The notes beneath the pieces were generated by a model. The model saw only the letters and a list, made by a program, of their open reading frames with translations, did not search any database and was not told the origin of the DNA. Shown here one piece after another: positions 1 through 64,000 of a stretch of 64,000 bases of DNA (position 1 is the first letter of the stretch; every line of letters starts with the position of its first letter). A program made the translations under genes and the position numbers. Location: positions 302,959 to 366,958 of the forward strand of contig CAWGZJ010000005.1 of assembly GCA_963826975.1 (NCBI GenBank). The letters run 5' to 3'. This DNA is from an uncultured Alphaproteobacteria bacterium. Lineage in GTDB: Bacteria > Pseudomonadota > Alphaproteobacteria > Acetobacterales > Acetobacteraceae.

Positions 1-290
1 CGCGCATGAAGGTCTTCTGGTCGCCGTCGACGATGGTGCCCGGCGGGATTGTGCCGGCGGGGATCGTACCGGGGGGGTTGTCGGTCGCCATGCCGGCGGG
101 TCCCGCGGCGACGCCGGGCGCGGCAACGTTCTGGCCGATGATCACGTTCATTGGGTCAAGCTTCCTGGCATTCGCGTTGGTGCCATAGATGTTACACCGA
201 CGGCGCTTGGCAAGCACCGGGCGGCATTGTGCTGGAACCATGCCGCCCCGCGCGAACGCCGTCCAGCCCACGCGGCCGAGGCCAACCGCA

Positions 291-378
291 TACCTCTCCC
301 GCAAGCGGGAACCGTACACCTCTCCCGCTTGCGGGAGAGGTCGAGCCGCGAAGCGTCGAGGGTGAGGGTCGAGCCGCC
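291..378. repeat. Dispersed palindromic repeat family A (ACCTCTCCCGC-N-GCGGGAGAGGTCGAGGCGCGAAGCG-CGAGGGTGAGGG), copy 1
   Basis: The same ~60-90 bp unit recurs at 22600-22656, 33627-33684, 48430-48850 (x3) and 59296-59390. Confidence 0.8.
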
Positions 379-540
379 CGCACCAGCCCTCCAAGTCCCC
401 GGCCACTACCACACCCCAACCCACAGGGCATGCCCTCGGGCGCTTGACCCGAGGGTCGTTGCGCGATTTCGCCAATTCCCTGCCCGCCCACGGCGAGAGA
501 GGTTCTCCCCCTCCCCTTGAGGGTGTACAGACCGGGGACA

Positions 541-1874
541 TGGGTAACAGCTGTTCGGAGACATGGGTGACACTGGTTCGGCCGGATTTGGCCGGATTGA
601 GGAACACTCGATGCCTTTGTGGGAGCTGTCGGTGGTGGAGCAACGGGAGACGTTCGTGAAGCTTGCCCTGGCGAGCGGCGCGAACCGAAGCGAGTTGTGC
701 CGGGAATTCGGGATCAGCCGGAAGGCCGGCTACAAATGGCTTGAGCGGTATCGAGCGGCGGGCGGCGCAGGTCTTGGCGATCGCTCGCGTCGTCCGCACG
801 CGAGCCCATCGCGGACGGCTGATGCGACGGTGGCCGAGGTGCTGCGTATCCGGGCGTCGAGCAATAACGCCTGGGGTGGACGCAAGATCGCCTGGACGCT
901 GGCCAGCCATGGCTGGCGGCCAGTGCCAGCATTGAGCACGATCACCGAGATCCTGCGTCGCCACGGCAAGCTGGATCGCCAGGCGCAGCATCCCGGGCCG
1001 CATGTTCGATTTGAGCGCGCTGAACCCAACGAATTGTGGCAGATGGACTTCAAGGGGCATTTCGCGCTGGCGCTGGGGCGCTGCCATCCGCTCACGGTGC
1101 TCGATGATCACTCGCGGTATTCGCTGTGCCTCGAGGCCTGCGACAACGAGCAGGACCTGACAGTTCGCGACCGCCTGAGGACGTTGTTTCGCCGCTACGG
1201 ACTGCCGTTTGCGATGCTGATGGACAATGGCGCGCCATGGGGTGACTGCGGCGGCCAACCCTTCACCATCTTCACGGCATGGCTGATGCGCCATGGCATC
1301 AGGGTCAGCCACGGGCGTGCCTACCATCCGCAGACGCAAGGCAAAGAGGAGCGTTTCCATCGTTCGTTGAAGGCGGAGGTTCTCGACCGCAACAGCTTTG
1401 CCGATCTCACGGCGTGTCAGCGCGCCTTCGACCGATGGCGGCCGATCTATAATCATGAGCGGCCGCATGAGGCGCTTGGCCTCAAGCCGCCGGCGGCGCG
1501 CTATCGCCCCAGCCCGCGGGCGTTCTGCGAGGATTTGCCGCCGATCGAGTACGGGCCTGGCGATATTGTTCGCAAGGTCGACAGCGAAGGTGTGATCAGT
1601 TTCAGGAACCGGCCCATTCGCATCGGCAAGGCGTTCCGCAAGCAACCCGTGGCGCTGCGGCCCAGTTCGGACGATGGCGTCTTCGACGTGCACTACTGCG
1701 TCCATCGCATCGGCCAGCTGGATTTGCGACCCCTCGCCGCGGCCGCCTGTGGATTTGTGGACATCGCAAGAGCGATGCCCACAAATCCACAGGCGCAGCA
1801 TCAACACCAGGTCAAAAATGGACTTTGACCCAAAGTGGAGAAGTGTCACCCATGTCTCCGAACACCTGTCACCC
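541..1874 (+). mobile_element. IS481-family insertion sequence, ~1.33 kb, with imperfect terminal inverted repeats (left GGGTAACAGCTGTTCGGAGACATGGGTGACAC, right reverse-complement GGGTGACAGGTGTTCGGAGACATGGGTGACAC)
   Basis: Terminal inverted repeats read directly at 541-573 and 1843-1874; a single transposase ORF sits between them; the element interrupts a family-B palindromic repeat (505-536 and 1875-1992). Confidence 0.7.
611..1828 (+). CDS. IS481 family transposase (N-terminal HTH, DDE integrase core with WQMDFKGH motif)
   Basis: Translation MPLWELSVVEQRETFVKLALASGANRSELCREFGISRKAGYKWLERY...WQMDFKGH...YNHERPHEALG is typical of IS481/rve transposases; the C-terminal ~30 aa are probably read-through into the right IR. 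Confidence 0.8.
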   Translation: MPLWELSVVEQRETFVKLALASGANRSELCREFGISRKAGYKWLERYRAAGGAGLGDRSRRPHASPSRTADATVAEVLRIRASSNNAWGGRKIAWTLASHGWRPVPALSTITEILRRHGKLDRQAQHPGPHVRFERAEPNELWQMDFKGHFALALGRCHPLTVLDDHSRYSLCLEACDNEQDLTVRDRLRTLFRRYGLPFAMLMDNGAPWGDCGGQPFTIFTAWLMRHGIRVSHGRAYHPQTQGKEERFHRSLKAEVLDRNSFADLTACQRAFDRWRPIYNHERPHEALGLKPPAARYRPSPRAFCEDLPPIEYGPGDIVRKVDSEGVISFRNRPIRIGKAFRKQPVALRPSSDDGVFDVHYCVHRIGQLDLRPLAAAACGFVDIARAMPTNPQAQHQHQVKNGL

Positions 1875-2261
1875 TTGACTCCGGTCCAAACAGAGGGGGG
1901 GGGTGGGGGGAGGGGTTCGGCGCGGCGTGGACCTTCGGTGGGACCCTGGCACCAACCCCTCCCCCCAACCCCCGCCCTCAAGGGGAGGGGCAGAATGCTT
2001 TGCCCCGGTCCGCCCTTATCCTGATGTCTATGGCGCACCCCTGGCCTCGCGAACACCACGCCTGGCGCGGCGGTGCCGGCCGCGCCATGAGCCTGTCCCG
2101 CGCGTCCGGCCCCCCGCCCCATAGGGTCTTTGTCGCGATTTCGACGTTCGGCGGTCTGCGAGTGGCGCACCGCCGCCCACAAGACGGCCAGCACCATCGC
2201 CAGCCGCGGCGCTATCATACACCTCGCCCGGTTGCGGGCTTGGGCCGCGAAGAGCGGACGA

Positions 2262-3878
2262 TCACCGCGTCCGCCGTCCCGCACCAGCCTGCGCGAAGGG
2301 TCGTTGCACACAATCCCTACCAAACACTGCGGTCGCACCCACCGGCGTCACCGGCGACGCACTTCGACCCGGCGCCACCGTCCGACCCACCCGCGCCGTC
2401 GCCCCGAACAGCACATCGAGTTCCGCGCGCACGCTCGGTTGCCACGTCCCGGCCGGCGTCGTGCTCCGCAGCACCGCAGCCAGGCTCGGCGCCAGCCGCC
2501 CAGGCCCACTATCGTGGCCTGGCGCAGCGGCACGCTGCTGCACTGGGCATGCCCCGGGCACCGCGGGGCATACCCCCGGCCGCTCATCCGGAGGGTTGTT
2601 GCGCAAATCTCGCAGCGGCCACTTTACCCGCACGGCGGCCTCGGGCCGGGCGGCGCTGATCAGCGTCGGGCCGCGCGGCGACGCGGGTAAGGACGAGTCC
2701 CCCGGCGATCCAGCCGCCGCCGCCTCGCCCCGAGGGTTGTTGCGCAAATCTCGCAGCGGCCACTTTACCCGCGCGGCGGCCTCGGGCCGGGTGGCGCCCA
2801 CCACGGTCGGGCCACCCGGCGACGCGGGCAAGGACGCGTCGCCCGGCGATCCAACCGCCGCCGCCTCGCCCCGAGCGCATGCCCCCGCGCGCTTGCTCGG
2901 AGGGTTGTTGCGCAAATCCTGCAGGGGCCAATGTGCCCACCCCGCGGCCCCAGGCTGGGTGGCGCTCACCAGCGTCGGGTCGCGCCACGACGTGCGCAAG
3001 GACAAGTCCCCCGGCGATCCAACCACCGCCGCCTCGTCCCGAGGGCATGCCCCCGGCCGCTCGTCCCGAGGGTCGTTGCGCAAATCGCGCGCGGCGCCAT
3101 CGCCCGACTGCCCCGCGTTCCCCCGTGCCTCCCGCTTCGCCGCGCGGGCGAACGCGATCGCCGCCTTCCACGGCGCCCGGACGGCAGCCTCGGCCCGCGC
3201 CGCCAGCCGTTCGGCCACCCGGCGCGCGGGCGTTATCGGTATCCCCTCGATCGGCGCCTGCTCCCCAGCCGCCGGTCCGTCTGCGTCCACTCCGCAGGCA
3301 TGCCCCTCGGCGCTTGACCCGAGGGTTGTTGCGGAATTCAGCAAATCCGCCAAATCGGCCGCCAACTGCGGCGCCGAATGCGACCAATGCGGCGACGCCG
3401 CCAACTCCAGCACCGGCAACGCCAGCCGAGCCGCCATCGCCGCCGGCAAATACGCCCGCAAATCCGACGCCGCGCTCAACAGCTGGCCGCGCACGATCAC
3501 GCGTCGCACGGCAAGCTCCGCCGCCCGCTTCGGCGCGCCCGCCGGCCCATCCCGCCCGTGCGTCGTCTTCGAGGCGATCATCCGCGCCATCCCCTCCATG
3601 GTGCGCGGCCCGGTGCTGGTGCCGCCATGGATGCGGCACCGCCCGTTCGCCATCGGCGGCGCGCCGCACGGCGCGCCGCAGCGCGTCCGCGCCCCGCAGC
3701 ACACCGCCGGATCGCCCGGTCCCGCAGGCTCGCCGGCGAGCGCCAACCGTCCCTCGCCCGCCTGGCCGGCCACGGACGTGCCCGGCGGCGCGCCCGGCGG
3801 CACCTCCGCCACTGGGCCAGCCTCGGCGGGATTTGCCGCCATCGGGCACAGCTTCGTCGGGTCTACGGTCACACCCAC
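2262..3878 (-). CDS. Hypothetical Cys-rich protein (zinc-ribbon-like CCGARTRCGAPCGAPPMANGRCRIHGGTSTGPRT) whose C-terminal half is encoded by the 150-bp tandem repeats (WPLRDLRNNP... units)
   Basis: ORF in the high-GC repeat region; the repeat-encoded part may be non-coding; could be a frameshifted continuation of 3869..5008. Confidence 0.3.
   Translation of the reverse strand: MGVTVDPTKLCPMAANPAEAGPVAEVPPGAPPGTSVAGQAGEGRLALAGEPAGPGDPAVCCGARTRCGAPCGAPPMANGRCRIHGGTSTGPRTMEGMARMIASKTTHGRDGPAGAPKRAAELAVRRVIVRGQLLSAASDLRAYLPAAMAARLALPVLELAASPHWSHSAPQLAADLADLLNSATTLGSSAEGHACGVDADGPAAGEQAPIEGIPITPARRVAERLAARAEAAVRAPWKAAIAFARAAKREARGNAGQSGDGAARDLRNDPRDERPGACPRDEAAVVGSPGDLSLRTSWRDPTLVSATQPGAAGWAHWPLQDLRNNPPSKRAGACARGEAAAVGSPGDASLPASPGGPTVVGATRPEAAARVKWPLRDLRNNPRGEAAAAGSPGDSSLPASPRGPTLISAARPEAAVRVKWPLRDLRNNPPDERPGVCPAVPGACPVQQRAAAPGHDSGPGRLAPSLAAVLRSTTPAGTWQPSVRAELDVLFGATARVGRTVAPGRSASPVTPVGATAVFGRDCVQRPFAQAGAGRRTR
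2560..3110. repeat. Tandem array of ~4 units of ~150 bp, each containing the family-D motif GCATGCCCCCGG..CCCGAGGGTTGTTGCGCAAATC
   Basis: Near-identical 150-bp units read directly; family-D units also occur singly at 425-480 and 3297-3345, and partially at 29612-29650 and 59395-59440. Confidence 0.75.
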
Positions 3879-5008
3879 ACCGCCACCCCGCTACCCGCGA
3901 CCTGGCGCGGCCCACCGCGGGCGGCACCGCCGCCATCCCGCGGCGCGGCCGCGGTGCCGTCGGGCCGGCGAGACACCAGGCCCGCGTGGTCCGCCGCCGC
4001 ACCAACGTTCTCAGCATCGCCCCGCGGCTCCCGGCCAGGCTGGCCATCCGGTTCGGCTGCGCCGGCTCCCGCCCGCGCACCCGGCCGGGCAGGCCAAACC
4101 TCCAGCGTCCAGCCATCGCCTTGTTCCACGGTCACGCCATCCACGCGCGCGACCTGTCCGGATGACGGTATGCTGGGCCTGCTGGGCGGACCCTCAGCCG
4201 CCACTGCGACCGGCGCCGCCGGCCCGCCCGCTGCCGTCTCGGCCCGCGGCTCTACCCTTTCCGTCGTGGCGCGCCCGGGGGCAGGCTCCGCCGGGCGAGC
4301 CACGGCGTCTTGCTCCCCAACCGCCGACCCCGGGACCGCCGTTTCACGCCGCCGAGGGCTTGCCGCCGGGTTGTCCACTGGGTTTCCCACAGGACTTTCC
4401 ACTGGGTTGCCCACCGGGTTGTCCACGCGATTTCCCCCCGACTTGCCCACTGCGCTTCCCTCTGGGCTTCCCACTGCACCTCCCACCAGTTTGCCCACTG
4501 AATTTCCCACTAAATTTCCCACCGGGCCCGCGCCAAGGAGCGGACCGTCGGCCGGCTCGCGCCGGCACCAGACCGCGTCCATCGCGTCGAGATCGAACCC
4601 GTCCACCGCCCGCACGTCGCGGAACGGCATCACCCGGAATTGCCGCCGCTCCAGCGAGCGCTCCAGCCGAGCCACCGTCTGCGCCAACGCATCCATCAGG
4701 CGGGTCAGCCGGTACATCTCCAACATGTCCAACCCCGGTGCGTGGATCTGCGCCGCAAGACCGTCCGCCATGAACTGGAACACCGCGATCTGCGCCGCCA
4801 GGTGCCCCTGTGCCGCGTCCATCGGCACCCGCGCGGCAACCTCCTCGATGACCCGTGTCACCCGCGCGTGGCGCCAGGCGGCGGTCGCCGCGGCGGGCGG
4901 CGGCGGGATGGCAGCAAACACACCGTTCAGCAGATCCGGCGGGATGTGGTACTCCGGCATCAACTCCTGGATGACGCGGAAGGTGATGGCGGCGGGATCT
5001 TCGGACAT
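3869..5008 (-). CDS. Hypothetical protein, N-terminal part (MSEDPAAITFRVIQELMPEYHIPPDLL...), with NPVGNPVESPVGNPVDNP low-complexity repeats; possibly fused by a frameshift to 2262..3878
   Basis: Long ORF preceded by an AT-rich promoter-like stretch at 5040-5100; it overlaps the next ORF by 10 nt in a different frame. Confidence 0.35.
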   Translation of the reverse strand: MSEDPAAITFRVIQELMPEYHIPPDLLNGVFAAIPPPPAAATAAWRHARVTRVIEEVAARVPMDAAQGHLAAQIAVFQFMADGLAAQIHAPGLDMLEMYRLTRLMDALAQTVARLERSLERRQFRVMPFRDVRAVDGFDLDAMDAVWCRREPADGPLLGAGPVGNLVGNSVGKLVGGAVGSPEGSAVGKSGGNRVDNPVGNPVESPVGNPVDNPAASPRRRETAVPGSAVGEQDAVARPAEPAPGRATTERVEPRAETAAGGPAAPVAVAAEGPPSRPSIPSSGQVARVDGVTVEQGDGWTLEVWPARPGARAGAGAAEPDGQPGREPRGDAENVGAAADHAGLVSRRPDGTAAAPRDGGGAARGGPRQVAGSGVAVWV

Positions 5009-5334
5009 GATGATACTCCCAGGCTGAAATCCGGTTGGTCGTTTCCGACAGTTATACTAACTTTGTGGAGAAGTCAAACTAACATTTGAATGGTACCGAT
5101 TTACTGGGTCGGAGTGCCGGTGCCGGTGGTGCAGAGCGGGCCGCGGCAAGCAAGCAACCAGCGGACACAGCGTTTCACCGCGCGCACACGGTGTCACACG
5201 GCGCAGCCCATTGGCCGCAACCAAAACAGGCTCGACCTATGGCGCCGCCATCGACCTGCCGCCGATCCAAGTGGTCGAACCGATGAACCTGTCGCGTTTT
5301 CGGCCATGTGTTGGTGCGAAGGAAGCAAGGATTA

Positions 5335-5437
5335 TTCAGCCGCCGATGAACGCCGATGAACGCCGATGACACCGTGCTGGCCTGTGAGGCGTTGGCCTTA
5401 TCGGCGTTAATCGGCGTTCATCGGCGGCTGAACCAGC
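5335..5437. other. Large intergenic hairpin with ~23-bp perfect stems (TTCAGCCGCCGATGAACGCCGAT ... ATCGGCGTTCATCGGCGGCTGAA)
   Basis: Inverted repeat read directly; it lies in a 1.7-kb region (5010-6780) without a convincing ORF. Confidence 0.6.
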
Positions 5438-5998
5438 TTTGCCGCGCCGGGCACGATCGTGGGCAACAGGCCGGAAGAATAATCTCAATCAAAATGTTAT
5501 CGTCGTGTCAGCGGAAATTCTTCGCGCGGTGCAATGATTCCTGGCGTTAGCCATGCAGCGGCAGCAAATGGCGCTACCCGCAAGGTCGCCGCGGCCGGCG
5601 CACCAGTCACCGGCGCGAAGCGCCATCAAATCTTCTCAGTGCAACTCCGTGCGCACTCGGTGTAACTCCGTGTGCACTTGATTGCTTGACCTGCCCGCCG
5701 CGCTCCCCTCCGGCAACCCACGCACGGAAATCGCGTGCCTCGCTCGGTGCCTGCGCGGGCACCGGCCCATTTGCGTTCTTTGCGGTTAAAAACCTGCCTT
5801 ACTGGCGCAGCCGCCCTCGCGCAGTCAGCCTCCGGCTCATCATCGGACACCGGGGGGCAAGCGAAGAAGATTGAACCGCAAATGAACGCAAATGGGTCCG
5901 TGCCGAGCCGACCTTCCGAGCTAAACCTCGGCTTCGCCCCGGCAAAGTTAGTGGGTAACTTGCCAGCGTTGACCAGCCCCGGTGAAATCCGTGTTTGT

Positions 5999-6099
5999 GA
6001 TAACTATTCGCAATGAATAATCACCTCGGAGACACGGCGAAGAATATCAAGTTGATCACTTGGCTTTTCCGCTCTCTGCCGCCGTGTCTCCGTGGTGAT
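5999..6099. repeat. MITE-like repeat family C, copy 1 (AT-rich arm GATAACTATTNGNAATNAANAATCACC, ~29-bp terminal inverted repeats, core ATCAAG-N-GATCACTTGGCT)
   Basis: Related copies at 15290-15454 (variant), 15613-15715, 29764-29908 and 40147-40256. Confidence 0.75.
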
Positions 6100-6151
6100 C
6101 CTCCCTTGCGGACACGCGGCAGGGCACAGATCCCGGCGAGCATCGGCTATA

Positions 6152-6445
6152 TCAACCGCTGAACCTCGCGCATTGGATGCGCCGCTTCGCGTCCGCTAAT
6201 CGATCGACGAGGTGCTTCGGCAATCGGCGGGCTCGCGCAATGTCGATGGTGTCACGGCCCGCTTCATCCACGATCGTCGGATCCGCGCCCGCCTCGATCA
6301 GCAAGTCGAGGGTCTTCAGCCGTTTGAGGCGAGCAGCGTAGTGCCCGGAGTCCTTCATTTTGCGGGGTTCGAGAAGACGCCGCCCCGCGCACCCAACGCC
6401 GCGAACAGTTCCTGCGAACAGCATAAACCCGGTCAGACCCGACAC
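6152..6445 (-). CDS. Ankyrin-repeat-like fragment (LIEAGADPTIVDEAGRDTIDIA)
   Basis: Short ORF with an ankyrin repeat signature; no clear start context. Confidence 0.25.
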   Translation of the reverse strand: MSGLTGFMLFAGTVRGVGCAGRRLLEPRKMKDSGHYAARLKRLKTLDLLIEAGADPTIVDEAGRDTIDIARARRLPKHLVDRLADAKRRIQCARFSG

Positions 6446-6783
6446 CGGCGTAGTTCAGCATCGGCCACCGGAGCGCATTGCGGTGAACCGCCCAGGCACC
6501 ACGGCACCAAATCATTAGGACCGAATCCCCGCGCTTCTTGGCGTCGTGGCGTCTTGGCGGTTCAACTAACGCGGCGAGCAACTCACTGCCGTGCCGATCA
6601 TCCGAGCTCCCGGTCCACCAACCCAACCGCGCCGCGCACCTCCAACCTACCGCCACGTTAACCCTGCGTCATGCGCCGCCCGCGCAGCCGTCGGCTGCTT
6701 GCAATGCCCGCCGGTTCCGCTATGCCGGCCAGCCGACAGATACCGGCGCATGATCCAGGGGGTCCCGGCGTGGGAGACAAAGT

Positions 6784-7557
6784 GTGACCGACGGCCCGAA
6801 CAACGCCGCGTTGATCGAGATCGAGCATCTGACCAAGCGCTTCGGTCACCTCATCGCGGTGGACGACGTGTCGTTCAGCGTCGCGCGCGGCGAGGTGCTG
6901 GGGTTTCTCGGCCCGAACGGCGCCGGCAAGTCGACCACAATGCGCATGTTGGCCGGCTTCATGCCGCCGACCTCCGGCACGGCGCGGATTTGCGGCCATG
7001 ATGTGGGGACCGACGGCATCGCCGCCCGCCGCATGCTGGGCTTCCTGCCCGAGGGCGCACCGACCTATCCCGACATGACCGTCGAGAGCTTCCTGCGCTT
7101 CGTCGCCAAGGTGCGCGGCTACCGTCGGGCCGAGCTGGACGAACGCGTGGACAAGGCGGTCGGACTGACGCATCTCGACCTGGTGCTGGCCCAACCGATC
7201 GAGACCCTGTCCAAGGGTTTCAAGCGCCGCGTCGGCCTCGCCCAGGCGCTGCTGCACGACCCGCCGGTGCTGGTGCTGGACGAACCGACCGACGGCCTCG
7301 ATCCCAACCAGAAGCGCGAGGTCCGGGCGCTGATCTCGGACATGCGGCGGCACAAGGCGATCGTCATCTCCACGCATATCCTGGAGGAGGTGGACGCCGT
7401 CTGCACCCGCGCGATCATCATCGCCGCGGGGCGCGTGGTGGCGGACGAAACGCCCACCGAACTGCAGACACGCCATCCGTCGGGCAAGCTGGAGGACGTG
7501 TTCCACCAGTTGACGATGGATCAGTTCGCGCGGGAACAGCAGAAGGAAGCCGCCTGA
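6784..7557 (+). CDS. ABC transporter ATP-binding protein (GldA-like, ABC-2 type)
   Basis: Walker A GPNGAGKST, signature LSKGFKRRV and Walker B LVLDEPTDGLD; GTG start. Confidence 0.85.
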   Translation: MTDGPNNAALIEIEHLTKRFGHLIAVDDVSFSVARGEVLGFLGPNGAGKSTTMRMLAGFMPPTSGTARICGHDVGTDGIAARRMLGFLPEGAPTYPDMTVESFLRFVAKVRGYRRAELDERVDKAVGLTHLDLVLAQPIETLSKGFKRRVGLAQALLHDPPVLVLDEPTDGLDPNQKREVRALISDMRRHKAIVISTHILEEVDAVCTRAIIIAAGRVVADETPTELQTRHPSGKLEDVFHQLTMDQFAREQQKEAA

Positions 7558-7559
7558 GC

Positions 7560-8291
7560 ATGCGAACCACGTTCATCGTCGCGCGCCGCGAGCTGGGCGG
7601 CTATTTCGCGACGCCGGTTGCCAGCGTGTTCATCGTCATCTTCCTGGTGTTGCAGGGCGCGCTGACGTTCAACCTCGGCAACTTCTTCGGCCGCGGCCTG
7701 GCCGACCTTAATCCGTTCTTCAGTTTCATTCCGTGGGTGTTCCTGCTGCTGGTCCCCGCGATCACCATGCGGCTATGGGCCGAGGAACGCCGGCTCGGCA
7801 CGATCGAGCTGCTGCTGTCGCTGCCGATCACCCAGGGCCAGGCGGTGGTAGGAAAATTCCTTGCCGCCTGGGCGTTCTGCGCCATCGCCCTGGTGCTGAC
7901 GTTTCCATTTGTGATCACCGTCAATATTCTGGGTAACCCCGACAACGGCGTGATCGCCTCGGGCTATGTCGGCGCGTTGCTGATCGCCGGGGCGTTCCTG
8001 TCGGTGGGATGTGCGCTGTCTGCAACGACGAAGAACCAGGTGATCGCCTTCGTGCTCGCGCTCGCCGTGTGTTTCCTGTTCGCCATGGCGTCATATTCGG
8101 TGGTGACCGACTTCCTCAGCCAGAACATTCCGACCCTGGCGGCGATTGCCCGCCGGCTGGCGGTGATCGACCGGTTCCAGGATTTTACCCGCGGCGTCGT
8201 TAGCGCGCGCGACCTGGTGTTCTTCGCCAGCTTCATCGGGTTCTGGCTGTTCCTCAACACGGTGATCGTCGAGCGCACGAAGGCAGGCTAG
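7560..8291 (+). CDS. ABC-2 type transporter permease (GldF-like)
   Basis: 6-TM hydrophobic 243-aa protein immediately downstream of the ATPase. Confidence 0.8.
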   Translation: MRTTFIVARRELGGYFATPVASVFIVIFLVLQGALTFNLGNFFGRGLADLNPFFSFIPWVFLLLVPAITMRLWAEERRLGTIELLLSLPITQGQAVVGKFLAAWAFCAIALVLTFPFVITVNILGNPDNGVIASGYVGALLIAGAFLSVGCALSATTKNQVIAFVLALAVCFLFAMASYSVVTDFLSQNIPTLAAIARRLAVIDRFQDFTRGVVSARDLVFFASFIGFWLFLNTVIVERTKAG

Positions 8292-8295
8292 ACCG

Positions 8296-10269
8296 ATGCA
8301 GCGTCGCACACTCTCCGCCGTCGTCGCCGTGATCGCGGTTGCCGCCATCGTGATCGGCCTGAACATGTTCGCCGACGCGCGCCTGGCCAACCAGCGCGTC
8401 GATCTGACACAGCAACATCTATATACGCTGTCGCCCGGCACGCGGCAGATCCTGGCGGGGCTGAAGGACCCGGTCACGCTGAAGCTGTTCTACTCGCGCA
8501 AGCTCGGCGCCGCGGTGCCGTCCTACGGCGCCTACGCCGACCGCGTGCGCGAGATGCTGCAACAATACGCCGCCGTGGCGAACGGCAAGATCCGGCTGGA
8601 GTATTACGATCCCGAGCCGTTCAGCGACACCGAGGACCAGGCGCTGTCCTACGGGCTGCAAGGCGTGCCGATCGATCAGTCCGGAGAGCAGGTGTATTTC
8701 GGCCTGGTCGGGGCGAACCTGCTGGACGACGAACGCACCGTCACCTTCTTCCAGCCCGAACGCGAGCCGTTCCTGGAATACGACCTGAGCAAGCTGCTCT
8801 ACGAGCTGTCCAATCCCAAGCGCCCGGTGGTCGGCGTGATGTCGTCGCTACCGCTGGACGGCGATCCGCGCCAGATGATGATGAACCAGGGACGCCCGGG
8901 CGGCGGCGGCCAGCCCTATGCCTCGACCATGCTGTTGCGTCAAACCAATGACGTGCGCACGGTGCCGACCGATGCGCAGGTGATCGACCCCGGTATCCAG
9001 GTGTTGCTGGTGGCCGAGGTGCAGAACATGTCGGAGGCGACCCAATACGCCATCGATCAGTTCGTCATGCGCGGCGGGCGGCTTATGGTGATGGTCGATC
9101 CGTGGAATGAGGCGATGGCCGCGGCGCCCTCGCCCACCGGCATGCCGCCGGAAGACACCGGCGCCGATCTGCCCAAGCTGTTCAAGGCGTGGGGGATCGA
9201 GTTCGATCCGAAACAGGTGCTGGGCGATCTGGACGGTGCGTGGCGCGTGCGTGCCAGCCCCGGCGACCGCGTGCAGGCGGTGGACTACGTCGCCTGGTTC
9301 AACATTCGTGACGGCATCAACCACGACGACCCGGCGACCGCCGATCTGCAGCAGGTCACCGTCGCGTCCCCGGGGTTCATCGCCAAGGCGCCGGGCGCGC
9401 CGATCAGCTTCACGCCGCTGCTGATCTCCGGTCCAAGCAGCGGGCCGGTGCCGGTCGATGAGGTGAAGATGCCGGATCCCGCGAAGGTCCTGGCCAACTT
9501 CAAACCCGCCGGCGGCCCGAGAGTGATCGCGGCGCGGGTGCGCGGGGAGCTGAAATCCGCCTTCACCGGCCCGCCGCCGCTGGCCAAGGACGCGAAGCGG
9601 CCGGATAATTTCCCCGCCTATATCGCCGAGACGAAGGCTCCGGCGAACCTCGTGGTGGTGGCCGATTCCGACATCCTGGACGATCGCTTCTGGGTGCATG
9701 TGCAGGACTTCTTCGGCCAATCCCAGGCCACGCCGTTCAGCGACAACGGCCCGTTCGTTGCCAACCTGATCGATACGCTCGCGGGCGGCGATGCGCTGAT
9801 CGGGCTGCGTGCGCGCGGCGCCTCGGCGCGCCCGTTCACGCTGGTCGATCAGATGCAGAGCGCGGCCGAGGCGCAGTTCCGCCAAACCCAGCAGACGCTG
9901 CAACAGCACCTGGATGCCGTGCAGAAGCAGTTGCAGACGTTGCGCCAGGGCGGCAGCCAGGCCGCCGGTGGACAAGCCGGCGACCAGTCGGCGCAGCCGG
10001 TGATCACCCCCGAACAGCGCAGCGCAATCGACGCCGCGCGGCAGGATATTCTGGCAACGCGGCAGAAGCTGCGCGCCGTGCAATTCGAGCTGAACCGTGA
10101 CATCGCGCGGCTGGAGACCGAGCTGCGGCTCTTCAACATCGTTCTGGTGCCGGCGGTGCTGACGATCCTGGCGATCGGGCTCGGCGTCGTCCGGCGCCGG
10201 CGCCGCGCAAGGGCCGCCGCGCCGGAAACCCGGGCGTCCGAACCACGGGCTTCAGGAGCCCGGGCATGA
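8296..10269 (+). CDS. GldG-like ABC transporter auxiliary component (657 aa, N- and C-terminal TM anchors)
   Basis: Size, position after the GldA/GldF-like genes, a TM helix at each end and a C-terminal coiled-coil (QTLQQHLDAVQKQLQTL). Confidence 0.7.
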   Translation: MQRRTLSAVVAVIAVAAIVIGLNMFADARLANQRVDLTQQHLYTLSPGTRQILAGLKDPVTLKLFYSRKLGAAVPSYGAYADRVREMLQQYAAVANGKIRLEYYDPEPFSDTEDQALSYGLQGVPIDQSGEQVYFGLVGANLLDDERTVTFFQPEREPFLEYDLSKLLYELSNPKRPVVGVMSSLPLDGDPRQMMMNQGRPGGGGQPYASTMLLRQTNDVRTVPTDAQVIDPGIQVLLVAEVQNMSEATQYAIDQFVMRGGRLMVMVDPWNEAMAAAPSPTGMPPEDTGADLPKLFKAWGIEFDPKQVLGDLDGAWRVRASPGDRVQAVDYVAWFNIRDGINHDDPATADLQQVTVASPGFIAKAPGAPISFTPLLISGPSSGPVPVDEVKMPDPAKVLANFKPAGGPRVIAARVRGELKSAFTGPPPLAKDAKRPDNFPAYIAETKAPANLVVVADSDILDDRFWVHVQDFFGQSQATPFSDNGPFVANLIDTLAGGDALIGLRARGASARPFTLVDQMQSAAEAQFRQTQQTLQQHLDAVQKQLQTLRQGGSQAAGGQAGDQSAQPVITPEQRSAIDAARQDILATRQKLRAVQFELNRDIARLETELRLFNIVLVPAVLTILAIGLGVVRRRRRARAAAPETRASEPRASGARA

Positions 10270-11596
10270 GGACACGCGGGCTTGTGGTGCTGTGCGTGCT
10301 GGGCGCTGCGGCGCTGGGCGGCGGGTGGTATTTCGGCACGGCGCGCGAGCCGGCCATGCAGACCAGCGTCGCCGGTGGCACGCTGATGTTCCCCGGCCTG
10401 ACCGCGCACCTGGCCGATGCCGCGCGGATCGAGATCACCCACCAGGGCACGACGATCGCCCTGGTGCGGCTGGGCGACAAACCCAAATCGCCCTGGGGCC
10501 TGCAGCAGCGCGGCAATTACCCAGTGCAGGTCACCAAGTTGCGCGGGATGCTGACCGCACTGACCGAACTGCGGCTGGTCGAACCGCGCACCACCGATCC
10601 GACGATGTTCGGCCGGCTCGGGCTGGCGGACACCGACCAAAAGGACAGCTCGGCCGATCTGCTGCGCGTGTTCGACAGCTCGGCCAAGCCGATCGCCGAG
10701 CTGCTGGTCGGGCATCGCCGGGTGCGCACCGCGGGCAATGTGCCGGACCAGGTGTTCGTGCGCCGGCCGGGTGAATTGCAGACCTGGCTGGCCGAGGGCA
10801 GCCTGCAGGTGGACGCCGATCCGCAGCTTTGGCTCGATCGCGACATCATGAACATCGATCACGCGCGCATCGCCGGCGTCGTGGTGCATCGTGGCGATAC
10901 CGAACTGGATTTCGCGGCCAAGGACGGCAAGCTGGTGCTGACCGCGCCGGCCAATCCTCCCCCGCTCGAGGACTACAAGCTGGACGACCTGGAGCGTGGA
11001 TTGGAACTGCTGACGTTTGAGGATGTCACGCCCGACAAGGACGCGGCGGCGAGCAAGGTGGGCGATCCGATCGGCACCTCGGTGTTCACCACCTCGGATG
11101 GGCTGGCGGTGCACGTGACGCTGCTGAAGGGCGAGAAGGATATCTGGGCGCGGTTCAGTGCTGCCGCCAGCGACAAGGCCCCCACCGACAAGGCTGCCAA
11201 CGATAAGGCTGCCAGCGACAAGACCGCCAGCGACAAGACCCCCAGTGACAAGACCCCCAGTGACAAGACCCCCAGCGACAAGGCCGCCAATGACAAGACC
11301 CCCAACGACAAGACCAAGGACGAGGCGGCGAAGCTGAATGCCAAGCTGGCCGGATGGACGTTCCAGCTCGGGTCGTGGAAACAGGCGGCGCTGACACCGG
11401 ACCTGGATGCGCTGAAGGCGCCGCCCCCTGCCCCCGCGCCGACCGCTAACCCTGCCCCGCCCTCTGCCTCTACCCCACCCGCCGCGCCGAACGCTGCGCC
11501 CGCCGCGCCGCCCGCTGCGCCCACCGCGGCTCCGCCTGCCGCGCCGGCCGCGGCGCCCACCGCGGCTCCGTCCCGCGCGCCAACCGCGCGGAAGCC

Positions 11597-11600
<4 letters not shown>
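10266..11600 (+). CDS. DUF4340-like protein with C-terminal K/D/T/P and Pro-Ala-rich low-complexity tail
   Basis: ATGA overlap with the upstream gene; N-terminal signal/anchor; tandem 15-bp coding repeats (SDKTP/NDKAA) at 11190-11300 and a PAAP-rich tail. Confidence 0.55.
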
Positions 11601-12028
<428 letters not shown>

Positions 12029-12071
12029 CGTTCGCGACCGGCCCTGTCGCAAGGATCAATACCGACCCGGA

Positions 12072-12809
12072 CTATTTTGTTTGCGCCGCTTTCCAGGCCT
12101 CGTATTCCGGTCGCGCCGCATCCGAAAGCGGATAATAGCGGCGCAGGTCACCACCTTCGCTGAGCCGCAGACGGGAGAACTCCTCCCATTCGTGATGCAC
12201 GCTCGCCTTCGCCAACAGCGACGGCGCCAGCTTGGCCGGGACCACCACCGCGCCGTCATCGTCCGCCACGATGATGTCGCCGGGCATCACCAGCCGGTTG
12301 CCGCAGGCCACGGGCACGTTGACCGCAAATGGAAAAATACCAGTCTGCGTGTGGAAGTTCGGCGTGGCACCGCGCATCCACAGGCCAAGGTCGAGCTTTT
12401 TAGCTTCGGGCAAATCGCGGATGCAACCATCGATCACCACGCCGGCACCGCCGCGGCCCATGAAGTAGGTCAGCATCATCTCGCCGAATACACCGCTGCG
12501 CATGTCCGCGCGCGCATCCACGACAACGATGTCGCCGGGCTGGGTGTGATACAGCACATGCCGGTGCAGTTGCTTTTCCGGATCGGCGTATTCGTCGGCG
12601 CCGTAGAGATCCTCACGGATCGGCATGAATTGCAGCGTCAGCGCGGGACCCGCGACGCACTTGCCGGGTGTGAAGGACACCGGGCCGCTCATGTGCGAGT
12701 TGCGGATGCCCAGGCGGCTGAGTTCGGCGCTGGCGGTCGCGCTGCCGATAGCGGCCAGCCCCTCGGTCAGGTGCCTGGGTGGGCGCGTGATGTCCGGTGT
12801 ATGGGTCAT
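12072..12809 (-). CDS. RraA family protein (ribonuclease E inhibitor RraA / 4-hydroxy-4-methyl-2-oxoglutarate aldolase-like)
   Basis: MTHTPDITRPPRHLTEGLAAIGSATASAELSRLGIRNSHM...GDIVVVDA...GEMMLTYFMGRGGAGVVIDGCIRD fits the RraA/DlpA fold; start chosen at the internal Met. Confidence 0.7.
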   Translation of the reverse strand: MTHTPDITRPPRHLTEGLAAIGSATASAELSRLGIRNSHMSGPVSFTPGKCVAGPALTLQFMPIREDLYGADEYADPEKQLHRHVLYHTQPGDIVVVDARADMRSGVFGEMMLTYFMGRGGAGVVIDGCIRDLPEAKKLDLGLWMRGATPNFHTQTGIFPFAVNVPVACGNRLVMPGDIIVADDDGAVVVPAKLAPSLLAKASVHHEWEEFSRLRLSEGGDLRRYYPLSDAARPEYEAWKAAQTK

Positions 12810-13146
12810 TTGTTTCGTCCTCGGCGGGCGATGCGATAGGGCATCCGGTTCATAATGCCACGGCTGCGGCGCGACGTCGCTCTGCCGACGGTGACAGGCG
12901 GCATGGCCACTTTTGGCCGTGGGCAATTTATGTGTCATGGCCGGATAGGCCATCGCCACCGGGCTTGACCCGGTGGTTGGCCCGGCCACTCACGACTGTC
13001 TTTGTGGCGAGCGGCAAAGTCGGGGTGACCGGGCTGATCCCCGGGTCAAGATGCCCGGGGACGATCATGACACGGGATACTACAACCGATCCCCAGTCGA
13101 TTCGGTTATTCCGCTACCGCCCCTGAAACCTGCACATCCCCCGCGG

Positions 13147-13662
13147 CTAACGCCCGTCCGGCCCCGCGACCTCCGGCATGACCGCGCTCACGGCAAGCAG
13201 CGCCGGAACCGCAAGCTGAGCAATCAGCCGCACACGCGAAAAATCGCTCTCCGTATAGTGCCCGGCCCGGTGGCACAGGTTCAATGTGCCCAGCGTCTGG
13301 CCGCGCCAACGGGCCGGCATGTTCAGGATCGATTGGCAGCCCAGCGAATCGATCAGCGCATGATCGAAGAAATGCGCCGCGATGTCCTCGGCGGTGCGGC
13401 CGATATACGGCTCACCGCCATGGATCATACGCCGCATCCAGGCGCTGTCGCTCACCGGCTTGCGTCCGCCGATCGGATAGGCCTCCGGCTTGTTGGTGTA
13501 GAAACGTTCCGATTGCCGCAGCGCCGGGTGGTGCACCAGGATGGTGAACAGGATGTGGCCCGGCGCCTCGGCGAGCGCGGCCTCGACGGCGCGAAACGTG
13601 ACGCCCGGCTGGTCAGGATCAGCGTGCGCCGCGAGAATGGTCTCCATAGTATCGTCCTCCAT
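13147..13662 (-). CDS. GAF domain-containing protein
   Basis: Standalone ~170-aa GAF-like sequence. Confidence 0.55.
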   Translation of the reverse strand: MEDDTMETILAAHADPDQPGVTFRAVEAALAEAPGHILFTILVHHPALRQSERFYTNKPEAYPIGGRKPVSDSAWMRRMIHGGEPYIGRTAEDIAAHFFDHALIDSLGCQSILNMPARWRGQTLGTLNLCHRAGHYTESDFSRVRLIAQLAVPALLAVSAVMPEVAGPDGR

Positions 13663-13694
13663 CCCGGCGGCTCAAAGGCTTGATCCGCCGACTT

Positions 13695-13722
13695 ATGTTA
13701 GTTATCGCATGTTAACTAACTA
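13695..13722. promoter_or_regulatory. AT-rich inverted repeat GTTAGTTA-N7-TTAACTAAC in the promoter region of the amidohydrolase gene (candidate operator)
   Basis: Palindrome read directly in a rare AT-rich island between two minus-strand genes. Confidence 0.35.
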
Positions 13723-15165
13723 GTTCAGCCCCCTAACCATCGACAGGCTCAACGGCGTCAGTTGGTCGGCGCTACGTTTCCCCCAGTCGTATTGCGGCAC
13801 GGCGGCGATCATGCGCGCCTGGGCCTCGGTCAGCGCTTCCAAGGCGGCCGCATGGTCCAGCGTCAGCACCCTTCCGCGATCCACCACCAGGCGCCCATCG
13901 ATGAACACCTGCTGAATGGCGCGGTCCGCGGCGGTGTAAACCAGCGACCGCAGCGGGTCGCGGGCCGGCATCATCCAGGGGTTCTTCAGGTCCACCAGCA
14001 CCAAATCGGCTTTCGCGCCAGGCTCCAGGCGGCCGATGTCGGTGCGCCCCAGCGCCTGGGCGCCGCCGGCGGTGGCGGCGTGGAAGATATCGGTCAGGCT
14101 GGTCGTCGTGATGTCCTCGGCGGCAACGCGGGCCAGGGTGGCGGCGAGACGCATTTCCTCGATCAGGTTGTGCGGGGCGACATCGGTCCCCATGCCGATG
14201 TTGACGCCCTTTCTGCGGTATCGCCCAAAGTCTTCCAGGGTCTGGCCGTAGCGCGCGAATGGCGATGGGCAGTGCGCGATGGATGTTTCGGTCGCGACAA
14301 GAATATCAACGTCCCGGCGCGTGTACCAGCGCAGCCAGGAGTGCTCATCGATGAAGATGGCGTGGCCGAGGATGCTGTTGCGGTTGAGGATGCCAAGGTC
14401 GTGCGCCCACTGCACCGGGGTGATGCCGTGGCGGTTGGTCATCTCGTGAAATTCATTCACGCTCTGCGAGCAGTGGGTGGTGAACGGAAGGTTTCTGCCA
14501 ACAGCGGCGTCGTGGCTGTCGCGCAACAAATCCGCGGTGCAGGTGTCGATCTGCGCGGGGGACACGATGCCCGACAGGCGGCCGCTGGGGTCGGCCTGGG
14601 CCGCGTCGATCAGCTTGAGCGCGGCATCCAGGCCGCGGCGGCCGGCCGCTTCGTCCCAGGCGTATTTAAGTTGCCAGTTGTTTTCCAGGTGCCAGCGGGC
14701 CGAGGCATAGCTGGGGGCAAGGAAAACCCGCAGGCCGGAGCGGGACGCCAGATCGATCCAGCCCTGGTCCGTGCCAGACAGGTCGGCCACGCTGGTGATG
14801 CCGGTCAACAGCATCTCGCAATAGGCGGTGGTCTTGCCGGACAGGCGGCCGGGCGCGTCGGGGCGGAAGGCGAAGCCGCGTTCGTACAGGCCGGACATGA
14901 ACATGGTCGGCAGGCCGTGTTCCTCGCGAATGCCGCGGAAGAACGGTTCGGTGCTGGGGTGGGAATGGATGTCCACCAGGCCGGGCATGACCAGCAGGTT
15001 GTGGCCGGGGATTTCGCTGTCGAAGGCACCGGGGTAGAGGCGGCCGATGAAGGTGATCCGGTCAGCTTCGAAGACCAAGTCAGCGTCTTTCAGATACGCG
15101 TGTCGCCCGATGGCGGGGTCCCAGGCGATGATCCAGGCGGCATTTCGGATGCAGGTTATAGGCAT
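13720..15165 (-). CDS. Amidohydrolase family protein (chlorohydrolase / deaminase-like, metal-dependent)
   Basis: HxH metal motif (GLVDIHSHP) and overall similarity to the AtzB/TrzA/8-oxoguanine deaminase family. Confidence 0.75.
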   Translation of the reverse strand: MPITCIRNAAWIIAWDPAIGRHAYLKDADLVFEADRITFIGRLYPGAFDSEIPGHNLLVMPGLVDIHSHPSTEPFFRGIREEHGLPTMFMSGLYERGFAFRPDAPGRLSGKTTAYCEMLLTGITSVADLSGTDQGWIDLASRSGLRVFLAPSYASARWHLENNWQLKYAWDEAAGRRGLDAALKLIDAAQADPSGRLSGIVSPAQIDTCTADLLRDSHDAAVGRNLPFTTHCSQSVNEFHEMTNRHGITPVQWAHDLGILNRNSILGHAIFIDEHSWLRWYTRRDVDILVATETSIAHCPSPFARYGQTLEDFGRYRRKGVNIGMGTDVAPHNLIEEMRLAATLARVAAEDITTTSLTDIFHAATAGGAQALGRTDIGRLEPGAKADLVLVDLKNPWMMPARDPLRSLVYTAADRAIQQVFIDGRLVVDRGRVLTLDHAAALEALTEAQARMIAAVPQYDWGKRSADQLTPLSLSMVRGLN

Positions 15166-15289
15166 GGGGACTCCGGAGTTGTGGCCTAGGGTCGGATTGA
15201 GTTGGCCAAGCAGCGAGGCCAAGGTCGTCGTGGTCGATTAAAGCACGATATCGGCCGGCAGGGGTCGTGTGTTGCAACGAGCAAGCAAG

Positions 15290-15454
15290 CCAAGGAAGCA
15301 AGGATTCCACCACAGAGGCACGGAGACACGGAGAAGGAATTGATGCATTTCGCGCGGTGCCTGAACGGACACCAGCGCGAAGCGCCCAAAATTCCTGCTT
15401 CTCCGTGTCTCCGTGCCTCTGTGGTGGAATCCTTGCTTCCTTGGTTTGCTTGCG
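15290..15454. repeat. MITE family C, variant copy with ~45-bp terminal inverted repeats
   Basis: CCAAGGAAGCAAGGATTCCACCACAGAGGCACGGAGACACGGAGAAG ... reverse complement at the other end. Confidence 0.7.
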
Positions 15455-15612
15455 ATGGAGCGAATATCCCCGATATCCGGTCACCGGAGCGCTTGGGGCA
15501 GGCTTCGCAGCTGCTCAGGCCGGGCCTGCGGGTGGGCCATGGCGCAAGGCAGCGCCAGTGGGGCATTCATTCGGGCGCATGGTACACCGTTCGCTCGCGG
15601 AAATCAGTATTT

Positions 15613-15715
15613 TTGATAACTATTTGTAATAAATAATCACCGCAGAGGCACAGAACCCAGGAGAAAAATATCAAGCTGATCACTTGGCTCTTCTACTCCG
15701 TGCCTCCGTGGTGAT
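15613..15715. repeat. MITE family C, copy 3
   Basis: TTGATAACTATTTGTAATAAATAATCACC arm followed by the conserved core and TIR. Confidence 0.7.
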
Positions 15716-15821
15716 ACTTGCCAGCGGGCATGCGGCCAGGCACAGCTTCCTGCAAGCATCGGGCATATCAGCTCGCTACCAACCCCATGCCTGTCCACCC
15801 CACGCGCACGCCCGCACCCCG

Positions 15822-18548
15822 CTACCCCACGAACTGGCGTTGCGCTGCCAGCTCGGCCAACGCAGCGGCGGTGGCAATGGCAAACTCGTGACACCGCGCC
15901 AGCGCGGTGGCCTGATCGCCGCCGCGGCAGGTCTGCTCGACCAGGCGGGCAAGCGCGCTGGCCCGGCGACCGCCCAGGTTGCCGATCAGCGCCACAAGGT
16001 CGTGCGCCTCCTGTGTCGCTACCGGAAGGTCCTCGGCCGCCAATCGTTCTGTCAGCCGGACGACCCGTTGCGGAATATCATCCAGCGCGTCGGCCAGGAA
16101 GCTGTCGAACTGTTCAGCGTCGAAGATACGGCGCAACTCCGCGACCACCGCCGGGTCAAGCTCCGGCCCGATCGTCGACGCGCCAATCTCCGACGCGCCC
16201 ATCTCCTGCGTGCCAATCTCCGGCGCACCAAGCCCCACCAACCGCCCCCCCAACGCATCAACCGACAACGTATCCGCGGCCGTCACCACCATGTCGCGCC
16301 TCCCCGCGGTCATCCTCCCAAGCGCAGCCTGCAGCGTCGCTGGTGTGATAGGCTTGGCAAGATAGGCGTCCACGCCAACGGCCAGATAGCGCTCCTCCGC
16401 GCCCGCGATTGCATCGGCAGTCAGTGCCAGGATGGGAATGGAGCACAACGGTTCAGGCATGGCACGGATACGCCGGATGGCGCCGACGCCGTCAAGTACC
16501 GGCATCTGGATATCCATCAGCACAAGGTCGAAGCCGCCCCTTCCAACCGCAGCCACGGCGTCCTCACCGTTGCCCACCACGTCCACCCGGTGCCCCGCGG
16601 CGCCCAGCAGCATCACGATCAGCCGCTGGTTGATCTTGTTGTCCTCCGCCACCAGGACATGCATCGGCGAAAGGTTGGGCATCGGCGACAGGTTGGGCAT
16701 CGGCAACAGGTTCGCCACACCCTGCCCGACATCCGGCGCCGCCGGCACCGGATCACCAGGCGTGCCCAGGCCGAACAACCGGCCCAGTGTGTCAAGCAGC
16801 GACTGCTCGCGCACCGGTTTGGTCAGCACCGCGTCGATCAGCGGTTCCAGCCCCGGCGGCAGCGCGTCGCGATCAACCGAACTGACAACCACCAGCCGAA
16901 GCTCCCCAATCCCCGGCAGGTCGCGGATCCGCCGCACCAGCGCGTCACCTCCCAGCGCATCATCCCCCAGCGCGGGCTCATCAAGCTCGATCATTGCCAG
17001 ATCGAACGGATGGCCGCGTCGCCAGCCTTGCTCAAGCTCGACGATCGCCTGCGCGCTGTCGCAAGCGGCGGTGATTTCCATGCCGAGTCCAGCCAACTCG
17101 CCGCGCAGCACACTGCGACTGATGTCAGTGCCATCGACCAGCAGCACGCGCAGATCGCGCAATTTCTCGGCCAGCGAACGGCTGGTCAGCACCGGCGCGC
17201 TGGCGTGGGCCAGGGGCACTTCGAAGAAGAAGCAGGTGCCGCGCCCGGGCGTGGAGGTCATGCCGATCGTGCCGCCCATCAGTTCCACCAGTTGGCGGCA
17301 AATGGCCAGCCCAAGGCCGGTCCCGCCGAACCGCCGCGAGATCGAACTGTCGGCCTGGGTGAACGGCTCGAACAACCGCGGCCAGACGCTCTCCGGGATC
17401 CCCGGCCCGGTGTCGGTCACCTCCACCCGCAGGCGCTCCAGCGGCTCACCCCCCTTTCCCGCCTGTTGCGACATCACCTCGACCGTTACGCCGCCGGCGT
17501 CGGTGAACTTGATCGCATTGCCCACCAGGTTGAGCACCACCTGACGCAGCCGCGTCGGATCGCCACGGAAGCCGACCCGAGCCGCCGGATGGATGACGGT
17601 GAACAGGGCGATCGCCTTCTCGCGCGCCTGCGGTGTGAACAGCCCGACCGCCCCCTCGATCAGATCGACCAGATCGAAATCAACCGTCTCCAGTTCCAGG
17701 CGCCCGGCCTCCAGCTTGGAGATATCGAGAATGTCATCGATCACCGCGAGCAGTGCGTCCGCGCTTTCGCGCACCGCCACCGCGCATTCGCGCTGCTCGT
17801 CGCCAAGCTGGGACCCAAGCAGGATGGCGGTCATGCCGATGATGCCGTTCATCGGCGTGCGGATCTCGTGCGACATGCGCGCCAGGAAATCGGTTTTCGC
17901 GCGGCTCGCCTCCTCCGCCAGCGCACGGGCCTGCTCGGCCTGTTCGCTCGCCTGCGCGACACGCTCCTCAGCAAGCTTGCGCTCGGTGATGTCGGTGTAG
18001 GTGCGCACGATGCCGCCATCCGGCATCGGCACGCTGTGCACTTCCAGCATTCGCCCATCGGGGCGCCGCCGTTCGTAGACATGCGGCTGGTCCAGAATGC
18101 CGCCGGCGCGGACGAACTCCTGGACGTCTTCCGGCGTGTGCTTGAACTCGTCGATGCTCCACTGATAGGCCAGGATGTCGGCGAACGGCGTGCCTGGTGT
18201 GCCCAGCGCCGCGGGCAGGCCGAGCATTTCGACCGTGCGCTGGTTGCAAACCGCAACGGTGCGGTTGGCCGCGATCATCATGATGCCCTGACCCATGAAC
18301 TCCAGCGTGGTCTCCAGCAGGGCGGACTTCTCGGCGATAAGACGTTCGCTCTGGGTCAGCGCGCCGCTGGTGTGCCGCAGTTCGGTGGCCTGCATCTGCA
18401 GCCGCCGCTGGGTCTGCTCGAGATCGGCGTTCTTCTGGGCGAGCGATTGCTCCGAGGTCGCCAGCCGCCGGAACCGACGCGCCAGCACCAGGAACAGCAG
18501 CACGATCGCCAGCCCGACCGCGAGCGCACCCAGCATGACCCGGATCAC
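15822..18548 (-). CDS. Hybrid sensor histidine kinase/response regulator (TM, PAS, HisKA, HATPase_c, two receiver domains, C-terminal Hpt)
   Basis: H-box [15 protein letters not shown] boxes, two D-containing receiver segments and an Hpt-like C-terminus. Confidence 0.85.
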
Positions 18549-18759
18549 GTCGCGCCACCATGCGGCCCACGCCCATGCGGCACACGCTTGCCAGACGCGG
18601 TGCCCAAGCCATTCGACGTCGATGACGGTGACGGCTCGGACATGTCCAGCGGCGGCCTAGCCTCCTATGGCGTGCCGTGAGCGGCCAAACGCTTGTATCA
18701 TGCCGTCACGCGCGCTACCGGGTTGTTCCGCGCACGCATCACGCTGGCGAGTGCTCGGA

Positions 18760-19071
18760 TCAGAATCGACGCTGCCTGGGACGTTCGGCGCGCCGGTTCT
18801 GTGGCAGCGTGAACGAGAGACCGGCGCAGATCAAACCCAGCCCAGCCGGCAGCAGCCAGGCCGGCCGCACCAGGACCGGCAACAAGACCTCGGTCCACAA
18901 CCAGGGTGTGATGGCGCGCTCCACCGCGGATTGCAGTACATCCAGCACGCGGTGATCGATGGCCAGCAGCGCCTGGCCGAGCGGCATGCCCGGCGGCGCG
19001 AGCAACGCCACGGCCACCGCGCCGACCAAAAATGCCGCCGCCAGAATCGCCAGGATACGTCGCGCAATCAC
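18760..19071 (-). CDS. Small hydrophobic hypothetical protein co-transcribed with msrP (not recognisable as MsrQ)
   Basis: ATGA start/stop overlap with msrP; 103 aa, two or three TM segments. Confidence 0.35.
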   Translation of the reverse strand: MIARRILAILAAAFLVGAVAVALLAPPGMPLGQALLAIDHRVLDVLQSAVERAITPWLWTEVLLPVLVRPAWLLPAGLGLICAGLSFTLPQNRRAERPRQRRF

Positions 19072-20033
19072 ATGAACAATTTCTCGCCCTTGAGGTCCTG
19101 GTACAGGCCCCCGACAAACTCACCATAACCATTATACAGCCGCGTTGGCACGCGTTCATCACTGCCAAGCAGCCGTTCGGTCGCCTGGCTCCAACGCGGG
19201 TGCGCCACCGCCGGGTTGACGTTGGCCCAGAAGCCATACTCGGCGGGCTGAATCGCCTCCCAGAAGGTGTGCGGACGCTGGTCGGTGAAGCTGACCTTCA
19301 CGATCGCCTTGGCCGATTTGAAGCCGTATTTCCAGGGCAGTGCGAGCCGAAGCGGACCACCGTCCTGCGGCGGCACCGGCTTGCCATACATGCCCGTCAC
19401 CATGAACGCGAGGTCCGTCATCGCCTCGTCCATCGTTACGCCCTCGGTATACGGCCACGGATAGAACGGCGCACTCAGGCCGGGCATCGATTTGTCCTGA
19501 ATGGTCTCGAACGTCACATACTTGGCCGAGCCGAGCGGTTCCGCCAGCTTCACCAGCGCGCTGAGCGGAAAGCCGGTCCACGGCACCGTCATCGCCCAGG
19601 CCTCGACGCAGCGATGGCGATAGACCCGCTCCTCGAGCTGCACCTGTTTCAGCAGGTCGTCGATGTCGAGGGTCCGCGGCTTGGCCAGCATGCCGGCCAG
19701 CTCGATCGACCAGGGACGCTGGTGCAACGCCTGCGCATCGCGCCACAAGTCCTTGTCATCACTGAATTCATAGTAGTTGTTGTAGGTGGTGGAGTACTTC
19801 TCGTCGGTCAGCGGGCGATCGACGGTGTATTTCGGATTCCGCACCACCGCCGTGGTGTCGGCTCTGGCCCTCCCCATCATCGCGCGCGTGGCGACGGCCA
19901 GCGCGACAGCCCCGGCCACCACGTCGCGGCGGCCCAAGTCACGGCGGCCCACGTCGCGGCGACCCAGCACCACCGCCTCCGGCGTCGCCTCGCGTTCGGG
20001 TATCTCCCACCCACGGCGTCGCATGATAAGCAT
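19068..20033 (-). CDS. msrP: Protein-methionine-sulfoxide reductase catalytic subunit MsrP (YedY-like molybdopterin oxidoreductase)
   Basis: Twin-arginine-like leader, then conserved YedY core ([41 protein letters not shown]). Confidence 0.8.
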
Positions 20034-20245
20034 CGCGTGATCCCTTCCTGTTGGTCAGCATACAAACGCCCGACAAGACAAGCCATTCCCATCCGTCCCG
20101 CAATTCGCCTGCCCCCGCGATTCACCCGTCTCCGACGCCCGCTGCATTGTCGGACGCAGCAGGATCGGGAACATTACAGGCGCCCCCCGGGATTGCCGGC
20201 ATTTGGCAACCCCGGCGGGCGGCCCCTGACAGAGGAGTTACGGCG

Positions 20246-21256
20246 ATGCACCTCGCCCGGTTTCCCCGCGCCCGCATGTTTCCCACCCCGACGCCGCTCG
20301 AGCGGCTGGACAACCTGACCCGCGCGCTGGGCGGGCCGGAGATCTGGATCAAGCGCGACGACTGCACGGTCGTGGCGACCGGCGGCAACAAAATTCGAAA
20401 ACTGGAGTATCTGGTCGGCGAGGCCCGCGCCCAGGGCGCCGACCACCTCGTGACCCAGGGCGCCGTGCAGTCCAACCACGTGCGCCAGACCGCCGCGGTG
20501 GCACGCCGCTTCGGCATGAAGTGCACTGCGCTGCTCGAGCACCGGATCGAGACCAACGACCGCGACTACCTCAACAGCGGCAACGTGCTGCTGGACCGGC
20601 TGTTCGACTGCGCGATCGAGTATCGCCCCGCCGGCCTCGACATGAACGCCGAGGCCGAGGCCAAGGGCGCCGCCCTGCGCGAGGCCGGCGCCAAGCCGTA
20701 CGTGATCCCGGGCGGCGGCTCGAACACTGTCGGCGCGCTCGGCTATGTCGGCTGCGCCCAGGAACTGATGCAGCAAGCCGACGAGATGGGCCTGAAGATC
20801 GACCGCATCGTCACGGCGACCGGCAGCGCGGGGACGCAGGCGGGCCTGGTGGTCGGCCTGCAAGGCTGCAACGCCGGCGTGCCCGTGCTGGGCATCGGCG
20901 TGCGCCTGCCGAAAGACCGCCAGGAAGCCAACGTGCACCGCCTTGCCGAGGCAACCGCCGAATTCGTCGGCGTGCGCGGCGGCATCCCCCGCGCCGCGGT
21001 CGAGGCGAACTGCGACTACGTGGGCCCCGGCTACGGCCAGCCGACCCCCGGCATGATCGATGCGGTCCTGATGCTATCGCGCCAGGAGGGCCTGCTGCTC
21101 GACCCGGTCTATTCCGGCAAGGCAATGGCCGGAATGATCGACCTCATCCGCAAAGGCACGATCGGCAAAACCGAGACGGTAGTCTTCCTGCACACCGGCG
21201 GTGCCGTCGGCCTATTCGGCTACGCAGGCATCTTCGAGCAAGCAATGGGCGTGTGA
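20246..21256 (+). CDS. PLP-dependent D-cysteine desulfhydrase / ACC deaminase family protein
   Basis: [14 protein letters not shown]-lysine motif and family-wide conservation. Confidence 0.75.
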
Positions 21257-21261
21257 CTCCA

Positions 21262-21340
21262 GCTTAACTACTCCCCCTCCCCTTGAGGGAGGGGGTTGGG
21301 GGGAGGGGTCGGCGCACAATCGGGGGAGGGGTCGGCGCAC
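21262..21340. repeat. Palindromic repeat family B (CTCCCCTTGAGGGAGGGGGTTGGGGGGAGGGGTC), copy 2
   Basis: Other copies at 505-536+1875-1992 (split by IS481), 57676-57785 and 60956-61078. Confidence 0.8.
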
Positions 21341-21429
21341 AATCAGGCGAAGCATCACCACCCCAAACCGAGAACCACCAACACCCACCGCACCCGCCTC
21401 ATCCCGACCCACAAACCGGGGGAAACGCC

Positions 21430-22596
21430 ATGCTGAAAAGCGACACACGCATCCTGACCACACACACCGGCAGCCTGCCGCGCCCACCGGCGCTCACCGA
21501 ACTCTACGTCCAACGCAGCCACGGACAACCAGTAGACCCCGCCGCCCTCGACGCACTAGGCAAAGCCGCCCTAACCGACGTAGTCCGCAAACAGCTCGCC
21601 GCCGGGATCGACATCGGCAACAACGGCGAGCAGCAGCGCGAGGCCTTCTTCCTATACGTCCTCCGCCGCATGAGCGGCTTCGGCGGCGGCTGGACCCGGC
21701 GCACCATGGCCGACATCACGCGCTACCCCGGCTACGCCGCCGCAACCGGCGTGGACGACACCGGCAAGCGCGTGGTGAGCAATCGCGGCCGCCTGCCGCA
21801 GGCGGTGGCCGAGGTGCGCTACCTCGATCGAGCGCTGATCGACGCGGAATGCGCCGACTTCCGCGCCACCCTCGACGCCGCGGGAGGCGGATTCGCAGAG
21901 CCATTCATGACCGCCCCATCTCCCGGCATCATCGCTGCCGCGATGGCGAATGCCTGGTACGACACCGACGCCGCCTACCTGACCGCCCTCGGGCAGGCAC
22001 TGCGCATCGAGTATGAGGCAATCGTGCAAGCCGGGTTCCTGCTGCAGATCGACGCGCCGGACCTCGCGCTGGAGCGCCACGTCTCCTACCAGGACCGCCC
22101 GCTCGCGGACTTCGTAGCCTTCGCCGAAAACGTCGTAGCCACCATCAACGCGGCACTGGTGAACGTGCCGCGCGACCGGGTGCGCATGCATGTGTGCTGG
22201 GGCAACTACGAGGCACCACACGACTGCGACGTCGAACTCCGAGAAATCCTGCCCGCGATCAAGCAGGCGCATGTCGGCGGCTTCGTGCTGCCCTTCGCCA
22301 ATCCCCGCCACGCACACGAGCACCGCTGCCTGGCCGAGCTGCCCCTCGATGCCGGCCAGGTCATCGTCGCCGGCGTGATCGACCCCCTGACCAACTTCGT
22401 CGAACACCCCGAAGTCGTTGCCGACCGCATCGAGGCGGTCGCGCGCGCGGTCGGCGACCCAACGCGCGTGCTGGCGGGAACCGACTGCGGCTTCGACACC
22501 TCGGCCGGCCGCGGCCGGGTGGCTGACGACGTAGTCTGGGCCAAGCTGACCGCACTACGCGACGGCGCCAGGATAGCCTCACAAAGACTATTCTAA
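21430..22596 (+). CDS. Cobalamin-independent methionine synthase (MetE C-terminal domain)-like protein
   Basis: MLKSDTRILTTHTGSLPRP... and zinc-ligand context typical of the MetE-like UROD/MetE superfamily. Confidence 0.65.
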   Translation: MLKSDTRILTTHTGSLPRPPALTELYVQRSHGQPVDPAALDALGKAALTDVVRKQLAAGIDIGNNGEQQREAFFLYVLRRMSGFGGGWTRRTMADITRYPGYAAATGVDDTGKRVVSNRGRLPQAVAEVRYLDRALIDAECADFRATLDAAGGGFAEPFMTAPSPGIIAAAMANAWYDTDAAYLTALGQALRIEYEAIVQAGFLLQIDAPDLALERHVSYQDRPLADFVAFAENVVATINAALVNVPRDRVRMHVCWGNYEAPHDCDVELREILPAIKQAHVGGFVLPFANPRHAHEHRCLAELPLDAGQVIVAGVIDPLTNFVEHPEVVADRIEAVARAVGDPTRVLAGTDCGFDTSAGRGRVADDVVWAKLTALRDGARIASQRLF

Positions 22597-22802
22597 CTTA
22601 ACCTCTCCCGCCCTTACGCGGGAGAGGTCGAGGCGCAAAGCGCCAAGGGTGAGGGTGCCCCCCACCACCACCCCATCAACAGCCGCCCACCACAGCTTAC
22701 TGATCCCCGGCAGGGCGGAAAAGCGAAGCGCCTACCGCCTCTCTCACCCCATTGCCGCGTTCAAGGACGATATCGCCAACCGGTGCTTCCCACGCAACCG
22801 CC

Positions 22803-23525
22803 TCAGGCCGGCGATCGCAGCAAGGCCAGCGTCTCCTCCGGCTCCGGCCGGCGCGTGTAGTCCGGGTCCGCCTCGATCCCCAATACCGCGCCGCCTCTCG
22901 CCAGCACAACGCGGGCCGGCACCGGCAAGCGCCAACTGCTGTCGCCGTCGAACGTCGGCAGGTCAATGCCAAAGCGGGCGTAGATCTTGATCAGGTCATC
23001 AGGCAACTGCATCGCGATGCCATAGGCTTCGGCCACCTTGTTGCCGGCGTCGAACAGCAAATCGAAACCCAGCTTCATCTGCGCGCGCATCTCCAGCGAG
23101 ATCGCCGGCAGTTGCGGCGAGATCACCACCAGTTCGGCGCCGAGAGCGTGAATATCCGGAAGTACTGCGTTCAGAGCTGACAGCTCATGTCGGCAGTAGG
23201 GTCACCATCGGCCTCGGAAGAACGAGACCAACAGCGGTCCACGCGCCACCAGCGCGGCCGAGGACACATCCACCCCGTCCTGGTTGGCCAACGTGAACGC
23301 CGGACCGGGCTGGCCCGGCTTCGGCATGCGCGCCTGAAAGCCCGAGGCACGCTGGTCCGCGGTCACGCGATGCATGATCTTCAGGTCGTCGGGCGATATC
23401 CGGCCCGGCTTGGTGCCGTCGCCTTCCCCCGCGCGGCGGATTGTGTCGAGCGCATCCTTGAGCGAGGCCATCGGCACTCCTTCCCCAATGCGCCGAACGT
23501 TAGGCCGCCCGACGGCTCCCGGCAA
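22803..23525 (-). CDS. Peroxiredoxin-like (AhpC/TSA thioredoxin-fold) protein with an in-frame TGA at the first Cys of the WCPYC motif (W-TGA-PYC): candidate selenoprotein or TGC-to-TGA pseudogene
   Basis: ORF 23202..23525 ends ...LLVSFFRGRW at TGA (23202-23204). The same frame continues PYCRHELSALNAVLPDIHALGAELVVISPQ... into ORF 22803..23129, and both halves match the peroxiredoxin-like family continuously. Confidence 0.5.
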
Positions 23526-23660
23526 GATCGGCCCTTCCGGGTCGACCTTCCGGGGTCACGCGCCCATTCCTCGTGCCGCCGTCGCGAAGGAAGAGTTTTA
23601 GCGCGGACGCAAGCGACCCTGGCGCAAGCGACCCGGGCGCAAGCGACCGGGCGCAAGCGC

Positions 23661-24062
23661 TCAGGCGCGCCAGAACGGCTTGTTCGCCTCAGCCTCGGCT
23701 TCGGTGAAGCTGACGCCGATGTCCTTCAACGTGTCCGCATCCAGTTGGCGGATGCGCTGGCGAGACCGGTGACGTTGCCACATGGCACTGACGCGCTGCC
23801 GGATCGACGGCCCGGTGGCGCGCGGCGACCGGCGCCGGCGCGACCCACCGTCCCACGGAAAACGGTCCATCTCGGCCAGCGCTGCACCGCGCGTGACGCC
23901 GATATCGGCGAGCATATGGTCGTCAAGCTCCGCCAGCTCGTTACGCGTGACAGCATTGCGCCAGGTGTGGTTGGCGACCCGCGTCATCGCGCCCCATGTG
24001 GAGCGCACAAGGTCGAGCCAGGGAGTGTGTGCGGCATGGGCCGCATGCGAGCGTAACAGCAT
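23661..24062 (-). CDS. DUF1127-like protein (two LxDIGxxR repeats)
   Basis: DHMLADIGVTRGAA and DTLKDIGVSFTEAE motifs; divergent from a LysR gene, as is common. Confidence 0.55.
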   Translation of the reverse strand: MLLRSHAAHAAHTPWLDLVRSTWGAMTRVANHTWRNAVTRNELAELDDHMLADIGVTRGAALAEMDRFPWDGGSRRRRSPRATGPSIRQRVSAMWQRHRSRQRIRQLDADTLKDIGVSFTEAEAEANKPFWRA

Positions 24063-24183
24063 CGGACCCTCCTTCTTGCTGTTTGGCCAACCGGGTGGTT
24101 GGCCTGTGTGACAGGCAGCAATATGGGGTCGAATTAGCAATCAGTAAAACGACTTGTATTTATGTCCGCCATCAATAATATTG

Positions 24184-25104
24184 ATGCCCATGAGCATGCC
24201 CCACGCGCTTGATGCCGATCTCTTGCGAGCCTTCGTGCTGGTCGCCGAACGCCGCAGCTTCACCGAGGCCGCCGAGATGGTGGGCCGCACCCAATCCGCC
24301 GTGTCGATGCAGATCAAGCGCCTCGAGGAGACTTTGGGCCAAAAGGTCCTGAACCGCGGCAAGGGCGGCGACGTCGAGCTGACACCGCACGGGGACATCC
24401 TGCTCACCCATGCAAGGCAGATCCTGACGCTGAACGACGAGGTCATGGCGCTGTTCCGCGCCCCGGCACTCGCCGGCACGGTGCGGCTGGGCACACCGGA
24501 CGATTACGCGTTCGGCTACCTGCCACCGATCCTGAAGCGCTTCTCGGACACCCACCCGGCGGTGCAGGTGGATGTGCTGTGCGCGCCGTCGAATGAACTG
24601 ATCAAACGCCTGAAGGAGGACGATCTCGACCTGACGCTGACCTCGGAAGGCCATGAGCCCAGGCACTGGCCGACGGTGCAGTTGTGGCGTGGACCGCTGG
24701 TGTGGGTGACGTCATCACGGTATGCGCCACACCGGCTGGACCCACTGCCACTGGCGCTGGCGCAAGCCGGCACCAACGCGTCGCACAACTGCGACTGGGC
24801 GCGCGCCGCGATGACCGCGCTGGACCATGCCGGGCGGCGTTATCGGCTGGCCTATTCGTCGGGATCCCAGGTCGGCACGCACGCACCGGTGCTGGCGGGG
24901 CTGGCAGTGACGGTGTCCACCCTGTCGTGGCTGCCCGACGGCCTGCGGCCAATGCGCGCGGACGAGGGGCTGCCGCCATTGCCGGAGTTCGGGATTCTGC
25001 TGCTGAAGGGCCGCCACCCGCGCCAGCCGATGACCAACGCGCTGGCGCTGGAGATCGAGGCGGGATTCCGTGCGGTCGGGCTGCAGCGGGCCAAGGCGGC
25101 GTGA
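24184..25104 (+). CDS. LysR family transcriptional regulator
   Basis: N-terminal HTH LRAFVLVAERRSFTEAAEMVGRTQSAVSMQIKRLEE and LysR substrate-binding domain. Confidence 0.85.
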   Translation: MPMSMPHALDADLLRAFVLVAERRSFTEAAEMVGRTQSAVSMQIKRLEETLGQKVLNRGKGGDVELTPHGDILLTHARQILTLNDEVMALFRAPALAGTVRLGTPDDYAFGYLPPILKRFSDTHPAVQVDVLCAPSNELIKRLKEDDLDLTLTSEGHEPRHWPTVQLWRGPLVWVTSSRYAPHRLDPLPLALAQAGTNASHNCDWARAAMTALDHAGRRYRLAYSSGSQVGTHAPVLAGLAVTVSTLSWLPDGLRPMRADEGLPPLPEFGILLLKGRHPRQPMTNALALEIEAGFRAVGLQRAKAA

Positions 25105-25254
25105 CAGCGACGTCGATCCATTCTTCGATACCGACAACCCGCGCTTCAGTGGGCTGTGATATCTTGGCGTCTTGGCGGTTCAACTAACGCGGCGACCGTA
25201 ACGGCGCGAAGCACATCGTAGCGATTTTGCCATGACGCAAAGGCCGAGCACCGC

Positions 25255-26031
25255 ATGGCAACCCCCGAAGTGTTGTCGTATTACGCCGACCAGGGAGACG
25301 TGACGGACCCACGGGAACACGCGCGCATGTTTGATGAGGTCCCACGCGACATCGCCGGACTGTGCTGCGTCGCTCAGGGGTTGGTTGTCCACGCCGGATG
25401 GGCTCGTGCCTACGGGATCGTACCGACCGATGAGCGTTTGCAGGCGTTGTCGAGCCGATCGGTGGCCGAACAGCTTCGCTACATCCAGGCGGCGGACGAT
25501 CGACCGCTCGCGGTGCCTCGTCCGGTGTCGTCGCGCCTGCTCGGGTCGTGCCGTGACTTCGCCCTGCTGGTGTGCGGGGTGCTGCGGCACCACGGTGTTC
25601 CCGCCCGTGTGAGATGCGGTTTCGCAACCTACCTCGGTCCCAATCGCTATGAAGATCATTGGATCTGCGAGCACTGGATGCAACGTCAGAACCGCTGGAG
25701 CATTGTCGATGCGCAGATCGACGCATTGCAGCGCGGTCACCTGAACGTCGCGTTCGATACAACCGACGTGCCGCGCGATCGATTTCTGACGGCGGGGCAG
25801 GTATGGCGGATGTGTCGCGCCGGTGAGGCAACGCCCGCCGATTGCGGTAATGCGGCTGCGACCGGGCTGTGGTTTATCCGCGTGAATGTCGTGCGGGACC
25901 TCCTCGCGCTCACCAAGACGGAGATTTCGCCGTGGGACTCCTGGCGCCAGATAAGCCCGGCGAGTTCGAGCGCTCGACGACGAAACGATCGCCGCATGCG
26001 ACAATCTTGCCAGTATGACACTCGATGCTGA
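25255..26031 (+). CDS. Transglutaminase-like cysteine peptidase domain protein
   Basis: Cys-His-Asp arrangement (SCRDFALL...HWICEHW...IVDAQ). Confidence 0.6.
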   Translation: MATPEVLSYYADQGDVTDPREHARMFDEVPRDIAGLCCVAQGLVVHAGWARAYGIVPTDERLQALSSRSVAEQLRYIQAADDRPLAVPRPVSSRLLGSCRDFALLVCGVLRHHGVPARVRCGFATYLGPNRYEDHWICEHWMQRQNRWSIVDAQIDALQRGHLNVAFDTTDVPRDRFLTAGQVWRMCRAGEATPADCGNAAATGLWFIRVNVVRDLLALTKTEISPWDSWRQISPASSSARRRNDRRMRQSCQYDTRC

Positions 26032-26137
26032 CCGTTGGGGTGAACCGGTCATACCGTCGTCAACCCTGACAGGTACACCGATGCCGCCGTCGTGGCACTG
26101 ACGGCGACTTCCGCCGCGGAAGCCACCAGACTCGGCT

Positions 26138-27010
26138 TCAATGTTGCTTGTCGAGAAAGGCGCGCACGGCAGCAACCGTGGCGGCCGGTTGCTCTTCCAT
26201 GAGCCAATGCCCCGAGCCGGCAATGACCACCTCCTCCACGTCCGTCGCGGCGGCGCGCATGACAACCGCCATGGTCGGTCCGAAGGACTTCTCGCCGCCC
26301 ACCGCCAGCACTGGCATGGTCAGCTTGCCTTTAGCCAGGAAGTCGAGGTTGTCGACGGCGTCCTGATCGAAGGCGGCGAACTGGCTGAAGCCGGCGTGCA
26401 TTGCGCCAGGTTGTGCGTACAGCTTGGCGTAGTGTTCGCGCGCGGCCTCGCCGAACGACTTCGGGTCCGCGGAAAACTCGTTCCAGAAGCGGTCGAGATA
26501 GATGCGTTCGCGTCCGGCGACCAGCCGCTCCATATCCGGGCCGCCGAAGCGGAAATGCCACAGCAGTGGGCTCTTCAGTATTGCCTCCCACGGTCCGATC
26601 CCGGGCAGCGGTGCGTTCATCAAGGCGAACCGGGTTACCCGGTCCAGGTACTGGGCGGCGAACGCGTATCCGACCATATTGCCGATGTCGTGCGTGACGA
26701 GGTCCGCCCGTTCAATCCCCAGCGCGTCGAGAACGCCAGCGACATCCTGGCCCTGCGTCTTCTTGTCGTATCCACTGGCAGGGCGGGCGGACAGCCCCAT
26801 GCCGCGCAGGTCGGGGGCGACAATCGTGTGGTCGCGGGCAAGGTCCACCGCCAGGGGTGCCCACATGTCGCCGGTCTCGCCATAGCCGTGCAACAGGATG
26901 ACCGCCGGTCCCTGGCCGCCGACCCGCACATGCAGGGTCGTGCCATTTGTCTGAATGTCCTCGGTGCGGAACCCGGCAGGAAACGGCTGCACGTCTGTCG
27001 CGACTGGCAT
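26138..27010 (-). CDS. Alpha/beta hydrolase (haloalkane dehalogenase / epoxide hydrolase-like)
   Basis: HGYGETGDMW and nucleophile elbow region; C-terminal SGHW. Confidence 0.8.
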   Translation of the reverse strand: MPVATDVQPFPAGFRTEDIQTNGTTLHVRVGGQGPAVILLHGYGETGDMWAPLAVDLARDHTIVAPDLRGMGLSARPASGYDKKTQGQDVAGVLDALGIERADLVTHDIGNMVGYAFAAQYLDRVTRFALMNAPLPGIGPWEAILKSPLLWHFRFGGPDMERLVAGRERIYLDRFWNEFSADPKSFGEAAREHYAKLYAQPGAMHAGFSQFAAFDQDAVDNLDFLAKGKLTMPVLAVGGEKSFGPTMAVVMRAAATDVEEVVIAGSGHWLMEEQPAATVAAVRAFLDKQH

Positions 27011-27240
27011 GGAACCCCCTTCATGAGGCCCAGGGACCTCAACCGACATATGCCACGCCGTCGGGCTGAATGCTTGCAATTACTTGGCAGTTCGGACCCT
27101 TCGCACCTTAAGCGAACGATCCTGGGTACCATCCGTCTGGTTTTCACCACCAGAGGGTGCGAACCAACCCCACCCCGTGACGCCGGCGGGCATTTGGTGT
27201 TCGATACCCCCAGCAGACCCTAGCATGATCGGAGCGCAAC

Positions 27241-29586
27241 ATGCCCCTCGATGACCGCACCCTGTTGGCAGCCTTGCGCGACCCACGCGCGCCCACCGAC
27301 ATCGCCCGCGACGCCGGCATCCCCATCGCCGAGCTGGAAGCCGCCCGCGACGCCTGGCTGCGCCGCCACGCAACGCTCACCGACCAGCGCATCCAGGCCG
27401 CGGTGACCGGCACGGTAGAGATCAAGCGCGACCGCGCCGGGGTGCCGCACATCTACGCCACCACCACCGCCGACCTGTTCTTCGGCCTCGGTATCGCGAC
27501 GGCACAGGACCGCCTGTGGCAGATCGACCGGCTCCGCCGGCGCGCGCTCGGCCGCCAGGCGGAAGTCCTCGGCTCCGCCTACGTGGCCAGCGACGTGGCC
27601 CACCTGACCGTCGGGCTCGACCTGATCGCCGAGCGCGAGGCCACCGCGATGGACGGCACAACCCGCGCGCTCATCGACCGTTTCGTCGCCGGCATCAACC
27701 GCCAGATCGAGCAGATGGGCACCGACCTCCCGCCGGAATTCCGTGTGCTGGACTACGCCCCGGCGCCCTTCACCGTGCGCGACGTCGTGGCGATCGGCCG
27801 CGGCATCTGGTGGTCGTTGAACGGCCGCATCGACCGCCTGGCCGCGGCCGAGGCCGCCCGCCTGTTGCCGACGGAGGCACTCCGCACTCTCTACCTGACA
27901 CCCGAGGCACCCGAGAACCTCGTGGTCCCCTCCACCATCCTGTCGCGCTCCGGCGGTGTCGGCACCGACGACACCACCGGCAGCAACAACTGGGCGCTGA
28001 ACGCTTCGGTCACCGGCACCGGCCACCCAGTCCTGTGCGGCGATCCGCACCAGCCGTTCTGGGTGCCATCCAGTTGGTACGAATACGCCCTGCACGGCCC
28101 GGACGATGACGCCGCGGGCGCCGGCCATCCCGGCTTCCCCGGCATGTGGTGGGGCTGCAACGGCACCACCGCCTGGTCCATAACTAACAACGCCGCCTCC
28201 ACCCGCGACCTGTACCGCGAGACGGTGCATCCCGACGACCCACGGCGCTACCGCGACGGCGACGCGTGGTACGAATTTACCGAGCGCACTGTAACAATCC
28301 CAGTCCGCAACGAGACCTCGCGCACGCGCACCATCCGGTCCACCGCCCGCGGCCCAGTGGTGAACGAGTTGATCACCCCGGTCACCGAGGGCGGCGATCC
28401 TCCGCTGTCGTTGCGCTGGGTCGGCGCCGAGCACATCGACGACCTGCGCGCCGGCATCGCCATCTCCCGCGCAAAGGACTGGCGCGGGTTCCGCGACGCC
28501 CTGCGCGACTGGTCGATCGCGGTATTCAACTTCGTCTACGCCGATAGCACCGGCAACATCGGCTACCAGATGGCCGGCCGCGTGCCGGTACGCGGGCGCG
28601 TAACCCCCGGCTTCCGCGACGCCGACAACCCGGCCGACCAATGGCAGGGCTACATCCCGTTCGACGGCCTGCCCAGCAGCTACAACCCGGCCCGCGGCTA
28701 TGTCGCCAGCGCCAATCAGCGAATTGTCGCCCCGGACTACCAGCACCCGATCTACGGCGCCTACTCGCAGGGCCATCGCGGCGTGCGCATCGACCAGGAA
28801 TTCGCCGGCAAACGCGGCCTCGACCGCGCGGCAAGCATCCGCTTCCAGAACGACCTAAAGAACTGTCGCGCGGAACGCCTGTGCCCGCACATCCTCCGCC
28901 AGCTTGCCGGCAGCACGGACCCCGAGGTCGCGCAGGTGCGCGCCGCCCTGTCCGGCTGGAACCACCGTTACGACCTGGCAAGTAACGCGCCAACAGTGTT
29001 CGAGACATTCATGGCGCTATGGACGCGTCACGTCCTGGCCGAGCATCTCCCGCCAAGGCTGCTGGACCTGACCTTACAGCAAACCGGCCTGGCAACCAGC
29101 TTGCTGGAGGACCACGCGCCGGACTATTTCGCCTCCGGCACGGCAACGCAGGCTGTCACCGTGGCAAAGCAGGCGGTGGCCTCGCTGCGCGCGCGACTGG
29201 GCGCCGATCCCGCCGGCTGGCAGTGGGAACGCGTGCACATCGCGCATTGGCGCCACCCGCTATCCTCACCGGTGCTAAGCACGGCATTCGATATCGGACC
29301 AGCGCCGGTGGACGGCGGTTCGCACACCGTGCGCAACACCGGCGGTGAACTGCCGCCGCACGGCGCAAGCTCCGGCGCCGAGTATCGCATCGTCGTCGAT
29401 TTCACCGATCCCAGCTCGTTCCTGGCAGTACAGAACATCGGCAATTCCGGCATACCCGGCAGCCCGCACTATCGCGACCAGTTCCATCCGTGGATCGACG
29501 GCACCTACCACAAGGTGCATCTGAAACGCGAAGCCGTAGACCAGGACTGCGTCAACACAACGCGCCTGCTGCCAACCGGGGGATAG
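27241..29586 (+). CDS. Penicillin acylase family (S45 Ntn-hydrolase; AHL acylase-like) protein
   Basis: Conserved GVPHIYA, QDRLWQ and the N-terminal nucleophile context GSNNWA. Confidence 0.85.
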   Translation: MPLDDRTLLAALRDPRAPTDIARDAGIPIAELEAARDAWLRRHATLTDQRIQAAVTGTVEIKRDRAGVPHIYATTTADLFFGLGIATAQDRLWQIDRLRRRALGRQAEVLGSAYVASDVAHLTVGLDLIAEREATAMDGTTRALIDRFVAGINRQIEQMGTDLPPEFRVLDYAPAPFTVRDVVAIGRGIWWSLNGRIDRLAAAEAARLLPTEALRTLYLTPEAPENLVVPSTILSRSGGVGTDDTTGSNNWALNASVTGTGHPVLCGDPHQPFWVPSSWYEYALHGPDDDAAGAGHPGFPGMWWGCNGTTAWSITNNAASTRDLYRETVHPDDPRRYRDGDAWYEFTERTVTIPVRNETSRTRTIRSTARGPVVNELITPVTEGGDPPLSLRWVGAEHIDDLRAGIAISRAKDWRGFRDALRDWSIAVFNFVYADSTGNIGYQMAGRVPVRGRVTPGFRDADNPADQWQGYIPFDGLPSSYNPARGYVASANQRIVAPDYQHPIYGAYSQGHRGVRIDQEFAGKRGLDRAASIRFQNDLKNCRAERLCPHILRQLAGSTDPEVAQVRAALSGWNHRYDLASNAPTVFETFMALWTRHVLAEHLPPRLLDLTLQQTGLATSLLEDHAPDYFASGTATQAVTVAKQAVASLRARLGADPAGWQWERVHIAHWRHPLSSPVLSTAFDIGPAPVDGGSHTVRNTGGELPPHGASSGAEYRIVVDFTDPSSFLAVQNIGNSGIPGSPHYRDQFHPWIDGTYHKVHLKREAVDQDCVNTTRLLPTGG

Positions 29587-29763
29587 TGGCCGAGCAGTCG
29601 AGTTCTCTCCACCCGTCATGGCCGGCCCCCGGGTCAAGCGCCCGAGGACAGGCTCCACCCGTCATGGCCGGCGAAGGCCGGCCATGACGCGGGGTGGGCA
29701 GCGTACGTCAATACTTTCGACCGCTGGTATACCCCTTGCTCGAAGGAATCTATGCTCTGCCGT

Positions 29764-29908
29764 ATGATAGGAAGCAGAGAATCACCACAGAGGCACAGAG
29801 ACACAGAGACACAGAGACACAGAGACACAGAGCAGAAAGAGCAAGTCGTCAGCTGGATATTCTTCTCTGTGTCTCTGTGTCTCTGTGGTGATTCTTTGTT
29901 TCTATCAT
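29764..29908. repeat. MITE family C, copy 4 (internal CAGAGA microsatellite)
   Basis: TIRs ATGATAGGAAGCAGAGAATCACCACAGAGG / CCTCTGTGGTGATTCTTTGTTTCTATCAT. Confidence 0.7.
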
Positions 29909-29966
29909 TCATCGAAAGGACGGATTTCCATGGATAAGTGGTATATAACGCAATGACAGCCAGTGC

Positions 29967-30416
29967 CTACGCCACTGGCCCCAGCCGCTTCCGCAGGAAA
30001 TACCGCGACTGGCCGGGCGGATAATCCTCCAGCACGCCGAATCTCTCATAGCCCAGCTTCTCGTAAAAACCGCTCGCCTGAAACGTGTCCAACCACACGG
30101 AATGGCAATCCTTCCCGCGCGCGCAGTCCTCGGCGGCGGTCATCAGCGCGCGACCGATGCCGCGGCCACGCAGATCGTCGCTGACCCACAGAGCCTGGAC
30201 GAACAACCAGCCCCAAAACAACGCACCGCACAATCCCGCCACGAGTTCCCCCATATCGTCACGCAGCAGCAACGCAAAGCGTTCGGTATCCAGCGGCACG
30301 GTGCGCGCGTTGAACGCATCGATCGCCGCGCCCAGCGCCCGGCGCGTCTCGACCGAGGGGTCCGGATCGAACGCCATATGCAGTCCGCTCGGCAAGCCGG
30401 TTGGGTCGCGCGCCAT
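29967..30416 (-). CDS. GNAT family N-acetyltransferase
   Basis: Motif A region RGRGIGRALM. Confidence 0.7.
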   Translation of the reverse strand: MARDPTGLPSGLHMAFDPDPSVETRRALGAAIDAFNARTVPLDTERFALLLRDDMGELVAGLCGALFWGWLFVQALWVSDDLRGRGIGRALMTAAEDCARGKDCHSVWLDTFQASGFYEKLGYERFGVLEDYPPGQSRYFLRKRLGPVA

Positions 30417-30478
30417 GGGTCCGTCCTGATCGACCATTAGTCATCGTGATGTTATGCCACGCCGGCCTGCGGCGACGA

Positions 30479-31321
30479 ATGCCGCGATGGAGCCGGATGA
30501 TGTGTGGATACTGCATGTGCCCGCGCGTATCGCAAGGTGCGTCGCAACACGTATCGCAACGCGTGTCGCAACACGTATCGCGACGCGGCTTCTGCCGCGC
30601 CGCGGTGGGCACCGCCGCAAGCCTGTCGATCACCCCCGGCCACGCCGCCGATCGCGATGCGCCGGTGGAACCGCGGATCCGCCTGGCCAATACACCGGCG
30701 GACAAACGGGTCATCGCGCTGACCTTCGATTGCTGCCCCGGTGCGTTCGACGCGCGGATCGCAACCGTTCTGATCGCGCAGCGGATCCCCGCAACGATCT
30801 TCGTCACCTGGCTATGGATGCGCCGCAATCCAGACGCGCTCGCGCTGCTGTCGGCGCACGCGGACTTGTTCTCGATCCAAAACCACGGCGAGTTGCACAT
30901 TCCCCCGGTACTGGGCGACCGCACGATATTCGGCATCCGCGTCGCGGGCGACCTGCCCACGATCCGGCGCGAGATCGATCGCGGCGCGCAGGCGATCCGC
31001 TCGGCCACCGGCTCCGCGCCGCGCTGGTATCGCGCCGCCACCGGCTTCTACACACCCAGCGTGATCCCGGAAATCGAGGCCATGGGTTGCGCCATCGGCG
31101 GCTACTCGCTCAGCGCCGACCAGGGCGCGTCGCTACCCGCGGCACGGGTCGCCGCGCGCATGGCGAACGCCAACGGCGGCGACGTGATCGTTGCGCACCT
31201 AAACCAGCCGTCGCGACCCAGCGGTCAAGGCGTGGTCGAAGGCCTGCGCGCGCTACAAAACCAGGGCGTAACGTTCGCGCGGCTTGACCAGGTCGCGACG
31301 ACACCGCCGACTTTCGGCTGA
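30479..31321 (+). CDS. Polysaccharide deacetylase family protein (start uncertain)
   Basis: NodB-homology motifs (TFDCCP, HGELH); upstream alternative starts overlap the GNAT gene. Confidence 0.65.
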   Translation: MPRWSRMMCGYCMCPRVSQGASQHVSQRVSQHVSRRGFCRAAVGTAASLSITPGHAADRDAPVEPRIRLANTPADKRVIALTFDCCPGAFDARIATVLIAQRIPATIFVTWLWMRRNPDALALLSAHADLFSIQNHGELHIPPVLGDRTIFGIRVAGDLPTIRREIDRGAQAIRSATGSAPRWYRAATGFYTPSVIPEIEAMGCAIGGYSLSADQGASLPAARVAARMANANGGDVIVAHLNQPSRPSGQGVVEGLRALQNQGVTFARLDQVATTPPTFG

Positions 31322-31424
31322 GCGCGGCGGCAAGGACCGCGCTGTACGCACCGGCCTCGTAACGGTCACCGCGCCGAACACAGACAAAAGGCCGCGCCGT
31401 TGCCGACGCGGCCCCTGTCCACCG

Positions 31425-32558
31425 TCACGCCGCCTCGCGCGGGCCGAACCGCACAAGCTGCGTCAGCAGCGCATCGAGACCCTGCCCCTCGCCGGTGTGC
31501 AGATCGATCCGACCGACCTTCTCCACCAACCGCTCGAGGCTCTCCAGCTCCTTGAGCCGCAGGAGAAGCGGGTTCTCCTCCATCAACTTGGCGGTGTTCA
31601 GCAGCGACCGCGTCGCCGCGGTCTCCTCCTGCCGGCGGATCAGGTTGGCCTTCGCCGTCCGTTCCGCCTCCACCACCTTGTTCACCAGCTCACGGATTTC
31701 CCCAGGCAGGATCACGTCCTTCACGCCGAGCTCCGTCACCTCGATGCCCGTCTCGCCGAGGCGCTCGCGCACGTAGGCACGCAGCTCCGCGTCGAGCGCG
31801 CTCTTGGCCGACAGCACCTCGTCCAGCGTCCGCGCGGCCACCGCCTCACGGATCGCGAACTGCACCAACCGGTACAGCCACGCATCGACATCCGCGACCG
31901 TGCTCACCGCACGCTCGGGATCGGCGATCCGCCGGAACGCGGTCAAGGTCACCCGCAGCGCGATGCGATCCTTGGTCAGCATCTCCTGCGCGGTGATCTC
32001 CAGCGCCTGCGGCCGCAGGTCTACACGCTTCACCTCGACCTTGCGGTTGACCGTCCAGAAGGCGTGCCGCCCCGGTGCGAGCCGTTCCACCAGCCTGCCC
32101 TCGATGAACAACAGGCCGGCTTCGTGGTTCTCCACCACCGTCTCGGACACGTAAGGAACGCGCGCGCGATCGAGCAACGTCAGGTGCCGCGCGTCCAGCT
32201 TCGGCCGCGCGGCCACGTCGATGCGCTCGACCGTCACCGCGGTCGCGACCTTCCAGAACACCCGCACCTGCCACGGACCCAGCAGATGCGCCGGACGACC
32301 GTCCAGGCTGACGACGGCGACCTCGTTCGCCACCGTCTCCACCGCCTCGAACAGCGCCGCGGCCAGCTCCGGCCGTTCCGCCTTCATCACGGCGTAGCGG
32401 TCCGCCGGGAATTCCGCATGCACCACCTGCAAAGTCTCGACCGTCAGCTCGCGCTTCAGGTCGAGCAGCCGGTGCCGGCCCGGGCCGAGCACGCGTTCAT
32501 ACCCGCCGTTGCGCATCAGCAACGCACGCTCGCCGTCCTTCACCGTCACGCGCAGCAT
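31425..32558 (-). CDS. SPFH / band-7 (slipin) family protein
   Basis: SPFH domain followed by a long coiled-coil C-terminus. Confidence 0.8.
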   Translation of the reverse strand: MLRVTVKDGERALLMRNGGYERVLGPGRHRLLDLKRELTVETLQVVHAEFPADRYAVMKAERPELAAALFEAVETVANEVAVVSLDGRPAHLLGPWQVRVFWKVATAVTVERIDVAARPKLDARHLTLLDRARVPYVSETVVENHEAGLLFIEGRLVERLAPGRHAFWTVNRKVEVKRVDLRPQALEITAQEMLTKDRIALRVTLTAFRRIADPERAVSTVADVDAWLYRLVQFAIREAVAARTLDEVLSAKSALDAELRAYVRERLGETGIEVTELGVKDVILPGEIRELVNKVVEAERTAKANLIRRQEETAATRSLLNTAKLMEENPLLLRLKELESLERLVEKVGRIDLHTGEGQGLDALLTQLVRFGPREAA

Positions 32559-32905
32559 CAGCCGCTGCCTGGTCACGACACATCTCCCATTGTTGGCCGC
32601 ACGGCGGCGCCGCGCGGCGAGGCTGCAAGGCGGAAAGACGGGTTCCGGGCACGCAACTTCCCACAAGACCGGCGGGCCGAGGCTTCAGCCCGTGCGCGGT
32701 CAGGCGCACGCCGTCCGCGACCATGCCGAGGCACGATGCGGCAAGCATGAACCGTCAACCGCGCGCGAGCGGTATCCGCCGCGGCGCAGAGCCGATCTCA
32801 AGGTGTCAGGTTCGAACGAAAGGCCTTTCGGCCAGGCGACCGGACCGCGACTGAAGCGCGCGCCCGGTTCCCTGCAGAGGAATTCAGCGTTACAGGCTGA
32901 ACCGG

Positions 32906-32982
32906 AGCGTTGGAGCGGGATTCGAACCCGCGACACGATGTTTATCAGACATCTGCTCTACCCATCTGAGCTATCCTTTCCG
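32906..32982 (-). tRNA. tRNA-like sequence with Ile(GAT)-type anticodon loop CTGATAA, good D- and T-arms, but the acceptor stem does not pair as read
   Basis: Minus-strand GGATAGCTCAGATGGGTAGAGCAGATGTCTGATAAACATCGTGTCGCGGGTTCGAATCCCGCTCCAACGC; D-arm GCTC/GAGC and T-arm GCGGG-TTCGAAT-CCCGC are canonical. Confidence 0.4.
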
Positions 32983-33058
32983 AGCAATCGACCGGACTCG
33001 AACCGATATTCCCGGGACAATCCCGGTGCTCTGCCCTTGAGCTACGACCACACCCTTC
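32983..33058 (-). tRNA. Second tandem tRNA-like sequence (canonical D-arm and GGTTCGAGTCC T-arm, atypical anticodon arm, GU-rich acceptor)
   Basis: Minus-strand GTGGTCGTAGCTCAAGGGCAGAGCACCGGGATTGTCCCGGGAATATCGGTTCGAGTCCGGTCGATTGCT. Confidence 0.3.
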
Positions 33059-33278
33059 GAACAGCGGAACACGAAAGCGCACAGCGCCTCGCGCCAGCCG
33101 GGATCTCACGAGCCCGGACACGGGGCTGAACGACGGGAGCGGCCGTATGGCGGAGATGATTTCACAATGCAAGAGAAAAAACGCGGGGCAAGAGAAAAAA
33201 CGCGGGGCAAGAGAAAAAATGCGGGACGACGCAATCGACAAAAAACGACCCTCGCACAAGGCAACGTTGTCCGCCGCA

Positions 33279-33605
33279 CTACCCGCCGGAACCAGCCTCG
33301 ATCGCCTGGATCACCTCGAACCCCTCGAACTCGGGATGCCCGAGATACAGCGGCCAATTCTGCCCGGCATCCCGATGCGCGGCGCGAAACGCCTCCGACC
33401 GTGTCCAGGCCTCGAACTCCGCTTTGCCGCGCCACAGCGTGTGCGAGGCATACAGCACATGATCGTCGCGTTCCGGCCCACGCAGCAGGTGAAACGCAAC
33501 AAATCCCTCCACCTCCCGCAGATGCGTATCACGCAAGGCCCAAACCTGCTCGAACGCCGCCTCCGAGCCGCGGACGACCTTGAAACAATTCATGGCAATG
33601 AACAT
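33279..33605 (-). CDS. Antibiotic biosynthesis monooxygenase (ABM/Dabb) family protein
   Basis: MFIAMNCFKVVRGSEAAFEQVW... ferredoxin-like ABM fold signature. Confidence 0.55.
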   Translation of the reverse strand: MFIAMNCFKVVRGSEAAFEQVWALRDTHLREVEGFVAFHLLRGPERDDHVLYASHTLWRGKAEFEAWTRSEAFRAAHRDAGQNWPLYLGHPEFEGFEVIQAIEAGSGG

Positions 33606-33755
33606 CGGGCACCTCCGATGACAGTACACCTCTCCCGCGCTTGCGGGAGAGGTCGCGGAGTACTTACGACGCGGGTGAGGGTAGTCCACGCGAAACCACA
33701 GCACCCCTCACCGTCCCGGTTCAACCCCGCGACGGCGAGGGGCGTCAGCAAAACC

Positions 33756-35415
33756 TCAGCTATGCCAACGGAACTCCTGCGGCTTCCGCGCCGAGCCCAG
33801 ACTGAGCTTGACGTTGACCAGCGCCGGCCCCCTGAAGTTCATCGCCTCATCCAGCGCACCGCGCAGGTCCTTCGGGTCCTCGACATAGAACCCCTTGCCG
33901 CCGAACGCCTCCATCATCAGGTCGTAACGAGCGCCCCAGATCAGCGAGTTCGGCCGCATATTCAGCATCGGGTTGTGCGGAATTTCCTCCATCCCCGGCC
34001 CGATGCCGCCGTTGTTGAACACGACGATCTTCGCCGGCATTCCGTAACGACACAGCGTCTCCATCTCCATGCCGGAGAAGCCGATCGCCGAGTCCCCCGA
34101 GACGTGCACCACCGGCCGATCAGGATGCACGACGCACGCGGCGATGACGATACCCAGGCCGACGCCCATCGTGCCATAGCTGCCGGCGTCCAACCGCGAG
34201 CGCGGCAGGAAATTCGGCAACTGAGTGCGGCCGATATCCATCGTGCTGGCGCCCTCGCTGCAAACGATCGCGTTCTTCGGCGTCCAGGCCGCGACATCGC
34301 GCAACAGCCGATAGTAGCCGCCCGGCGCCGAGTTCATCGGCGATCTGCGGCGCGATCAGCGCAGCGTTTTCAGCCGACTTCTTGGTGATCGCCGCGCGCC
34401 ACGGCGTCTCCTTCGGATAGAACCACTGACGGCTTTCCAGCGCCTTGTTCAACTGCCCCACGATCGCCTTGCCGTCACCGCACAGCGCGACCTCGGCCGG
34501 CTTGTTCTGGTGCATCGCTTCCGGTTCGATATCGAGCTGAATGACCCGCACATCCTTGTTGTAGCGCGGCGGCAGGCCGAAATGCATGATCCAGTTGAAG
34601 CGCGCGCCCATCAGGAACACCACATCGGCCTGTTGCAACGCCAGGCTGCGTGACGCGCCGACCGATAGCGGGTGGTCGTCGGGCATCACGCCCTTGCCCA
34701 TGGGCGAGGCCAGGAACGGCACTTGTGTGCGCTCGATGAACGCGCGCACCTCGTCCTCGGCACGCGAGAAGGCCATGCCTTTGCCGATGATCACCAGCGG
34801 CCGCTCGGCCGATTGCAGCACGTCCAGCGCCTGCTCGACGTATTGCGGCATCGTCTGGATGCGCGGCGGCTCCGGGCATTTCGCGACCTGCATCGCCTTG
34901 TCCACGTCACAGCCGCCGGTGATGATGTCGTCCGCGATGTCAAGATAGGTGGCGCCCGGCCGGCCGTAGATCGATTGCCTGACCGCCATCTCGACGTAGA
35001 ACGGGATGCGGTGCACGTGCTCGATGCCGTGCGCCCATTTGCACAGCGGCGTCGCGGCCAGAACCTGGCGCTCTTCCTGGAAGGCGCCCATGCCGTTGCG
35101 GTAGGTTTCCGATGCGCCGCCGATCAACAGCATCGGCCAGCAATTCTGCTGCGCATTCGCCAGGCCAGCCAGACCGTGGATGACGCCCGGACCGGTCACG
35201 ACGATGCACGAGCCCGGGCGCCCCGTCAGGTAGCCGACGGCACCGGCGGCGTACGACGCGGTCTGCTCGTTGCGCATCCCGATATAGGGGAGGCCAACCT
35301 TCTGCGCTGCCTCGGCGAGCGGACCCACCGGGAACCCCACCACGCCGAACATGAATTGCACGCCTTGTTCCTTGAGGCTTTTCGCCAGCAAGTCAGCGCC
35401 TTTGATCTCAGCCAT
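33756..35415 (-). pseudogene. oxc: Oxalyl-CoA decarboxylase (ThDP-dependent), split by a single frameshift near 34330-34390
   Basis: N-terminal 431-aa ORF (34120..35415) and C-terminal 193-aa ORF (33756..34337) together match full-length Oxc; the junction is ...ENAALIAPQIADE / MNSAPGGYYRLL. Confidence 0.75.
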
Positions 35416-35848
35416 GTTTCCTCCTGTCAGCGGGCGGTTACGATCGGGCCCGTTACGAAAAACTCCGAACGACGATCACATTACGCATATTTGGCTCCGC
35501 GGCAACTCGAGGCGCCCCCCGGGGAGAGTCCAAGGTCGAAAAGCCGCGCGGCCCGGCCCGCATCCAGGCGCGGAACCCGTAAGAACAGGCTGTCGTTCGA
35601 GCGCCGGCCGAGCGTGCGGGCCGGCGTGGCGTATCCGATTGTGACACCGATCCGACGCACCATGTCGCGAAGAATGCGCAGCATGGTCGCGCGCGCGACC
35701 ATTCGCAGACCACGGTCATCGTGGGATTAGTAGTAATACCCGGTGTCCGAATGATCGACCGTCGGCGATACACACACCGTCATGCCGGCGAAAGCCGATA
35801 TCCACGCCTTTTTCGGTTCTTCGCTGATTTGTGTGAGTAGCAACGAGT

Positions 35849-36064
35849 TCAGACTGGCAGCCTGAGATCAAGCTTTCCGGCGAGTGGATAGACCATGGGC
35901 TTGAGGTTCCTGGTTGAGCGATAGCCGCGCGCCTTTGCCTTGGCGGCCTGAACGAGGCTGTTGATGCCTTCGATCCGACCGTTGGCGATCTTGCTATCGA
36001 ACCAACGCAGGATGCCGTCCCAGTGGTGCTTGACGGTGTGTGCTGCATCGCCAGGTTCCAGCAA
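35849..36064 (-). pseudogene. ISL3 family transposase C-terminal fragment
   Basis: HWDGILRWFDSKIANGRIEGINSLVQAAKAKARGYRSTRN matches the conserved ISL3 transposase C-terminus; no upstream remainder. Confidence 0.6.
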
Positions 36065-36197
36065 TTCCCAATAGGCCTCGGCATCCCGTAGTGTCTCAGC
36101 ATCAAACTAAAGACTGCTGATACCCGGAAGTTTTCCTATTTGCCTTCCGGTAAGCGCGCCGCGGTCTCGACGCAGTAGGCGATCTGGGCGCCCGAGG

Positions 36198-36866
36198 TCA
36201 CTCCTTCCGCACGATCCATTTCGGTCCCGCGACGCGGAGCGGCGCGGCGATCGACAAGGAAAACTCGTCCGCAGCCTTGACGACGCCCGGCCAACTCGGG
36301 CCGTAATCGTCGCCCATCAGACTGCCGCCGGGCGCAAGGATTTTCCAGTAGGCCCGCGCATCTGCCAGGACGGCTTCATAGTCGTGCGCGGCATCAATGT
36401 GGATCAGGTTGGGCCGGATGCCCGCGTGCCAAAGCAACTCCGCAGCGCCCGTCGAGGCTTGTGCCAGCGGCACCACTCTGTCCTGCATGCGCGAGCGCAC
36501 CACGTTGGACAGGAACTGCTCGTACAGCATGGGGCGCCCGAACTGGCGCGGGATCAAATCGAAGAACCGCCTGCCGGGCATGCAGTGTTCAGGGCTGCCG
36601 AGGAACGTATCAACTGCGATCACGGCGCCGTCGATCTCGCGCTTGCGCATCAGGTCCGCCAGGAACAGCGTCGATGCGCCCTTCCAGACGCCGACATCGA
36701 CGATGATGCCAGGCCGCGTCTCGGCAACGATTTCCTCGAACACGGGCGAGGTCGAGTTCCATCCTTGCAGGTCCAGCGCGAATGTCGGCACGAAGCCGGC
36801 GTAGATATCGGCGCCATGCAGCTTTTGCATGACATCGGCGGCGCGGGTAGTTTGTTCGGGATCCAT
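36198..36866 (-). CDS. Class I SAM-dependent methyltransferase (O-methyltransferase-like)
   Basis: GIIVDVGVWKGASTLFLA SAM-binding motif. Confidence 0.7.
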   Translation of the reverse strand: MDPEQTTRAADVMQKLHGADIYAGFVPTFALDLQGWNSTSPVFEEIVAETRPGIIVDVGVWKGASTLFLADLMRKREIDGAVIAVDTFLGSPEHCMPGRRFFDLIPRQFGRPMLYEQFLSNVVRSRMQDRVVPLAQASTGAAELLWHAGIRPNLIHIDAAHDYEAVLADARAYWKILAPGGSLMGDDYGPSWPGVVKAADEFSLSIAAPLRVAGPKWIVRKE

Positions 36867-36976
36867 GTAGATCTCTCCAATGGTCAATTTAGCCGGGATC
36901 GGCGGGGCTTCCACACACCGCCGGCCCCAATCTATATGCGGAGATTGATAATGAGCAGAGATGGCGACGGCGCGCT

Positions 36977-37167
36977 AGCCCGCATTTCTCACACTGTTGC
37001 GGGATGATGGCCCAGGGCAGTGTCGGGCATTGTCGCGCCAGCAGGTTTTCGCGCCGCCGCCAATACCGGGTGTATTCGCCCAATGGGTACATGAGCAACG
37101 TGCGAAAACCTGTTGGCGCGGCAAGGACCAAGCCAGCACCCGCGAGAGTGTGAGAAATGCGCGCTAG
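36977..37167. repeat. MITE family E copy 1 (~190 bp; TIRs GCCCGCATTTCTCACACTGTTGCGGG / CCCGCGAGAGTGTGAGAAATGCG)
   Basis: Second copy in opposite orientation at 62080-62256. Confidence 0.8.
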
Positions 37168-37472
37168 TGGCCTGAAGTCGATCACAACGTTGGGTATAGC
37201 CTCTTCAGTTTGATGCGAGCGTTGGCGGTGGTGAACTGCCAATCGGCTTTGGCGTGGTTCTTGTTGCGATCGTCCTCCCAGGCGGCGACTTCCTCGATCA
37301 GGGTCTGCTTGTCGGCGATGCGCCGGTGTTGCCTGACGACGCTTTCAGTCCCTCGACACCGGCTTAGATGGCTGGCTATGTATGGGGCGTTAGGGCATTC
37401 TCGCGCGTTCGGTGGGCACACGGGGCAAGTTCAGTCTCGCCTGATCTGCAATGCACAAGGGGGGAACAAGCC

Positions 37473-37712
37473 ATGAGCTTCACCGACATCTCGCCCGACG
37501 CCCTGCGCATCGAGGCCGTAGCCAAGCGGCTGTGCCATCTGATGACCGTGAACAATCACGGGCGCCCCTGCCGCGTCGAGATGGACGGCTCGGGCCGGTT
37601 CGACTGCGCCTGCGGCCAGTGGCGTCGCGCCATGGATTGGGCCGCCACCATTGTCCGCGCGCACGATGCTGTGGACCCGCTGCGCATGTTCTGCAAGCCG
37701 CCGTCTGAATAA
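37473..37712 (+). CDS. Small hypothetical protein (MSFTDISPDALRIEAVAKRLCHLMTVNNHGRPCRVEMDGSGRFDCACGQWRRAMDW...)
   Basis: ORF with Cys/His-rich segment in the accessory patch; weak. Confidence 0.25.
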   Translation: MSFTDISPDALRIEAVAKRLCHLMTVNNHGRPCRVEMDGSGRFDCACGQWRRAMDWAATIVRAHDAVDPLRMFCKPPSE

Positions 37713-38011
37713 CGATCACGCCGGCCGAGGTCGCGCAGACATACGCGGCGCCTTCGGCTGTGCGACTGCCTTGCGAATCCATAACGATGTCGGAATGAGA
37801 CTTGACGCCAGGCGATGCTTGCGAGTCAACGCGACCATGACGTGCCTCGGCGGTTCCCTCGCGGCCGCATTGCTGGTAGATTGCCCCAGAACTTTATGAG
37901 GTCTCTGGCGCCAGAAGGCGGCCAAACACGCGGCAAGGGGAGTTACACGGCCGGTCGAACGTCGATCATCATCGGCAATGCAGGGAATGTGGGTTTCGAG
38001 TTCGAAGAGGT

Positions 38012-38944
38012 TTGCAGGTGATGCCGGATGACCCATTGTCACAAACGGGACAGGCGCTCTGGGCGGAAGTGTTGGTGCGATTCCCGGACCCAGCCGCGGC
38101 ATGCCCGCGTGCGGCCACGATGCTGCAACGGTTCGATGAAGCGGGAGACGTCCTTCGGCAGGCGATGGAGCTGTTGCCAACTAATCGGAGTGTGATCTTT
38201 GCGCACGCGGAACTTGCGACGCGCCGCAACGACTGGGCTGGTGCCTTGGCGTGCCGGAACTCGCGGCATGGCTTTGCCCAGGCGCTCACCGTTCGCACCG
38301 GGTGGCCGCTTGATGTGTCTGGGCCGGAATGGTTCTTGAGAATGACTTCAGCACGGGAGAGTCTGATGATCGGTCCGATTGCCTATGATGTAGGAATGAA
38401 CAACGGGGATGACAGTGACTACTATCTCAAGAAGGGTTACAACGTCGTCGGAATAGATGCCAATCCGATTGTGTGCGAACAGGCGGCACGTCGTTTCGAT
38501 GTTGGTATCAAGGCGGGTAGGATCACCATCCTGAACCTTGGTGTAGGGTCGCAGCCGGGGCGCATGACCTTCTACGTCCACAAAGGACATTCGGTCCTCA
38601 GCACGTTTTGTCCGGAGCAGATCTTGTCAGGCGATAAGAACGATCTCAATCCAGAGGTATGGCAGCCAATCGACGTAGAGGTTCGACGTCTGTCGGATAT
38701 CGTGCGTTTCTTTGGTACCGGAGAATATATCAAGATTGATGTAGAGGGATTTGATGTCGTCGCTCTGAAGGATCTGAACGTGAATAAAATCTACCCGAAG
38801 TATATATCGGCTGAGGCGCACCAGGTAGATACATTCTGCCATCTGGTTGCCATGGGCTACACGGAATTCAAGTTCGTTCAGGGTGCGACCGGTACCACAC
38901 CCTGTTCAGCGACCACGAAATCGGCTTGCTCGGAGGTGGGGTGA
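38012..38944 (+). CDS. FkbM family methyltransferase with N-terminal helical (TPR-like) extension
   Basis: AYDVGMNNGDDSDYYLKKGYNVVGIDANP...IKIDVEGFDVVAL; the gene body is markedly lower GC than its surroundings. Confidence 0.7.
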   Translation: MQVMPDDPLSQTGQALWAEVLVRFPDPAAACPRAATMLQRFDEAGDVLRQAMELLPTNRSVIFAHAELATRRNDWAGALACRNSRHGFAQALTVRTGWPLDVSGPEWFLRMTSARESLMIGPIAYDVGMNNGDDSDYYLKKGYNVVGIDANPIVCEQAARRFDVGIKAGRITILNLGVGSQPGRMTFYVHKGHSVLSTFCPEQILSGDKNDLNPEVWQPIDVEVRRLSDIVRFFGTGEYIKIDVEGFDVVALKDLNVNKIYPKYISAEAHQVDTFCHLVAMGYTEFKFVQGATGTTPCSATTKSACSEVG

Positions 38945-39448
38945 CGAGGCACGCATTCCCCGGGCACTCCGCGGGGCCGTTCGGGGAGGACATTCCTGGT
39001 CCTTGGCTAGACAAGAAGACGATCCTTGCGTTATGGCAGCAGCGTGGAGGGGGATGGTGTGACCTCCACGCGCGCATGTCGCCGGTCAGTCCAGAATGAT
39101 GTTGCCATGGGCTCCTGGCCGGATATCCGCATAATTCGATACGGAATGCGGCTAGTCACGCCACGTCCTTGATTTTGGCGCCAATCCCCAAATCGATGTC
39201 TCCGCACTGTCGGAGACGTATCGTGACCGCGAAACAAACCGCCACAAAGAATGGTTCTTTGCTTCGACAAAGGCAAGCCGTGAATACCGGCCGGAATCTG
39301 TCCCCTGCGCAGGCGGGGGGTTCGTCGTCATCACGCAACGACGCGTGAACGCCGTCGCCAAATCGCAACAAAGGCGGGGCGAGAAGCCGCGGCCCCCCGC
39401 CCCGCCCCGAACTGCGGCGCAAAGCCGAACGCTGCCGCACGGGTCGCT

Positions 39449-39757
39449 TCAGAGCACCGAATACTGCATCCGTTCGCGCCGCGTCAGCTTCGGCAACCCC
39501 TGCTCCAGCACCAACGACTTGAAGTGCGCTGTCTGCTGGTGCGCCGCAAACGCCGCCTCATCCTCGAACAGCTCATAGAACAGGAAATGCCCGGGATTCG
39601 CCGCACCACGATGCACCAGAAACAGTTTCACCCTCGGTTCATTGCGCGCCGCTTCGCCCAGCCGCGCGAGGATCCCCGCCACCGCGTCCTCCTCGCCCGC
39701 CTTCGCTTCCCAGATCGCCGAGATCGCGACCCCGCTCGTGTATTGCTGTGACTGCAT
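39449..39757 (-). CDS. ABM-domain putative monooxygenase (YgiN-like)
   Basis: ~100-aa ABM fold sequence. Confidence 0.65.
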   Translation of the reverse strand: MQSQQYTSGVAISAIWEAKAGEEDAVAGILARLGEAARNEPRVKLFLVHRGAANPGHFLFYELFEDEAAFAAHQQTAHFKSLVLEQGLPKLTRRERMQYSVL

Positions 39758-39892
39758 GGTGTCCTCCTGTCGTGCATGACCACGCCACGGACCCTAGTCG
39801 CTATGCGGCGGCTTATGTTTCGGGCAACGCCGAACCAAGCGGTATCGCAGCACGCTTGGCGTCAGGCTGTTCCATCTGGCATACAGCGTCGC

Positions 39893-40114
39893 ATGACCAG
39901 CAGCATCGTCAGACGTTCAACGATCACTTGCCCGCGGTGCGGCACATCGAAGGCCGAGACGATGCCGACCGACGCCTGCCAGTTCTTTTATGATTGCAGC
40001 GGTTGCGGCACGCTGCTGCGCCCGCTTCCTGGCGATTGTTGCGTATTCTGCTCATTCGGCGACATGCCGTGCCCGCCGATCCAGTGCGGCGGCGGCAAGG
40101 GCAGCGCTGCCTGA
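39893..40114 (+). CDS. Small zinc-ribbon protein (CPRCGTSKAE...CSGCGTLLRPLPGDCCVFCSFGDMPCPP)
   Basis: Two CxxC pairs plus a conserved GDCCVFCSFG motif. Confidence 0.45.
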   Translation: MTSSIVRRSTITCPRCGTSKAETMPTDACQFFYDCSGCGTLLRPLPGDCCVFCSFGDMPCPPIQCGGGKGSAA

Positions 40115-40146
40115 TCCACCATTCGCCCGCGGAAATACGTGTCCTC

Positions 40147-40256
40147 GATAACTATTAGCAATAAAGAATCACCACAGAGGCACAGAGACACGGAGAAGAA
40201 CATCAAGTCGATCACTTGGCTTTTCTGCTCCGTGTCTCCGTGTCTCCGTGGTGATT
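40147..40256. repeat. MITE family C, copy 5 (ends in a T-run)
   Basis: GATAACTATTAGCAATAAAGAATCACCACAGAGGCACAGAGACACGGAG...CTCCGTGTCTCCGTGTCTCCGTGGTGATTTTCTG. Confidence 0.75.
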
Positions 40257-40334
40257 TTCTGCTTACGGACATGCGGCCCGGTACCGATTCCGGCAAGCAC
40301 TGCCTGACACCACCCGCGCGCCCGCAGGCGCCCG

Positions 40335-41192
40335 CTAATCCGCCCGGATCAACCCGCGATGGCTCGGCGCGTCGATGAACGCCAGCACCTCGGCGATCAG
40401 CTCATCCTCGCCATACGCCGCCCGCGTCTCCTCCAGCCGCTGCTTGAACACGCCCTCATGGCGGAACAGCATGCGAAACGCCGTATGCAGCCGGCCAACC
40501 TGCGCCTTGTCGAAGCCACGCCGCTTCAACCCGATCACGTTCAACCCGGCCAGCCGCGCGCGGTTGCCGATCACGCTGCCGAACGGGATCACGTCGGCCT
40601 CCACCCCGGAAACCCCGCCGATCATCGCCGCCCGCCCGATGCGCACGAACTGATGGATCGCCGCCGCGCCGCCGATCACCGCGTGGTCGGCGATGCTGAC
40701 ATGCCCGCCCATCACCGCGTTGTTCGCGATGATCACGTGATCGCCCACCTGGCAGTCGTGCGCGACATGCGCCACCGCCATGATCAGGCAATCCGCGCCG
40801 ACGCGGGTGACGCCGCGTCCCGTCACCGTGCCGCGATGGATCGTGCAGTGCTCGCGGATCTGCGTGCGCGCGCCGATCTCGCAACGAGTCGGCTCGCCCT
40901 GGTATTTCAGGTCCTGCGGCTCCAGCCCGACGGTGCAGAATGGGAACAGCACCACGTCGGGTCCGATCACCGTGTGGCCATCCACCACCACATGCGAAAC
41001 CAGGCGCGTCCCATCGTCGATCACCGCGTTGGCCCCGACGCTGCACCACGGCCCAATGCTGACGCCGCTCCCAAGCTCCGCCCCGCGCGCCACGATCGCG
41101 CTCGGATGGATCGAGACCGGCTTCGCCTTCGGGGCAAGCGCTCGTGTTCCAAGCACCGTTGCGGCAAGCACTGGGGTCATTGGGGGTGGCAC
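40335..41192 (-). CDS. lpxA: Acyl-ACP--UDP-N-acetylglucosamine O-acyltransferase
   Basis: Hexapeptide-repeat left-handed beta-helix and LpxA C-terminal domain. Confidence 0.85.
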   Translation of the reverse strand: MPPPMTPVLAATVLGTRALAPKAKPVSIHPSAIVARGAELGSGVSIGPWCSVGANAVIDDGTRLVSHVVVDGHTVIGPDVVLFPFCTVGLEPQDLKYQGEPTRCEIGARTQIREHCTIHRGTVTGRGVTRVGADCLIMAVAHVAHDCQVGDHVIIANNAVMGGHVSIADHAVIGGAAAIHQFVRIGRAAMIGGVSGVEADVIPFGSVIGNRARLAGLNVIGLKRRGFDKAQVGRLHTAFRMLFRHEGVFKQRLEETRAAYGEDELIAEVLAFIDAPSHRGLIRAD

Positions 41193-41384
41193 TCGCCTTG
41201 GTTGTTGCGCTGCGGCACCCTAGGTGGAGGCCCCGGGGTGGCCAACACAATCATTGTTGCTTCGTGTTTCGCCGATCGGCCTGTAACTGTTTGTTTCATA
41301 TAGAATTCCGGCGGAATTGCGGCCGCCCCCCAACCGATCCGGCCCAACCGATCCGGCATGATCCGTGGGAGCGCGCGCGGTGGT

Positions 41385-41891
41385 TCATCCGATCGATGGT
41401 GCGCGATCCATGATCATCGCCGTATAGGTGGCCTCGGCGACCGAGATGCCGTCGACCCGTGCCACCGCCACGAACTTCCAGACATTGCCGCGGTTGCGCT
41501 GCTTGGTGCAGTGGATGCGAAGCTGGTCGCCCGGCACCACCGGGCGGCGGAACTTGGCACCCTCCACCGACATGAAATAAACCACCCGGCCGGCGGCGTC
41601 GGGGCCCAGCGTCTCAACCACCAGGATCGCCGCGGTCTGCGCCATCGCCTCGATGATCAGCACCCCCGGCATCACCGGGTGGTTGGGAAAGTGGCCCTGG
41701 AAGAACAACTCGTTGACCGACACGTTCTTGATGCCGATCGCCGACTGGTTGGTCACCAGGTCCACCACGCGGTCGATCATCAGGAACGGATAGCGATGCG
41801 GAATCGCCTGCAGGATGCGGGCAATGTCCACCACTTCCACCACCGAGCCCGCCGGCGGTGCCAAGGTCGTTGCAATTGCCGATGCGTCCAT
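41385..41891 (-). CDS. fabZ: 3-hydroxyacyl-ACP dehydratase FabZ
   Basis: HRYPFLMIDRV...FFQGHFP...PGVLIIEAMAQ. Confidence 0.9.
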   Translation of the reverse strand: MDASAIATTLAPPAGSVVEVVDIARILQAIPHRYPFLMIDRVVDLVTNQSAIGIKNVSVNELFFQGHFPNHPVMPGVLIIEAMAQTAAILVVETLGPDAAGRVVYFMSVEGAKFRRPVVPGDQLRIHCTKQRNRGNVWKFVAVARVDGISVAEATYTAMIMDRAPSIG

Positions 41892-41896
41892 CGCGG

Positions 41897-43054
41897 TCAG
41901 TCCGTGTCCGTCCTCTTGCTCGCGGCATCCAAGCCGCCAGCATTCCCATCGCCACGTACCTCTTCGGCGCTTACCCCGTCGGCGCGTATCCGGTCGGCGC
42001 GAGACTTATCGCCGGCCGCCGCCTTGCCACCTCCTTTCGCCAGGCGGCGCAAAATTGCCACCTCGCGAAAGAACGCCCAACGGGACTGCGCCGGGCTGCC
42101 GACCACTTCCGTCCCGGCCGCCACGTCCGCCATCACCCCGGCCTGCGCGCCGATCCGCGCCGTGCGGCCGATCCTCAGATGCCCGGTCAGCCCCGCCTGG
42201 GGGCCGACCATCACGTGGTCTTCCAGGATCGTGGAGCCAGACACACCCGCCTGTGAAACGATCACACAGCCCAGACCCAGGCGCGCGTTGTGCCCGATCT
42301 GCACCAGGTTGTCGAGCCGCGAGCCGGCGCCGATCACCGTGTCCTGCAAGGAGCCGCGGTCGATCGTGGAGTTGGCGCCGACCTCGACGTCGTCCTCCAG
42401 GATGACCCGGCAGAGTTGCGGCACGCTGTGGAACCCCTCGCCGGTGATGGCGAACCCGAAGCCCTCCTGGCCAATGCGCGCACCGGGATAGACATAGACC
42501 CGGGCACCCAGCAGCGCGTGGCTGAGGCTGGCGTGCGACCCGATCCGGCAATCCGGGCCAAGCACCACGCCCGGGCCGATCACCGCCAGCCCGCCGATGC
42601 GGCAGCGCGGGCCGATCTCGGCACGCTCGCCGATCACCGCCAGCGGACCGATCTCGGCCGAGGGATCGATGATCGCGTCCGCGCCGATCACCGCCGTCGG
42701 GTGGATGCCGGCGCGAGCCGGCGGCACCGGGTGAAACAGCGCGGCGACCTTGGCCCAGGCAGCGTACGGCTCCGCGGTGACGATCGCCACACCACCGGCG
42801 GGCACGCGCGACGCCATGTCGGGGTGCACGATCACCGCCCCGGCGCGTGTGGCATCAAGCGCCAGCGCGTATTTGCGGTTGTCGAGGAAGCTCACCTGAT
42901 CGGCGGCGGCGGTCCGCAGCGGCGCCACGCCGGCCAGCATCAGCCGCCGTGGCTGCGCCTCGGCTTCCGCGGCATCCGCCACCGCGGCCAGCGTGAACGG
43001 ACCAGCGCGCTGAAAAAATCGTGGATCGCCGACAATCTCCGGCCAGTCCGTCAC
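41897..43054 (-). CDS. lpxD: UDP-3-O-(3-hydroxyacyl)glucosamine N-acyltransferase, with a Gly/Ala/Asp-rich C-terminal extension
   Basis: LpxD N-terminal domain plus hexapeptide repeats. Confidence 0.85.
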   Translation of the reverse strand: MTDWPEIVGDPRFFQRAGPFTLAAVADAAEAEAQPRRLMLAGVAPLRTAAADQVSFLDNRKYALALDATRAGAVIVHPDMASRVPAGGVAIVTAEPYAAWAKVAALFHPVPPARAGIHPTAVIGADAIIDPSAEIGPLAVIGERAEIGPRCRIGGLAVIGPGVVLGPDCRIGSHASLSHALLGARVYVYPGARIGQEGFGFAITGEGFHSVPQLCRVILEDDVEVGANSTIDRGSLQDTVIGAGSRLDNLVQIGHNARLGLGCVIVSQAGVSGSTILEDHVMVGPQAGLTGHLRIGRTARIGAQAGVMADVAAGTEVVGSPAQSRWAFFREVAILRRLAKGGGKAAAGDKSRADRIRADGVSAEEVRGDGNAGGLDAASKRTDTD

Positions 43055-43070
43055 ACTGGCTTCACCGAAT

Positions 43071-43896
43071 TCAGGGCTTCTTCGCCGGCGCGGGCTTCGC
43101 CGGGCTCGCTCCGCCAGCCGGGGCCGCCGCGGCTTGCGGCTTCAACTGCAGGACCGAAACCCCATCCGGCGGGATGGTCACCGAGGGCAGTACAGTGTTC
43201 ATCTCCGTGGCCACCTGGCCCGTGATGTCGAACTCGGGCAAATAGAGCGCGGTCTGCGGCGCATGCAGCACGAGGTTCATCCCGTGGGAGACCGCGACCT
43301 GCTGCACCACGTCGCGCAGCGTGCGCTCGATCTGCGCCAGCGCGTACTGGCCGGCTTCCTGGATGATCCGGTTGCGCTCGGCGAATTTGCGTCGCGACTC
43401 GGCGATCCGGTCCTGCAACTCGCGCTCCTTGGCGCGGATCTGCTCCGCGGTCATCTTGCCGCGGTCATTGGTCAGCGTCTGGCCAAGATCGCGCAACGTG
43501 GTCTGCTCCTTCTGGGCATCCTCGTTCAGCTTCTGGCGCCGTGTGCCCAGTTCCTTGTCAACCGCCTGATACGCGGTGGACCCGCGCATCACGTCTGGCA
43601 CCGAAATAACGCCCATGATCGCGGCCGGCGGGAAGTTGCCCTTCGGGATTTGCGGCACCACGGCGGGCGGCGGCAGCACCAACTGCAGTTGCTGCGGCGT
43701 GATCGCCGATTGATCCGCCTCCGCCCCCGCCCCACCCTCGACACCCGCGGCCGGGGCGGGCGCGGACGTTGGAGCGCCGGCGCTCGGTCGCGGCGCCGGG
43801 CGGGCCGCCGGCCGGGACTGTCCGGGGATGAAATAGTCCGGTGTCTGCGCCGGTGCCTGCTGCGCACGGCTCGCGGCAAGCGGAACCAGCAGCATG
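43071..43896 (-). CDS. OmpH/Skp family periplasmic chaperone
   Basis: Signal peptide then a long coiled-coil typical of Skp; positioned between bamA and lpxD. Confidence 0.7.
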
Positions 43897-43919
43897 GCGG
43901 CTATGGCGACCGTCGTCGC

Positions 43920-43990
43920 AAGCCAGGGATGGGCAAGCCAAGGATGGGCAAGCCAGGGATGGGCACGGCAGGGATGGGCAAGGCAGGAAT
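43920..43990. repeat. 15-bp tandem repeat (GCCAGGGATGGGCAA, about 4.5 units) in the bamA-skp spacer
   Basis: Read directly; it would encode an AHPWL repeat if the upstream Met of the ORF were used. Confidence 0.8.
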
Positions 43991-43997
43991 GGCGCAC

Positions 43998-46670
43998 TTA
44001 GAACCTCGTACCAAAACCAAAGCGGAATATCTGCGTCTGATCGCCCGGCTGCTTCACGACGAAGGGCGTCAGGTCGATGTTGATCAGCCCAAACGGCGTC
44101 TTCCACGAGACGCCGACGCCAACGCCGATACGCGGGGTCGATGATGCCAGGATCGGCGGGCAGCCGCCGGCCTCGCCGGGGCAGGAGTTGTGCTCGAAAT
44201 TCGCCTGGGTCAGTCCGCCGACATCAACGAACGTGCGCCCGCTCAGCCCCAGATCGGGCGACACCGGCAGCGGGAAGCGCAGCTCGGCGGTTCCCGTCCA
44301 GATGAACCGTCCGCCAAGTGGATCGCCCTGCGTATCGTGCGGGCCGGCGCCACCCTCTTCGAAGCCGCGCAGGTTGTCGCCGCCAAGGTAGAACCGGTCG
44401 ATCAACTGCTCCTGCTGGCCTAGGTTGAACAAGTAGCCGGCACCGGCGGACAACGCCAACACCCAGGCGGGATCGCCCATCAGCCGCTCCAGCGGGACGT
44501 AATACGACACGTCTGCATGGGTGCGAACGAACTGGGCATTGCCGCCAAGTCCGGCGAAGTCGGTGCCGAGCCGGTACACGCCCCCGCTGTGCGGATCGAC
44601 CTTGCTGTCCCGATAGTCCAGCGCCAATTGCTGGCTGACCTGCGACAGCAACGTGTAGCCCTGTGCATCAACGATGAAGATGCTGGCACCGGGCTGGACA
44701 TTGGAGACCGTGCGTCCGACCAGCGAATAGCTCCAGGTCTGGCTTAGGTTCTCATTGTAATTGTAACCCATCGTCAGGGCGAAACCAACACGCTTCTCGT
44801 CGTACGGCTCGGTGCCGAGAAAGTTCGTCTGCACCAGGAAAACGTTCGCGCCGGCCACCAGGTTGCGGTCAAGGAAATACGGATCGGTGACAGAGATGTT
44901 GATCGAACTGTCATGCTGGGCCAGCACGCCATTGATCCCGGCGTTGACCCCGGTGCCGATGAAATTGCTCTCGGTAATGCCGGCATCGACCAACGCCCCG
45001 GCGTCGGTCGCGTAGCCGCCACCAAGCGTGACCGACCCGGTCGACTTCTCCGTCACCGTGGTGGTCAGGACCGTCTTGTCGGGCGCCGATCCCGGAGTCG
45101 GTTCTACCGTCACGGTGTTGAAGTAGCCCAGATCCTGCAGGCGCTGACGACTGCGGCGCACCGCCTCGGCGTTGAACGCATCGCCTTCGGCCACACGGAA
45201 CTCACGGCGGATGACCTTGTCCTTGGTTCGCACGTTGCCGACAATGTCGATGCGCTCGACATACCCGCGCGGTCCCTCGTCGACATTGAAAGCCAGGTCG
45301 ATGATGTGCTTGTCGGTATGTCGGGTGACGTCGGGTTTGACGTCAACAAAGGAGTAGCCGCGCGATCGCACGTCCTCGTCGATCTTGTCCGCCGTGCGCC
45401 CCACCGCGTCGCCGTCGTACCAGTCGCCCTCGTCAAGCTGCAGGTCCTTGCGCAGCGACTCGCCATCCAGGCCACGCAGGTGCGAGTTGATGGTGATTTT
45501 CCCGACCCGGTAGCGCTCGCCCTCGTTCAGGCTGAACGTCAGGAACAACGCCGACCGATCGGGCGACAGTTCGGTCGTCGAGTCGGTAACCTCGACGTCG
45601 GCATAGCCGTTCTTCAGGTAAAACCGGCGCAGCAACTCCTTGTCGAAGTTGATCCGGGCCGGGTCATATTCGTCGGCTGTCGACAGGAACCGCCACCAGG
45701 TGTGTTGGCGCGTGTTGATCACATCGTCCAGCCGGCCCTCGCTGAACGCATGGTTCCCGACAAACCCGATATGGGCGATGAACGCACTCGGCCCGTCGGC
45801 GATCTGGAACACCGCATCGACGCGATTCTCGCTCAGGCGGATGATTTGCGGCGTCACCACCGTCGCGAACCGCCCGCGCTTGGCGTAGGCCGCCAGAATC
45901 CGCTGCCGGTCGGCCTCGGCGGCGGCCGGCGTGAACACCGCGCGCGGACGCAACTGCACCACATCTTTCAGTTGGTCGTCGCTCTCCAGGTGGTTGCCCT
46001 CGAAGGCAACCCGGTTGACCAGCGGGTTCTCCACCACCTTCACCACCAGCGTGTCGCCCTGGCGCGTCAGGTCCACGTCCTGGAACAGCCCGGTCGCATA
46101 CAGGGTCTTCAGGCTGCGATCGATGCGTGCGGGATCGAACGGGTCGCCGGGCCGCACCAGCATGTAGGACAGGATGGTCCCGCCCTCGATTCGCTGGTTG
46201 CCCTGGATTTGGATCGACTGGATCGTGCCGGGCGCCGCAATCGGCGTAACCGGTCCGGCCGCCGGGGCCGCGGCACGCGCACCGGCGCCTGGGGTGCCAG
46301 GGGCACGGGAACCGGTGCCAGGGGAACCGGTCACTGGGGAACCGGTCACTGGGGAACCGGTCACTGGGGCAGCCGCGGCAGGGCCACCGGCGCCGGGCGC
46401 TGCCGCCGGCAGTTGCGGCACCGGCGTCGCACGCGGCGGCACCTGGACGGTCGGCAGGGGCGGCGCGCTTTGAGCGGCGGCCGGGTTGGCCTGCAACGCA
46501 AGCGGCACCAACGCGAGGGCCAGCAGCACGGCGCGGATGCAAAGCAAAAACCAAACCCCCCAATCTATCCCCAGACCCCGAGCTCGCGCCGCCTCGGTCA
46601 GGGCGGGGTTTGTCAGGCGAGCGGACCATAGCCGCGCTCGGCGCGCGATGCTAGCCGAGGGAGTTGTCAC
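43998..46670 (-). CDS. bamA: Outer membrane protein assembly factor BamA (POTRA domains + Omp85 barrel); N-terminal Pro/Ala-rich linker with VTGSP x3
   Basis: POTRA repeats, C-terminal barrel ending in the aromatic terminal motif (RF); true start within 46480-46670 is uncertain. Confidence 0.85.
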   Translation of the reverse strand: MTTPSASIARRARLWSARLTNPALTEAARARGLGIDWGVWFLLCIRAVLLALALVPLALQANPAAAQSAPPLPTVQVPPRATPVPQLPAAAPGAGGPAAAAPVTGSPVTGSPVTGSPGTGSRAPGTPGAGARAAAPAAGPVTPIAAPGTIQSIQIQGNQRIEGGTILSYMLVRPGDPFDPARIDRSLKTLYATGLFQDVDLTRQGDTLVVKVVENPLVNRVAFEGNHLESDDQLKDVVQLRPRAVFTPAAAEADRQRILAAYAKRGRFATVVTPQIIRLSENRVDAVFQIADGPSAFIAHIGFVGNHAFSEGRLDDVINTRQHTWWRFLSTADEYDPARINFDKELLRRFYLKNGYADVEVTDSTTELSPDRSALFLTFSLNEGERYRVGKITINSHLRGLDGESLRKDLQLDEGDWYDGDAVGRTADKIDEDVRSRGYSFVDVKPDVTRHTDKHIIDLAFNVDEGPRGYVERIDIVGNVRTKDKVIRREFRVAEGDAFNAEAVRRSRQRLQDLGYFNTVTVEPTPGSAPDKTVLTTTVTEKSTGSVTLGGGYATDAGALVDAGITESNFIGTGVNAGINGVLAQHDSSINISVTDPYFLDRNLVAGANVFLVQTNFLGTEPYDEKRVGFALTMGYNYNENLSQTWSYSLVGRTVSNVQPGASIFIVDAQGYTLLSQVSQQLALDYRDSKVDPHSGGVYRLGTDFAGLGGNAQFVRTHADVSYYVPLERLMGDPAWVLALSAGAGYLFNLGQQEQLIDRFYLGGDNLRGFEEGGAGPHDTQGDPLGGRFIWTGTAELRFPLPVSPDLGLSGRTFVDVGGLTQANFEHNSCPGEAGGCPPILASSTPRIGVGVGVSWKTPFGLINIDLTPFVVKQPGDQTQIFRFGFGTRF

Positions 46671-46725
46671 AGATTGCTACTGGCGCCGTTACGGCCGAAA
46701 CGGCACCCGCCCGGGCGTTTACGCT

Positions 46726-46790
46726 GGTAAAAGCGGGCGTTTACGCTGATAAAGGGGGCGTTTACGCTGGTAAAAGCCGGCTGGCCCGGG
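46726..46790. repeat. 22-bp tandem repeat (GGGCGTTTACGCTGGTAAAAGC x3) in the divergent bamA/lpxI intergenic region
   Basis: Read directly. Confidence 0.75.
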
Positions 46791-47154
46791 TCAAAGCAGG
46801 CCGGCCCGTGAGAAAAAGCCCGCCGGCGCTTCGGCGTAATCGCGCCGCGCCGCGCCTACTGGGCCCGATGCAGACGCGCCGGAGTCGCATTGGTTTCGCG
46901 CTCCCCGCCCTCGGCCTCGCAAATCCTCAGCACTTGGCATATTGCCAGGTAGGTTCGCGCCAGCCCGAGGCGCGCCGCGTCGTCTGCCAGCAGCAGAAGG
47001 CATTCAATAATCCCGTCGGCCGCCGAGCCGACATGGGGGCCGACATGGGGGCCGACATTGGGAAGGGGGGCGTCCCTGGTCATGCAGCGCTTGTCCTTGG
47101 CGTGAAGCGACGAATGTCAGCTTCCGGCCATCATGCGCCCGCGATGGTTGCCGC

Positions 47155-48045
47155 GTGGTTGCCGTGACGCCGGGGGGAAACCGCGCCGATCCGGGGACGC
47201 GGCCGGCGCTGGGCATTCTCGCCGGCGGCGGACGGTTGCCTGGCAGGGTCGCCGCCGCCGCCGCCGCTGCGGGCCGCCCGGTGTTCATGGTCGGCCTCGA
47301 CGGCTTCGCCGACCCTCCCGTGCTGGCGCCCTGGCCGCACGAGGTGATCCGAATCGGCGCCGCCGGACGGATCCTGGCGGCGTTGCGCGCCAATCGGTGC
47401 GCCGACCTCGTGCTGATCGGCACGGTGCGGCGGCCATCCCTGCTTGCCCTCCGCCCGGATGCCGAAGGCGCCCGCATCCTGGCGCGAATTGGCCGCGCCG
47501 CGTTCGCCGGGGACGACGGGCTGCTCGCCGCGGTCATCAAGGTGCTCGGCGAGGAAGGCTTCCGCGTCGTCGGCGCGCACGAAGTTATCAACGAGGCGCT
47601 CGCCCCCTCCGGCGTGTTGGGCGCCGTGACGCCGGACGCCCAGGCGATGGCCGACATCGATCGCGGGATCGCCGTGGCACGCGCGCTGGGCGCGGTGGAT
47701 GTCGGTCAGGGCTGCGTGGTGCAGCAGGGCCTGGTCCTGGCGGTCGAGGCGGCCGAGGGCACCGACGCCATGCTCGCGCGCTGTGCCGCGTTGGCGCGAT
47801 CGGGGCCGGGCGGCGTGCTGGTCAAGCTGGTCAAGCCGGCGCAGGACCGCCGCGCCGACCTGCCGACCATCGGCCCGGGATCAGTTGGCGCCGCCGCCGC
47901 CGCCGGATTGCGCGGGATCGCCTTCGCCGCCGGGGCCACATTGCTGGCCGATCGCGCGGCGGCGATCGACGCGGCGGACAGGGCAGGCCTGTTTCTGCTA
48001 GGCCTGGATCCGGCGACCATATCCGAAGGAGGAGAACACACATGA
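47155..48045 (+). CDS. lpxI: UDP-2,3-diacylglucosamine pyrophosphatase LpxI (DUF1009)
   Basis: [11 protein letters not shown]...VFMVGL...[27 protein letters not shown]...[19 protein letters not shown] conserved LpxI blocks. Confidence 0.75.
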
Positions 48046-48428
48046 GCAGCTTTCTGCACACCATGATTCGCGTCGGCGATCTGCAGCGCAGCGTCGATTT
48101 CTACACCAAGGCGTTCGGCATGAAGGAGCTGCGCCGGCGCGACGTGCCGGACGGCAAATACACCCTGGCGTTCGTCGGCTACGGCGACGAGGACAGCAAC
48201 ACCGCGATCGAGCTGACCTACAACTACGGCGTGGAAAAATACGAGATGGGCAGCGCGTTCGGCCATCTGGCGGTTGGCGTACCGGACGTGGCAGCAGCGT
48301 GCCAGATTGCCGCGAGTGCCGGCGGCACGATCACCCGCCCGGCCGGCCCGGTAAAGTTCGGCACCACCATCATCGCCTTCGTGAAGGACCCGGACGGCTA
48401 CCTGATAGAACTGGTCCAGCGCCACTGA
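48042..48428 (+). CDS. gloA: Lactoylglutathione lyase (glyoxalase I)
   Basis: GGAGGAG RBS 7 nt upstream; [16 protein letters not shown]...ELTYNYG...GHLA glyoxalase I signature. Confidence 0.85.
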
Positions 48429-48850
48429 CATCCCCAACGTTCACCTCTCCCGCTCTTCGCGGGAGGTCGAGGCGCGAAGCGACGAGGGTGAGGGCGCGGA
48501 GACCAATATGTCCCACCGCGGCCGCGCCGGTTCGTCAAGGACCCGGACGGCTACCTGATCGAGCTGGTCCAGCGCCACTGACATCCCCAATGTTCACCTC
48601 TCCCGCTCTTCGCGGGAGAGGTCGAGGCGCGAAGCGACGAGGGCGAGGGCGCGGAGACCAATATGTCCCACCGCGGCCGCGCCGGTTCGTCAAGGACCCG
48701 GACGGCTACCTGATCGAACTGGTCCAGCGCCACTGACATCCCCAATGTTCACCTCTCCCGCTCTTCGCGGGAGAGGTCGAGGCGCGAAGCGACGAGGGTG
48801 AGGGCGCGGAGACCAATATGTCCCACCGCGGCCGCGCCGGCCGCCAGGTC
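48421..48850. repeat. Tandem ~153-bp duplication (2.8 units) made of the last 57 bp of gloA plus a family-A repeat element
   Basis: Units start at 48421, 48582 and 48735 and each contains ...GTCAAGGACCCGGACGGCTACCTGATCGAGCTGGTCCAGCGCCACTGA. Confidence 0.85.
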
Positions 48851-49111
48851 ACCCCATTCAACGAAGCCAATCGCCGTTGATCCAGACTAAGGCAGCACCT
48901 TCGCACCGGTATCAGCCTGCCACCATGTGTCTCACCAATCTGATTGCAACCTCGGATCAGCCTGTAGCGCGCCGCACCAACGATCCGGTAGCGCCACGGG
49001 CGACGGCGCGACCGCAGTCGCCACGCGAGGTGCGGACGTTTCTTCCCCGTGTCTCTATAATAAACGTTGCGTGTTCGCGAACCGTCCGCGATTCGCAATG
49101 GGGTGATAGAC

Positions 49112-49678
49112 ATGGACGTGGTCGAACTGTCCCGCCTGCAATTCGGCCTAACGGCGATGTACCACTTCCTCTTCGTCCCCCTGGCCCTAGGCCTAGCCAT
49201 CCTGCTCGCCATCATGGAGAGCATCTACGTCACCACCGGCCGCACCATCTGGCGCGACATCACCAAATTCTGGGGCCTGCTGTTCGGCATCAACTTCGCC
49301 ATGGGCGTCGCCACCGGCCTGACCATGGAATTCGAGTTCGGCACCAACTGGGCCTACTACGCGCACTACGTGGGCGACATCTTCGGCGCCCCCCTGGCGA
49401 TCGAGGGCCTGATGGCCTTCTTCCTGGAAGCCAGCTTCATCGGCCTGTCCTTCTTCGGCTGGAACCGGATGACCCGCGTGCAGCACCTGATCGCCACCTG
49501 CCTGATGGCGATCGGCACCAACCTCTCGGCCCTGTGGATCCTGATCGCCAATGGCTGGATGCAGAACCCGGTCGGCGCGCGGTTCAACATCGCCACCATG
49601 CGCATGGAGGTCACCGACTTCTTCGCCGTCCTGGAGATCAGTTTCCCAGGCTTACAAGTCGAACGGGTAAGGAGGTAG
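49112..49678 (+). pseudogene. cydA: Cytochrome bd ubiquinol oxidase subunit I (CydA), N-terminal ~185 aa only; truncated at ~49640 where sequence composition changes
   Basis: [27 protein letters not shown]...GWNRMT...[10 protein letters not shown] matches the CydA N-terminus; full CydA is ~450-520 aa and no cydB follows. Confidence 0.7.
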
Positions 49679-49845
49679 ATGGTGATCCAATTCGATGCTG
49701 CGCCCGCGGTTTCGATTAGCTACCCGCGCCTGAAGGCCCTCAATTCGTCAGAGATCGACCGGGCGCGAGCTTCGGGTTATGCTGCCGATGACGTGGACCC
49801 AAAGGCGCCTGTCCGACGTGCGGGCTGAATAACTACGACGCCCCA

Positions 49846-50136
49846 ATGCCCGAAGAGGATCTTCGAGATTGGCGCGCACGAATGTATGTCGTTTGGTTCT
49901 GCTATATTTACGAAAATTTCCGAGTCATACATAAACCCCTATTTGCTCTCGAGGAACTTGCATTAGAGTTCAAAGCCCTGTACCTCCTTGATCCGAGATT
50001 TGGCAGTTTATACGCTGGCGCGGGCGGCTTGGAACCTGCGTCGCTCGCTGTGCGAGAAAAACAACTGGAGCTCCTAAAGCCGCTCTATATCAAGGCAATT
50101 CAGTTGCTTGAGACATGGAATACCTCTCATGGCTAG
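49846..50136 (+). CDS. Hypothetical 96-aa protein in a low-GC (~50%) patch
   Basis: ORF with atypical composition; its position immediately upstream of the Rhs-tip fragment is compatible with an orphan immunity-type gene. Confidence 0.3.
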   Translation: MPEEDLRDWRARMYVVWFCYIYENFRVIHKPLFALEELALEFKALYLLDPRFGSLYAGAGGLEPASLAVREKQLELLKPLYIKAIQLLETWNTSHG

Positions 50137-50308
50137 AAAGATGCTTGCTCTGTTAACCCGCATTTGTCACTCAGCGGAGTGTTGGACGTTTCGGCGGCGA
50201 TGAATTGAGCGTTGGACGCGTCGTGTCGTTGGCCGGCGGTTCTGTTCGAAAAAGAGGCCAAACCTGACCGGTTCCAGCATTTTAAAGTCCGAGACAGCGT
50301 TCTGGCGT

Positions 50309-50869
50309 TTGGCTCGGGGGGAAGGAGGTGAACACTTGGGCCGCGCCGCCGGTATCAAGCTATATGCATATGTCGGAAATACCCCGCTGAACCGCATAGA
50401 CCCAGTCGGTCGTTGCGACAATCTATCGGGGTGTGCCGCCGGTTCGAGCGACCAGCTCAATATGGCCGATGAGCCGTCGATCTGGCCTCGCCACGCCGAC
50501 ATCACCGACCACAACCGGCTCAACAACGGCGCACGACGGTGTTCTCCTCTGGAGGTCAACTGGTTGACGGCTTCGAGCCGCAAGCGCAGGTCTCGGTCGG
50601 GCCAATGCTTGCCTTCCTCGAACGCCAGTGCGTCGATGCTGAATTACAGCGCGCACCACGCTGACCAGGACGCCAAGGTTTGGCTGGGCCAACCCTGGGC
50701 CGCGGCGGCACTCCTGATTGAGCTGCCGCAGGCGTTGGTGGTTGCTCGCAGCCAGCACTATATTGCCCCCATGGACACCGCCCCACCCCCCCCCGCGCCA
50801 ACTCAGCCACAATCCGCGTCGACACCCAGGCGGAGACCCGGCGCCGGATCGCCCGGGAGGCCGAAATGA
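50309..50869 (+). CDS. Orphan Rhs/YD-repeat C-terminal tip fragment (LYAYVGNTPLNRIDPVG core-end motif followed by a ~100-aa variable toxin-like domain); 3' part of the ORF is probably read-through
   Basis: The YxYxGNxPLNxxDPxG motif marks the end of Rhs core domains; no upstream Rhs core is present. Confidence 0.5.
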   Translation: MARGEGGEHLGRAAGIKLYAYVGNTPLNRIDPVGRCDNLSGCAAGSSDQLNMADEPSIWPRHADITDHNRLNNGARRCSPLEVNWLTASSRKRRSRSGQCLPSSNASASMLNYSAHHADQDAKVWLGQPWAAAALLIELPQALVVARSQHYIAPMDTAPPPPAPTQPQSASTPRRRPGAGSPGRPK

Positions 50870-50987
50870 TCGCCGAGGCGCGCGCGTCGGCTGCCGCCGG
50901 GCGCGTCGTGTCGTCGGAAGAGGTCGACGCCTGGATCGATAGCCTCGACACGGACCACGAGCGACCGGCACCCCGTTCCGGGCGCTG
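50812..50987 (+). pseudogene. Fragment of a ribbon-helix-helix type antitoxin (C-terminal ...IAREAEMIAEARASAAAGRVVSSEEVDAWIDSLDTDHERPAP)
   Basis: The frame is open back to a stop at 50719 but has no start codon, and no partner toxin gene follows. Confidence 0.35.
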
Positions 50988-51298
50988 AGGCGGTACGAAT
51001 AAGCGCGCACAGTGCGAACGTCACGCGGCTCTCGGGTAGGCTTCCGGCGCCGCAGTTAGCGGCCTCAATCCGTCGGTGTTTTCCGACATGCTATGCGAAA
51101 CTCCCCAGACGTAGTCCCCGTCAGGTTGACGTGCTCCCAGCCGAGCGGCGAAAGGTGGGCAAGCAGATGATCGGGGATGTCCTCGCTCTCCCGCAGAACG
51201 GCCATGGCGCGCTCCATCCTGTGCAATACGCGCTACCTGTAATCCCGCTTGCAAACCTGCTTGCAACCCATCGGAATCCGAACCAATATGGCTGACCG

Positions 51299-51922
51299 AT
51301 GGAGAACCGCATGCACTGCTTTGGCAAGATTCCCGGGATCGCCGTCGGCGCCATCCTGGTCCTATCAGTTTCGACTGGGACGGCATCAGCGGCCTTATTT
51401 GATTGGACCCTTTCCGGCGGCGGCGACACTGGCTCTGGCACGCTGACGACAGGTGCTGCCGACGGCCACGGCTATGATGTTCTCAGTTTTTTGGGGACAA
51501 TAGATGGTCATGCGGTCGCCCTCTCCGGTGGACAACCTGGTCCCGGTGGCAGCGGCTCCCCGGGACCATTCTATTTCGACAATATAATCTATCCTGCTTT
51601 GAATTCCGGGACGCCCAGCTGTGCTGGCGGCAATACCTTCCTCGATGGGTGCGGCATCGCTTTTACGATCGATGGCGGGTACGGAAACATCTTCGATAAT
51701 TATTCTGGAACCGGCACCGGTGCGTACGTTTATTCGATCGTGGCTGCATCAAGTTCCAACAATTTCGATGCTAACTTTGCTATCACGCAAGTTCCGGAGC
51801 CCTCCTCGCTATCGTTGCTCGTTGTTATGGTCGCCGGTCTCGGTCTGATATGTTGGCGCAACCGCCCGCTGTCTGTCCGCCAAGACGGGCCTGGGGGCCA
51901 ATCGCCGAGCATATCGGTGTAG
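51299..51922 (+). CDS. PEP-CTERM sorting domain-containing secreted protein
   Basis: N-terminal signal peptide and C-terminal VPEPSSLSLLVVMVAGLGLICWRNR (PEP motif + TM + basic tail). Confidence 0.7.
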   Translation: MENRMHCFGKIPGIAVGAILVLSVSTGTASAALFDWTLSGGGDTGSGTLTTGAADGHGYDVLSFLGTIDGHAVALSGGQPGPGGSGSPGPFYFDNIIYPALNSGTPSCAGGNTFLDGCGIAFTIDGGYGNIFDNYSGTGTGAYVYSIVAASSSNNFDANFAITQVPEPSSLSLLVVMVAGLGLICWRNRPLSVRQDGPGGQSPSISV

Positions 51923-52229
51923 CGCGAATTCTATCGTCGCGTTTGTGCCCATAAAATAATCTCGGCGTCAGCTGCGGTGCGCAGGCCAAGGTCGATCGCA
52001 TGCACTGCGTCGTGGCCCTGCTGCAAAAGCCACGCCGCTCGCCACGCCCTGCCGCACCGCCGCGCTGGTCGCTTGACGGCTGATCTTCTATCAGTGGGAT
52101 AATACCGGGCGGCAGAACTACCGGCGGACGCAACCCCGCCACCGGACCGTCACCCCAACCGGTCAAATGACCGGGTGTCAGACCAACCAAGCGGCGATAA
52201 ACGTCCCCAGGACCGATCGGTAGGACACC

Positions 52230-53384
52230 ATGAGAACACGGCTAGGAAGCCTCTGTATCTTGGCCGTAGCCGCGCTCGCACCGCCGGTCATCGCCCCCGC
52301 GCAAACCGCGCCACCGGCGCCACAGGTGACGGTCGCCACCCCCCTCGCCAGCCACGTGGCCCAATGGGACGAATTCACCGGGCGGTTTGAGGCGGTGGCG
52401 AGGGTCGACGTCCGCCCACGCGTCTCCGGCTACATCACCGAGGTGCATTTCCGCGACGGCGCCACCGTCAAACAGAACGATCTGCTGTTCACCATCGACC
52501 AGCGGCCGTTCCAGCTCGCCGTCGACTCCGCCCAGGCCGACGTCGTTCGCACCCAGGCGCAGGTCGTGCTGGACGTCGCCGACTACGCGCGCGCCCAGGA
52601 GTTGGTGAAGACCGCCGCCACCCCGGTGCGTGAACTCGACCAGCGCAAGGCGAATCTCGACATCGCGCGGGCCCAGCTTCTCTCCGCCGAGGCGGCATTG
52701 CACACCGCGCAGCTCAATCTGGAATGGACCGAGGTGCGGGCGCCCGTCGCCGGGCGGGTGTCGGACCGGCGGGTCGATCCCGGCAACCTTGTCGCCGGCG
52801 GACAAAGCGGCTCGACCCTGCTGACCACGATCATCAGCCTGGATCCGATCTATTTCGTCTTCGATGGATCGGAGGCCGACTACGTCCGCTACAGGCGCCT
52901 CGATGCCGAAGGGAAACGCGGCTCGTCGCGCGATACCCCGAACCCCGTCCGAGTGCGCCTCGCCGACGAAACCACCTGGCCCCACGCCGGAGTGATGAAT
53001 TTCGTCGACAACGAAATCAATCCACACACCGGGACGATCCGCGGACGCGCGATATTCGACAACAAGGACGGCTTTCTCACGCCGGGCACCTTCGGCCGGC
53101 TGCGCCTCTACGGCGGGGCAATCGACGCATTGCTGATCCCCGACGCCGCGATCGTCTCCGACCAGGCCAACAAGGTCGTGCTGCTCGTCGGCGCCGACAA
53201 CAAGGTGCTTGCCAGGCCGGTGACGCTCGGCGGCATGGCGCGCGGATTGCGCGTCGTCGCATCCGGGATTGCGCCCACCGATCGCATAGTGATCACCGGC
53301 CTCGCCAATCCGTTCGTCCGTCCCGGTGTGACCGTCGCGCCGCGACAAGGTGAGATCCATCCGGCCGACGACAACGCCGACTGA
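52230..53384 (+). CDS. Efflux RND transporter periplasmic adaptor (membrane fusion protein)
   Basis: Lipoprotein/signal N-terminus, coiled-coil hairpin, beta-barrel and MP domain conservation. Confidence 0.85.
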   Translation: MRTRLGSLCILAVAALAPPVIAPAQTAPPAPQVTVATPLASHVAQWDEFTGRFEAVARVDVRPRVSGYITEVHFRDGATVKQNDLLFTIDQRPFQLAVDSAQADVVRTQAQVVLDVADYARAQELVKTAATPVRELDQRKANLDIARAQLLSAEAALHTAQLNLEWTEVRAPVAGRVSDRRVDPGNLVAGGQSGSTLLTTIISLDPIYFVFDGSEADYVRYRRLDAEGKRGSSRDTPNPVRVRLADETTWPHAGVMNFVDNEINPHTGTIRGRAIFDNKDGFLTPGTFGRLRLYGGAIDALLIPDAAIVSDQANKVVLLVGADNKVLARPVTLGGMARGLRVVASGIAPTDRIVITGLANPFVRPGVTVAPRQGEIHPADDNAD

Positions 53385-53389
53385 TTCGG

Positions 53390-53505
53390 GGCCGACTGAT
53401 TTGGGGCCGACTGAACCGGGCCCGCCTGAACCGGGCCAGACTGAACCAAGGCCGACTGAACCAAGGCCGACTGAACCAAGGCCGACTGAACCACGGACGC
53501 GGCCG
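53390..53505. repeat. 16-bp microsatellite (GGCCGACTGAACCAAG-like, about 7 units) between the adaptor and RND genes
   Basis: Read directly. Confidence 0.85.
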
Positions 53506-53536
53506 GCTCGCGGACCGCACCGCCAGGGAGCATCAA

Positions 53537-56500
53537 ATGCGATTCTCGCATTTCTTCATCGAGCGGCCGATCTTCGCCGCGGTTCTGTCGATCGTCATCA
53601 CCATCGCCGGCGCGCTGGTCCAGCGGGCGCTGCCGATCTCGGAATATCCCGATATCGCGCCGCCCACGGTCAACATCCGCGCCAACTATCCCGGCGCCTC
53701 CGCCCAGGTGCTCGCCGAAACCGTGGCGACGCCGATCGAGCAGCAGGTGAACGGCGTCGACGACATGCTGTACATCACCAGCCAGTCGGTCGGCGACGGC
53801 ACGCTGTCGATCGACGTGGTGTTCAAGCCCGGCACCGATATCGACATCGCGCAAGTGCTGGTGCAGAATCGGGTCTCCGTCGCCACGCCGCGACTGCCGG
53901 CTGAAGTGCAGCAGCTCGGCATCACGGTGCGCAAGGCCTCGCCCGACCTGATGATGGTCGTGCACATGATTTCGCGGGATGGCTCGCGCGACCAGCAATA
54001 CATCTCGAACTATGCAACGCTCTACATCAAGGATGCGCTGGCGCGGGTCGATGGCGTGGGCGACGTCAATGTCTTCGGCGCCCGCGATTATTCGATGCGC
54101 GTATGGCTCGATCCCGCCAAGGTAGCGGCGCGCGGGCTGACCGCTGGCGACGTGGTGAACGCGCTGCGCGCCGCAAACCTTCAGGTCGCCGCGGGCGCGA
54201 TCAACCAGCCGCCGGCGACCTCGCCGGGCGCGTTCCAGATATCGGTGCAGACGCTGGGCCGGCTGCGCGATGTCGAGCAGTTCGGCGACATCGTGGTGCG
54301 CGCCGATCCGGGCACCGGGTTCGTGCGCATCCGCGACATCGCCCGGGTCGAACTCGGCGCCCAGGACTACACGGTCAACGCCTATCTCAACAAAGCCGTG
54401 GCAACCGCCATCGTGATCTATCAGCGCCCAGGCTCCAACGCGCTCTCTACCGCGGCCGCGATCAAACAGGCGATGGCGGAGGCCAAGCGGAATTTCCCGC
54501 CCGGCCTCGATTATTCGATCGTCTACAATCCGACCGAGTTCATCCAGCAATCCGTCAATGAGGTCGTGCGCACCCTGTTCATCGCAATCGGCCTCGTTGT
54601 CTGCGTCGTGATCCTGTTCCTGCAAACCTGGCGCGCCGCGATCATTCCGGTGGTGGCCATTCCGGTGTCGCTGATCGGCTGCTTCCTGGTCATGGGGATG
54701 GTCGGAATCGGCTTCAACACCCTGTCGCTGTTCGGCCTGGTGCTGGCGATCGGCATCGTGGTGGACGACGCGATCGTCGTGGTCGAGAACGTCGAGCGCT
54801 ATCATCCGCGAGGGCATGACGCCGAAGGACGCCGCGCATGAGACGATGGACGAGGTCGGCAGCGCGCTGATCGCCATCGCCCTGGTGCTGTGCGCGGTGT
54901 TCATCCCGACCGCTTTCATCAGCGGATTGCAGGGCTCGTTCTACCGCCAGTTCGCCATCACCATCGCCGCGCGCGACGGTGATCTCCGCCATGGTGTCGC
55001 TGACCCTGTCGCCGGCGCTGGCGGCGCTGCTGTTGAAACCGCACGACGCGGCGCCAAAGCCGACACTGATGCATCGCCTGGCCACGCCGCTGCGTGGATT
55101 CTTCGCCGGTTTCAACTGGGCGTTCGACCGCGTGTCGCTGGGCTATGGCCGGCTGGTCGGCCGGCTGGTGCGGATCGGCGCCATCGTGCTGGTGGTCTAC
55201 GCGGCGCTGATCTATGCCGCCTACAATCGGCTGGCCGCGACGCCCACCGGACTTATCCCGCAGCTCGACCGCGGCTATCTGATCGCCGCGTTCCAGCTTC
55301 CGCCGGGCGCCTCGCTCGCGCGCACCGACGCAGTGATCCGCCGGGCGTCCGAGATCATTCTGCAACGACCGGGCGTGCAGAACTCCGTCGCATTCACCGG
55401 ATTTGACGGCGCGACCTTCACCAACGCGCCCAACGCCGGCGTGATCTTCGTGCCGTTGAGCCCGTTCGAGGAACGCGTGTCGCGCGGCCTGACTGCGCCG
55501 CGCATCCTCGCCGATTTGCGCCAGCAGCTAGCCCAGATCGACGACGCCTTCGCCTTCGTGCTCGAGCCGCCCTCGGTTCCCGGCATCGGCACCGGCGGCG
55601 GGCTGAAGCTGTACGTCCAGGACCGCACCGGGCAGGGCTTGCCCGCGCTGGAGCAGGCTACCTGGATCGTTGCCGGCTCGGCGGCGCAGACCCCTGGCTT
55701 CACCCAGGCCTTCACCCTGTTCAACACGCATACGCCGCAGATCTACGCCGATATCGACCGCACCAAGTCGGAGTTGTTGCAGGTGCCGATCGGGCGCGTG
55801 TTCGAAGCGCTGTCGGTCTACATGGGGTCGTCCTACATCAACGACTTCAACCTGGCCGGACGCACCTATCAGGTGATGGCGCAGGCCGACAACCCGTACC
55901 GGCTGACCCTGCGCGACGTCGAAAACCTGAAGACGCGCAACGCCGGCGGCGACATGGTGCCGATCGGTGCGGTGGCGACATTCCGTGACACGACCGGACC
56001 GTTCCGCGTGCCGCGCTACAACCTCTATCCGGCGGCCGAGGTGCAGCTTGGCCTGGCGCGCGGCTTTTCCACCGGCCAGGCGATCGCCGCGATCGAGAAG
56101 ATCGCCGCCGAGCGTCTGCCCCCCGGCTTCGGGTTCGAATGGACCGAGATCGCGCTGCAGGAGAAGCTCGCCGGCAACACCGCGCTCTGGCGTTCGGCCT
56201 CGCGGTCGCCTTCGTCTTCCTGCTGCTGGCGGCGCTGTACGAGAGCTGGCTGCTGCCGCTCGCCGTCGTGCTGATCGTGCCCATGTGCATTCTGGCGGCG
56301 ATGCTCGGGGTGAACGCGCGCGGGCTGGACCGCAACATCCTGGTCGAGATCGGGCTGGTGGTGCTGGTCGGACTGGCCGCCAAGAACGCCATTCTGATCG
56401 TGGAATTCGCCAAGCAGGCCGAGAACGAGGGCATGACAAGGTTCGAAGCGGCGGTTGCCGCGGCGCGTACGCGGTTGCGGCCGATCCTGATGACCTCGAT

Positions 56501-56723
56501 GGCGTTCATTCTCGGCGTCGTGCCGCTGGCCGTCGCGGTCGGCGCCGGCGCGGAGATGCGCCAGTCGCTGGGAACCGCGGTGTTCACCGGCATGCTGGGC
56601 GTTACGCTGTTCGGACTGGTATTCACGCCGGTGTTCTACGTGCTGGTGCGGCGGATGGCGTTGCTGTTGCCGCACAAGCGCGCCCACCACACAACGCGAG
56701 CGGACGGTGCCGATCTGGGGTGA
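53537..56723 (+). pseudogene. RND efflux permease (AcrB/MexB-like) interrupted by at least three frameshifts (~54800, ~54970, ~56190)
   Basis: ORFs 53537..54841, 54816..55406, 54979..56274 and 56139..56723 are collinear with a single ~1050-aa RND protein; the junctions fall in GC-rich short repeats. Confidence 0.8.
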
Positions 56724-56815
56724 GCGACTGCCGGGACGTTCGGTTCACCCCAATCGGAACAGCGAAGCTCGCGACGGCGTTTCGAGACGGCCGCTTAGGG
56801 CACAGCCACGCCACC

Positions 56816-57277
56816 CTACCGGCTGGCATCCAGCGCCGCCTGCAGCATCCACGCCGCCGCCGCCCGATCCACCACCCGCGCCCGCCGCTTGCGGCTGAGA
56901 TCGGCCTCCTGCACCAGCATCCGGTTCACCGCGGCACTCGACAGCCGCTCGTCCCACATCGCCGCCGGCAGCCCCGCCATTTCCGACAGCGCCATCGCCC
57001 AGTCGCGCGCCGCCTGCGCCGCCGGCCCGACGCTGCCGTCCATCGACAGCGGCAGCCCCACCACCAGCCCGCCCGCCCCCTCCTTCCGCGCGATCGTCAC
57101 GATGGCGTCCGCGATCGCCCGCAGCCGGATCCGCGGCAGGCTGCCATACGGGCTGGCCAACGTCAGCGACACGTCCGACAGCGCCACCCCGATCACTTTC
57201 GCGCCAGGATCGAGGCCGATCAGCCGCTGCTCCCGCGCCAGCATCCCGCGCAGTTCGGTCAGGTTGAACAGTGCCAT
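56816..57277 (-). CDS. ruvX: Holliday junction resolvase-like protein RuvX (YqgF)
   Basis: LIGLDPGAKVIGVALSD...GLPLSMDGS conserved YqgF motifs. Confidence 0.8.
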   Translation of the reverse strand: MALFNLTELRGMLAREQRLIGLDPGAKVIGVALSDVSLTLASPYGSLPRIRLRAIADAIVTIARKEGAGGLVVGLPLSMDGSVGPAAQAARDWAMALSEMAGLPAAMWDERLSSAAVNRMLVQEADLSRKRRARVVDRAAAAWMLQAALDASR

Positions 57278-57328
57278 CCCCGCCGTTATGGTCCGCCCCC
57301 TTCTCGCAGCCAAGGTTGGTGGAGCCCC

Positions 57329-57616
57329 ATGTCGCTCGACGCCGCGACCATCCGTCGCATCGCCTCGCTCGCCCGCATTCACGTCGATGATGCCGAGGTC
57401 GCCACGCTGCAAACCGAGCTGAACTCGATCCTCGGCTGGATCGAGCAGCTCAACGAGGTGAACGTCGACGGCGTCGAGCCGCTGACCGGCGCCGCGCAGA
57501 TGGCGCTGAAGATGCGCGAGGACGTGGTGACCGACGGCGGCTACCCCGAGAAGGTGCTGGCCAACGCGCCGGAGCGGGCGGGGAACTTCTACGCCGTTCC
57601 GAAGGTGGTGGAGTGA
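57329..57616 (+). CDS. gatC: Asp-tRNA(Asn)/Glu-tRNA(Gln) amidotransferase subunit C
   Basis: ~95-aa GatC sequence immediately upstream of gatA. Confidence 0.85.
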   Translation: MSLDAATIRRIASLARIHVDDAEVATLQTELNSILGWIEQLNEVNVDGVEPLTGAAQMALKMREDVVTDGGYPEKVLANAPERAGNFYAVPKVVE

Positions 57617-57675
57617 TGCGGGTGCCGTATGCGACCCCGAAGGTGGTGGAGTGATGCGGGTGCCATATGCGACCA

Positions 57676-57785
57676 CTTCTCCCCCTCCCCTTGAGGGAGG
57701 GGGTTGGGGGGAGGGGTCAATCCCCCACCGACGTTGCGCGCTCAACCCCTCCCCCCACCCCCCTCCCTCAAGGGGAGGGGGAGTA
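57676..57785. repeat. Palindromic repeat family B, copy 3 (gatC-gatA spacer), preceded by a 44-bp direct duplication at 57595-57680
   Basis: Read directly. Confidence 0.8.
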
Positions 57786-57804
57786 GCGCACCCAGAACCA
57801 CCCC

Positions 57805-59287
57805 GATGACCCTCACCGACCTCACCCTCGCCGCCGCCCGGGACGGCTTGCGCGCCAGGCACTTCACCGCCGAAGCCCTCACCCGCGCGCACCTCGAAGC
57901 GATCGAGGCCCTCAACCCGCGCCTGAACGCCTACACCACCGTCAGCCACGCCCGCGCGATGGATCAGGCGCGCGCCGCCGACGCCGCTATCGCGCGCAAC
58001 GACACCCGCCCCCTCACCGGCATTCCGCTCGCCATCAAGGACCTGTTCTGCACCGAAGGCGTGCGCACCACCGCCGGCAGCAAGATCCTCGGCCCCTTCG
58101 TCCCACCCTACGAAAGCACCGTCACCGCCAACCTGCTGCGTGACGGCGCGGTCTTCCTCGGCAAGGCGAACATGGACGAGTTCGCCATGGGCTCGTCCAA
58201 CATGACCTCGGCCTGGGGCGCGGTGGAGAACCCGTGGAAGCGCCGCCAGGACAGCAGTGCCGTGCTGGTGCCCGGCGGGTCCTCCGGCGGATCGGCATCC
58301 GCGGTCGCCGCGCGGCTGGCACTGGGTGCGACCGGCACCGACACCGGCGGATCGATCCGCCAGCCGGCGTCGTTCTGCGGCATCGTCGGCGTCAAGCCGA
58401 CCTACGGCCGTTGCTCGCGCTGGGGCGTGGTGGCGTTCGCGTCGTCGCTGGACCAGGCCGGCCCGTTCGCCCGCACGGTCGAGGACTGCGCCATCCTGCT
58501 CGGCTCGATGGCCGGCCACGATCCGAAGGATTCCACCAGCGCCGACGTTCCGGTACCGGACTTTGCAGCTGCCTGCCGGCGCGGCGTGCAGGGCATGCGC
58601 ATCGGCGTGCCGCGCGAATACCGGCTCGACGGCATGCCCGACGATATCGAGCGCCTGTGGCAGCAGGGCGTTGCCTGGCTGCGCGACGCCGGCGCCGAAA
58701 TCGTCGACGTATCGCTGCCGCACACCAAATACGGCCTGACCACCTACTACATCGTTGCCCCGGCCGAGTGCTCGTCAAACCTGGCACGCTACGACGGCGT
58801 GCGCTTCGGCCTGCGCGAGGACGGCGCCGATCTGCGCGACCTTTATGAGAAGACGCGTGCCGCCGGGTTCGGCGCCGAGGTACGCCGGCGCATCATGATC
58901 GGCACCTACGTGCTGTCCGCCGGCTACTACGACGCTTATTACTTGCGCGCACAGAAGGTGCGGGCGCTGATCCTGCGCGATTTCACCGAGGTGTTCACCA
59001 AGGTGGATGCGCTGCTGACCCCGACCGCGCCCTCGGCCGCGTTTGCGCAGGGCGACAACATGGACGACCCGATCAAGATGTATCTGAACGACGTGTTCAC
59101 CATCCCGGCCAGCATGGCGGGTGTGCCCGGCATATCGGTGCCGGCCGGGTTGGACGCCAACGACCTGCCGCTCGGCCTGCAGGTGATCGGCAAGCCGTTC
59201 GACGAAGAAACGATCTTCGCGGTTGCCGCAGCAATAGAACGTGCGGCAAAATTCGATGCACTGCCGGCGCTCAGGGCAGCAGGTTGA
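57805..59287 (+). CDS. gatA: Glutamyl-tRNA(Gln)/Asp-tRNA(Asn) amidotransferase subunit A
   Basis: Amidase signature [12 protein letters not shown] and family-wide similarity. Confidence 0.9.
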
Positions 59288-59295
59288 GCGCCTGT

Positions 59296-59390
59296 ACACC
59301 TCTCCCGCGCTTGCGGGAGAGGTCGGCGAGCGGAGCGAGACGGGTGAGGGTTCTTGCCGCATGCACCACCCTCACCCGCATCGCTCCGCG
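59296..59390. repeat. Family A repeat copy in the gatA-gatB spacer
   Basis: ACACCTCTCCCGCGCTTGCGGGAGAGGTCGGCGAGCGGAGCGAGACGGGTGAGGG plus an adjacent palindrome. Confidence 0.8.
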
Positions 59391-59498
59391 CCGCGACCCC
59401 CGGGTCAAGTGCCCGGGGGCATGCCTTGGTCCGCTCTTCGCGGCCCAAGCCCGCAAAGAGCGAGAGAGGTGCACTACGATGACCGCGGAGACTGAACC

Positions 59499-60947
59499 AT
59501 GACCTACATCCTCGAAGGCACCACCGGCCCCTGGGAAACCGTCATCGGCCTGGAAGTCCATGCCCAGGTCATCAGCGCTGCAAAACTCTTCTCCGGCGCG
59601 TCAACCACCTTCGGCGCCGAGCCAAACACGCAAGTCAGCTTCGTCGACGCCGCGTTCCCCGGCATGCTGCCGGTGATCAACCGCGAGTGCGTCGCCCAGG
59701 CCGTGCGCACCGGCCTGGGCCTGAACGCGCACATCAACATCGTCAGCCGGTTCGATCGCAAGAACTACTTCTACGCCGACCTGCCCGCCGGCTATCAGAT
59801 CAGCCAGTACCAGCACCCAATCGTCGGCGAAGGCACAATCGAGATCGAACTCGCCAACGGCGAAACCAAACAGATCGGCATCACCCGCCTGCACCTGGAG
59901 CAGGACGCCGGCAAGTCGCTGCACGACCAGCACCCAACAAAATCCTACATCGACCTGAACCGTTCCGGTGTCGCGCTGATGGAGATTGTCAGCGAGCCCG
60001 ACCTGCGCAGCCCGGAGGAAGCCGGCGCCTATCTGCGCAAGCTGCGCACCATCATGCGCTATCTCGGCACTTGCGACGGCAACATGGAGGAAGGCTCCAT
60101 GCGTGCCGACGTCAACGTCTCGGTGCGCAAGCACGGCGAACCGTTCCGCACACGGTGCGAGGTTAAGAACGTCAACTCGATCCGCTTCGTCATGCTGGCG
60201 ATCGAGGCCGAGGCCAAGCGCCAGATCGAGGTCTGGGAATCCGGCGGCACCGTCAGCCAGGAAACCCGGCTCTACGACGTGGCGCGCGGCATGACGCGAT
60301 CGATGCGTTCCAAGGAGGACGCGCATGATTACCGCTACTTCCCCGACCCGGACCTGCTGCCGCTGGTGCTGGACGAGGACTGGATCGCCGAGCTGAAATC
60401 CCACCTGCCGGAACTGCCCGACGCCAAGAAAGCGCGCTTCATCCAGGACTACGGGTTACCTGCATATGATGCGGGCGTGCTGGTCGCTGACCAGGCTACG
60501 GCTGAGTACTACGAGAAAATGGCCGAAGGTCGTGACCCCAAGATGGCCGCTAATTTGCTGATGGGCGATGTCTTCGCCGCGCTCAATCGGGTGAGCAAGA
60601 CCATCGAACAGAGTCCGGTGACGGCGGCTGCCAATAATCAACTTCTCGACCTGATCTCCGATGGCACGATCAACGGCCGCATCGCCAAGGAAGTGTTCGA
60701 GGCCATGGTCGATACCGGTCAGAGTCCGGATGTAATCATCAAAGAGAAGGGCCTGCGCCAAGTCACAGACACCAGCGCGATCGATACGGCAGTGGACAAA
60801 GTCCTGGCCGCCAACGCCGACAAGGTAGCCGAATACAAATCCGGCAAGGACAAGCTGTTCGGCTTCTTCGTCGGCCAAGTAATGAAGGCAATGGCCGGCA
60901 AGGGCAACCCCGCGCTGGTGAACGAGGCGTTGAGAAAGAAGCTTTAG
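59499..60947 (+). CDS. gatB: Asp-tRNA(Asn)/Glu-tRNA(Gln) amidotransferase subunit B
   Basis: GLEVHAQV...GMLPVINRE...[13 protein letters not shown] conserved GatB blocks. Confidence 0.9.
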
Positions 60948-60955
60948 GTTGGGCA

Positions 60956-61078
60956 TTTCTTCTCCCCCTCCCCTTGAGGGAGGGGGCTGGGGGGAGGGGT
61001 CGGTGCGGCAAGTCATTATCAGCCTGGGCGCCGCTCTGACCCCTCCCCCCAACCCCCTCCCTCAAGGGGAGGGGGAGT
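60956..61078. repeat. Palindromic repeat family B, copy 4 (both arms)
   Basis: CTCCCCTTGAGGGAGGGGGCTGGGGGGAGGGGTC ... GACCCCTCCCCCCAACCCCCTCCCTCAAGGGGAGGGGG. Confidence 0.8.
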
Positions 61079-61088
61079 ATTGTCATCA

Positions 61089-62063
61089 CTAACACCCCAG
61101 CGCCTGCATCACCCCGCGAATATACCCATAGCAATACGCAAACGCCGTCCCCGACGGATCGCGTCCATCGATTTCCGGCACATGGTCCGGCATCACCATG
61201 TACTGATACCCAACCTCCTTGTACACCGCCAGAGAGCGCGCCATATCCATATCACCCTCATCCGGAAACACCTCCATAAAACTCAGCTTCCCTCCCCGAA
61301 TATTACGGAAATGCACATTGAACAGCTTGCCCCGCCCGCCAAACCACCGGATCACATCAAAAATCTCCCGCCCCGGATCATCCAGCATCTCCCCAACCGT
61401 ACCCTGGCAGAAATTCAACCCATGGTACGGGCTTTCATGCATCGTCACGAAACGCTGCAACCCCGCCACCGTCCCCAGCACCCGAGTCACACCACGATAC
61501 CCCGGCGGCGTATACGGATCGTGCGGGTGGCACGCCAACCGCACCTTCGCCGCCGTCGCCACCGGCACCACCGCCGCCAGGAACGTATCGATCCGCTCCC
61601 AGTTCTCATCCTCGCTCACGGTCCCGGCCAGGCCCGGCGCCACCGCCTGGTCCGCCTTCTCCCAGCGGAACGCCGCATTGCGCGACCCGCCACGACCCGC
61701 CTCCTTCTCGGTGCGCGGAATCCCAATCAGGTTCAGATTGTATTTCGCTGCCGGAATGCCCGCCGCGCCGATCCGCTCGATCAGCCGGCAGATCGAGTCC
61801 AACTCGCGCCGCCGCTCCGGATCACGACCCAGCAGCACATGCGGGCTTTGCGCCTGCTCGATCGGGCGTGAGGCCAGCGGCAACTGCACCATATCCAGCG
61901 TCAACCCAAACGATTCGACATGCTCGCGGACCCGCACCAAATCAGCCAAACTCCAGTCGTGCGGATTGCCCGGCGGATCGACGCAAACATGCGTGACCCC
62001 AAGCTGCGCCCACACCCGATAATCCTGATCATCGCGCGGCGCGATCTGCGTGCCGACATACAT
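61089..62063 (-). CDS. uxuA: Mannonate dehydratase
   Basis: UxuA-like xylose-isomerase-fold sequence. Confidence 0.75.
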   Translation of the reverse strand: MYVGTQIAPRDDQDYRVWAQLGVTHVCVDPPGNPHDWSLADLVRVREHVESFGLTLDMVQLPLASRPIEQAQSPHVLLGRDPERRRELDSICRLIERIGAAGIPAAKYNLNLIGIPRTEKEAGRGGSRNAAFRWEKADQAVAPGLAGTVSEDENWERIDTFLAAVVPVATAAKVRLACHPHDPYTPPGYRGVTRVLGTVAGLQRFVTMHESPYHGLNFCQGTVGEMLDDPGREIFDVIRWFGGRGKLFNVHFRNIRGGKLSFMEVFPDEGDMDMARSLAVYKEVGYQYMVMPDHVPEIDGRDPSGTAFAYCYGYIRGVMQALGC

Positions 62064-62079
62064 CCCCTGCCCTCCCCCA

Positions 62080-62256
62080 AGCCCGCATTTCTCATACTCT
62101 CGCGGATGCTGGCTTGGTCCTTGCCGCGCCAACAGGTTTTCGCACCTCGCTTACACTCATTGGGCCAATACACCCGGTATTGGCGTCGGCGCGAAAACCC
62201 GTTGGCACGACAATGACCGGCGCCATCATCCCGCAACAGTATGAGAAATGCGGGCT
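62080..62256. repeat. MITE family E copy 2 (inverted relative to copy 1)
   Basis: Lies 17 bp upstream of the uxuA start; its distal end contributes the stop codon of the citrate-synthase-like gene. Confidence 0.8.
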
Positions 62257-63413
62257 ACACGCCAACCGGCGACCCAACATAGGCCGCCGTCGGACGATAC
62301 ATCCGCCCGGTTTTCGCCTGCTCCATCGCCTGCGCCAGCCAGCCCGGCCCGCGCCCCACCGCGAACACCGCGGTGAACGCGTCGCGCGGAAACTCCAGCG
62401 CGTCCAGCAGCAACGCAGCCGCGATCTCCAGGTTCGCCGGCAGCCGACGCCCCGGCTTCACCCGCGCCAGCACCACTTGCAGCCGCCGCTCCACCTCATT
62501 GGCGAACTCCAGCCGGCTCGCCCCCGGACCCAGCCGGCGCAGCGCCGCACGAATCGCGGCCGACCGCGGATCGTTCCCGTCAGGGAACAGCCGATGCCCG
62601 AATCCCATCAGCCGTTCGCCGGCCACCAGCTTCCGTTCCAGCCACGCATCAAGGTCCTCAACCCAAGCCGCCTCATCCAGCAGATCGAGCGTCGGCCCCG
62701 GCGCCCCGCCATGCAGCGCCCCGGTAAACGCACACCACGCCCCAAGCGCCGCGGACACCAGCGACGCCCGCGTCGACGCCACCACGCGCGCGGTGAAACT
62801 CGACGCATTCAGCCCGCTGTCCATCATTACGGTGTAATACGCATCCAGCGCCGCCACCCGCACCGCATCTTGCGCCGTCCCGTGCGTCATGCGCAGCACA
62901 TCCGCCGCAGTGCCCAACGACGCATCCGGCGCCACCGGCGCATCCCCCCGCCGCGCGCGGATCAGCGCCGGCACGCCCACACTCAACGCGCCGATGATCG
63001 CCGCCGGCGTGCTGTCATCCGCCAGCTCGGCCAGGCAACGCCGCACCGCCGCGTCCATCGGTCGCCGCGCCGCCCCGTCCAGCCACAACGGCAGCGCGGC
63101 AAACGCCGCCACCCTGGCCGCACCCAGCGCATCGCGCACGCCCGTGCGCGTCAGCCCGTCACCGGCAAATCCCTCCCACAGCAGCGCGATGGTGCCCTCA
63201 TAGCCATAATCCACCACCAGGTCCGGCACCGCGACGCCACGCATCCACAGCATGTTGCGCTTCGGATCGGCGGTGCTCAGCACCGTCTCCGCCGCAACGA
63301 CCCCTTCCAGCCCCGGCTGCATCCCGCCTCTCCCCCGTCGCGCCCCGATCATGGCCGCGTCGGCCGCCCGAGTCACACCGTCCGAGTCACACTGGCGGTC
63401 GATCTCGAACATC
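62255..63413 (-). CDS. Citrate synthase family protein (citrate / 2-methylcitrate synthase-like)
   Basis: GFGHRLF..D.R conserved catalytic-region motif and overall family similarity. Confidence 0.65.
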
Positions 63414-63579
63414 CCGGACGATTGACGCGGCCCCAGCCCAAGGTTACACCGCGCGCCCACCCGATCGCCCGCCCAGCGGGTTGCCGGATGCCCAGGTGGC
63501 GGAATTGGTAGACGCGCAGGTTTCAGGTACCTGTGGCCGCAAGGTCGTGGAAGTTCGAGTTTTCTCCTGGGCACCAGAA

Positions 63580-63750
63580 GCAGTTGTCAGTGATCGGTTT
63601 TCAGTTTTCAACCGCGGTGGATAGGCTTTGAGCAGCACGCAGTTCATGCCGGGCGGGACCAGTCAGTTGTCAGTGATCGGTTTTCAGTTGCCAGACGCGG
63701 CGGGTAAGCTTTGAGCAGCACGCAGTTCATGCCGGGCGGGACCATTCATC
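63580..63750. repeat. ~88-bp tandem duplication (2 units) spanning the rnd translational start region
   Basis: AGTTGTCAGTGATCGGTTTTCAGTT...GAGCAGCACGCAGTTCATGCCGGGCGGGACCA occurs twice. Confidence 0.8.
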
Positions 63751-64000
63751 TGCATCGGCACGATCTGCCGGATGGGTTGGCGCTCGGGCCAGTCGTCGCA
63801 GTCGATACCGAGACGATGGGGCTCAATCCGCATCGCGATCGGCTCTGCCTGGTGCAGCTTTCCGGCGGCGATGGCCAGGCCCATCTGGTGCAACTGGTGC
63901 CGGCCGCACTCGGCGGGCACGGCTACGACTGCCCCAACCTGGCGCGCATGTTGGCCGACCCGGCGGTCGTCAAGCTGATGCATTTCGCGCGCTTCGACGT
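63728..64000 (+). CDS. rnd: Ribonuclease D (N-terminal 3'-5' exonuclease domain; partial, runs off the window)
   Basis: VDTETMGLNPHRDRLCLVQL DEDDy motif. Confidence 0.6.

What the first reader, a model, noticed from the sequence alone, without database searches (positions are those of the whole stretch)
49846..50990. Orphan Rhs C-terminal toxin tip with candidate immunity ORF and an antitoxin fragment: polymorphic-toxin debris
ORF 50309..50869 begins with ...AGIKLYAYVGNTPLNRIDPVG, the invariant motif that ends Rhs/YD-repeat cores and precedes the variable toxin domain. No Rhs core exists upstream, so this is a displaced tip cassette. Such cassettes normally sit in arrays with small immunity genes. 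The preceding low-GC 96-aa ORF (49846..50136) fits that role for an earlier, lost tip. Just downstream (50812-50987), a frame lacking a start codon ends in ...IAREAEMIAEARASAAAGRVVSSEEVDAWIDSLDTDHERPAP, typical of a ribbon-helix-helix antitoxin C-terminus. The toxin domain after DPVG (~100 aa, ...LNMADEPSIWPRHADITDHNRLNNGARRCSPLE...) has no motif I can place and could be a novel toxin fold.
Basis: partly seen in the sequence, partly recalled or inferred. Interest (0 to 1): 0.6.

Follow-up and report, generated by a model that had tools for sequence, protein, structure and literature searches.

The report
Decayed Rhs toxin-immunity and antitoxin remnants
This stretch is a small graveyard of broken mobile genes: a frameshifted Rhs immunity gene, a 40-codon scrap of an Rhs toxin gene, a toxin-less antitoxin gene and a transposon stump; it is not a working or novel toxin cassette.

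Summary
Real Rhs homology covers only about 40 codons (50336-50458). These hold the core-end motif and the subfamily motif CDNxxGCxxGSSxQL. The Ser/Thr/Pro linker then continues in another frame (50451-50531), so the proposed "novel toxin domain" is an out-of-frame reading, and its only homologues are two near-identical copies of this locus.

The 96-aa ORF is the 3' two-thirds of a ~154-aa gene. That gene starts at 49679 and is frameshifted at ~49823.

The "antitoxin fragment" is a complete 72-codon RelB3_C-family gene with its ATG at 50770, inside the "Rhs ORF". A poly-C tract (50786-50794) breaks its frame. The tract is C9 here and C9, C10 (in frame) and C11 in four otherwise 99.9%-identical contigs. 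Its usual ParE toxin partner is missing. A Tn3-family end lies in that position (inverted repeat plus the last 62 codons of tnpA, also frameshifted). The block follows a truncated cydA.

Verdict: ordinary polymorphic-toxin, toxin-antitoxin and transposon debris. The only mild curiosities are the variable poly-C tract and the uncharacterised immunity family.

The parts
49067..49640 (+). 5' fragment of cydA (cytochrome bd oxidase subunit I), truncated after about 190 of ~520 codons. It marks the left edge of the debris block.
   Evidence: Pfam Cyt_bd_oxida_I positions 1-168 of 418, E 1.9e-78. NCBIfam PRK15097 positions 2-173 of 522. GC3 falls from 0.97 to about 0.7 after 49620.
49679..49825 (+). 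N-terminal 48 codons of a ~154-aa gene (the 'ORF154' family, a candidate Rhs-associated immunity protein). In the window this reads as a separate 49-aa ORF ending in TGA at 49826-49828.
   Evidence: tblastn of P0139-P0146: residues 1-48 match 49682-49825 at 42-65% identity. Family alignment.
49822..50136 (+). C-terminal ~104 codons of the same ORF154 gene in a different frame. The frameshift lies at 49822-49825.
   Evidence: tblastn: residues 48-151 match 49822-50133 at 54-61% identity in another frame. Homologues are 154-158 aa. The same frameshift is present in five independent contigs.
50336..50458 (+). Rhs core-end fragment (LGRAAGIKLYAYVGNTPLNRIDPVG) followed by the subfamily post-cleavage motif RCDNLSGCAAGSSDQL. 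Only about 25 codons of core precede DPVG.
   Evidence: Custom Rhs core-end profile, positions 88-115 of 117, i-E 2.2e-9. tblastn of P0123-P0137 at 51-66% identity, E 1e-10 to 1e-15 against the window. phmmer over 1.84 billion representatives matches only query residues 1-56.
50451..50531 (+). Ser/Thr/Pro-rich linker of the Rhs C-terminal region, readable only in a shifted frame (SSIWPMSRRSGLATPTSPTTTGSTTA). This implies a frameshift at about 50459.
   Evidence: P0132 residues 72-88 match at 76% identity, in order with and at the right spacing from the first hit. P0137 residues 53-79 match at E 0.004. P0124 and P0123 behave likewise. The segment is low-complexity, so the support is moderate.
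50532..50740 (.). Unassigned sequence, possibly the eroded remainder of the tip. No homologue was found in any frame.
   Evidence: tblastx against 80 Rhs loci gave only composition-level noise. tblastn of two candidate peptides against plasmids found nothing significant. Pfam and NCBIfam found nothing.
50309..50869 (+). It is a composite open frame, not a gene.
   Evidence: Its only database relatives are two copies of this same locus (P0001, P0002), whose C-termini differ solely through poly-C tract length.
50770..50988 (+). relB3_C-family antitoxin gene (72 codons when the tract is C10: MDTAPPPPRANSATIRVDTQAETRRRIAREAEMIAEARASAAAGRVVSSEEVDAWIDSLDTDHERPAPRSGR). It is out of frame in the window. 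The homologous module spans 50741-50992.
   Evidence: 173 homologues, mostly 69-72 aa and 63-94% identical among those listed, all carrying PF27535 RelB3_C and mostly starting MDTAP. DNA homology to L003/L005/L007 covers 50741-50992 only.
50786..50794 (+). Poly-C tract in codons 6-8 of relB3_C. It is C9 in the window, which is out of frame.
   Evidence: Tract length is C9 in the window and L092, C10 in L001 (in frame) and C11 in L002. The L091 contig ends at the tract. These contigs are otherwise 99.9% identical. The 98% relative L090 has CTCCCCC, also in frame at this point.
50990..51027 (.). Terminal inverted-repeat-like end of a Tn3-family element. It starts 1-4 nt after the relB3_C stop codon, where homologous loci have parE.
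   Evidence: Nucleotide similarity to the end of a Tn3-family transposon on Roseomonas plasmid CP099473.1 continues past the tnpA stop. The exact boundary is inferred by eye.
51024..51208 (-). Last 62 codons of a Tn3-family transposase gene, itself frameshifted at about 51117.
   Evidence: Pfam DDE_Tnp_Tn3 positions 351-388 of 389, E 8.5e-7. NCBIfam transpos_Tn3 positions 914-950 of 954. tblastn with the Roseomonas TnpA C-terminus: residues 201-231 match 51208-51116 at 77%, and residues 231-262 match 51119-51024 at 56% in another frame.

Best explanation
Window 49640-51290 is a decayed mosaic of horizontally acquired selfish-gene modules lodged in a deletion scar that removed the 3' part of cydA. 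From left to right it holds four remnants. (1) An orphan Rhs-associated immunity gene (ORF154 family) whose toxin tip is gone and which carries a frameshift. (2) The last ~25 codons of an Rhs core with the start of its C-terminal region, frameshifted about 16 codons after the DPxG cleavage motif, with no recognisable toxin domain left. (3) A relB3_C-type antitoxin gene that has lost its parE toxin partner. (4) The terminal repeat and last 62 codons of a Tn3-family transposase, which abut the antitoxin stop codon and probably caused the loss of parE. None of the toxin functions can be expressed. At most, the ORF154 and RelB3_C products could be made in variants with a restored frame. The block is fixed in this lineage, because the same lesions occur in five independent metagenome contigs. 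Directly shown: the homologies, the frames, the frameshift positions and the absence of partner genes in the window. Inferred: the order of events (Rhs array, erosion, Tn3 insertion next to relB3_C, then deletion) and the immunity role of ORF154.
For: Rhs scrap. The core-end profile hits only 50336-50419, and full HMMER over 1.84 billion representatives finds homology only to query residues 1-56. Linker in another frame. ORF154 as one split gene. ORF154 next to Rhs toxins: in L094/L095 a gene with a Pfam RHS_repeat hit, ending ...NLYPYVGGNPLNWIDPGG plus a 135-aa tip, stops 53 bp before P0146. In L081 a 63%-identical tip ORF overlaps by 4 bp a distant ORF154 homologue (hhalign probability 92%, E 5.5e-7). 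relB3_C full length with the MDTAP start. ParE follows 20 bp downstream in homologous loci but is absent from the window. Tn3 remnant and its junction. Truncated cydA. Same lesions in independent assemblies.
Against: The source genome could not be retrieved. A full-length rhs gene that could recombine with or complement this locus cannot be excluded. The genome scan used peptide patterns that this degenerate copy does not itself match. The linker match in the shifted frame is low-complexity. 209 bp (50532-50740) remain unexplained. In one of four near-identical contigs relB3_C is in frame, so that gene may not be dead.
Confidence: 0.8

Rival explanations
1. One reading: a usable orphan Rhs tip cassette encoding a novel toxin fold, kept for recombination with a full-length rhs gene elsewhere in the genome.
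For: A real Rhs core-end motif is present. A strong Shine-Dalgarno-like AGGAGGTGA lies 4 nt before the TTG that gene callers used as the start at 50336 (P0001/P0002). A related MAG carries arrays of orphan tips of this subfamily (L010).
Against: Only about 25 codons of core remain as recombination homology, whereas the L010 orphans keep about 130. The first catalytic Asp position reads E, and the residue after DPVG is R rather than L. The frame breaks at about 50459 relative to homologues. Residues beyond 56 have no homologue. No immunity-like ORF follows.
Confidence: 0.04
2. The frameshifts are sequencing or assembly errors, and the genes (ORF154, Rhs tip, relB3_C, tnpA end) are intact in the organism.
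For: Four frame breaks in 1.4 kb look suspicious, and one of them lies in a C9 homopolymer whose length differs between assemblies.
Against: The breaks at 49823, 50459 and 51117 are identical in every independent contig that covers them: JGI, ENA and Logan assemblies, including a 98%-identical relative. They are not in long homopolymers. Even with the frames restored, the Rhs piece lacks a core and tnpA lacks more than 900 codons.
Confidence: 0.04
3. The poly-C tract is a true slipped-strand switch. It turns an orphan RelB3_C antitoxin on (C10) and off (C9, C11) within the population, for example as an anti-addiction factor against incoming ParE-carrying elements.
For: The tract lies in the 5' coding region. 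It is the only indel among contigs that are about 99.9% identical. Lengths C9, C9, C10 and C11 were observed, and a fifth contig ends exactly at the tract. The ancestral-looking state CTCCCCC in a 98% relative is in frame and not homopolymeric.
Against: Only four informative assemblies exist. Homopolymers of 9-11 C are also where sequencing and assembly miscall lengths. A run of 9 or more C or G is expected about 4 times by chance in 64 kb at this GC (my estimate), and 2 were seen. Two metagenome scans for further copies found none. No ParE gene is in the window.
Confidence: 0.12

Closest known systems
Orphan rhs-CT/rhsI modules downstream of full-length rhs genes (Poole et al. 2011, PMC3150448; Koskiniemi et al. 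2014, PMC3967940)
   Same: A piece of Rhs core end ending in the PxxxxDPxG motif lies detached from any core and is preceded by a small gene of a family found right after Rhs toxin tips. Relatives of this subfamily occur in tandem orphan arrays (L010).
   Different: The known orphans keep enough core homology to recombine, an intact toxin domain and a cognate immunity gene downstream. Here only about 25 core codons remain, the tip is frameshifted and unrecognisable, no immunity gene follows, and no main rhs gene lies within 64 kb.
Orphan immunity genes of polymorphic toxin systems (for example Serratia Rhs immunity orphans, PMC10539506)
   Same: ORF154 stands without its toxin. Several family members elsewhere are also solitary, next to unrelated genes (cupin/dnaE, IS66, Ldh_2).
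   Different: The window's copy is frameshifted. The family has no Pfam or NCBIfam model and no PDB fold match. Its immunity function is inferred from gene order only.
ParE toxin with a RelB3_C-family (PF27535) antitoxin, a type II toxin-antitoxin pair
   Same: The 72-codon gene is 63-94% identical to listed family members, which are followed 20 bp downstream by a 103-aa ParE_toxin gene.
   Different: There is no toxin gene here, the frame is broken by poly-C length, and a Tn3 end occupies the toxin's place.
Tn3-family transposon ends
   Same: The C-terminal tnpA motif HLLAHLSPLGWEHVNLTG is followed by an inverted-repeat-like sequence similar to the end of a Tn3-family element on a Roseomonas plasmid.
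   Different: Only about 220 bp survive, with an internal frameshift. There is no resolvase, no second end and no transposition capacity.

Membership tests
Rhs / YD-repeat polymorphic toxin (C-terminal module) | RHS/YD repeat core forming the shell | tested here: not met
   tblastn with two Rhs cores (L094, L010) hits only 50330-50440. The core-end profile's first 87 positions find nothing in any frame.
Rhs / YD-repeat polymorphic toxin (C-terminal module) | Rhs-associated core end (TIGR03696) ending in the DPxGL autocleavage motif with both catalytic Asp residues | tested here: inconclusive
   The motif is present over TIGR03696 positions 52-75 of 76 (E 0.0018, 18.7 bits against a cutoff of 32.5). 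The custom profile gives i-E 2e-9. In the alignment the upstream 'DP' reads 'EH' and the residue after DPVG is R, not L. The role of the two Asp residues is from my knowledge of TcC/Rhs structures, not tested here.
Rhs / YD-repeat polymorphic toxin (C-terminal module) | In-frame variable toxin domain after the cleavage motif | tested here: not met
   Frameshift at about 50459 relative to homologues. No homologue of the downstream sequence among 1.84 billion representatives. No Pfam or NCBIfam hit.
Rhs / YD-repeat polymorphic toxin (C-terminal module) | Cognate immunity gene immediately downstream | tested here: not met
   Downstream lie 209 bp of unassigned sequence and then relB3_C.
Rhs-associated immunity protein (ORF154 family, unnamed) | Family members encoded directly downstream of Rhs toxin tips | tested here: met
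   L094/L095: 53 bp after an RHS_repeat protein with a 135-aa tip. L081: 4-bp overlap with a 63%-identical tip ORF, hhalign probability 92%.
Rhs-associated immunity protein (ORF154 family, unnamed) | Intact reading frame in this window | tested here: not met
   Residues 1-48 and 48-151 lie in different frames, joined at 49822-49825.
Rhs-associated immunity protein (ORF154 family, unnamed) | Neutralises the cognate toxin | not testable with these tools
   Needs co-expression of the L094 tip with P0146.
RelB3_C antitoxin (PF27535) of ParE toxins | Sequence membership | tested here: met
   173 hits, all carrying precomputed PF27535, best E 1.7e-22. P0002 from this locus carries it too. The local Pfam copy lacks this model.
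RelB3_C antitoxin (PF27535) of ParE toxins | Adjacent ParE/RelE-type toxin gene | tested here: not met
   tblastn of the L003 ParE against the whole window gives a best E of 0.52.
   The only Pfam family on record for members is PF27535, and the proteins are about 71 aa with a variable N-terminus. No structure was predicted.
Tn3-family transposon | Full DDE transposase (~950 aa) and two terminal inverted repeats | tested here: not met
   Only profile positions 914-950 of 954 are present. 62 codons with a frameshift survive. One inverted-repeat-like end.
Phase-variable contingency gene (simple-sequence repeat) | Homopolymer in the 5' coding region whose length varies between near-clonal genomes and toggles the frame | tested here: inconclusive
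   C9, C9, C10 and C11 in four contigs about 99.9% identical. Sequencing artefact cannot be separated from true slippage, and no further copies were found.

The most novel reading that the evidence does not exclude
The C9-C11 tract at 50786-50794 is a real slipped-strand switch. It turns a toxin-less RelB3_C antitoxin on and off within populations of a high-GC soil bacterium. That would be a phase-variable 'anti-addiction' factor against ParE-carrying mobile elements.
Probability: 0.1. Interest if true: 0.45.

Novelty: new member of a known kind. Interest (0 to 1): 0.15.

Why it matters
It matters little for biology at large. It is a worked example of a long open frame in high-GC DNA simulating a 'novel toxin' by running across three unrelated gene remnants. 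Two leads remain. (1) The ORF154 family and the unnamed ~135-aa Rhs tip it follows in L094 and L081 form an uncharacterised toxin-immunity pair. ORF154 has a confident predicted fold with no PDB match. (2) A homopolymer toggles the frame of an orphan antitoxin among near-identical environmental genomes.

Tried and rejected
- Word-indexed search of the 197-aa ORF found only two copies of the same locus.
- Full HMMER over 1.84 billion representatives found homology only to the first 56 residues.
- Pfam and NCBIfam searches of nine frames and ORFs found nothing for the 'tip', ORF96 or the minus-strand ORFs.
- I considered minus-strand or other-frame genes under 50420-50770, because the GC3-like signal there is ambiguous. 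I rejected this: the signal at 50460-50540 is explained by C at codon position 2 of Ser/Thr/Pro/Ala codons in the shifted frame. tblastn of the two most protein-like peptides against plasmids gave nothing.
- I considered that core homology extends upstream to about 50219, from one P0134 alignment. I rejected this because the profile of 87 core ends does not support it.
- I considered the 217-aa P0002 a real fusion protein. I rejected this because family members start at the internal MDTAP.
- The genome-contig scan did not recover the source genome. Its patterns (LYAYV[GHR]NDP, GLCD[NS][PL][QS]GC) do not match this degenerate copy.
- Two metagenome contigs pattern scans for more copies of the poly-C locus found none.
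- Foldseek of the ORF154 model against PDB found no hit with E below 1. The afdb50 library was not available.
- The distant DNA search against plasmids matched only the Tn3 part.

Full report
**1. What is in the sequence**

The region 49500-50500 has GC 0.53-0.56, against 0.62-0.75 in the flanks.

Upstream, the ORF at 49067-49678 is the first ~190 codons of cytochrome bd oxidase subunit I. It covers Pfam positions 1-168 of 418 and PRK15097 positions 2-173 of 522. Homology and the host-like GC3 of ~0.97 both stop near 49640.

Downstream, 51299-51922 encodes a PEP-CTERM protein. The finding therefore sits in a ~1.65-kb block wedged against a truncated housekeeping gene.

**2. The Rhs piece**

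NCBIfam TIGR03696 (Rhs-associated core) matches only its last 24 positions (E 0.0018).

Full HMMER over 1.84 billion representative proteins returned one near-identical copy of this locus (P0001). It also returned 15 Rhs C-terminal fragments that align only to query residues 1-56.

These fragments share ...GRFLQPDPIGYAGGxNLYAYVGNDPLNRTDPLGLCDNPQGCGGGSSNQLI followed by a Ser/Thr/Pro-rich linker.

- tblastn places them on the window at 50306/50336-50458, at 51-66% identity (E 1e-10 to 1e-15).
- A profile I built from 87 Rhs core ends, taken from 80 genome loci, hits the six-frame window once. The hit is at 50336-50419, profile positions 88-115 of 117, i-E 2.2e-9. The preceding 87 positions find nothing.
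- Two Rhs cores used as tblastn queries find nothing else in the 64 kb.
- In the alignment the upstream catalytic 'DP' reads 'EH', and the residue after DPVG is R rather than L.

It continues one frame over, at 50451-50531: SSIWPMSRRSGLATPTSPTTTGSTTA.

- P0132 SGLPTQTTPTTTNSTTA matches at 76% identity.
- P0137 matches at E 0.004.

The segment is low-complexity, but its order and spacing agree with the homologues.

Beyond 50531 nothing matches in any frame.

**3. The 96-aa ORF**

Its homologues are 154-158 aa long. Their first 48 residues (MIQFDAAPPVP...VRRAG) are encoded by the window's 49-aa ORF at 49679-49828. Residues 48-151 are encoded from 49822 in another frame.

This is one gene with a frameshift at 49822-49825.

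The family has no Pfam or NCBIfam model. An AlphaFold2 model of P0141 is confident (pLDDT 86.6, pTM 0.86) and has no PDB fold match.

- In L094 and L095 the preceding gene has a Pfam RHS_repeat hit. It ends ...NLYPYVGGNPLNWIDPGG plus a 135-aa tip, and stops 53 bp before the family member P0146.
- In the Rhs locus L081, a tip ORF 63% identical to the L094 tip overlaps by 4 bp a 167-aa ORF. That ORF is a distant family member (hhalign probability 92%, E 5.5e-7).

Other family members stand alone beside unrelated genes, as orphan immunity genes do. No trace of the cognate tip remains upstream in the window.

**4. The 'antitoxin fragment'**

Its 173 homologues are mostly 69-72 aa long and all carry PF27535 (RelB3_C). 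Most start MDTAP.

A poly-C run at 50786-50794 follows.

- With C10 the gene reads straight through to ...PAPRSGR*. This is the state in JGI contig L001, protein P0002.
- With C9 (the window and L092) or C11 (L002) it is out of frame.
- A fifth contig (L091) ends exactly at the tract.
- These contigs are otherwise 99.9% identical.
- A 98% relative (L090) has CTCCCCC, encoding PLPR, which is in frame at this point and resembles other family members.

Homologous loci carry a 103-aa ParE_toxin gene 20 bp downstream. The window has none.

DNA homology to those loci spans only 50741-50992.

**5. What replaced the toxin**

From about 50990 the sequence resembles the end of a Tn3-family element on a Roseomonas plasmid. 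It has an inverted-repeat-like stretch, then the last 62 codons of tnpA on the minus strand (51024-51208). That remnant is itself split between two frames at about 51117.

**6. Are the frameshifts real?**

The breaks at 49823, 50459 and 51117 are identical in every independent JGI, ENA and Logan contig that covers them, including the 98% relative. Only the poly-C length varies.

**7. Interpretation**

The block is the eroded remains of four things: an Rhs orphan array (immunity gene, then the core end and tip of the next module), a parE/relB3_C pair, a Tn3-family insertion next to it, and later deletions that also took the 3' part of cydA.

The order of these events is inferred, not shown.

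Nothing here can make a toxin. The 186-aa ORF is an artefact of a long open frame in GC-rich DNA.

**8. Comparison with known systems and novelty**

The layout matches the orphan rhs-CT/rhsI arrays described in PMC3150448 and PMC3967940, and the orphan immunity genes in PMC10539506. It fails the tests for a functional member: no core, no in-frame tip and no downstream immunity gene.

Two small leads remain:

- The ORF154 family with its unnamed tip is an uncharacterised Rhs toxin-immunity pair.
- The poly-C tract may be a real phase switch on an orphan antitoxin, or a homopolymer miscall.

Two scans for more copies of the poly-C locus found none. The source genome was not recovered, so the question of a full-length rhs gene elsewhere stays open.

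Noticed in passing
window 48378-48840: Three tandem copies of a ~153-155-bp unit (about 97% identical) lie between the glyoxalase gene and the cydA fragment. They give repeated peptide strings in several ORFs.
   Followed up: no
window 51299-51922: A PEP-CTERM sorting-signal protein gene with low GC (~0.56) starts about 90 bp beyond the last recognisable Tn3 tnpA homology (51208). It may belong to the same foreign block.
   Followed up: partly
window 1895-1903: The only other homopolymer of 8 or more bases in the window is a G9 run. It could serve as a control site for read-level tests of homopolymer length variation.
   Followed up: no
L094 1119-1652 and L081 4360-4749: An unnamed ~135-aa Rhs C-terminal tip (...GQYFVISSGSYFNYSLLLQSEGNLGGQSGIFEYIVPLNSDFFAGNPMLTHQTFIPNAPISG...) has no Pfam hit. 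It is conserved at 63% between two lineages and always followed by an ORF154-family gene. It is a candidate new toxin-immunity pair.
   Followed up: partly
L010 4063-10228: A MAG of an uncultured alphaproteobacterium carries three successive Rhs core-end/tip segments of the same LCDNPQGC subfamily within 6 kb. This is an intact-looking orphan array of the kind the window's scrap probably came from.
   Followed up: partly
L003 185-373 and 1142-1396 (also L004-L006): The relB3_C/parE pairs in related metagenome contigs are flanked by a 62-aa coiled-coil-like ORF upstream and an 84-aa ORF downstream that resembles a serine-recombinase C-terminus. This suggests the toxin-antitoxin pair travels on a small mobile unit.
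   Followed up: no
L090 (whole locus): This ENA contig is 97.9% identical to the window but has 18 gap openings, many in short homopolymers, over 6.1 kb. That is typical of a long-read assembly, so its indels were not used as evidence.
   Followed up: partly
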